A stretch of 61,935 nt of DNA, filler included, from Dirinaria sp. TL-2023a (Eukaryota): NCBI GenBank assembly GCA_051941275.1. It is 15 parts of 15 records of this genome, joined end to end, with 100 filler letters (N's around TTAATTAATTAA, not from the genome) between each part and the next. Parts side by side here need not be neighbours in the genome. Positions count along the whole stretch, not along the records: positions 20,797 to 24,841 come from JAVEBF010001917.1; 14 more parts are not named here. One strand, given 5' to 3'. The notes under the pieces were generated by a model that was given only the letters and a program-made list of their open reading frames with translations, was not told where the DNA came from and did no database searches. The translations under genes and the position numbers were made by a program. Shown here piece by piece: positions 1 through 61,935 of this stretch (position 1 is the stretch's first letter; each line of letters opens with the position of its first letter).

Positions 1-530
1 TACGTAGGTAGTAGCATTTATTTCATTCATAGGCGCATCGATTTTTTTTTTGTTTCTTTTTGAAGGGGGGAATTAAGGTAAGGTAGTTAAGTTGTTCCTC
101 GCAAGGGGCTTTTCTCAGATTCTTTTAAAATGGCATAGCGAGCTTTTTTTTTTGTCGTTGCCGATGGCGCGTATCATATATACCCGATTTTTAGCTGGGG
201 AGGAAGAGAAAGGGAGAGAATGAAAAAGGTTTACACCGCAAAGTGTCTCTCTCGAGAGGTCATCTTTGAACTGAATAGATTTTTGCAAAAAAAAAAATTT
301 TTTTTTTTACTGCGGAGGGGGAATTTCCCCCCCCCCCCCTTTCTTGGATTCCAGAAAGCGGAGTCTTTAAGCTAAGGTGAGGTAGGCTACTTGATATTGT
401 ATTGTAGCATCCATACAATGCCCACTCGCGACACCGTTGAAGTGGGGCGGGGCAGGGTATCTTTTGAAGAATTGAACGCGTATAGCTTGCTACCCCCAAT
501 CTTCAAAACAGTTACAAAAACATAAAGAAT

Positions 531-564
531 CAAGACTCCAAGACTCCAAGACTCCCAAGACTCC
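531..564. repeat. Short tandem repeat (CAAGACTC-like 8-mer, ~4 copies)
   Basis: caagactccaagactccaagactcccaagactcc read directly, downstream of the IFRD gene stop. Confidence 0.7.
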
Positions 565-907
565 GGCTGGTATTTCTTATGCATCGCCTTTTCTTGCGCG
601 CAATCGATCGGGGGACCCGAAACAAGGGGGGGGTTGTGCACATTCTCGATTTCTTTTTCTTTTCAGTTTTCTTTCTTGGTCGCTTTTCTTTCCTGCTACT
701 TTTCCATCTCGGCCTAATAATGAAGATGAAGATGATGCTGGATGCTGTTCTACTCGTGTCTAGTAGATACCGGTACAACTTCGTCTCGCTATGAATATGC
801 CTGCTTGCTGGTTTTTTTTTTTTCTTTTTTTGGTGGCTTTGGTCTAATCGAGGTAATGGTATGGTACTCGCACTGCCGCGGGAAGGGAACTTTTTTTTTT
901 TGTTGTT

Positions 908-2477
908 TCAAGAGCCAGGGACGGCGAGGAAGCCATCACTGCCGTTCCTCACGGCTTTCTTGGAGGCTTTGGTTACGGTGTAGTTGTTCTCGATCATGAT
1001 CCTAAAGAGGGTGAATATATATGTCAGCTGCAGTTTTCCCCGTTTGATAGAGTCGAGAATTAGAAGACGAAGGAGAGAGCTTACGGCAAGCTCTCAAACA
1101 CGACGCTGTTGCTCTCGTAATGGTTCACGAAGCCGCCCTGCAGCACCCTCCTCAGGCCCTGCAGCCGATGCAATTTCCACCACTTGTCGATGCGCATCAC
1201 CCCATCCTGCCCGATCCTCACCACCATCTTGCTCCCCAGGCGTTCACCGTCGGTGTTCTCCGCGTTCCGGTACCGAGGGCCGCAGGAGGGGGTTTTGACG
1301 CTGTTGAGGATGTCGGAGAAGTGCGAGCGGATGGACTTCTTGTCTTTCTTCGATAGGCGGTGCGTGCTTAGCGAGGCCAGCTCGCCGAGCGTGGAGATCA
1401 GGTCGTCTGTATTGCGGAAGGCTGGGTGAGCGCCGGAGAGGCGAGAGGTGTTGGTGTCGGGTTCGCCATCCGAGGAGTCCGAGTCCGGGCTTTCATCTTC
1501 TTCGCCGCGGGCGAGGAAATATTTCTCATAGAGCAGCGCGATGTTCTCGCCTGCGGCAATTTGCACTTCGGGTGAAGAGCTGGACAGCTGGTCTGTGAAT
1601 GTCGCAAGAGCTTCCTCAAGGTCGGAAGATAGATCGATCGCGAGTGTGGCGAGAAAGCCCCATTCTTCGAGCGCGGCGGTGACGGGCGCCGGTTCGTCTT
1701 GCGCGGAGATGAAGTCTCCGTCAGAGGCGATGATTTCGAGCAGGAAAGCCATATTCTCAAGGATTTCATTATCGGACGCGCCTCCGTAGAAAGTGCAGAC
1801 GCCAAGGGTATGGATGGCGGCGGTTTTGCTGGGAATCGAAGTCGAGTCGCTGATCGTACGCTTCAGAGGAGACGCAATGCTGTCGTAGAGCTTGTCCGAA
1901 GGGGAAGTAATAAGCGACATGCCTGTTGCCTTGAGCGCTAAAACTGTCTCCTTCTCCGAGCTTTCGGCTTTGATGCTCTTTAGAAAGGCGGCAATGAGCT
2001 CGGCTGCTCTGCTGCGGATTTCATCTTCGGCATACTGAGCGGCCAAAATATGGATGTAGGTGGCGTAGCACTTTTCTCGCCCCTGTACGCTGCTGCGCTT
2101 GCGGTTGATGATCTCATCGATGCGATCATTGAGCTCTGCCCGCCATGCACTTGTCGTGTCCATAGCTTCGGGGTTGAGGATCTCGTTTATCGAGCCGACA
2201 CTGGCGCGCGCGCAATGTCAGCCTTACAATCATAACGAGTCAACCTGCATAAACGCTTCGTGGAGATGAAATATCCGTACCTAAATGACGTCTCATCACT
2301 GAGGGCACCGCTCTCATCCTCATCGTCAGAGCCAGCTCTGCTGACAGCTCCACTGGCAACGCGTGACGGAGTCCTGGAGTTGGATCTTGAGGTGGCTGGC
2401 GAGGATTGCTTCGACTGTGCTCGCCGAGACACAGTCTTGTGGCTCTCTAGAGCCCGTCTTCTGAGGTCACGCGTCAT
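908..2477 (-). CDS. Interferon-related developmental regulator (IFRD)-domain protein, 3 exons (2477-2281, 2200-1085, 1001-908)
   Basis: MTRDLRRRALESHKTVSRRAQS start; GT..CTGAC..AG introns keep frame (TSFS|VGSINEIL; FESLP|IMIEN). Motifs LIDEII..KRSS..GRE, ALEEWGFLAT, VQIAAGENIALLYE and IDKWWK.HRL..LRR.LQGGF..HY..N are typical of fungal IFRD proteins. Confidence 0.85.
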
Positions 2478-3629
2478 TTTCGGAAGATACTGCAAAGGTC
2501 AGGGAATTCGAGAATGGGTAAAGTGAATCAATGAGTACGATGTTTTCTTTGCTTGCGCGTTATTTCAGTGGATGCCGAAAAATGAACCTGTATATCTCTG
2601 ATGGAAGGAGGAACATGCGCAATTCCATGGAGTGAGTAGGTTGAAGTAGACGGAGAGGAGAATGAGTCACAAGGGCGATTTGGAATTCTTGTAGGCGTTG
2701 GGCTGGTGAAGGAGGAGGATGAATATCGAAAGAACAATAAGCTGGTAGCGTATCAAATGACTCAATTTTGCATGTGCTTCGCTCCGGGTGGTGCATAACA
2801 CGGACCGCCTATAGGCCGATAGCCGAGGAATGCTTGCGCTAAGCCTTTTTCGTCACATTCTCCAATTGGTTCCATGGGCCCATGGCAAGTGTCAGTCCTC
2901 CACTCCCTCACTCCGACACTCTGTTACCCAAGAAACACGGAGATCGGTTCATTTCTCTCACTCAAAAATATCTCATGAACGTCTCTATTAGTATCCTATG
3001 GAAAGACTTTCTCACGTTAGGAGCTACTGAATCCGGACCATAATTAAACGCACTCAACCCCATTTTTTCCCGAAGTATCAAGAATTTCTAGAGCACGAGC
3101 GCGCAAGACTAATCGCCAACTGATCACAATATTAATGTCATAAGCAAGCAACATAGCCCACCAAACATCTCTCAAGTAAGCACTAAGGTATGGAAGATAT
3201 CTGGCCGTTAACGAAACGCAAAACGGAGGTATTCTTATTACCTTAACCGACTATTTATGTGATGCATTGTTTATTGCCACACTCATCTTGTGACACGATC
3301 AATATAATTTCAAAATTATCACAAATACAAGATTGGTAAATAATCCGAAGGTTTCCATTCGCGCATTTCTCAATGCTTAATGCAAGCTATCATCAAGAAC
3401 GTTCGTAATAGCCCTGTATCATCTCATTTTCCTACCGGACCTGCATCCCATCCGATTATGAGCGTGAAATGCTCAATCCACTTGCAACGCCATAAACGCG
3501 CTCGCTGAGCCACTGCTTCGCTAGAGAAAAAGAGGGTTTCGCTGGTGCTTACTTCAAACACGGAAATGTTACAGACGCTTGTATGCATGAGACGAACGAA
3601 ACGTGGACGGACCGAAGGGGCCTTTAGGT

Positions 3630-4064
3630 TCATGAATCTTCGTAATTATCCTTCCCCACCGTCCTCAACTTTTGCGGTGGTGGCTCACGGTTCTCCTTTT
3701 CTCTCCTCGCCTCCATAATAAGCCTCTCGCGCTTCAGGTCGTCGATGTCGAATGGCACGGTGCCACAGTCTCCGCTCCCGCTTCTTGCATGTTTGCTCCG
3801 CGCGCCGCCCATTGAGCTCGTTGACTTCATCTTCTTGAGGGATTTCGTATTCATTAAACCTTGTGCTTGCGCCGGCCCAGGGGGCTGGCGACGATCAAGC
3901 TCACGAACATCATTGCGATTGCGTAGATTACGAATCTCGCGCGCAATCTTTTCAAGGGTGGTGCCCCGCTTCTTCGGAGAGGACGGGGGGAGGGCAGGAA
4001 GCTCCGTTGGAGGGCACTCAGGAAGAGGCTTTAGGCTGTTATTGCGACTGCCGGTGCTTGGGAT
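3630..4064 (-). CDS. 3' end of a conserved-looking hypothetical protein (truncated by contig end)
   Basis: Open frame from the contig edge: IPSTGSRNNSLKPLPECPP...LKKMKSTSS...FDIDDLKRERLIMEARREKEN...EDS*; family not identified. Confidence 0.6.
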   Translation of the reverse strand: MPSTGSRNNSLKPLPECPPTELPALPPSSPKKRGTTLEKIAREIRNLRNRNDVRELDRRQPPGPAQAQGLMNTKSLKKMKSTSSMGGARSKHARSGSGDCGTVPFDIDDLKRERLIMEARREKENREPPPQKLRTVGKDNYEDS

Positions 4065-4164
4065 NNNNNNNNNNNNNNNNNNNNNNNNNNNNNNNNNNNN
4101 NNNNNNNNTTAATTAATTAANNNNNNNNNNNNNNNNNNNNNNNNNNNNNNNNNNNNNNNNNNNN
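4065..4164. other. Artificial contig-joining spacer (N-run + TTAATTAATTAA + N-run); first of 14
   Basis: The same 100-nt spacer, with stops in all six frames, recurs at 8229, 12390, 16549, 20697, 24842, 28983, 33122, 37260, 41389, 45506, 49622, 53730 and 57833. Intervening contigs shrink from ~4064 to ~4003 nt, consistent with size-sorted concatenation. Confidence 0.97.
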
Positions 4165-4232
4165 CATTGGGGGAGGGAAGCCTTGGAAGGGGTCTGGGTA
4201 GCTCGGTAGCTCAGTAGCTTGTCTGGGTACTG

Positions 4233-4273
4233 TAAGTAGTGGGTAGTGGGTAGTGAGTAGTGGGTAGGGAGTA
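4233..4273. repeat. Heptamer tandem repeat (GTAGTGG-like, ~5-6 copies)
   Basis: gtaagtagtgggtagtgggtagtgagtagtgggtagggagtag read directly. Confidence 0.65.
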
Positions 4274-5247
4274 GGCAGTCTCAGTCAAATAGCGATGCAG
4301 CTTGCGGATAGGCTGAACCACGCTGTTCCTTTTTTTCCCTCCCTCTTGTGCCGTCTCTCTGCACCCGGAGGCCGCTAAACCTGATGCGAACACACCCTGG
4401 TCGTCATTTTAGTCGGCTTCAAATCTTGAACTTCGAGTGCCAGCCTCAATCTTCTTCTCTCCATCCTTTGGAAGGCATTGATTCTCCCTTCCCTCACTCC
4501 TCCACTCTCCCTTCTCCTTCTCTCCCCCTCACTGCAGCCCTCAAACTCCCCTCTGCCTGTCATACAGAGGTCGAGAGTGGGGCTTGGAGGACGTGACTGT
4601 GCCAGATGTTGCTCTAGGTACTTCACAACTCCTCACCTCTTCCGACAGCCGTGCGGGTGTCACCTTCATCCATTGACACTTCCTTCACCCACGGCGAGGT
4701 GTTGTCGTTATCAATCTTTCTTTGGCCTAGTCGTTCGGTTCTGCTGGTCTCGCCTATTTCAACAGAAGCCTCACATCACCCTCATCAGCACAGGGCAACT
4801 TTTCCTACCCAGCCCCGACCTGTCTCTCAGCAAACAAGGACCACCTCTAATTCTTCATCGAGACGGGCAATCATTGGCACAAGTTCCTGGAGAACTCGAA
4901 TCTGTAGAGTCAATGCAAGACAAGAGCTTCGTGAGTTATAAAGGCCCCGTCGTTGCTTGCATTCCTCCCCCGCCCTTATATGAATATTAATACCACTACG
5001 CGAGAATACAATGTCCATTCCTCAATCATTATGGCCGGGCTACCAATGGTGCTCCACGGACCGTGGCCATTGCCATTGGCTAGCCTGAACCACCTGTATC
5101 CCCACCCATACCCTACAAGCACAGCACTGTTATACCTAAGTCCATTGCCATTCTAGGTCCTGTCTGGGGACAGCCCGGGAGACCTCCCTATCAAATCTCA
5201 TTTCTATTTCCCTGCGTTCCACTATTGTCTACGGAATCGTTGCCGAA

Positions 5248-5277
5248 ACGCGATTACCACGCGAGTCCCCCCGCGTT
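5248..5277. promoter_or_regulatory. Cluster of CGCG-core (MCB/APSES-like) sites upstream of the cyclin
   Basis: ACGCGA at 5248 and 5259, CGCGT at 5272, plus ACGCGA at 4998, about 600-900 nt upstream of a G1-type cyclin ATG. Confidence 0.35.
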
Positions 5278-5881
5278 CTAGCTTTGCAACACCTACACCA
5301 AGTCGTATCTGGACCTGCAACTGACGTACGGCTTTTAATGATAGCAATTCTCTGTGAAGTGGAACTCGAAATCTGCTTCGGCCATAGATCTTCCACTCAA
5401 TACCTTTGACTCGACCGTCGGCTCTTCGGCTTAGTGAGATCAAATACACCTTATCCCCCTACAATGCTAATTAAAGCATCAAGGTGCCTCATTACGTTCT
5501 CGGAAATCGATTGCAATCTCTGCTAAAAGGAGGCGTTAATTCGACCTCTCTTGTCAAGCCAAGACACTCGAGCAGATCATTCCAGACTTCCATTTGCAAG
5601 GGACCATATCAGGTAAGTCCCGTTCATTCCACCTCTAGCACGAGCCCAAGCCCTGCATACAGTCCGGTTGGATGGGAAACCGTCAAGGGTTGACGACGTT
5701 CCAGGTTCTCATAAGCCAGTGGTTCCAAGCTCCAGATTTTCCACCTTAATCCAACTATTTTCAGTCTTTCTTCAACTAATTGTTCACCCAAGTCACTCTT
5801 TAATTGTGTACGGTTTATCCTCCTGAGGCTTCATCATACTTCGATTGCGATCTGTGGGACTTTTGTCGACAACGGTTCAAT

Positions 5882-7134
5882 ATGGCATACTATGCACAAC
5901 CCTGCGACAGCTATTTCATCGAGTCCCATGAGAACCAAGAGCAAGCTCTACGCGGTAGTCTACGTGAACGGGAGAGACTTAGAAAGCAGCAGACGCAAGC
6001 AGCCATTGCAGAAGAGTTGTCCCTGTTGACTAGTGATGAATATCGTGACGATGTTCTGCAACATATGGAAAACATGGAGGTCAGGCAACAACTCTCCTAC
6101 ATGCTCCAACGATATACTAATTGTTGAACCAGCTCCAAACATTACCCGATGTAGCCTCCATCGAAGTCCAGACGGAAATCCAATGGTTCATGCGGCCTTA
6201 TCTCCTCGACTTTTTGATCGAGGCCCATACGGCATTCGAGCTGCTTCCAGAGACTCTTTTCTTGGCTATCAACCTACTTGACCGTTACTGTTCCCGGCGC
6301 GTTGTGTACAAACGACACTATCAGCTCGTAGGATGTGCGGCTCTGTTGATAGCTGCCAAGTATGGTGATCGTAAGGAGAATGTGCCTACAATCCACGAGC
6401 TCAAGAAGATGTGTTGCTCTCTTTACGACGACGGCATGTTCACCCAAATGGAATGGCACGTGCTGCAAACGGTGCAGTGGGTCATTGGACATCCGACAAT
6501 CGATCATTTCCACCAATTGGCATTCGAAGGTCAACCCTATGATTCCGAGGTCCAGTTCATGGCTACATACATCTCGGAAATCGCCATGTTCCACAAAGAG
6601 TTCGTCGCAAAGCGTCCTTCGGACATGGCTCGCTCATCGCTGGCCCTGGCCCGATGCGTGCTCGGTAGAGCGGTCCCTCTTCAGGCGGACTGGTCTTCCA
6701 AGTACGATTCCGAAACCCTGTTAACGCTATCGCACCATCTCCATAGGCCTTCGACCGTGCTCTTCCGGAAATATGCCTCACCTCGCTTCGCTAGAGTCTC
6801 TATGATATTGGAGGACTTCCTCGAGAAGCAGGCTGCTATTGCGAGGTACCCTGCCCCTCCACCCACGCCTCCATCCGACGTGCCGATGAACAGCATCGCC
6901 AAACCCAATATTCCAGCAACTCCAACGAAAGGGCAGCAGCTTCCGGGTATGGTGAATGGCTGCATGACACCTCCAATCACTCCTACGAATCCAGATGGAT
7001 CCTTCAACTGTAATCAGAACATGGGAGCGTACCGTCCAATTACGCCGTCATCATCCGGAAACCACACGATCATGCCTCGGCATAACGCATGTCACATTCC
7101 AGCGACAACGTATGTTTTACCACCGATATTGTAG
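5882..7134 (+). CDS. G1/S-type cyclin (Cln/Puc1/Ccn1-like), 2 exons (5882-6079, 6133-7134)
   Basis: Cyclin box QTEIQWFMRPYLLDFLIEAH..FELLPETLFLAINLLDRYCSRRVVYKRHYQLVGCAALLIAAKY; intron GTCAGG..CTAAT..CAG; Pro/Thr-rich tail with several TP sites (PPTPP, PATPTK, MTPPITP, PITP). Confidence 0.92.
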
Positions 7135-8762
7135 GCCTGGTTCCAGACTACCTCATACTCTCCGCCTTTGACCTAGCTTCCTCAATCTGCTCAAAGATAA
7201 CAGAGTAGATTTGTACACGGAAGCCTCGCACGGCCTCAGGCATTTTCCTCCAAAATGTACCGAAATGTCTTTCTTACATCCGCATAGCGACCTCATTAGC
7301 CTGCATTGCTAGCGTTCTGCACCGATTTCTTTCAACATCTGTCCACATACACGGGATACCGAGAGATCCTTTGGCCGTCTTCAGTAGCTCGGAGCCATAC
7401 CGGAAGAAACAGAAGCACCATACATAGTCACCGGGAAAGGGCCTCCCGTGGCACTCACCAATCCGGCGCCTTGGATACCTAATCCTATCACTTAATGCGC
7501 TCGGAGAAGGATCAGTCCTCTCTAGGATAAGGCCGTATGTTAAAAAAAAAACATTCATCACAGCATGTATTAGCCTTTTCGAAAGAAGAGCGCCTTCGGA
7601 TCGACTGAGGATTTAGGCTCCAGTTGTAATCTCTCTTTGCCTGCTTGCTTCCCCCCTTGCTATCCACAAGAGATACCCCGACACCCACATTGCTTACCAT
7701 CACTCGCAATACCCAACCCCCCAAAAAAGAATCCTCATGTATATTAGGGAATTGCGGTGATGGGCTTAGCTCCACACTCACTAATAATCGAAAAATGAAT
7801 CAATTTGACATTTTTCCATGATCTACAGTGACGGTGAAGATGTAATCACCCCCTCCCTTTCCCCACCGGGTATTCGCTCGTGGTGAGTGAGACAGAGAGC
7901 AGCCACCTCCTTCCTTCAGGTAACTCCCATCACTGCCTGCCTATCTTCTCCAATTTAGACATTCCACGATTAGGTAGGTAAGGTAAGGTATGTATACGCT
8001 GGTAAGTTCGTTCTTTGCAAGCCCTGCTCTGCGTGCATTAGCCCCTTTTTGAAATGAAAACAATACATAACTGGCCCAGTTCTTTTCCAATCCATCTAAA
8101 TTTTTCTCTTCCCACAACAAGAACCTAGAAGTTTCTTAGAAAAAAAAAAAGGTAAAGGGGGTTTCGAGATCAGGACTCCCTCCCTCCCCCCATCCCGCCT
8201 TGCTTGCTTTTCTTTTCTTTCTTTCTTTNNNNNNNNNNNNNNNNNNNNNNNNNNNNNNNNNNNNNNNNNNNNTTAATTAATTAANNNNNNNNNNNNNNNN
8301 NNNNNNNNNNNNNNNNNNNNNNNNNNNNGGTTTTGGGACTTCGGAGTTGGGGGAGGATTTTTCAAGGCGGCGGTGGGTTTTGAAGAGTGATTTTAGGGGG
8401 TGATTGTCGAACTTTTTTTTTTCCGTGTGAAGGAAAAAGATGGTAGCGTGATGAAGTCAGAGCTGAAGGACGAATTTATGAAACTTCTATTTTTTTTTTT
8501 AGAAGATTTTTGGTATTGAATCAGTCTCAATGGCTTCTTCTTGCGCTTTTTGAAGGATAACCTAAAGATCGGAGATGGTAAAAGCACTATGGTTGAGATA
8601 TATATCTTGCATAGATTTGAAAAGAGAAAAACAACATCGTTTCATGGTTAAAATCTCAGAAAGCTCGGTTCATATCCAGTAGTACTCGTCGCTGCTCCTG
8701 GCAAGCGGAAGACAAGAAATCGAACAAGTAAATCATCTATTCCCAAGAGGCTCTATGCCACT

Positions 8763-10031
8763 TCAAGCCGCAAAATGCGGGATATACTGGTTCCACTCCA
8801 CGGTCTTGAACGCGTCCGCCGGTAAGGCTCTGAATGACATAAATGCTAGCACGATAATGGTGATTCTCCCCAAGCAGTAAGGGACTAGGGTGAACACAAT
8901 TCCTAGATCAACCCACGTACTATACCTATCGTTCTCCATCCGAATAAGCAGCCAATATGGAATAGGTAGGGCCGTTGTCGCGGAGGCGCAGATTCGCCAT
9001 GCGAGACGTTCTTTGTCGGTTGGGAATGGTGAGTTCCAGGCTAAGCAGTGAATAGCGCCAAAGCCGCACGCAAACAGAATAAGAAGGGTTTCAGGCCCAT
9101 CTCTGGCGACCCAGTTCTGTTCATATCTTTGCGGACCGCTCAGTTTTGAACCGAGACGGCGGCGGCTTCGATTTTGAGAATCCGGATCACTATCCCGAGC
9201 ATGAGAATTCTCTTCTAAATTTTGCTTTTGCTCGGCTTCCTCTTCCGCCGGCGCAGCATCGTCCACTTCCGAGCTTACTGAACGCCGCCTTTGTTCGGGT
9301 TCTTCTTTGGCTGGCGCAGCATCCTGTATTTCCAAGAAAACAGGGTACTCAACATTCTGTGGTTGCCTCATGGAAAACCCTATGGTGGCAAGGGAGCAAA
9401 AGACAAACGCGACAGTCATTGTTTCGAATGCCGTGGTCTGATAATGCAAGATCGCGCGAACAAGCGTTTGCAAAGAAAACCACGTGATTTGAAGCATGAA
9501 GAGAAGCTTGACAAATACATCACTCTTTCCTCGGCTTTTTAACTCTTCATCTGACAGTGGAGGGCCATCAATGTGATTGCTTTTTATCAAGTCCAATAAG
9601 TGATCAGTATTGCATACTGAGTCTCGTTCTTCGGGACCAGATGCATTCATCCAGAATCCTTTAGCTTCGGCGAATTGCAGCTGTGTCAGCGTCCACTGCG
9701 GTTTTCCGATTTTGGCCAAGTGTCTCGAGCGGCTGCGAGCCTGGAAGAAGTTCTGGGCGGCCATCCCGAGGATTAGTTCAGGTGCGAACACGGCGACGGT
9801 CATCCATCCGATTTTGCGAAAGAGTAGATACCAAAAGCCATGGCGCTTTGCTACGTCCATATGTAAAGACGACCAAGTACAGATGAAGATGGTAGCGAGG
9901 CAACTCCAAAGGATGGACCACGTTCCTCGACCGTGCGGCTCTGGCACCCAACCATGGATAAGAGTATCGTTTCTGGCGGAGACGAGTAGAATATTGGCAG
10001 CTATGAGGGTAATGAGAGTGAGTGGGAACAT
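8763..10031 (-). CDS. Uncharacterised fungal multi-pass membrane protein with signal peptide
   Basis: 422-aa single-exon ORF with motifs GWVPEPHGRGTWSILWSCLATIFICTWSSLH, FAPELIL, KSD..VK....QI.WF, FGAIHCLAWN..FPT..E..AWR and SFRALPADAF.TV.W of a widespread fungal family. Confidence 0.85.
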   Translation of the reverse strand: MFPLTLITLIAANILLVSARNDTLIHGWVPEPHGRGTWSILWSCLATIFICTWSSLHMDVAKRHGFWYLLFRKIGWMTVAVFAPELILGMAAQNFFQARSRSRHLAKIGKPQWTLTQLQFAEAKGFWMNASGPEERDSVCNTDHLLDLIKSNHIDGPPLSDEELKSRGKSDVFVKLLFMLQITWFSLQTLVRAILHYQTTAFETMTVAFVFCSLATIGFSMRQPQNVEYPVFLEIQDAAPAKEEPEQRRRSVSSEVDDAAPAEEEAEQKQNLEENSHARDSDPDSQNRSRRRLGSKLSGPQRYEQNWVARDGPETLLILFACGFGAIHCLAWNSPFPTDKERLAWRICASATTALPIPYWLLIRMENDRYSTWVDLGIVFTLVPYCLGRITIIVLAFMSFRALPADAFKTVEWNQYIPHFAA

Positions 10032-11704
10032 GATTTGGTAGACCTATTATTGAAGGTACTATCGACTTCGAAGCGCGATAAATTTCATAGCAGTTACCCG
10101 TCCTACATCAGGCTAGGATAAGTATGAATGAAACAGGTGATTTAAGCATGGCCCTTTTAGCTCTGTTCACACCTGCTTTTGACTGGCTGAAGAAAACTTC
10201 TCAGTCTAAACCAATCGGAAATGGGATGGAAAGTTCCAGCGCCCACAATGCGCACATCTGGCTGCTCAGCCGCATCAGATGTGGAAGTGGAGGCACAGGC
10301 ATCGACGATTGAGGCACCTCGCAGCGAATGATATGGCCGGGGATCCAGTCCTTGGTCGCTACTGCTGCTATGCTGGGGGGAATTTCAAGGCTCAAGTGGG
10401 TCGCAGCCTGATCGGTGGCGCTTCGGCGGTGTCATCCACACCACTTTGATGTGCTACATTGCCAGGTGACATTTGCTTCAATTGAAAGCGCATCGACTCT
10501 TTTTTTTTCCTCTTCTTTTCTTTTTTTCATTTCAATAGCTATGTCGTTTCAAAGTATTTGGTGGGAGCGTGGATGGTCAATCAATCACGAAATATTATCG
10601 GGTGTGAACTACGAAGTAATGGTTCTGCTTGTATCTATGGGCCGATCCGCACCTAGAGGCGGCATTCTGGTGACTCGGGGCAGGTGGATTGTAGCCCCTT
10701 AAGAGGCTCCTCTTTAAGCCACAGTGTAGAAACCGTATCTCAACACATACAGTGCGTCTGTAAAGTACGTACTGCGTACAGTACATCCAGTCATCAACCA
10801 AATAATTCTCCATGTTTCAAGACTCGAAACAACTCAACCTCTGCGTGCTCTCCACTCCCTAAACATATTCTTCAAGCAAAGGGTTGCAGTGGTGTTCTTC
10901 TGTGCGTCTGCATGCGCCCCCTCGGCTGGGGGAAAGGCTGTTCTCTTCTGGGCATTGTTATTATTAGATGAGGTGGTGGAGGGAACTCCTGTTGAAGACG
11001 GGGGATCTGCTACTAAATTATTATTATCATTGGAAAATTCCGGCAATACCGCATAATCTCTCCCGTAGTGCGCCAGAATCACGTTCGATATTTGCGTGCT
11101 TAAGGACAGAAAGATCGATGCAATTACGACGATTTTAGGAAACGTTCACGCTTATTTGTGCAATAATAATGACTGGATTTAGGTAAGTTCTCCCCCCACC
11201 CCGCCCACCTACCATTCACCGAATTCCCGGGCTATGTTGCTTGGAACTTGGAAGTGATCTGCGCCCCCACCCTACACCCGTTCCTTACATGTATGTAGCC
11301 CGTATGTAGTGGTAGAAAACAAGGCTGTGAACCAGCACTGACCGCATAATTGTCCAACGACCATCTGAACAGAAAAAAGAAAAAAAAAAAGGAAAAAAAA
11401 AAGAAAAAAATTCAAGTCGCTGGCTTAGTAAGATGGAGAAGTCCAATACCGAACAGAGTCTCCCCGACGCTGAAGCAACATGTTTCACGTGGAATGCGGC
11501 TCAAGTTTGACTGTGCCGCCTACGCCTCCATGCAATAGGCTGAGGCTGATGATCGAAGACCGATGAAGAAAATGCTGACAATACAACCATGACAGTCGAT
11601 GTTAAAGCGCGTCATTCGTTCCCTGCTCTCTCCTTTCAGTCTCCAGCTTTTTGTAAAGATCTTCCAAGAAGCCCTGGCTAGACCTCCAGCCAGGGAGCTC
11701 CGGC

Positions 11705-12389
11705 ATGGCGCCAACCATGCCGCTACAGCCTGGACCAGTATCACCCAAACACATCGCCTTCAACCAGCCACAACCAATCATATTGCCCAAGAGTCAAGAA
11801 GACGAACAGAAAGAGCAGGCTGAGATCACTTTCAGGAAAACACTAAACGGACATTATCGTCATGGCAAATCCGGCTATGAGCGTGTTGGGGCCCTGTTCC
11901 TTACATGGGAAGAGGACGACATGCAGTGCAAAGCGACCGAGGTTAGTGAATATCCAGCAACCTTCATTTGCCGCAACAGCTAAAGCACGGATCTAGGTGG
12001 ATGCCTTGCGAGCACTATTGGCCGAGGGTTTCCAGTACGAGACTGACTACTATGAGATCCCCTCCAGCCGCTGGGAAACAGGCTTGTTCAGCAAGGTCGC
12101 CGAGTTCCTCCACAAGTACGACGATCCGCAGTGTCTGGCCATCATCTACTATGGAGGACACGGCTATAGTGGTAAAGACACGGGACACTTTAAATGGGCT
12201 GCGTGAGTGCAAAACACTCCATCCAGCATCAACGATGCCAAAACCTAGATACTGACCAGCTTTCTGCACACAGAAAATCGGACGTCGGTAGTGATCGGGA
12301 CCCAGCAGTCTTCTTCAATGACTTTTGGAATTGTACGAGATGGCCGTCTTGCGACCAATTCTTAATAATCGATTGCTGCTACGCTGCGA
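11705..12389 (+). CDS. Caspase-like (clan CD / Peptidase C14-like) protein, 5' part; exons 11705-11941, 11997-12202, 12274-contig end
   Basis: Spliced reading YERVGALFLTWEEDDM..ATEVDALRALL..GFQY......IP...LAIIYYGGHG...KWAA...DQFLIIDCCYAA contains the His-Gly and Asp-Cys dyad motifs; canonical GT-AG introns. Confidence 0.75.
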
Positions 12390-12609
12390 NNNNNNNNNNN
12401 NNNNNNNNNNNNNNNNNNNNNNNNNNNNNNNNNTTAATTAATTAANNNNNNNNNNNNNNNNNNNNNNNNNNNNNNNNNNNNNNNNNNNNAGGGTGGTGTG
12501 GCGGTAGTGGTTGCCTTTCTTAAAGACCATAATCTATGAACGTCTTCCTACGCTTTGCCTTCGACATCTACGCTTTCGATGACCTTCAAAAGCAGTTGTC
12601 CAGTCAAAA

Positions 12610-13764
12610 TCACTGCATGAATTCTTCATCCCTTTCGGCGCTTTTTGGTCGTATTGGAAGTGTCGCTACTGAATAAGTTAACGATTAGACTGCGGTCATT
12701 GTAACGTTAGACATACTCGTCGAGTTGTCCTGAGAATGCGCACTGCCATCGCCAGCCTCGCCCTTCTCAGTCAAGGCTTGTCCAGATTCGGACTCGGGGG
12801 CTACCTCCACTCCGCCATCATCACTACTGGTGTCCTCGCCGTGGGACCAGCTACAATTTGCGTCGTCTTCTTCCCCTGAGCCACCACATGTCAGTACTAT
12901 CTCGTTTAGATTGAGTTCAATGAGGTGGTCACACCTTTGTCTTCCGACTCTGGCCAGATCATGCGCTCCAGATCCTCCACTGCCATCCTCTTAACATTTT
13001 CGAAAAAGAACTTTCTGTTCTTATACTGGCTTTCAAATTCCTGCCACACTCCTGCTTTAAGCCTGCAGGCGGCGATGTAATTAACCGCCTGCTCTCGCTT
13101 GATGTCCTCTCGATCCATCTTCCCAGCTTTCGCTGGCAGCTCTTTGTGGGTCAGAGCTTTGTTCAGCCAACCAAGCCGCTTCCTTGGAATTCCACCGTAA
13201 TTAGGCAGTGCGACAGTGTCGCTAAGCAGACGTCTCTCCGCTTTACGACGGGTACCCAATTCTTTTAAACGCACTGGAGCATAAGCGGGCACTTGTCAGC
13301 TAAGAGCTATAGAGTTTGGGGCGCGTGAGCTTCGGGCGCCACTCACTTCCTGTTTTGCGAACCACCCGTGCTTCTAGCTCCGCGATAATGAACGCACGAT
13401 GTTCCCCCTCTAACTCTTCAAATTTGTCTCCGACCTCAGCAATCTCACGCCATTTGATGTGTTCGCCGTCCTTCTCTAAACCCGCTTTAGCTCTCGCCAC
13501 CATAATTTGCTCAATACCTCGGCGGCGTTTGATATCGTCGTCTCGGTAAGCTTGTTCCGTGGTAAAGTCGCGCTTTTTGAGTCCGAATAAAGCACGAAGC
13601 ATCTTCCCGTGGCTGTTGCCAAATTTCACTTTCTGGGATCTGATTGTAGCGAACAGAAGCTTGTTCTCCAACGAACGCCTCATTCCCTCCTTCGAGCGCG
13701 GAAGAGTCTTAGGTGTGTTCAAGATGATGGAGCGCGCGCCTGATACGTGCTCTGTATCCATCAT
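12610..13764 (-). CDS. Orphan hypothetical protein, multi-exon (true start uncertain)
   Basis: ORFs 13764-13300 and 13292-12906 are joined in frame by an intron 13346-13274 (GTGAGT..GCTGAC..CAG: KTG-M-RLKELGT). Two further GT-AG introns lead through an acidic exon (GEEDDANCSWSHGEDTSSDD..) to TGA at 12610. Confidence 0.6.
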
Positions 13765-14879
13765 GCCTTGGGTAACCTTAATCGAAATCGTTGGAGTAAT
13801 TTGGTGTACCGTACAGAGCTGACAGTGTCACGAATGGCCAGATTTGGGGTCCGGAGTGAGGCAATGAGATGCCGTGGGTAAAAGGCAGTGCAGAAGATGA
13901 GAGAGGGGTGTGGTGTTGTGCTGAGGAGGGATTCAAAAGTGGCGGGGTTCACAAGCATAAGATGAATTGACCTTGAAGACTACCAATGAACATGTGGATT
14001 CACAAGGGCTTCTCATCAGCATACCTTACATAACAGCTGGACTACCTTCATCAACTGAAATGTGTTGCTCGAAATGAAGACGTATGAATTCCCGGAGCAA
14101 TACTCTCATTGCAGCAACTGCCACCATCCGAACAACACTGTCAGTGTTGCGACTTCCCAGGTATTGCACGCATTCAATGACGCTTCAGCCACCTTCCCAG
14201 CACAACCAATTCCATAAATTCGTGATCGCTTTTTCGATGCTCTTTCGATGCTTCTACTGTTTACCTATGGCTCTTCCTTGGTAGATCAGTCCATCTTCAT
14301 ATCGTTAAAACATTTTTTCACCAGAAATTAGCACCCTGCGAGGGTACATCGGATAATCATTCAATTCCTTAACCGTTACAGCCTGGCTTGCCTCAACGAG
14401 ATTGGTATCTTTCTCAACTGAAGCAATTTCCTCAGGATCAAGGAATACGAACTGTCATAGCCATGCCCTTATTTCCATCAAGAAGCCTCATCAATTCATT
14501 CCATTGAAATATATACTCTCAATCCTTTCAATAACACTTATTTCACGCTCCAATCATGCTCAAAACTCGGCTTTTCTAAGTACATTTCTATCATTTCAGT
14601 ATAACCTCACACTTTATTTACTACATACCTCATTTCGCTTCACGAAAGCCCTCCCAATCTCAGCATCTATACGCCAATCACCGAAACCCCCTCTGAAACT
14701 CATCGCATTTTACACCGCTTTGCCTTTTTAGGCTCTGCTCTACGCCAGGAATCAATCGGCTCCGAAAACCACTTGATGACAATCTACCGAGCAAAGGTGG
14801 TATCTCACGACAAGGGTTCGGATGGCTACATAAAGCAGGGGTCGTCGGGCTCTGGTTACCAATCCTTTCGCTTATGGTT

Positions 14880-15870
14880 AAGAAAATCTAGCAACTTGGC
14901 AGTCGCCGTGAAGCCGAAAACCGCTTTCTTAGCGACACCATAGCCCTCCCGAACCACGATGGGATCCCACGGTAACTAACTGGCTAGCTCGCTCGTTTTC
15001 CCGCAGCAGCTTGCAAGAGACAGTCACCGTAAAGCGGAGAGACGTCTTTTCAGCGACACGATGGGGCTGCCAAACCACGGCGGAATTCCAAGGAAACGGT
15101 TTGACTGGCTTCATAAAGCATTGACGCACAGAGAGCTGCCAGGGAAACCTGAAAAGATACAATGAGATTCCATCATAAGAGAGCATCTTGCAAGAGACAG
15201 TCACCGTAAAGCGGAGAGACGTCTTTTCAGCGACACGATAGCGCTGCCAAACCACGGCGGCATTCCAAGGAAACGGTTTGGCTGGCTTCATAAAGCATTG
15301 ACGCACAAAGAGCGCGCAACCAGACCCTCAACGATAGAGCGACAGAATGTGATGAGGGATCAAGCAGTAAACTACATCGCTGCCTGTAGGCGTCAAGCCG
15401 GAGTCTGGAACGAGTTTGAAGTCGGGGGGAAAGACTGGAACATAGATTTCTAAGAAATCAAGAGAATATAAGATGTTGAGTTTGAGCTAGAAATCAGGCA
15501 GGAGATCACATCGCTGTCTGTAGACGTCAAGCGGGAGTCTGGAAAGAGTTTGAAGTCGGGGGGAAAAACTGTAACATAAATTTCTAACAAATCAAGAGAA
15601 TATAAGATGCTGAGTTTGAGCTAGAAATCAGGCAGGAGATTACAACGCTGCCTGTAAGCGTCAAGCGGAAGTCTGAAAAGAGTTCGAAGCCGTGGGAGAA
15701 CCCAGGAATAAAAGACGAAATAATGAATTGACAGATCATAAGAGATCAGACAGTGAACTACATCGCTGCCTGTAGACGTCAAGCAGAAATCTGAAAAGAA
15801 TTCGAAGCCGTGGGAAAACCTATATATAACAAAAAACGAAATGACGAATTGACAGATCATCATCAGAGAT
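14880..15870 (+). pseudogene. Degenerate inverted paralog of the 12610-13764 gene with internally repeated modules
   Basis: The plus strand reads HRKAERRLFSDTMGLPNHGGIPRKRFDWLHKALTH (twice, 177-nt period, plus a more decayed copy at ~14900) and DQAVNYIAACRRQAGVWNEFE (about 4 copies, 15366-15870). These match RRKAERRLLSDTVALPNYGGIPRKRLGWLNKALTH and EQAVNYIAACRLKAGVWQEFE of the minus-strand gene; in-frame TAG/TGA/TAA stops are present. Confidence 0.85.
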
Positions 15871-18800
15871 CAGACATTGGTTTTTGCCACCATCTACAAA
15901 CCTCACCCTTAAGTTCAAAAAACCCTCTCAAGCCACGAGCAAAAAAACAGAAAATTCCCCTTCGAAAACATCCATTAAAATCCCACCTCAAGCCCCAAAA
16001 GACCAAAACACCCACCCCAAACCAAATAAAAATCCCCCCACAACCTCACTCCAAACCTTCAAATCCCGCTCGAAAAATCCCATCAATCCAGGAATCCTCA
16101 TCCCTGATCATCAGCTATCAATAATCAATAGTCGAAAACGGCTTCCAAGCTCCAATCTTAAGCAAGCGTGAGATAATCTCACTCACGGCTCTGGAAGGAC
16201 AAATAGCACGGAATCGGTGTGCGGATGCTGAGTTAGAGGATGCGGGTATTGCCGAGCTCGGAGCAGGCGTGGTTCGCGAATCAGGAGATGCGTTTCAGAT
16301 CCCATATCTACCTTCTGGCAAACCCTTGCTTATGCCTCAGAGCATCGATCAGAAATCGGCATGCGACGTAAAGCGGAAAGATCATCATATGGGATCCAAC
16401 CCAAAAACCCTGCCACTAGAGTCCCGGTTGCATTCTAGTTAATGCTGCTCATCGCGCCCAAATCGCGGGATGCAGATGAAGGCAAATCAAAGACATTCGT
16501 TCAGTGTGGAGATTTGTTGGGAAATATGGTTATGGGTATGGGCGGGAANNNNNNNNNNNNNNNNNNNNNNNNNNNNNNNNNNNNNNNNNNNNTTAATTAA
16601 TTAANNNNNNNNNNNNNNNNNNNNNNNNNNNNNNNNNNNNNNNNNNNNCCCTAGGACGTTTCTGTGTACAAGTCACGGATTGCGTCCATGGAGTGTATCT
16701 CGCGCAACGACTCTGGATATAACAGCAACTCTGCGTACCCATTTTCATTAGCATCCATCTGCATTAAGTTCAACTTCACACGCTCACGATCGTGCTCTTA
16801 AAAAGAGTAATAACATAAGTGGTGTATGAGCCCCAGAAAAGAGTTACGAGCATCGGATGTGCTGCTGTTGAAGGAGCATGGCGTGATGTGAAGATCTCTA
16901 CGGCGAACTGTAAATGATTGATTTGTTCAGCTTTCATTATCTGACGTGAGACAAGTGTAATTTGCAGGTTCTTCCATGATTTATAGAGATTGGACTACTG
17001 TATAGATGTCGGATTTCTTCGACATTCAATCCTCATTCAAAAGTAAGCACCGCTGTAATAGAACTGGAGTAAGAGTGCTGGCGGCAGATTTTCTTAATTG
17101 CCTCTGTCGGATCTGCAAGAGTGGTTTTCCGCTAGTCCGATTGATTTGCTTCAATTTTGCTAAAGAGATAGTAGAATCGGCATGGCGAAGGTGAGTAAAT
17201 GGAGGTATTGACACGTGTTTGACATGGGGTTGCTGTTGAGAAGTAAGTCGGATTTACTTACCTCTGGTTCGACGAGTGACGTAATCGATGCTGGGGAGTT
17301 GTGTATAAAATAAATACTCGTAGAGGCAATCTTTAACGCGAAGTATCTCATCGATGGATAGGTTCGGATGCGACCCCGATTCCGTAATACTTTCGAACTC
17401 CCTGACGCATTGAGCTATCGACAACCTGCGCGAATGCAATATTCCACACGGATGATGACACAAAAATAAAACATAGAAATATTATTAGCTCATGTTGCAA
17501 GAGGAAAGATTAGTACACAGTTGTACTCGAATAAGAAGTACTGAGTGAGGATTAGTAGCTTAGAACGCGGCAAGAACGAAGATCATTTGTTCGCCCGTCG
17601 AGTGAGACAGTGGTTGATCTTCCTTCATGACCACTTTCTAAGCTGTTTTGCTGGGTCATAGAAATTGTAGTCTTCTTCTATTTGACCATCATGATGAGCT
17701 TTTTTGAATGAGTTCATCAGATTTCCATGAGTACATTTGATCATACTCCTCCTAAAATAATGATCTTCAGATTTTTTGAGCAGATCTCTGAAATGAGCAT
17801 ATTGCCAGAACATTGAGAAAGGCTAGAAGATCTCGGTGGATTTGATTGACTTCCTTGGTCGTAGAGCAAGTGGATGTCGAGACTTGGACTTGACTATATT
17901 CTAAAATAGTATCAGCTTCAATCAACGTCCTTTTAGACTAAAGTGCATAGTAGCTGTAGTCGGATTCGACGTAAGTAATCAGAGATAAAGGGGTACTAGG
18001 ACTGTCGATTGATGATTGCAGTCGTTGAGATTATCAGCCGAGTGATAGCTCTGTGCTTCTCAGGGCCATGGCTGGTGCCGTAAGCTGTTGGTAACCAGAG
18101 TTTTGTGACCTCATAGCCGGTATAGCGGCTTCTCATTCGGTTCACCAGCTCGATTAAGGCTAATAAAGTGTGCAGAATCGTCCTGGTTAGAGTCTTAACA
18201 AGAGTAAACCGAGCTCGTGATAGTTTTTAAACATCTTCTAAGCAGTAGGCAATTAAGATATCCAATTTATAGATTTCTCGGTCGAAAAGTCGAACAATGG
18301 TATGACTTTCGCAACCAACACGAAACCGCATGTGTCGGTTTTCAAAAGCTAAGCGTTAGTGTTTCTATCTGACCATCACCGAAACTTACTGCATGTAGCT
18401 TGAAAGACTGAATACTTAGAAATTACTACTTTCTCTCTTCGTTCCCTCTATCGCATTTGTAGACACGGGCATCCTGGTACTTGCCGTAGTCGTCAGACTC
18501 AGGTTGTAGCTTGATTTGTAAGAGCCACAGCCTCCGACGGAACTAATGTTTAGACCAGTCAGCCACATTAAACAGCTCAGTGCCGTGGCAATACAAATTG
18601 ATGTTGAGGAATAGGCTAGAGACACTTGCCTTATGCAAACCGCCGATCGTACGAAATTTCAAGTTTCGTAAAAAAGCATATGAACTTTCAATCTTCTGAC
18701 GGAAACGGCGGACTTATTCACATCAATCAAATCATTGACGACGCTGTGACATGGTTCGATTGTCTGCCGCGTGTAAGTGCTGAACTGTGCATCCATCCTG

Positions 18801-19758
18801 GCATCGAAGTCCCAAATGAGCGAGATCTCTGCTAATTGAATTGATTTAAGAGATTATGATAAATATATGGGATTAAAATAAAAATGGATTTTCAGCGTCG
18901 TGGATGAGTCCCACGCTTAACGACCTGATTCCATTTTGCTAGTCAGGTGGAGCACGATCTCAGATGAAGCCCACATCCTTGTCCATTCGAAATACTGAGA
19001 ATGAAGTAGAAGCAATTCGAGAACCAAAGATCTTAGATCCACTGCGAATCATCAAAAACAGCAGCTTCTAGACGACATCAAAAGCGGCAAATCCTGCTTG
19101 CCGTCACGCATTGAGCACGCCTCATTTCGATAGAATTTGAATGTCTCTCTTCTCTCTAAGCCCGTAATCCAGACACTGGCATGTGACTCATTTTGAAAGT
19201 GTATGTAAAGTGCGCCTCTCGTGCCGGATAAGAGTATAGACAAGGACCAAAGGCTCTCCTACTTCACATTATTTTGAGGATATCAAGAATGGAAGATAGC
19301 ATGATTTTTCGTCGGAATTTCATAACGTACGGGATCATTGATGAAGTATAAGTTCCGAGAGCGAAGAAATTGTTCCTTGAGCAATACTCCCTTCTGAAAC
19401 ACTGCTCACCTGAGCTTCCTTCAGAGCAGGTCTCGAACTTGGGAAGAAGCACATGATCGAAGCCTGCATTTTATGCCGACTCCGAAAATCTTTCTCTAAA
19501 GACAACGTGACTCACCTGTCTTAACAACGGTGCCCAAGGTCTGTCGCGGTCGCTCACTTCGAATCTGCGCGTGAGCCGCTTCAACGACCTAGACGAAGCC
19601 TCGCTGGACTGTGCTAATTGAGGATTTTAGATATGACACTCCGCGCTAGCCCTAACGAAGTTAGCGCACATCCTCGAATTCCCCATCTACTCACACCTTT
19701 CCTCTACCTCAGCTCCCTTCCTTACCCATCCTCTCCCCAATCCCACCTTCTTTCAAAG

Positions 19759-20381
19759 ATGGCCCAAGGCGCCATCAAAAAGACGCCCAAATCTACTTCC
19801 AAACCCACCTCCAAATTGAATCTTAAATCCACATCATCATCGTCCTCGAAACGGTACCTAGTTTCTCAAACCCATCTCCTTGATGCGATAGAATGAGTAT
19901 AACCTGTCGATAGACCTCAAAAAAAGACCGCAGCACACCGGTCCATCGCGCCCAAGAAACGGAAGGCCGTTGATCAGAGAAAGATTACGAAGGTAATGGC
20001 TCCCCCACCCCCCCCTTCTCGTTTTCATTGTATCTTTTCTTTAGGAACCTAGCGCTCTTACTTAACAACAGTTGCTCTTACTCTTCAAGCCCAGTTCCTA
20101 GTGTGTGCGCGGATTTGTATAACGCTGCTTTCTTCCAAAAAAAGCTTTTTATCTTTTCCCTTTTTGTACGATATTTTCCCATCATTATATTCAAAGCGAA
20201 TCCAACCTCGTTACGGAGAATTCCCCCACCAAAGAGTAACAATGCTAACTGCCCAATTATACAGAAATACAGCGCTGGCATGACAGCGCGGCTGGAACAG
20301 ACGCTTGCGGAGCGGGTGGCGGGGCGGTTGGAGATTCTTGGCAAAGGAGGAGAGGGTGGGAAGGAGAGGAAGAAGGCGTGA
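19759..20381 (+). CDS. UPF0390/DUF2462-family small basic protein, 3 exons (19759-19853, 19914-19992, 20265-20381)
   Basis: MAQGAIKK...RSIAPKKRKAVDQRKITK|KYSAGMTARLEQTLAERVAGRLEILGKG; canonical splice signals. Confidence 0.8.
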
Positions 20382-20796
20382 AGCCAAGGGTTTAGACCAT
20401 GACACGCAGTTCTCAAGTTAAAACAACGCATTTCACAAAGACAGATCCCAGTATTATGCTCTCGCCACAAGAAGGGGGAAGCAACGATATGTTACTCTGA
20501 CTTATCAAACCCCTCAACAATACCCCATCAAAAAAAAGCCAGGACGGAGAGACCTCTCCAAATGCACACAGTAACAGTGCCAATACCCCTATCCTTCTCC
20601 CAGCCAGCCAACTCTGAACCCAATACTACTGGTCTCGCAATCTCACCAGCTTGCTCGACACCAGACCTCATAAACCTCTCTTCTCCTCTTACGCAGNNNN
20701 NNNNNNNNNNNNNNNNNNNNNNNNNNNNNNNNNNNNNNNNTTAATTAATTAANNNNNNNNNNNNNNNNNNNNNNNNNNNNNNNNNNNNNNNNNNNN

Positions 20797-21687
20797 AAGC
20801 TGGGGTAGCAATGATCCGGTAACCAAAATAGAGGCGAACTGTGCCAGCGACAACACAGCTTCAATCGATGGTTAGCTGACTGATCTTCCAAGTATGGACG
20901 TACGTCGTAATTACAGTATGCCAAGCCAAAAAATGCCGATCAAGATGAACTTTCGTCGCCTGGTTGTTTGCAGATTTCGTATGACCGGCAGCGGTAAAGA
21001 CAGTGTGATAATGTCTAGCACGACATCCATTGCCGCAAACGCCGTCAGAAATGCGCCGTAATTGAGATCAGCGCGAGGCCGAGGCTTAAACCATTTGGAG
21101 ATCGGCCATGCTGAGAATATTTGCCCCTGTAGAGGTTAGCAATACTTAGTGAAGCTTGATATTCCTACTGACGATTGTCGCAGCTATCATCCACATAACA
21201 ACAATAGCCATTGTGACTTTTGCCGCAAGATGAAACTTTTGTATTGGGAAAGCCCGCTTGTAAAGAGCAATTACCCCCAGCTTCACTGTGCCTTCTGCAA
21301 CATGGAACAAGATGAGTGAACAGTAAAAGAACTGGAACGCGAGTAAGTAGTACGGACGGCTGCTATGTTGATATCAACATACCTTATGATAGGAGGAGTA
21401 TTTTGCGGGCGTCAATGTCGTTATTTTCTGACCTAATCCTGCCGTACACGCCGCATAAAGGATCAGACCACAATAGACGATTGAAAGGAACTGGCAACTG
21501 TGTGAGTTACAAAAAGTCTTGACGTGCGTCCATCGCCTACCAAAGCAGCCATGATAATGTAGTCATCGATGCCGAGAGGTATTGATTTGGTCTTGCGTGC
21601 CAATACGCGCAGCAGGACTGCTAATGAAGCAAGAAAAGCGAAGATCACACTGCACACCGCAGTAGCATTGGCATAAGAGGAATACAT
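20797..21687 (-). CDS. PTH11-like / rhodopsin-domain integral membrane protein, multi-exon, 3' truncated
   Basis: LAVLLRVLARKTK..PLGIDDYIIMAAL; KLGVIALYKRAF; WPISKWF; AAMDVVLDIITLSLPLPVIRNLQTTRRRKFILIGIFWLG; GT-AG introns. Confidence 0.85.
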
Positions 21688-23489
21688 GGTCAGGGTTTGG
21701 ACTCGACGTCAACTCTGAAAAGAGACACCCGAATAGCGGAAGTACAATTGGGGCAAACATAAAGTTGACATGGCGAATCTGAGGCCCTGGAGTCCCGTTC
21801 AGAATCTGAACAATCGTCAAGGCCTTTTTCGACTAATACCGAAGGAAATCGGAACAAAAATGCTACGCAGTTGAAGCATCTCGGCCTTCGAGAAAGGCAC
21901 ACATACTCAACAGCTCTGGCTGAGAAATACGCCGATTATATCTGTTTGACGCTAAGCCCGAATTCAGCCCATCCTCAGGAAGGTAAGACTGCAGGCCGTC
22001 AGCCGGAACAGGAAGGATTGTCGGAATAACGAGGATAGCAAAAAACGACTCGCACGCGCAAATTGCCTGTGTCTAAGCTCTGTACCACAGCGATGCAGGA
22101 AGACTCTGGTCATGCTCGCGAAGAGGCAAGCATCAGTGAAGTAGCGATGCGCAGCTCAGGCGATGTGTGGGCCATCAAATGGTCATGATCGGAGTGGAAA
22201 TGGGGTTTTTGATTTGGGTGTGCCTCGTACAGTCCCTCTTCCGCTCGGAGGCTGAGAGGCCGAAGCTTTGGCGGCCTGAGCATTACGTACGTTCGCCATC
22301 AGAAGGAATGCGATCATCGAGTCGTCCAGTCAGCGAAGTCTGGACATCCAGGTAGCAAAAGCTGACAAGGAATCCTGACCAATAGGATGAGCTCAGCAGT
22401 CTTTAAAGTAAGGAAGCTCGGCCAATCGAGCGTTGAATGCTGGAGGAAGCGAGCGGTAAGCGTAATCTGACATGATGCGCGTATAAATAAGCTGACATTA
22501 ATTTTGTCGCTGGGGCCATTTTATACGGTTGCATTGCCGTCTTCACAGCTGAATGTGCATATATGCATTTTAGTGCCCGGGCGGCATTTCTGTTCGTACG
22601 AGTTTGTCTTGGTACAATTCTTATTCCCAAGTAAACTTGCCGATAAACGTTTCTCATGAAATACTAAGCTTTATGTAATGTTCTTTAGGCCGCTGCGCTT
22701 CATTTCTTGCATAGATGTAACGTTTTGCAAGGTTGTGACGACGAGATTTTGCCAGCACTGAACGCTGATATTCAGCCTTCTTCATTGGATCATCCTTTAA
22801 GGCGGTAGCTGAGGAAGGCCGCTATGTCTAGATTTCGCTTTGCTTTTCTGAGTTCGACGCGCTCGTGCACTGTTCCCTACGCCTTTGATAGTGTGCCTTA
22901 CACCTCATGTTAAGGAACGAGGCTGAATCAAATACCATGGAGATCATCTTGACAAGCATTCGTCGAAGCACAAAAACTTCTATAAGCCAATGCGAGCATA
23001 TGGCATTGTGCAACGCCGTTTCTCATAGTTTCCATGTTACTCTAGGAAGTCTTTGAACGGAGGCAAACATGTAATGTTTTGATTAGACCTTGATTTGTAG
23101 AGGTAGGGTTGTGTCATCGACATCATGATATTGATGGGAGTGTAGATGTAGCGCGTCGGCTGGCGGGACATGTTGCCTTATCCACCATGCGTCACCGATT
23201 CCAGTGCTGAAAGCTGAAATGGAGCTGGTGTAGTATCCTCAGGGAATGAAAGAACCCTAGTTTTAAAGTTATACCACCAGCAGACGCTTGGTGAAGCCCT
23301 TGGGTAGACTGGTAGCTACACGTCATGCTGTGCAAATTCTGTCAGTAGGGACCGTTCGAATGCATTGAAGTATGTCCGCGATTCGTGGTGAAGTAATTCG
23401 AATGATCGAGTTGGTTGACGAGGAGAGAGAGCAGCCTGGTGTAGGAGATTCACAGTCAACAAAGAAAATTAAACTATATATATAGTAAT

Positions 23490-23745
23490 AGGGGCCGCTT
23501 TCCGTAACCCGCGCAGTAGGCGTATGTGGGCGATTGGCCGAATGGTTACAAGTCCATCCACAGTAAATCGCAGAAACTACCCGAGAGGGTCCGGGTTCGA
23601 GTCCGGTAAGCCTCCACTTTCGTGGAGCCAAGTACTAAGCCTCCCTGCGCCCAAAGCAAAAAGCGAGGGGTACTAGAAAAGACTACGAGTCTTTCCTATA
23701 GCTTAGGAACCTTAGAAACCCCCGAGGTCTCTAGGCTTCCAAGTG
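23490..23745 (+). mobile_element. Highly structured non-coding element: candidate SINE or non-LTR retroelement 5' end with HDV-like ribozyme module and tRNA-like A/B boxes
   Basis: GTAACC(23504-09)/GGTTAC(23544-49) pairing with CCGAA just before the 3' strand; A-box-like TGGCCGAATGG (23535) and B-box GGTTCGAGTCC (23594). Consecutive hairpins ACCC-GAGA-GGGT, CCGGG-TTCGAG-TCCGG, CTCCAC-TTTC-GTGGAG, AAAGACT-ACG-AGTCTTT and TAGAAACC-CCCGA-GGTCTCTA. Confidence 0.5.
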
Positions 23746-24941
23746 ACTGTTTTGTCATTTGGATTTCTGGATAGGGCTGAGACTGCGGTGATGTGTGATG
23801 ATCTTTCATACTAGCGTAAAATGAGAAGGTTCTAAGTTCCACATAATTTCCCACATCCAAAATTGCTTACTTCATGAGACGTCCTGGGTTTCATTTGCAT
23901 CAACCACTTTCATAAGGTAGGGCTTGTAATGTCCAGAGAATACTTAAAGCTACCTTACCATAACCTCCTCGAACCTGAGCGATAACACCATGGCGTACGA
24001 CATATCCGAACGTCATCAGCGATGTTCTAGGCTTAGCTCGTCCAGCACACGATAACGTGTCTGGAACCGATTTACTGAAAGAGCGGTCAGGTCTTCATGA
24101 AGTGTCCCAGGCAAGCGAGGGCGTATTGACTCGAGGATACGGAGACGATTGTTTCAAAAAGGGTCCTGCAAATTTTTCCAGGTCGCTCGTTTTCTTGACG
24201 GTCCTAATCGCACTAGATTCCATGTGAAACGGGAAATCAGACAGGTCCTCAGATAACGGCTGAATTATACAATTCGATATCAGGTCATCACCAAGCACTC
24301 GTGCAGGTGGGAGGGAAGATTATGCGTACGTGTGCGAGCGTATGCTAGGCTAGATAGTGGTAAGCATCCTTCGGAGCGGATCACACCACTCGAAAAGGAA
24401 CCGACTCCTCTCTCTCTTTCTCATTGGGCACAGTCCTTTCACAGGACAAGATGTCAGAGGCGCAATCGCTTATTTTCGGCGCTGCGTCCTCCACGGTTGG
24501 TCTGACGACTATTGCACCAACATCTTGCAATTCTCAGCTCCAGCCCTTAAGAGGGATTCTTGAATCGTCCTCGCTGAGCTGCCAGTGGTAGAACCGGGTG
24601 TAATATGCTCATACAACCGACCAATAGCTCGGTAAGTGTGGGGCGCTAGTTACAATCTTTCGTCGCCGGAATACTCTTTGGCAAGTATCTTCGAATGCAG
24701 CCATGCTAGCATAAAACAATCCGGAAGAGCGTAAAGCGAGAGACTTGGCTTATTTATTCAAGCTTGCCGACGAGAGACTCGCCACGGCTGACATGAATTG
24801 TCCACCAAGCTCCAATCTTCGTGCATCGAAGTGGTATGAGANNNNNNNNNNNNNNNNNNNNNNNNNNNNNNNNNNNNNNNNNNNNTTAATTAATTAANNN
24901 NNNNNNNNNNNNNNNNNNNNNNNNNNNNNNNNNNNNNNNNN

Positions 24942-39765: not shown

Positions 39766-40933
39766 ATGGTAAGTCTTTCTACATGGTTCTTTGTCGATGC
39801 CCGCATGGAGTAATAGTTGGATGAGTCGCTGCAAGAAGCTTCGGGCGGTATCTGAAGCGCGAATTGCTGACTCGGGATTTTGCTGCAGCCTTTCACCAAG
39901 CTGGTCAAGAATAGCGCGTACTACAGGTGAGTATGCCAGCCAGTTGAAACCCATCCTCGCTATACTCTCCCTTGCCCCTCCGCTGCTTTGTGCCTCGCGG
40001 CGTTTTCTTATATCGTACACTGCTTGGAGGGGACATCTCCGCTAATTACCCCTCTGCAGCCGCTATCAAGTCAAATACAAACGTCGCCGTCAAGGCAAAA
40101 CCGACTACTACGCCCGCAAGCGCCTCATTACCCAAGCGAAGAACAAGTACAATGCGCCCAAGTACCGCCTCGTCGTCCGTTTCACCAACCGCGACGTGAT
40201 CTGCCAAATCATCACCGCCGAACTCACCGGCGATAAGGTGTTCTGCGCCGCCTATGGCCACGAACTCAAGCGTTATGGCATCAAGCACGGTCTCACCAAT
40301 TGGGCGGCCGCTTACGCCACGGGGCTTCTTGTCGCTCGTCGTGCCCTAAGCAAACTCGACCTTGCCGATGATTTCACCGGCGTAGAAGAGCCTGACGGGG
40401 AATACAAGCTTACGGAAGCGGCCGAGGTAGACGGCGAGGAACGTCGTCCCTTCAAATGTTTCCTCGATGTTGGCCTCATCCGCACTTCCACCGGCGCCCG
40501 TGTCTTTGGCGCGATGAAGGGCGCCAGCGACGGCGGCATCTTCATCCCCCACTCCGAGAACCGCTTCCCCGGATACGACATCGAAACCAAGGAACTCGAC
40601 ACCGAGACACTCCGCAAATACATCTTCGGTGGACATGTGGCAGAGTACATGGAGACGTTGGCGGACGACGACGAGGAGCGCTACAAGAGCCAGTTCCAGG
40701 GCTACATCGACGACGAGATCGAAGCGGACGGGCTGGAGGAGATGTATCAGGAGGCGCACAAGGGGATCCGCGAGGACCCGTGGAAGAAGGATGACGAGGA
40801 GGAGGAGGGCGACAAGAAGGACAAGGACTTCTGGAAGGCCGAGAGCAAGAAGTACCGCACGCCGAAGCTGAGCAAGGAGGAGAAGAGGGAGCGGGTCAAG
40901 AAGAAGATCGAGGTTATCAAAGCGGATCTGTGA
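39766..40933 (+). CDS. RPL5: 60S ribosomal protein L5 (uL18), 3 exons (39766-39768, 39889-39926, 40060-40933)
   Basis: [59 protein letters not shown]...[14 protein letters not shown]...[15 protein letters not shown]; strong codon bias. Confidence 0.97.
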
Positions 40934-42858
40934 GAGACAAGCCTGACACCTTACTTAGCCTTCCCTTGTGGGAAATGAAGTAGAGAAATTTTGCAACAAA
41001 CTGTTTCTTATGCCTCAAAGCCGATCTCAAGTCGTTACCCAGCCCCCCACTCCCTCCGAATATGTAGCTTCACAGTTTCTATCATACTATTCCTAGTAAA
41101 ACGAGAGGGCCCGAGATATATACCTACCTTACCTTACCTTATCCATGACCTAACAACGAATCCCCAACCAAGCCATGTAAGGTAGGTTCATCACGAATGG
41201 ATCCCATTCTGCCCCTAAACAAATCCTCCCAGAAAAAAAAAAAAGAGACATCCAAACTTTCCAATCTCTATTCCACTCAACCCCTCCTCTCTTATACTTC
41301 TTTCCCTACTCCCTACATAAATCCCCCATCCTTTGTATTTATTCAACCAAGCCAGCCAACCAGCCTCATCTTTTCCTCAGTCCCGCAANNNNNNNNNNNN
41401 NNNNNNNNNNNNNNNNNNNNNNNNNNNNNNNNTTAATTAATTAANNNNNNNNNNNNNNNNNNNNNNNNNNNNNNNNNNNNNNNNNNNNTATATGGGGGGG
41501 GGATTTGGCCGGCGCGGAAGGACGAGAAGCACACTATCTTTGACACAAAGCCCAAAGGCTGCACAGGCGAAGGGCAAGCAGGACCGTCTCGGCAGACTGG
41601 GGGACCACATCATCTGCGAATTCACAGGCTTGAGAGAACTACCTAGTTAATTTCTGATGGGCTCAGTAGTAAGGTAGTGGTGGGCCTGCCAACGGGCCCT
41701 ACCAGAGGCGAAGTTCCCCCTGGTTTGTGACATCGATGATTTGACCCGGGAGAGGGAAAAGCCCGGGTCAGCAGCTCCTCCACATGATGGCTTCGGTAAA
41801 CCTCGTTTGACGAATGGCGGGTGGTGAAGCAAGTCATAGACCGGGGGGTTCAGAAGGGGGGAGGCCCGGAGGGGCTGATGTGCCTTTTCTGACTGGGCGA
41901 GTAAGATCTGGAAAATCAATAGCTGCGGATCGTGTGGAAGTCGCCTGATTTAGAGGCAACGTATTCTAGAATCCAGCGATGATTGATCCTCCAGGCCAGT
42001 CATAGCGACATGATTCTGGGCTCTGACTGGACCATACCATCCCCATAGTCACTCTGATGAGCCCGCAAGGGATACTTTGGCTGCCCGAATGGAGTAGACT
42101 CGTCTCGATATCGTCCCAAATCGCCAAATCGCCAAACGACATTGAGATTGAGGCTTGAATCCTTCCGCTAGCCGCATTGGGAAAGATGAAGTCCAGCCAC
42201 ATGGCGCTAGCGCATAACCTTATATGTCCTTAGCGTATGTACTATTTCGTGCTGGTTTGCTTTTTTCAGGCAAAGCGAAAGGGTTTTAGGGCAAGCAAGG
42301 CCTTACGAGTTACGAATTACGATCCCTCCACATCCGGAAATAATAAGATACAGCAATACATGTACCTTTGAGCCTCTACCATGCGGCTATCTACCGACGA
42401 CAGCATGAGAGCATCCTTTCTTTATTATTGGCATGTCAACACACCCAGATACCAACAGAAAGGCTGCGGGTGATGGAAGCCCGCCCAGTGTTGTCGTGAT
42501 GCCTTATGTAAGAACGTCCGTGAATGGGTGATGTGATAAGACCTGCTTGAACCGTGGTAATTACACTTGCACATGTGAGACCTTCAGGCTTATCTTAGCG
42601 TAAGCGAGCTTCTTCACCTTTTTATATTTGCATTGAATCCGTCTATCCTTCATCATCCATCATTTTCTCTTTGTGCCGCTGTACCAGCATCATTGGTGTT
42701 GGATTTTAGTATCAGTCAAGAACTCCTCTACTGCATCTTCTTGGCTCGAGCATGGCCATCAGTCATTAGCTGTTGCGAGGTCTGTAGCGAGAGGAAGGTG
42801 AGCACTGCAGGCTCTTTGCATTTGCCTAGTACTGCTCTCTTACAGCGACTGCGTCACG

Positions 42859-44325
42859 ATGAGCACAGGCGCTGCTGCAGACGACAGAAATATGGTACGG
42901 CTTGACACTCTACCCTCTGAAATACTACATTGCATTATTTCAAAGATTAAATACCAAAGCCGCCATGCACTCGCACTACCAACGACAGGATTCCAAAGAA
43001 GACAGATCAAGCGGTTAAGGGAGAAAAGCATGATTACGCTGTCCCGACTATGTCTTGTGTCAAAATGCCTCCAACAATATGCCGAATCACATCTTTATGA
43101 AGCTTGGCAGTCGAGGAGCTGCCAGCAAGTCGATGAAGAATGGGATGACTTGGACCAACGATCGCTACATAGATTTCTTCTGACGATCATACTTCGGCCA
43201 CGGCTTGCCAAGCACGTCAAATACATTGAAGCCATTCACTGGCGCATCCGAGAAACTCCCGGTGATGATAATCTATTCATGGGCCCGGAATGGCAGCTCT
43301 TCATAGATACTGCCGTGGAAGTCGGCCTTGCCGGTCACGAAAGCTGGTCGTGTACACTCAAGGCAGGATCGGCAGACCCCTTGATCGCACTTTTACTCAC
43401 CCAAGTACCTAATCTGCAAGAGCTTTCCTTGGTCGTGCCGCGTGGTTCTCGATGGCCACGAAGAGTACTAGCTCTATATACTGCACAATCTCCAGATTGG
43501 ATCAACTACAGCTTCGACCATCTGAGAAAAGTAAGCTATTGCGGAGCATTGAAGCTTCTTGACTTCGATCAGGTCGTGCCGTGTTTCTTCTTACCATCTG
43601 TGGAGACCATCCTCCTGGATCGCTGTGAAGATAAATGGACATGGGACAATCTCGATCACAATCGAAAACGCATCTACTACCCATTCCCAAAGCACGGCTC
43701 GAAAATTACAACTCTGAAGCTGGAACGCAGTCTTTTCAAGCCAAACATTGTAAAAGGAATAGTGCGGTCTTGCCCAGCTCTTAGGTCATTCGCTTTTTCG
43801 CTTCATCACCAACAACGCTTGGACCTTGAGAAGTCTCTTGCCATCGCAGACCCGCCTAAAATACTGGAGGCAATAAGCTCTGCGCAGAACAATTTGGTCG
43901 AGCTGAAATTGGGCATCTCATGCTTTTTCTATTATCACTGGCTGCTTAAGACGCAGCAACGGCCACTCATTCGTCCAGTGGGATCTTTACGTGCTTTCAG
44001 CAAACTATCCACTCTTGACATATCATTCGTCATGCTTTTGGGGAGTCAGCAGGACTCTGCCCCCACGCTCGTCAGCGTTCTGCCACCAGCACTCAAAGTG
44101 CTTAAGCTGAGAACCGACGATTTGGCACATTGGTACTGGGATCCGGCAAATTTGTTCCCACACTTGATGGCCCTAGCTATGGATGCGCCAACTCATCTCC
44201 CACTGTTAGAGAATATCGGCCTGGACCATTTCAGCATGCCAAATATTGGGAATTGGTCGAGGCTTCAGAAGAGTGACTTGAGAAAGGCTTTCGGCAAAGC
44301 GAGAATCAAGACAGTATTTTTGTAA
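42859..44325 (+). CDS. F-box / LRR-like protein (start may be the MVRL ATG ~33 nt downstream)
   Basis: 488-aa ORF; F-box-like LDTLPSEILHCII, LSRLCLVSK...AESHLY, FLLTIILRPRLAKHVK, followed by LRR-like LQELSL/LKL/LRSF segments. Confidence 0.8.
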   Translation: MSTGAAADDRNMVRLDTLPSEILHCIISKIKYQSRHALALPTTGFQRRQIKRLREKSMITLSRLCLVSKCLQQYAESHLYEAWQSRSCQQVDEEWDDLDQRSLHRFLLTIILRPRLAKHVKYIEAIHWRIRETPGDDNLFMGPEWQLFIDTAVEVGLAGHESWSCTLKAGSADPLIALLLTQVPNLQELSLVVPRGSRWPRRVLALYTAQSPDWINYSFDHLRKVSYCGALKLLDFDQVVPCFFLPSVETILLDRCEDKWTWDNLDHNRKRIYYPFPKHGSKITTLKLERSLFKPNIVKGIVRSCPALRSFAFSLHHQQRLDLEKSLAIADPPKILEAISSAQNNLVELKLGISCFFYYHWLLKTQQRPLIRPVGSLRAFSKLSTLDISFVMLLGSQQDSAPTLVSVLPPALKVLKLRTDDLAHWYWDPANLFPHLMALAMDAPTHLPLLENIGLDHFSMPNIGNWSRLQKSDLRKAFGKARIKTVFL

Positions 44326-44497
44326 GACTGCTCGTCTCGGAAGGCTACGTTCACGAGATGCAGCAGCACTGGAGGAGCGACAGCAGAAGATAGGCTAAGC
44401 AAACGCAACAATGCATCAAAAGCGTGAAGCGCATCTGTTCAATTTCTTCCAGCACCCCGAGATTACGCGCGAACAAACGAATATGATTGTTCTACTC

Positions 44498-45192
44498 CTA
44501 TAAACTTAGGAAGTCAAGCTTCCTCACCACATCATCCGCATCGCCTTCGGCTTGAACCTTCTCCCGCTCATCAGCCTCGAGGGTGCTCTCCAGGATTTTT
44601 TTCGGGCTCGATACATCATCCCCTTCTACACCCACAATCTGCAGCCTTCCATTCGCCTTCATCAATCTAAAGCTTTCGCCAACCTTCTTCATAACCTCCC
44701 CTACAGCCGCACCCTCCATTTCCTTCTTCACCCTCCCAAAATTCTCCTTCACATACCGCTGATACTCACTCAACCCCCCTGCTTCATCCCCTCCAGCTCC
44801 CGCTTTTACTTTCCTCGGCGCCGGCTGCATCTGCACCAACTTACTCTTGCAAGCGCCACACGTATGTCTCTTGGGATCGATGGATTTCGAATGCCGCTTG
44901 AACGTCAGCCCGCACAGGTCGTTCGTGCAGGCCCAGATGTACTTGTACGCGATGGCGTAGGTGTGGGTGGTCGTGACCTGGATGCCGAGATGGGAGAAGA
45001 GGGAGGTGGTTTTGGCGGCCCAGGATTTGAACTCGCGGCCGTGCGGGTTGTTTTTCACATTGCTGAGCATGAAGGTGCAGAGGTGGCAGTACTCGTGAGC
45101 GAGGACGTTGCGGAGCCGGTCTTTTTTTCTCCCCATAAGATATCCCTTGTTGTTAGCTTCCTCCAAAATACAATCCAAAATGGATAAACGAA

Positions 45193-45223
<31 letters not shown>

Positions 45224-45505
45224 AGGGCTTTACTACACTAACCTTCATCATCAATGACCTTCTCCGCCAACTCGATAGATGCATGGTGCCGATACGTCGT
45301 GATCGCGGAGCCGTTCCCATCATCATCATCATCATCATCATCACCATCCGCACTCTTCAGACCGCGCAAAGCCTCACGTTTCCAATTCGCCCTCCCAGCC
45401 GTGGAATTCAGTTTCCTGCTCCAAACAATTTTAATCCCTCCGCCCGAGGCCGCCACAGCCGCCACCCCCCCCTGCGCAACTTCCCGATCCAACAAGCCCA
45501 AAAAC
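44498..45505 (-). CDS. SprT-like metalloprotease with Zn ribbon and HMG-like tail (GCNA/Spartan-related), 5' truncated; intron 45242-45121
   Basis: IVWSRKLNSTAGRA; HASIELAEKVIDDE|DRLRNVLAHEYCH (HExxH); HGREFK.W; YIWAC...C....RHSKSID...TCGAC; YQRYVKENF..VKKE. The intron holds a (GA)n tract and an exon has a (GAT)n poly-Asp run. Confidence 0.88.
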
Positions 45506-46793
45506 NNNNNNNNNNNNNNNNNNNNNNNNNNNNNNNNNNNNNNNNNNNNTTAATTAATTAANNNNNNNNNNNNNNNNNNNNNNNNNNNNNNNNNNNNNNN
45601 NNNNNTTTCGAGTTTATGTTTCAAAGCTATACAAAATTATACTTGGGCAAGGAGTAGTCTGCAGAAAGAGGGCCGTATTTGCCTTTCCGGTTTGAAAAAT
45701 TCCTTCATATGCACACCTCGCTCAACTTAAATCCGTTGAGTGGCGACTTTAGCTCACCGCGCACGGGAATGTGCTCAAACGCTAAGATTTCTCACCTTTT
45801 TTGCTTCTCCTCTGGTGTAGTATACTAAATTACTCGACCCTTTCATTCTTTGTAAGCTTTTCCTGTCGACTTCTTTAGGCCCCTGAAGATATCTACGAAT
45901 TTATTTGCTTAAGTCCTGAGCTGAGGACGCAACTATATCATGAATATTTTTCGAATCTTGTCTTAGTTCAACTCGTATAATATAATTGTGTGCCTAGCAG
46001 ACAACGCGAAGAATGCCTATTAACATTCCACGTTTCAAAACTTCACTGTTGGACCACTATGGCTCACCTAAACCGATGCGCCTACCCCTTCTCCTGTCAT
46101 CATAAGCTGGGACCAAATACGCAGCTCCTTCTCCGAGATTCCAATGGGGGAGGATATTGGAATCTTGCCCTAACTTTGATAAAGTGTACGCTCGAACCGT
46201 GTTTAAGGATTTCAGGAATTTCAGTCATTCATGTCTCAACGGTACAGTTGGAAAGTACCCTACGCAACGTTGCCATTTGGAATCGCGTCCGACAATATCT
46301 TAGCATGTAAGAAAATGTCACAGGGCATTCAACTATCGAAGGGCCTGTTCCATTATCTCCAGTAGTAAGAAGAATGAGATGGTCGCATTTGTCGAGGGAG
46401 GGACTGATCAATTCAACCCCATCTTCAACGAAGATAAAGCGTACTGACTCCAAGAAGACAAGAACCATGTGCTCATACTATCGTCAGTAAAAGCTGTCTT
46501 AGAAGACATAGCAAAACTAAGACTAGACGAGGCAGCTGTTCGACTTCAATGATCAAACTATGCTCAGAAGTGAAAAGTCTTTCTTTGTTTAACTTGAAGA
46601 CTTTCTTCCCGGTTAAGTTATAAGTCTTCTTTCTTACATGTTCAATTATTGCACGTACAATATAGGTGAAATCCGATTACTTCCAAACTTATCATATGAA
46701 TAGTGTTAGCGTTTTGTCTTAACGACTAGAAGACAATTGTTTCTACGAGCTTCTGGGGAGTTGTACGAATCGGAAGAAAATGGACGGAATCTT

Positions 46794-47226
46794 TGAGCTC
46801 GGACTCTCTTCTCTCACTCACTCCTGTGATCAGTTCTGGAGTTCGAGTTCGAATTCTCTTGTCTCACTGACTTCTATGATTAGTTTCGGATTTCGAGTTC
46901 GGATCTTCTTGTCTCACTGACTTTCATGATTAGTTTCGAATTTCGAGTTCGAATCATCTTCTCTCACTGACTTCTATGATTAGTTTCGGGGCTTAAGTTC
47001 GAATCCTCTACTCTCGCTCACTACTATGCCGAGTTCTAGAGCCCAAGTTCGAGCTCGAATCTTTCGCTCAGTCCCATGATTAGCTCTGGAGTCCGAGTTC
47101 GAATTCTCTACTCTCGCTCTTTCTTATGATTAGTTCCGGAGTAGTACTTCGAGCCCTCTTCTCTCGCCCACTCTGCTGATTAGCTCCGGAGTCCAACTTC
47201 GAAGCATCTTCTCTCACTCATTCTGC
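46794..47226. repeat. Minisatellite, 50-bp period, ~9 diverged copies
   Basis: The CTCTCRCTSA-like core recurs exactly every 50 nt (46811, 46861, 46911, 46961, 47011, 47061, 47111, 47161, 47211); consensus approx. CGAGTTCGAATYCTCTTCTCTCACTSACTTCTATGATTAGTTYCGGAGTY. Confidence 0.9.
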
Positions 47227-49797
47227 AAAATCGCTCTTGTTGATCTGATTTGAAACAAAGAGGGTAATGTAGCTATCGTTGCTGTCTCTTCTTACATTCT
47301 TACATTAGAAATCGAAAATATTGAGTGGTATGGCTTCGATAGAATCAAAGACTAGAAGGTAACAGATGACTATTTCTTGGTATCTTTTGGGTTCGGAAGG
47401 TGATCTACCATCACCTAGTTCATAAAAAGGCTTATCCGGGGGGTTTTACAGCAGATGGAAAGATTCGTGGGTCCCCGTCAGACCAGAATCGTCCAGCTAA
47501 CTATTGAAGAGGAAAGTGAGAGTGCGAGGTTACTTCCAAAGGATATGATCTACTTGCAGACTTCTGAACAGGCGTTGGTTTCAGAAGAGATCTACGATCC
47601 AATGTAGGTGAGCCGCAACGGACTAACCCCCGAGTCAAGAATTATTCATGGCTGAGCACTCGAGATTCTTTACTAATTACAGGAATCTACTTTTTAATGC
47701 TTTCTTGAAACTTAAGAAAATATTCGACTGAGGAATCAGCATCATCGCAGATGATCCGCAAGAGCTTTAAGACTATAAGATTACTGAATTTGCACCTGAT
47801 GAGCGTTTCTTCACTGAGTTTTCGAGTTCAAGAACGTCTTTCGTCTCGGGAGAACTCAAAGTCAAAGTCTCAATCATTCACTTAAAGAAAAGGTTCAATG
47901 ATGTGAACTGAAGACAGGCTCTCGCAACCCTCGATCCATGGCTTTCAGAGCTGTTGAATAGCCGCTCTAGAGACAGCCATCAAGGAGCGAGTAGCTAGGT
48001 TGTGGTTGGAGCAGCCGAAGGACTTGCATGAGGAATATAAGATCAAAGTTCTGAAACCCGGCAAGTATATTGACTTCAAGATATTATGGAAGAGTGCGGG
48101 CTCGAATCAGGGCAAGCGTTCTTGTAGTCGCTGGAGCCTCTAAATCCAAAAGCGCAGTCCTACCCCGACAGAATATTCTAAAGATTTTTAATAATATGAC
48201 AGAATTAAAATATCCCATACACCAAAATTCTCGCTTCTCTTACTGGTTTTTACTACATATTTCATAAGCATGTGTCTTTTTTTTCCTTTTTCTTTTTTCA
48301 CACATGAAGAACGGAGCCATCGCGGCTCTGCCTTCAGGTCTCGCAGTGTTAGCCGTGGATAATGACTTCTATCATAGCACCGGAATACTTCAGCTGCATC
48401 TCATCATCGAGCCAACGGACATACTCTGCAAAATAAAAATGTGAGAAAAAAGAGCAGAAATGTCGAATAAGCACCCCTAGCTGGGTCTTCGCTAAGAAAT
48501 GGAACTCAAAGAGACCACTGTCAAAGCTCATATCTCTAGACGAAAGACTAGAACAGGCGGCACGAGACTTAGATTTTAAAGGTAAAAACCGAGATCAAAA
48601 GAACAGAAAACAGAATCAAGGAGACAATTTCTATGGGTCTGTCTAGTCATGATTATACTATGTATGCGAAGATCTGTTGTACCCAGGTTTTCAGTCAAAT
48701 CAGGATTAAGACCGCTCGCAGAGCTAAGTTGAGAGTAAGAACAGATGCTGTGCATTCTTCTTGCCGGTTCAATCAAAAGAGATGAATCATTGTGGCAAGC
48801 AGGAAGATTCTAAACCTAACGAAAGGATCAGAAGAACAGCAACAGCTAGACAGAAGTACCACCGCCACAATCACAATCATAACCCTCTCCTACACCTGCT
48901 CTTATAAAATGGCTCGTAGATGCTATCTATGTAACGAAAAGGAGGATATTCAAAAACGACAACTTCACGCGCTGTCAGTCTTTCGAATGACCGTGGGGCA
49001 TTTTTTAAGCTTCTCTTCTATTCTGAATCTGATCGATATCATATAACTAACTCGGCGCATAGAAGAGCCTCTTCAAGAAGGAGATCTTCTATCACACCGC
49101 GGCCTATCATCACTCCTGCGTCCTCTCTCTCTTATTTCGTTCTCTCGTTGAAGAACATCCTACACATCTCTTGCTACTGGTTCTATGAAAGTGGAGCTAT
49201 GCTCGTTGAAATTCAGGACTTGTTCGAGCATGGTCCGGTCCATGGTCTCTCCGGTTGGAAGTCTGAGATGCACTACAATATTGGAACCGACCACCATGCT
49301 GAGCATTTGCCAAGCGTCTTGCAAACACGTCATCGTAGATGATGGTGTACAGCTCAGCTTGACTAAGAATAGAAACCTGTTAGGCATCAAGCCGAATATA
49401 ACAGACGAGAAGAGCGATTTAAATAAGTGCGTCCGATATCTGAATTTTTCGTTCGTGTTCGCGTTCGAGTTTCGTTCGTGAATTGGGGATTTCGACGTCA
49501 TCGAAACGATTTTCGAGTCACTCGAAAGTGAACGGGCTAAAGTCTTCAAAACGTCGTTGACATGGTGGTCATGACACTTGCTTCATAAATTTTTTAATGT
49601 GGTCAAAAAGAACTAGATGCCNNNNNNNNNNNNNNNNNNNNNNNNNNNNNNNNNNNNNNNNNNNNTTAATTAATTAANNNNNNNNNNNNNNNNNNNNNNN
49701 NNNNNNNNNNNNNNNNNNNNNCCACCCCCACCCACCCAAAAAAAAGAAAAACCAAACCTCAGAAAAAACTAAAACAAATCCCACCGCGGGGCGCCAG

Positions 49798-50144
49798 GTA
49801 TCCCGGATCAAAGAGCGCGTGGAAGAAAAAGAAGGCATCCCACCGGTGCAGCAACGGCTCATCTTTGGCGGGAAGCAGATGTGCGTCTCTCTCCCCCCCT
49901 ATCCACCCATCAAGCCCTCCAACATCGGCAAAACGGGAAAAGAACTCCCTGTCTTTTTTTTTTTTTTTCCTTTTTTTTTTTTTCTTTCGTTCATTACATG
50001 ATCGGTTTTGCTAACAATCCATCACCATTATATTTCCGTTTCAACAGGGCAGACGATAAAATGGCATCAGAGTATAACCTCGAAGGAGGCGCGACGCTGC
50101 ATTTGGTCCTGGCGCTGCGAGGAGGCGGGGTTGGTTTCCTGTGA
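49798..50144 (+). CDS. NEDD8: Ubiquitin-like protein NEDD8/Rub1, last two exons (49798-49880, 50048-50144)
   Basis: [59 protein letters not shown]; the LALRGG end (Ala rather than Arg at position 72) distinguishes it from ubiquitin. Confidence 0.93.
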
Positions 50145-50713
50145 AGGAGGTTTAGGGATTTTATGTGTGCGGGGGCACAGGTTGTGGGATGCGCGTTTTA
50201 TCATAGAGGAGCGAGCATGTGGTTGTAAGATTTTCCGTGGGCGGTCACATCTAGCGGCGCCCCCTCCTCCGCCGGCGGCGGGCGAAGATCTGTGTGAGAG
50301 GCAGGGGAAAGGGGCGGGGGTTCATGAGTAGATGATTAACATGATGTGGCACGCGAATAGAGAGATGGACATTATTTGCATTACTCTAGTTTGTGATGGT
50401 GTGGACTTTGCAACTGATTTGTGGTTTTATGTTCTCCGTCATTGCGCGCTATGAAGAATGCTGTGGTATCAGAGCGAAGAGAGATTTCCTCCGATGGAAG
50501 TACACAGCTGCTATGTACTGATGGCATGGAGTTTTGGTACATGCTATACAAGACTCTGCATGTCGGATCTAGCTCCCTTTTCGCCGCAAAATCTCTGATT
50601 TTGCTTTATTCGCTTCGCCACCGCATAATGCGAACCATACAAGTAAAAATACCTCCGTGCTGGAACCCGTCCAATTTCGCGCTCAATATGATGCTGTGAG
50701 TGGGGTATATTCA

Positions 50714-51832
50714 TCAACCGGCCCTGCGACGTTTTGCGGGCATGAGGGGGTTCTCCGCCGGCCTTTTCTTGATTACAAGCGGCCTCGGCGGAGCACCAGT
50801 GCTAGATGGCAGCGGCTCGGCTGCATCGGGAGATGTGACCGCAGGTTTGGGAGCGGAAGATGAGTTGGTCTTCATCGCCAGCGCTAGAGAGGTGCTCTGA
50901 TATTGTTCCGCGAGTCGTTGCGCGGCAATCCTTTGCTTTCTCTCTTTCTCTTCTTCTGTTAAGTAGGATCCCGGAAATGCGGGTCCGCTTGCCTCACTGT
51001 CAGTTGGTGCCATTGGGAAAGCGGGTGCGGTGCGTGCGGGAGGTTGGGCGCGATCCTCCGGCTTGTCGTCCGTGGTTATCCTTGCATATTTCGTCAACAA
51101 CTTAGTCGGTCGAGACAAGTTGCTCCCTCCCGGCCTGAAAATTGCGGCTTCTCGCGCGGTCCTGCGCGCTTTGGTGATGAGATCTGCGGGAGTCCTGATT
51201 TTCGTCCTCGATCCACCTCCGAAGCGCAGCGTGTCCGTCTTGGTGATTTTCGGCGGTACTGGTTTTCGAGGATGTGGAGTGTAACCATCCGGCCTGGGCA
51301 ACTGAGGCAATTCGTCAAAGTCGATTTTTTGCAACTGCCTGTCGACTTGCGCTTGGCGGGCGCCGGATAATGTTTTGTGTAGTTGCAAGGCGTCGGCCTT
51401 GAACTGCTTTCGGTTACGTTTGAGCAGCCGTCTATAGAAGATATGCCATTTGTGGGGTTCCGTAGGGATTGGTGGATCTTCGTCGGCGTATTCGGGCACA
51501 TCGCGTCTGATGAACTTGATCCAGACTTCCGCATCATGACCAATAATCTGAGGGCAATTTTCTTCGATTTCCCTCTGTAAAATGCATTAGAATACAGAAA
51601 AGCCCTAACATGGTCATGGTAGGATGCTTACCAGCTGGTCCGGCTGCTCGATGGCTAGTAGAAGAGTCCGAATGGAACTGTTGTACGGTGCTTCGCCAAT
51701 ATCGGTGAGAGCTGTGCGATGTTAGCGTTTGCGTATACAAACCTCCCCGAAGTTGAGGGAAAGGGTTGGCATACCTTTGATGTTCTTTATACATGCCTTT
51801 GTGGTCATGTCTCGCAATGTATTTGCCGGCAT
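50714..51832 (-). CDS. ELA1: Elongin A (Pol II transcription factor SIII subunit A), 3 exons
   Basis: MPANTLRDMTTKACIKNIK|ALTDIGEAPY..IRTLLLAIEQPDQL|REIEENCPQIIGHDAEVWIKFIRRD...W...YRRL, then a low-complexity basic tail ending PAKRRRAG*. Confidence 0.85.
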
Positions 51833-51857
51833 CTCAAACGAAGGCATTGGGAATATG

Positions 51858-51910
51858 GGATCGAGAGTATGGGATCGAAAGTCTGGGATTGAAAGTGTTG
51901 GATCGAAACG
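51858..51910. repeat. 14-bp tandem repeat (GGGATCGAAAGTAT-like, ~4 copies) just upstream of the Elongin A ATG
   Basis: gggatcgagagtat gggatcgaaagtct gggattgaaagtgt tggatcgaaac read directly. Confidence 0.65.
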
Positions 51911-52588
51911 AGATGCACTTGAGACACGTAGTATTTCAATTGAGGACGTAGCTCAAAGTGTATGGGATAGAAACCAGAAGATTGGGGACACAGAGTATGT
52001 CAAGTGAGGCGGATTTCTGGAAATGTGGAGATAACTGAATGTAGGCAAGATTCTTGATATGCAGTGGGCAAGTTGGGACGTTTTGCAGATGCGCAGCACC
52101 AGTTGATGGATATGAGTGATTAAAGATTTGGGTGAGGAGGTCAAGTGTTCGTGGGTGGGAGAAGAGGGGTTTAAATAGTACCTTACTTGGTGGTCCCAAC
52201 AATAGGCTCACTAGCCCGGTAACGGGGGCTGGTGATATTGAGGAACCATTGTTCTTTCTGAGTGAATGATTCAGAGGAAATTCAGTGAATCACTGATAAG
52301 GTGCTCCGTACGGTAAGTCTGTTTTTCAAGGTTGCCTGCTTCGCCTTAACAAACCCCCTGCAGCACTAATGCTTGCTTACTTAAGGTAGGCAGTAGGCAC
52401 AGGATAATTGAGCCTTTGTCGATCTCCCGATGAAGGAGCAAACCCGAATCGATCGCGCTTAAGGTACCTAGCCTTTCCGGACACGGGCAGGGTTAAGGCA
52501 GGGTTCAGGTCCACCACAGCAAGCAGTTACCTTAACAGCTTTTCAGCTCTCACACGCATATTCCATACCTTACCGTACTTGTTGAACC

Positions 52589-53729
52589 ATGACGACCCTT
52601 GCGCTTTTGGATCAAGCTGAAGAAGGTGCGTGATTTGCCTGTTCCAGGAACGGATTGTGGGAATTCGCAGCACTAATCCCGCATTAGACGCTCTCCACAA
52701 ACCCCGGCTTCTCAACGTCGAAGAGAAGCCTTTCAAGCGCATCACAAAACGTCTCGTGGCCCCAGACACTCTCCTCGCCAAACCGATCCAATTCCCACCC
52801 ACACCACCACCCGATGGCTCGGCCGCCGACGAAGCCGCCGCAGCATACGAAGCGGAAAAACAGCAACAGCTCGAAAGCCGACGGCAATGGCGCGAAGACG
52901 CGATCCTCGACTTCGCCGGCTTCGAAAGCAGCATCATCCGGATCCAATTCCTGCTGAACACGAACATCAAAGAGCGTGAGCGCTACGCGGCTCAAAAACT
53001 CAAAATCGAAGCCACCGCGCAAGCGGTACGGGACAACACGGCCGAGCTGCGTTCGCAGCTGGAAGACGCGCAGAAGCAGCTGGCGCTGCGCAAGGAATAC
53101 GACGAGCTGGCGGAGAAAATCACTTCGAACCGCCTGCTCCGGCCGCGGGAAGACCAGCACGCGAACCTGGCGAAGCTGAACGCCGAGATCGAGGAGCTGG
53201 AGCGCGAGAGCCGCGGGTATGCGCGCACGTGGGCGGAGCGGAGGCTGCAGTTCAGCAAGATCCTCGACGAGGGCATGCAGATGCGGCGGCAGATCCGGGC
53301 GGAGAAGGAAGAGGTTGATCGGAGGGAAGGCATGGAAGGGGCGGATGATGGGGAGGAAGGGGACAGCTCTTCTCTACGCGGCCGCAGCAGTGGGTTGGGG
53401 ACGCCGGCACCTCCTGGCCACGAAGGCGGGTCTACGCCGTTATTACATGCCAGTGGCGGCTACGACATGATGGAGATGACTACCGCAGGCGGGGGGAATC
53501 TGCAGGTTGAAGGAGGGCAGGAGGAGAAGCGCGAGAAGTCGCCGTTACGGTTCTCGCACTCGGCAGGTGCTGGGGGGCCTGTGACGGAAGAAGCCGAAGA
53601 CGCGGATATGGCCGAGGATGGAGAGGTGGAAGCGGAAGGCGACGATGGTTCAGTTGCTGTCCCTGTGTCGGGTCTCGTAGCCGAGGAGGACGATGACAAT
53701 CCTCCAGCAATGGTGGTGGAGGAGGAGGA
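52589..53729 (+). CDS. THOC7: THO complex subunit 7 (Thoc7/Mft1 family), exons 52589-52625 and 52688-contig end
   Basis: MTTLALLDQAEE|DALHKPRLLNVEEKPFKRITKRL...WREDAILDFAGFESSIIRIQFLLNTN.KERERY, coiled coil, acidic tail. Confidence 0.88.
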
Positions 53730-54807
53730 NNNNNNNNNNNNNNNNNNNNNNNNNNNNNNNNNNNNNNNNNNNNTTAATTAATTAANNNNNNNNNNNNNNN
53801 NNNNNNNNNNNNNNNNNNNNNNNNNNNNNGGACTTGATCTATGACTGACGTTACCGTACATTCGCACTTTCCTTTCGCCTTCAACTTGCAGATGGCACTT
53901 ACGTTTTATTGGAGACTGTCTGCTTCAAGCATTCCCGTTTGGGAAAGAGCGCTCTGAGAGTCTTCGATAGCCAAGAAGTGCCTTGCAAGGTAAGAAGGAA
54001 GTGTCTAGATATCTGCGATGTCATCTCATGAACATTATTGATGTCATATCGAAAGCGCATTTGATAAATATGTGATCGATTTCATGCAAGGATCTGATTT
54101 GAGAGCATAGAAGCACAGAATTCGCAGACGTGGTTAACAGTATAAGTGAGTCTTTTTGATGTTAGTAGCAGCATGAGCAATGAAATTTTCCCAGTATGTT
54201 TCTTTCGACAGAGATGTTTGAAAAAGCATGTAATGTCTCACGGACATCTTCTTGAACTCTCACAACTGCTTCATCGTCTGATTTATTAACGCACTTTGAT
54301 ATTGCATGGCAAAAACCCTTTCTCATTTACTCACTTCTGATATGGATCGCGCAGAAAGATGAAGTTGTTGAAGCTTCAGGCGGCATGATTGACGCAGCTT
54401 TTGCTTGCTAGATAGACGTCTTTGGCGTGGACAAAGTCGAAAGTCTAATACAATGGGTTTTGTCAATACCGGCTCATGAGGCATCGAAAGCACTTCTGAA
54501 TGTTGGGAGAGAATAATGTGACGTTAGAAGATGTGAATCACGAATCAATCCGTTAGCTGAAAAAAATGGATGAGAAGAAAGCTAGGAGAAAGAGACTGCA
54601 GGAATTGTGGCCTCAACAGCTTTGGTCACAATGTTTGAAACAAGAATTGGGCACAAGTTGTTAGAGAAAACAGAAAGCATGTTCAAACTGTCGCAAGCAG
54701 TCTATCTACCCCTATCCCCCAAAATTAGATATTAGTGTTCCAATAATCCATGAGCATCCGATCTTCAAAACTCTCCACCCAAAGAAACCTTCACTTTCCT
54801 TATCCCT

Positions 54808-55830
54808 TTACCATCTCGACTCACAGTCGCTGTCATGATCATGACAATGGCAACGATGGCTGTGGCGACAGCTCGAGGAAGAAGAAGAGCGGTCAATCAC
54901 GACAATGGTTGTCGTACTAGGGGGAGCAGACTTCCGCTTGTTCTCCATCCGCTCGATCTGATTCTCCAATTTCAACAGTTCCATCTTGGCTTCCAACTTA
55001 TCAACTTTCTTCTCCAGTTGCGCTTGAGTGGCAGAAGAACCAGCGCGGGTAGTGCGAGTAACAGGGTAATTTTCCGCGCGAGCGCGAGAAGCATGGCTCT
55101 CAAAGCGCTGCAGTTGGTTGTCGCGTGCGTCCCCACGAGTAGGAGCCTGGCTGTAGTTGTTTTCTCCGCGAGTGGCCCGAGTCGGAGCCCGGCTTTCTTC
55201 ATGATAATTATCACGAGTAGTTCGAGTTGGAGCCCGGCTTTCTTGATAATTATCACGAGTAGTCCGAGTTGGCGCCCGGCTATCCGATTCACGTGCCCTG
55301 GACGGTTGGTAGTACCCGTTATCTCCAGCACCAACAGAATTACGATGAGAAGTGCCACGAGTAACAGTTGAAGCGTGACTATCCCTACCGCGCGAAACCC
55401 TGCTTTCATGCACCCGACTAGAGCCCGACGGACGCACTGTCTGTCGTGACTGCTCGTCGTAGTGCGGAGCCCGAGACGAAGATGCACGCGGCGTGAGAGT
55501 CCTATCTTCCGGAACAGCAGACAAGCGGCTCTCACGACGGCTCTCGAAATGGCTCGGGGCACGAGACGATGATTCACGCCTCACGATTACCGCCATGTCC
55601 TGCGGAACGGCGGAGAGCCGGCTCTCAGCCCGAGTCCGAGTAATCTCACGTGGTACAAGCGCATTACGGCTGGATGGGGCCACCGAGTGCTGCGCATACT
55701 CTCCAGAACGGGTGGCACGGGAGGCACCTTCTTCCCATTCCTTTGAGCTACCGGAGCTGACGGCTTGAGATTGTTGACGCGAGATGGAGGCCGAGGAGGG
55801 GCGGGTGATGTTTTCGGAGCGAGTAGGCAT
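54808..55830 (-). CDS. Ser/Arg/Thr-rich repetitive hypothetical protein with coiled coil and Cys/His-rich C-terminus
   Basis: Long ORF (probable start MPTRSENIT at 55830; frame open to 56112); repeats ESRLSAVP x2 and SRAPTR.TR.NY x3; LEKKVDKLEAKMELLKLENQIER; end SCRHSHRCHCHDHDSDCESRW. Confidence 0.7.
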   Translation of the reverse strand: MPTRSENITRPSSASISRQQSQAVSSGSSKEWEEGASRATRSGEYAQHSVAPSSRNALVPREITRTRAESRLSAVPQDMAVIVRRESSSRAPSHFESRRESRLSAVPEDRTLTPRASSSRAPHYDEQSRQTVRPSGSSRVHESRVSRGRDSHASTVTRGTSHRNSVGAGDNGYYQPSRARESDSRAPTRTTRDNYQESRAPTRTTRDNYHEESRAPTRATRGENNYSQAPTRGDARDNQLQRFESHASRARAENYPVTRTTRAGSSATQAQLEKKVDKLEAKMELLKLENQIERMENKRKSAPPSTTTIVVIDRSSSSSSCRHSHRCHCHDHDSDCESRW

Positions 55831-57360
55831 GACTTTTCCTTCTTGTGCCGGAAAGGTTGAAACTGTGTCTTTGAATTTGTTGGTTGGAAGTTGGAAGTTG
55901 GAAGGTGTTTTTGAAAGTCTGACTTCTTTTGTTTTCTGAGATTTGAGATTAAGAAAACGCTTCCTGAAACGTTTTGAGTTCTGAAGATTGTTGAGGCGAT
56001 GCTGGAGAGCGGAAGTAGGATTGTGGGAAGGGTTGATTATATACTCATTAGTTGATGAGCTAGTGTTCGAAGCCCAGGTATACAAATCCATTGTTTGTAT
56101 AAAGAGAAACAAAGGGAGACAGTGTTGCTCATATTTGTCGCAACGCTGAAAGACATGAAGGAGAACATTACAAAGGTATTATTCGATATCGCCTGGATGT
56201 AGTCCTTTGTTTCTCCTTTATGCTGGCTCAAAGACCATTCACAATTCTGTGCGGAATAGACGTGCGATTTCTTTGTCTCTATCCAGCCGGTCATGATGTG
56301 TACCGATCATTTCCAAATTGACTTTGACAAATGGAAAAAGACACCAAAAAAAAAAGAAATCTCCTTACGACTCGATTCTACCACTCCCCGAGTCTTGCCT
56401 CATACCAGCCCCGAAAAAATACACCATCTCACCTAAAAACTCCTGCGTTCTAGAGAACCCGTCAATTATTCACATCTGACATCTAGATCTCCCAATACTT
56501 CGAGTTCGTTCTCAATCCAATCTAAGTCATCCCACGTACACACACACACATTATTCGCAATAAGAAAGAGACTTCTCACGTTGATAGAAAAGAGAAATTT
56601 TGCTCCATTCCTAAAGTAAGCTATTATCAGCAGAAAATGAGCATTATTCCCTCGTTCTAACAAAGATCGACCACAATAACAACAATAACAACAACAACAA
56701 AGGAAGAAAGCACGTTCTCCCTTTTAGTAACAGAATGTCGGTGTGCCAAGAATGTGTACTCGCAGAGTACATCATTCTTAGCAGTAAACAGGTGAAGGTA
56801 CTCGTAGAAGAAATGCTGGTAGAAAAACGATTAAAAGAGGGTGACGATATGGGAGGATGGACAGTCAAGGGTATGATAAGGGAGAATTTTGAAGGTATCA
56901 GGAACGAAATCGCAAGGTGAGAATATACAATCATACTGAGTGGTGAAGGTAGCTTACCTTATAAAAGTACAACATCAGATATGTTCGTTAGATACAGCCG
57001 CGATCGCGTATTTTTGCGCTAGCAGCCCTATAGGGCTCGCTTCGAGGATAGGAGATATCTGACGGAAGGTGACGGAATTTCTTCATGTACGTTGGATGAT
57101 AACATGCAGCTCTTAAGAAATCAATCTCATATCAAACAGGTGCTAAGCGCCGTTAAGAATGATACATATTTCCATCGCCGATCTCGCCACCACAAGGCTG
57201 TATACTACTAGTCCGTAGTGACAACCATTCTTAGTGTTTTTTTCCTTTGGGATCTGGCACTTCTGAAACGAAGAAAGCTCTAAAAATCCTTGAACTACGA
57301 TGTCAGCTTTTCTGCATCTTTACCTTACCTCCTCAGAGTTACCCGGTTGGAATCTGCGAG

Positions 57361-57832
57361 ATGGTGGCGGATCTATACTCCGACCTGGCCACCCCGACTC
57401 CGGTATCAGGAATCCCTTCATGGTTGAAGTACGTCGTGTGTCTTAGCTCCACCACTCGCTGCTCTTCTTCGCGCTCTTCAGCGCTATCTTCAAAGACTCT
57501 GTCTCACTGACCTCGTATCTACTCTGTACGGAAGAGCAGTTCGTGGACACGCTGACGCCACTCAAAGTCGCTCCTGAACCCTCAGTCGGGCTTCTTTGAC
57601 ATCATTGTTTCTGCCGTATGGGATATCAATCAGCGTGGTCCTGACCGAGGAGTCGACAAGAGACAAAGGCTGTTGGATCTGGTGGCCTGGGACGAGTGTG
57701 AGATGGTGCCTCGAGCACGGGGCCCAGGTCTCAGACGGGGCAGAGCACGATGACCCGCTCAAATACTCACCGCTCCCTGAAAGTATCGCGGCTGAGCACA
57801 GTGTCTTGCTTCAAGCTGCTTCGCGCGAGTGA
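57361..57832 (+). pseudogene. Frameshifted ankyrin-repeat-like gene fragment
   Basis: Joining frames gives ..TSYLLCTEEQFVDTLTPLKVAPEPSV / FDIIVSAVWDINQRGPDRGVDKRQRLLDLVAWDE / VRWCLEHGAQV.., resembling the fungal ankyrin pattern GWDIN...LL....D..LVRW.L.HGA. Confidence 0.5.
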
Positions 57833-57932
57833 NNNNNNNNNNNNNNNNNNNNNNNNNNNNNNNNNNNNNNNNNNNNTTAATTAATTAANNNNNNNNNNNN
57901 NNNNNNNNNNNNNNNNNNNNNNNNNNNNNNNN

Positions 57933-58832
57933 GCATTGCGCTGAATGCGATACGAACTCGATCGCACGGTCAAGCTGAAGGGAGGTACCAGACAGCATAC
58001 GCGGAGGCGAATTGTAACATCCGATTTGCATCCATATGGCATCCATGAGATGTCGAGAGATTTCATGGTCAAATGAAGATTGCGCCTCGTCGATACACCA
58101 CGCAACTTTCTCCTCCATTCTTAGGTCGATTGTGAAAAGGCTGTTCATGACCGTAGACGTTCGCGTCGAGAAGCGAGCCAGCTTCCATACGATATCAAAT
58201 GCATCAACCGTTGCGCCACACGAAACCTGGAACCGTACCCAGTCTCGATACGTCGCAGACTTGTCGTCAACACGCACCTGTCGGAAAACGTTATATACGA
58301 CGAGCCGCGACCAGATGAGTCCTTGACCCACATCTCCATATATCGTACTAATGAAGATATTTTCAAGGTAAGGGATTTCCTTGTGCAGAGTCCGCAAGTC
58401 CTCGAGAAGAGACCAGGTATCGCTTGACGCACCTCCACGATAAGGCTGTAATAGGTCATCCTCTAAAAGGTCTCTGTGCTTGACAGCTGGTGCTACTATG
58501 TAGAATCCCCATCGCTCACACAGCATGTCCAGTATCCAGCGAGTCTTACCGGTGTCAGTCGTACGGAAGAGGATTGCGTCACTGTTTAGGCGGTCCCAAG
58601 GACTCCTTATCGATTCACTATGTGATGTCGTCGATTTCGGGCCCCATAATGCCTCTGGTACGCTGCTCAAATAACTTGTTATGCATAAAGATGCCGAGGT
58701 ATGATACCTACGCAGCACATATTGCTGCAGCCCAGTAAAGAGGTGCGGCTCTGGCGCTACCTGAGTGGTCCATATCTCGCCTATGTGCTTTAGTGTCTTA
58801 ATTACAAGTGTCTTGTGTTTATCGAAGCGCAC
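57933..58832 (-). CDS. Crinkler-associated-type P-loop NTPase-like protein (partial, possibly decaying)
   Basis: ILFRTTDTGKTRWILDMLCERWGFY...GASSD, VAWCIDEAQ (Walker B) and MLSGTSL resemble the N.SG.GKTR....LC..WGFY / DEAQ / SGTGL pattern; the upstream ORF 59034-58819 is in another frame. Confidence 0.55.
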
Positions 58833-61074
58833 CTAGGCCTTTCTGCACGAGCGTTTTCTTGGCCTCTTCGAAACATAAAATATGTCTGATGTTACCACAT
58901 GTAAGCGCTCGTGTTTTTTTCTTGACGAGACTGTGACTCTGTCGCAGCTTTTTGTAAATAATCAGAGAACGACTGAAAAGTCCAGTTTTGCGCCGGTAGA
59001 GGCTCATAATTGTTGTAAACGAAATCAAAGTCATCCATCAGTCGTTCAAGCTCCATCCCAGTGCTCGAGGTAGATGCAAACTCATTTCTACTCTTGAAAA
59101 GCTGGACAAATGACTCGGAATGAACGCCGAACGCTTCCCAGATTAATGAAGTGGTCGACCACGCCGAGCGCTCGTTCGTGACCTTGCCAAACCAATTGCG
59201 TATGACACATGATATGTGGAGTGAGGTATCATTGAGAACGTACAGAAGAATTCTGTCGTTTATCGATGGGTCCGTGCTAAAGAATCTCCTGCCGGGGCCT
59301 TTGGAAAGCTGTACTGCTGGAAAAATAAGCCAGGTTTAGTTCCTTGATTGCTATTGCGAATTACCGAATGTTGAATGGCTTACTGCCTTGTGCGCGCAGA
59401 AGCTGGACTTTCTTTGAGTATTGAGCTACGAAGTATTCTTCGCACAGGTCTGTGTATCGCTGCAGGTCCACGTTCACAGCCATGGTAGAGTCGATGACTA
59501 CGTTGGAGCCAGAGTTTATGAAGTGCAGCTGTGATACTGCTCATCTTACGATGATTCAAACTCGATATAATCGCTGACGGGAAATTATCAGCGTAGCAGC
59601 AGCAGCGCTTTAAATGTCAGTGAGATTCCTCAGTCTGACGGCTGAAGAGGCCTTTGCCCCACCATGGCTAATACGTCTGGTGTATGTATCTCGATTGCCA
59701 TTAACTGTTGAGATCATACCCTCTCTCAGATCAACTTTGGTTTCTCATTTGTAGATCTACCGGTTACCGCTTGCAGTAGACTGCTTCTTTGCAGAATGAA
59801 CCGGGAACTTGGAAAGACGAGGAGTGTACGGATGTCAGAGTCCATCCAGCTGATATTCGAGTACCTCCATCACACAAGGCGCTCCTCCACACTTTTGAAG
59901 GTGGATATTATGCGTCTGAATCTCAATCCTCATCGATCTCCACTGGCCTTGAGCGATGGCTTCTGAATTTGGGGTGCGCTTTGGAGAGTTTGGACCCCAG
60001 GACAACGCACTTTGCACCTTAGAGGACCCTAAATGTAACCCTAAGTTTGCATCCTTGGCACAAACCCTGCCTTTTACACCTCAGGACACTAATCTGCGTT
60101 CTGCGTTCACTCGCCCTTTTTGAGGTAACTTTTTATGATTTTAAACCCATTTTCAGAAGCATGTCTATGTTTGCTTTGCAGTTTGGATATGTCACACCGT
60201 GGATGGCACCTCGATATGCAATATGACATGAGATACTGGCTTCTCAATTGAATATTACCGTCACCACGGTCCTTTGAACGATGCGGCTACGTCTTTATCT
60301 CAGCATCATCCTCATTCCAGCCTGGTCAACACTGATGCTAGTCTTGTACTAATGATGCGCACTGGCTCGAGAGTTCAGGTAACCAATGAACAGCACCTTG
60401 GAGCTCGAGTCAGCAACTGAGATTTGGATGGTGAGATGGGTAGCAGAGATTGTTTGCATCGATCAAGGATACAGTGCTGTCAATCAAAAATGAGCTTATA
60501 TTGCCTCTTCTGGATTATAGCGACAATTGTCTCTTATCAAGGGCTGGCAGCAGCATTGGCGAACCAGCAGTTTCAGGACGAAATTAAAGCCACGAACTTG
60601 ATTGCTATGTTCCATGCAAACAATATGAGATGGCTAGAGAATTCTCCATCAGCGGCTGCTCTATGATCATAGTCTCCTGTTGGTGAACGCTATTGAGAGG
60701 GTAAAAAGCCGTATTGCTCGAAATAGGCCTTGCCCGAAGACTTTCGGAAGTAAAGACGCACGAGCAGACATAATCTCAGATAGCGTGCTCTGGACGATCT
60801 ATCGAGGTTTGCTACCTCGTCTTTAAGACGTCTATTTACCGTTTCCTATGCTCTCTAGTTCTAAAAGTTGGGGGGACGTCATTCTATATGCATAGTGACT
60901 TCAGCGTGCAGGAATCGACCAATTCATGTGATTTGCTATCAGATTTCACACATTCCCTTTTACTTCGTGCAGCTTCCAAAGAACCTACTTCGTCTAATTT
61001 ATTCGCGTGTAGCCCCTTTTTACCTGCCTTAAAGCAGACCATTGTCAAGCCAAGAAACTAGAACTGTTTGGGCT

Positions 61075-61935
61075 ATGCCGGCTCAGTATGGTCTCGAGAG
61101 AGGTCATATTGCCTCAATGAGGTAATCTTTCAACGTTGCCACCAGGCTTAGCGTGATGACCGAAGATACAGGCTGAACCTGCAGCATTTTCTCTGGAAGC
61201 AGCAACTGGGCTACAACCTGCACCCCAGCATACCAACAGACAAAGCAAACCTGAAGATCGCAGACGTCGCCACTGGGACTGGGTACACTTCCAAAAAACT
61301 TCCCCATCTATTACCGCTCTGTCAACCCATCACTAATCACTACGGCCCAGCGTATGGGTTTTTGAAACCGCATCCAGTCTGCCAGAAGCCGAGGTTGACG
61401 GTTTCGATATCTCCCTCGATCAACTCCCGCCCCAGGACCACCTACCCAAGAATATCAAATTCGGCCTCCTGAACATCCTCGAAGATGTCCCGCAACAGCT
61501 TCAAGGCCGGTATGACATTGTGCATTGTCGGATGATGTCGCTTGTGCTCACGACTGGGGACCCGGTGCCTATGTTTCGGAATTTGCTCTCCATGTTGAGT
61601 ATGATTTCCCAATTTGACAATCCCCATCAGCTTCTCCAGGATGTAGGATCGCTCTCTGTTTCGAACTGTTATGGTACGCTGATTGGAACCCTCACCCAAA
61701 AATAGAGCCCGGAGGCTGGATCCAGTTCGGCGAAGCGGAGCACCTGCGCATGTATCAGCAGCGGAGAGAACGAAACCCCTCGCCGCCAGGGTGGGAGCTC
61801 TACGAGCCGATGTATCAAATGATGGAAAAAGCCTATCCTCAAGAGTAAGTCCTATCACCAGTAACTCTAGAAATTGTTAGCACTCCTTATATCCCTATCC
61901 GTTCACTATCCCAGAACCCACATTCCCATCATCAC
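61075..61935 (+). CDS. Class I SAM-dependent methyltransferase (fungal LaeA-related secondary-metabolism type); exons 61075-61121, 61172-61282, 61351-61598, 61706-61844; 3' truncated
   Basis: ASMR|LNLQHFLWKQQLGYNLHPSIP..LKIADVATGTG|VW...VDGFDIS..QLPP...LPKNI.F...NILE.VP..L.GRYDIVHCR...LLSML|KPGGWIQFGE. Confidence 0.9.

What the first reader, a model, noticed from the sequence alone, without database searches (positions are those of the whole stretch)
23528..23745. Dense hairpin array with Pol III A/B-box-like motifs - candidate new SINE or structured ncRNA
Seen: within ~200 nt, at least six stems (ACCC-GAGA-GGGT GNRA loop; CCGGG/TCCGG; CTCCAC/GTGGAG; CCCT.CGC/GCG.AGGG; AAAGACT/AGTCTTT; TAGAAACC/GGTCTCTA). 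A longer-range CTAAGC (23635)/GCTTAG (23701) pair would close a three-way junction. TGGCCGAATGG and GGTTCGAGTCC resemble A and B boxes, but no valid cloverleaf forms, and no gag/RT ORF follows. Inference: a non-autonomous retroelement or solo LINE 5' UTR carrying a large RNA structure fused to the ribozyme-like module. This is the most novel-looking signal in the window.
Basis: partly seen in the sequence, partly recalled or inferred. Interest (0 to 1): 0.7.

Follow-up and report, generated by a model that had tools for sequence, protein, structure and literature searches.

The report
tRNA-like promoter head plus hairpin block
In a lichen-type fungal contig, a broken tRNA look-alike that keeps RNA polymerase III promoter boxes sits directly in front of an unusually hairpin-rich 150-base block; it resembles a small Pol III gene or SINE, but neither could be proven.

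Summary
All the listed stems exist. TGGCCGAATGG (23535-45) and GGTTCGAGTCC (23594-604) lie 59 nt apart, as A and B boxes do in a long-variable-arm tRNA. ARAGORN and Rfam find no tRNA, ribozyme or other family there.

The tRNA-like head (23528-23612) folds no better than shuffles. A sharply bounded block (23632-23766) has z -4.1 on the + strand and -5.4 on the - strand. It ranks 2nd of 3358 windows and its flanks are ordinary. The pairing is almost strand-symmetric.

A rare TATATATATA (23475-84) lies 51 nt upstream of the A box. The first T4 (23750-53) sits at the end of the block.

SINE hallmarks fail or could not be tested:
- no target-site duplication beyond chance;
- no A-rich or repeat tail;
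- no second copy in 62 kb;
- no RT/gag anywhere in the window.

No genome, sequencing run or related DNA could be obtained, so copy number, expression and conservation remain open.

Best reading (about 0.35): an in-place, tRNA-derived Pol III unit of the leader type (as in RPR1, SNR52 and the Yarrowia tRNA-RUF70 genes). Rivals are a SINE copy, a dead tRNA gene beside unrelated palindromes, and a UTR or DNA-level palindrome cluster. Interest is modest.

The parts
23475..23484 (+). TATATATATA stretch, 51 nt upstream of the A box. This is the position expected for TFIIIB/TBP if transcription starts about 18-20 nt before the A box (that geometry is recalled).
   Evidence: TATATATA occurs at only 2 loci in the window (0.26 matches expected); 16 matches to TATAWAWR counting both strands (9.86 expected); by my reading of the table they fall at about 12 distinct places.
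23528..23612 (+). Degenerate head resembling a tRNA with a long variable arm. The acceptor, D and anticodon stems are broken. It acts, or once acted, as promoter/leader and not as a tRNA.
   Evidence: ARAGORN 'possible pseudogene' only at the 50% threshold; no tRNA called; fold z -0.03 on +, -0.75 on -.
23535..23545 (+). A-box-like TGGCCGAATGG.
23579..23590 (+). ACCC-GAGA-GGGT hairpin at the position of a long variable arm.
23594..23604 (+). B-box GGTTCGAGTCC, inside a CCGG/CCGG stem with an 8-nt loop.
   Evidence: the only match in the window.
23612..23627 (.). Hairpin CTCCAC-TTTC-GTGGAG. Its 5' arm overlaps the first of two TAAGCCTCC direct repeats (23607-15 and 23636-44).
23632..23706 (.). 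Two hairpins (23643-69 and 23674-98). They can be closed by CTAAGC/GCTTAG into a three-way junction, or stacked as separate hairpins through GTACT/GGTAC.
23700..23737 (.). Long imperfect hairpin (GGAAC CTTAGA ACC ... GGT TCTAGG CTTCC).
23738..23763 (.). Hairpin TCCAAGTGAC-TGTTTT-GTCATTTGGA. Its loop holds the first T4 run on the + strand after the head (23750-53).
23632..23766 (.). Core hairpin block: the statistically exceptional part, sharply bounded by ordinary flanks.

Best explanation
This is a tRNA-derived RNA polymerase III transcription unit that sits in place and is not a retroposed copy.

An ~85-nt leader descended from a long-variable-arm (Ser/Leu-type) tRNA has lost the cloverleaf but keeps the A and B boxes.

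Inferred mechanism, by analogy to yeast Pol III genes:
1. TFIIIC binds the two boxes.
2. TFIIIC places TFIIIB/TBP on the TATATATATA stretch about 30-40 nt upstream of a start near 23515.
3. Pol III transcribes the leader and the directly attached ~150-nt body of five short hairpins.
4. Transcription stops, probably inefficiently, at the T4 in the loop of the last hairpin. The product would be about 240 nt.
5. The leader may be cut off, as in RPR1.

Shown here: the motifs, their spacing, the absence of a tRNA fold, the discrete hairpin block, and the missing retroposon hallmarks.

Inferred only: transcription, its strand, processing, and any function.
For: - Three promoter-type elements lie in canonical order and spacing on one strand: a rare TATA stretch at 23475-84, the A box at 23535-45 and the only B box in 62 kb at 23594-604.
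- The A-to-B distance of 59 nt fits a tRNA with a long variable arm, and a 4-bp GNRA hairpin sits where that arm belongs.
- The boxes are intact (11/11 and 10/11 against the usual consensus) while the cloverleaf stems are broken. The leaders of snR52, RPR1 and Zod1 are described the same way: regular A and B elements that cannot be drawn as a tRNA (PMC2566860, passages).
- The most strongly folding block of the window starts within a few bases of the head's end. Inference: this adjacency to the window's only B box is unlikely to be a coincidence, so head and body are one unit.
- There is no T4 on the + strand between the head and the end of the block.
- An upstream TATA is not carried by retroposed copies. 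No target-site duplication or tail is present, yet the hairpins are still about 90% Watson-Crick: 47 of 52 predicted pairs. An old, decayed SINE copy should have lost its hairpins too.
- Precedents for tRNA-type leaders driving a promoterless downstream RNA in fungi: the 84-nt RPR1 leader, and Yarrowia tRNA-5S and tRNA-Trp-RUF70 (PMC2566860). [quoted passage not shown]
Against: - There is no evidence of transcription and none of conservation. No relative was found anywhere.
- T4 is below the reported yeast minimum of T5-T6 (PMC5095917). The next run, T5, is at 24173.
- The block folds at least as well on the - strand: -54.8 against -47.1 kcal/mol, with 57 pairs including 7 G-U against 52 pairs including 5 G-U. 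The pairing therefore looks like DNA palindromes and gives no sign of selection on a + strand RNA.
- Strings of short, near-perfect hairpins are not typical of known functional Pol III RNAs.
- The A/B boxes are the very features by which the locus was noticed, which is an ascertainment bias.
- The TATA stretch could equally serve a Pol II promoter.
- U2, a real structured RNA in the same window, scores only z -0.6 in the same test. Folding energy is a weak guide in either direction.
Confidence: 0.35

Rival explanations
1. A retroposed copy of a tRNA-derived SINE. The head supplies the internal Pol III promoter. The hairpin body and tail would be recognised by a partner LINE reverse transcriptase.
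For: - Head + tRNA-unrelated body + total size of about 240 nt match the definition of a tRNA-related SINE.
- Low-copy elements of 140-493 bp of this kind have been named in Aspergillus fumigatus (PMC5063351, abstract and Table 1).
- Stem-loops in SINE tails are known recognition elements. This point is recalled; the abstract of PMC5135761 was seen only in the listing.
Against: - No target-site duplication beyond chance (414 of 500 shuffles reach the same 6-mer).
- No A-rich or simple-repeat tail.
- Single copy in 62 kb.
- No RT or endonuclease ORF in the window.
- 0 hits for two element-specific words in JGI metagenomes.
- A well-placed upstream TATA is not expected for a random insertion.
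- The element was assembled through in the middle of a 4-kb contig (inference: it is not a high-copy, high-identity repeat).
Confidence: 0.2
2. A dead, in-place Ser/Leu-type tRNA gene that keeps its boxes by chance. Next to it lies an unrelated cluster of short palindromes made by local duplication or template-switch errors, or by a small inserted element.
For: - All four cloverleaf stems are damaged.
- A TATA-like stretch upstream fits a former real tRNA gene.
- The 9-nt direct repeat TAAGCCTCC (23607-15 and 23636-44) brackets a 20-nt piece that creates the first hairpin. This looks like a local duplication or inversion.
- The pairing is strand-symmetric, as for DNA-level palindromes.
Against: - Under neutral decay the boxes should be hit as often as the stems, yet they match 21 of 22 positions.
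- The adjacency of the window's only B box and its top-ranked folding block would have to be a coincidence.
- No T run directly follows the tRNA-like 3' end; only TTT is there.
Confidence: 0.2
3. The hairpin block has nothing to do with Pol III. It is either a structured part of a Pol II transcript (for example a UTR, possibly on the - strand) or a fragment of a DNA transposon (a MITE or a Helitron end with hairpin + CTAG) that landed beside a tRNA relic.
For: - The - strand gives the lower energy and the stronger z (-5.37).
- The - strand carries T4 and T5 runs inside the block, so a - strand RNA would have to be made by Pol II (sequence).
- On the - strand one hairpin ends in CTAG followed by T (23672-98), which is the form of a Helitron 3' end (recalled).
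- A paper title and abstract report Helitron enrichment in lichenised fungi (PMC13535494, listing only).
Against: - No recognisable gene lies next to the block. No Pfam hit was found in 21750-24841.
- There are no terminal inverted repeats or target-site duplications around the block.
- Only 1 of the 4 CTAG contexts (two CTAG sites read on both strands) fits the A|T rule, which is chance level.
- No Helitron or transposase domain is present in the window.
Confidence: 0.15
4. Chance. This is the most extreme of several thousand windows, picked by eye, next to a fortuitous pair of motifs.
For: - Some window must rank first.
- Another region (52172, + strand) ranks above it at 135 nt.
- The 228-nt runner-up is only about 0.5 sd away.
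Against: - Shuffle z of -5.4 and -4.1 with ordinary flanks.
- Joint A/B-box expectation of about 3e-4 per window.
- The variable-arm hairpin and the TATA stretch are both in the right places.
Confidence: 0.1

Closest known systems
Leader-type Pol III genes of yeasts (RPR1, SNR52, ZOD1) and Yarrowia lipolytica dicistronic tRNA-5S and tRNA-Trp-RUF70 genes (PMC2566860, passages; PMC5095917, passages)
   Same: A and B boxes lie in a 5' leader of about 85 nt that need not fold as a tRNA. The RNA of interest lies directly downstream and has no promoter of its own. The host is a fungus.
   Different: No transcript, processing site or conserved product is known here. The terminator is only T4. The downstream RNA matches no Rfam family. 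The Yarrowia leaders are real tRNAs, and this head is not.
tRNA-derived SINEs, including the fungal examples AfuSINE2 (PMC5063351, abstract and Table 1) and Mg-SINE and Foxy (names seen only as search terms, otherwise recalled)
   Same: A tRNA-related head with A/B boxes, an attached tRNA-unrelated body, and a size in the 140-493 bp range reported for AfuSINE2.
   Different: No target-site duplication, no tail, no second copy seen, and no partner LINE seen. By eye, none of the AfuSINE2 sequences printed in Table 1 resembles this head; no alignment was run.
MHV68 TMERs (tRNA-miRNA-encoded RNAs; PMC4838037, passage)
   Same: Pol III units of 200-250 nt made of a tRNA-like element followed by tandem hairpins.
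   Different: TMERs are viral, carry two pre-miRNA hairpins and are processed by tRNase Z and Dicer. The stems here are about 5-13 bp, too short for Dicer substrates (the length requirement is recalled).
Ordinary eukaryotic Ser/Leu (class II) tRNA gene or pseudogene
   Same: D-loop-like TGGCCGAATGGTTA, a long variable-arm hairpin, the T-loop box GGTTCGAGTCC and the correct spacing.
   Different: The acceptor has 2 mismatches in 8 pairs, the anticodon stem is largely unpaired with no T33, and the T arm is 4 bp with an 8-nt loop. It scores as no tRNA in ARAGORN or Rfam.

Membership tests
tRNA gene | Cloverleaf accepted by a tRNA finder or covariance model | tested here: not met
   ARAGORN finds 0 genes at default settings, with or without introns. 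Rfam gives no tRNA match at E<=10 even on 111 nt. Only a 'possible pseudogene' appears at the 50% threshold.
tRNA gene | A and B box at tRNA spacing | tested here: met
   23535-45 and 23594-604, 59 nt from start to start.
tRNA-derived SINE | tRNA-related head with an internal Pol III promoter plus a tRNA-unrelated body | tested here: met
tRNA-derived SINE | Flanking target-site duplication | tested here: not met
   the longest shared word is 6 nt (ATAGGG, 23488 and 23771), and 414 of 500 shuffles do as well.
tRNA-derived SINE | A-rich, simple-repeat or LINE-derived 3' tail | tested here: not met
   there is no A run or repeat at the 3' end. LINE similarity could not be tested, because no LINE is present in the window.
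tRNA-derived SINE | Multiple dispersed copies in the genome | not testable with these tools
   No genome is held. The element is single-copy in 62 kb, which excludes only very high copy numbers. No sequencing run was listed.
Leader-type Pol III gene (RPR1/SNR52-like) | A and B boxes in a 5' leader upstream of the mature RNA, with a TFIIIB site upstream | tested here: met
   Motif level only; factor binding was not tested.
Leader-type Pol III gene (RPR1/SNR52-like) | Oligo-T terminator adequate for a fungal Pol III | tested here: inconclusive
   T4 at 23750-53 and the next T5 at 24173. The reported yeast minimum is T5-T6 (PMC5095917). The requirement in Lecanoromycetes is unknown.
Leader-type Pol III gene (RPR1/SNR52-like) | A stable transcript and a conserved downstream RNA | not testable with these tools
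   No runs were listed. Two metagenome scans gave 0 hits. The downstream part matches no Rfam family.
Known ribozymes and other Rfam families | A covariance-model match | tested here: not met
   the best match is RT-8, 19.3 bits against a gathering score of 87.
LINE 5' UTR / non-LTR retrotransposon | An adjacent gag/RT/endonuclease coding region | tested here: not met
   No ORF of 200 aa or more in the contig. No such Pfam family in the 34 contig ORFs scanned or in the 40 long window ORFs scanned.

The most novel reading that the evidence does not exclude
The locus is a functional, lineage-specific Pol III gene of lichen-forming fungi. A non-tRNA leader with TATA, A and B elements drives a new five-hairpin RNA of about 150 nt that is released from the leader, in the manner of RPR1, SNR52 or Yarrowia RUF70. 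It would be a new fungal small-RNA family of unknown role.
Probability: 0.15. Interest if true: 0.55.

Novelty: new member of a known kind. Interest (0 to 1): 0.3.

Why it matters
If this is a working Pol III unit, it would add a further fungal case of a tRNA-derived leader driving a promoterless small RNA. It would also be a first candidate of that kind in lichen-forming fungi, whose non-coding RNAs and SINEs are, as far as I recall, little described. My two literature searches were not designed to establish that and were read as listings only.

If it is a SINE, it would be a lead to a retroposon family in that group.

If it is a dead tRNA gene beside palindromes, it is ordinary.

As it stands the locus is a well-defined lead and nothing more. 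One BLAST against the full assembly and one RNA-seq track would settle most of it.

Tried and rejected
- Whole-genome search: no genome is held for this window.
A second call failed on a format rule.
- Two JGI metagenome scans, with a 22-mer at the head-body junction and a 20-mer at the A box: 0 loci each.
- Prokaryote genome scan with an 18-mer of the D-loop region: 11 loci, about my estimate of the chance number. 0 of the 11 hold a tRNA, so the head does not come from a known prokaryotic tRNA.
- Looking for relatives through spurious ORFs:
  - The 67-aa + strand ORF gave no scoring candidate.
  - The 103-aa - strand ORF against 1.84 billion representatives gave 6 hits at E<=0.001. The best hit was aligned and three of the six were read; those three are long bacterial-looking repeat proteins, two of them cadherin-like. 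The best hit matches the same weak stretch (about 33% identity) many times, so I rejected the hits as summed chance.
- Full-text search for the D-loop string: 0 papers.
- Rfam at a permissive threshold on three sub-ranges: only matches with E>=0.31, far below gathering scores.
- Considered and rejected from the sequence:
  - hammerhead or other ribozyme core in the three-way junction;
  - H/ACA or C/D snoRNA on either strand (no proper H/ACA or C/D box arrangement);
  - RNase P or SRP RNA;
  - a nuclear copy of mitochondrial DNA (52% G+C; the expectation that fungal mitochondrial DNA is AT-rich is recalled);
  - a MITE bounded by ATGTGGGCGATT/AATTTCCCACAT (I3; no target-site duplication);
  - an intron reading GTATGT...TACTAAG...TAG (no flanking coding exon).
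- The bacterial promoter/terminator scan found nothing and does not apply to a eukaryote.

Full report
**Setting**

The window is not one stretch of chromosome. It is 15 contigs of about 4.0 kb joined by 100-nt spacers (44 N, TTAATTAATTAA, 44 N), ordered by falling length. The finding lies in contig 20797-24841.

The organism is a eukaryote. A U2 snRNA gene sits in another contig (134.5 bits). It is an ascomycete: two exons of a fungal-rhodopsin-domain gene lie at 20911-21373 on the - strand. A THOC7 ORF from another contig finds its best named relatives only in lichen-forming Lecanoromycetes, at 67% identity or less; unnamed relatives reach 88%.

The other contigs carry ordinary housekeeping genes: cyclin, RPL5, Arf, elongin A, pirin and NIPA. 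None has a reverse transcriptase or transposase domain (40 of the 66 ORFs of 110 aa or more). In the finding's own contig nothing from about 21750 to 24841 matches Pfam (34 of the 40 ORFs of 50 aa or more were scanned).

**The observation**

One further hairpin was missed, at 23738-23763.

TGGCCGAATGG (23535-45) fits a loosened A-box consensus. GGTTCGAGTCC (23594-604) is the only match to GGTTCGANNCC in 62 kb. From the two background rates, both on one strand at tRNA spacing is expected about 3e-4 times per window. That is my arithmetic, with the caveat that the A-box consensus was relaxed after the fact.

Counting the A box as tRNA positions 8-18, position 1 falls on 23528. The ACCC-GAGA-GGGT hairpin then sits where the long variable arm of a class II tRNA belongs, and the T-loop box follows directly. 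So the head is tRNA-derived. The D-loop string looks closest to eukaryotic Ser tRNAs, but that comparison is from recall.

It is not a tRNA:
- the acceptor has 2 mismatches in 8 pairs;
- the anticodon stem is largely unpaired and there is no T33;
- the T arm is 4 bp with an 8-nt loop;
- ARAGORN, with or without introns, and Rfam call nothing.

**Where the signal really is**

| Segment | Strand | z against shuffles | Rank among genomic windows |
|---|---|---|---|
| Head 23528-23612 | + / - | -0.03 / -0.75 | - |
| Core block 23632-23766 | + | -4.07 | 12th of 3358 |
| Core block 23632-23766 | - | -5.37 | 2nd of 3358 |
| Upstream flank 23400-23527 | + / - | +0.64 / -1.02 | - |
| Downstream flank 23767-23900 | + / - | +1.51 / +0.87 | - |

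The 228-nt window at 23557 (-) ranks 1st of 2870.

Two cautions apply. Something must rank first: a region at 52172 (+) outranks the block at 135 nt, and the 228-nt runner-up is only about 0.5 sd behind. And U2, a true structured RNA, scores only z -0.6 in this test.

The predicted pairing is nearly strand-symmetric. The + strand has 52 pairs with 5 G-U, and the - strand has 57 pairs with 7 G-U. The block therefore behaves as a run of DNA palindromes, and the strand of any RNA cannot be read from it.

**Context elements**

A TATATATATA stretch at 23475-84 is one of only two TATATATA loci in the window. It lies 51 nt before the A box. If Pol III starts about 18-20 nt before the A box, as in yeast tRNA genes (recalled), the stretch lies about 30-40 nt upstream of the start, where TFIIIB/TBP binds.

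On the + strand there is no T4 from the head to 23750-53, which is the loop of the last hairpin. The next run, T5, is at 24173. T4 is reported as sufficient in human, but T5-T6 is the reported minimum in yeast (PMC5095917, passages).

**Tests of the SINE reading**

- The flanks share nothing longer than a 6-mer, and 414 of 500 shuffles reach that.
- There is no A-rich or repeat tail.
- blastn finds no second copy in the window. The best other hits are 10-15 nt at E>=3.5.
- No LINE-type ORF exists in the window.
- Copy number in the genome could not be tested.
- One copy in 62 kb excludes only thousands of copies. This assumes a genome of about 35 Mb, a size I recall.
- The element was assembled through in mid-contig, which argues mildly against a high-copy repeat.

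**Comparative evidence**

None could be obtained. The full list of searches is under Tried and rejected.

**Weighing**

Head and block are probably one unit, because the window's only B box abuts its best-folding block.

A young SINE copy should still show its duplication and tail. An old one should have lost its hairpins, yet 47 of 52 predicted + strand pairs are Watson-Crick. An upstream TATA is not carried along by retroposition.

Intact boxes in a leader that no longer folds as a tRNA, with a promoterless RNA directly downstream, are how the leaders of RPR1, snR52 and Zod1 are described. The Yarrowia tRNA-5S and tRNA-Trp-RUF70 genes work in a similar way (PMC2566860, passages). I therefore rank an in-place, leader-type Pol III unit first, at about 0.35.

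The points against it are real: the weak terminator, the strand-symmetric palindromes, no known family, and no expression or conservation data.

The rivals are:
- a SINE copy (0.2);
- a dead tRNA gene next to palindromes made by local duplication or template switching (0.2). The TAAGCCTCC direct repeat at 23607 and 23636 that builds the first hairpin hints at this;
- a Pol II UTR or transposon-fragment origin for the block (0.15);
- chance (0.1).

**Comparison and novelty**

In mechanism the locus resembles leader-type Pol III genes and tRNA-derived SINEs. Viral TMERs have the same tRNA-like-plus-hairpins layout (PMC4838037, passage), but their hairpins are pre-miRNA hairpins, while the stems here are only about 5-13 bp.

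It fails the membership tests for a tRNA gene, and for a retroposed SINE on two of four features, with the fourth untestable. It meets only the motif-level features of a leader-type gene.

It is best filed as a possible new member of a known kind, a tRNA-derived Pol III unit. Interest is modest until a genome-wide BLAST and an RNA track exist.

Noticed in passing
window 1-61935; spacers such as 20697-20796 and 24842-24941: The window is a chain of 15 contigs of about 4.0 kb, ordered by falling length. They are joined by 100-nt spacers made of 44 N, TTAATTAATTAA and 44 N. Long-range 'repeats' at a spacing of about 4.1 kb are these spacers.
   Followed up: yes
32821-33026 (+): A full-length U2 snRNA gene (134.5 bits, E 3e-27), followed by a long T run.
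   Followed up: partly
52172-52306 (+): The best-folding 135-nt window of the whole 62 kb after G+C correction, about 300 nt upstream of the THOC7 ORF. For 52140-52340 the shuffle z is -2.74. No sequence similarity to the finding.
   Followed up: partly
46746-47218: A tandem array with a 50-nt period: 7 overlapping 173-nt register copies at 66-100% identity.
   Followed up: no
13090-13247 / 15028-15185 and 15005-15844: A 158-nt inverted repeat (77% complementary, 1.8 kb apart), next to tandem repeats of 134 and 177 nt. No Pfam hit in the ORFs there.
   Followed up: no
33177-35822 (-): Adjacent ORFs with patatin, NB-ARC and TPR matches. This is the layout of a fungal NLR-like protein.
   Followed up: no
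55153-55281: Three 42-45-nt direct repeats inside the 456-aa ORF 54811-56178 (-), which has no Pfam match.
   Followed up: no
21750-24841: About 3 kb around the finding has no ORF of 200 aa or more and no Pfam match in any of the ORFs tested. That is long for a compact fungal genome.
   Followed up: partly
23607-23615 and 23636-23644: An exact 9-nt direct repeat, TAAGCCTCC. The first copy is the tRNA-like 3' acceptor strand and the second opens the three-way junction. The 20 nt between them complete the first hairpin, which suggests a local duplication or inversion event.
   Followed up: partly
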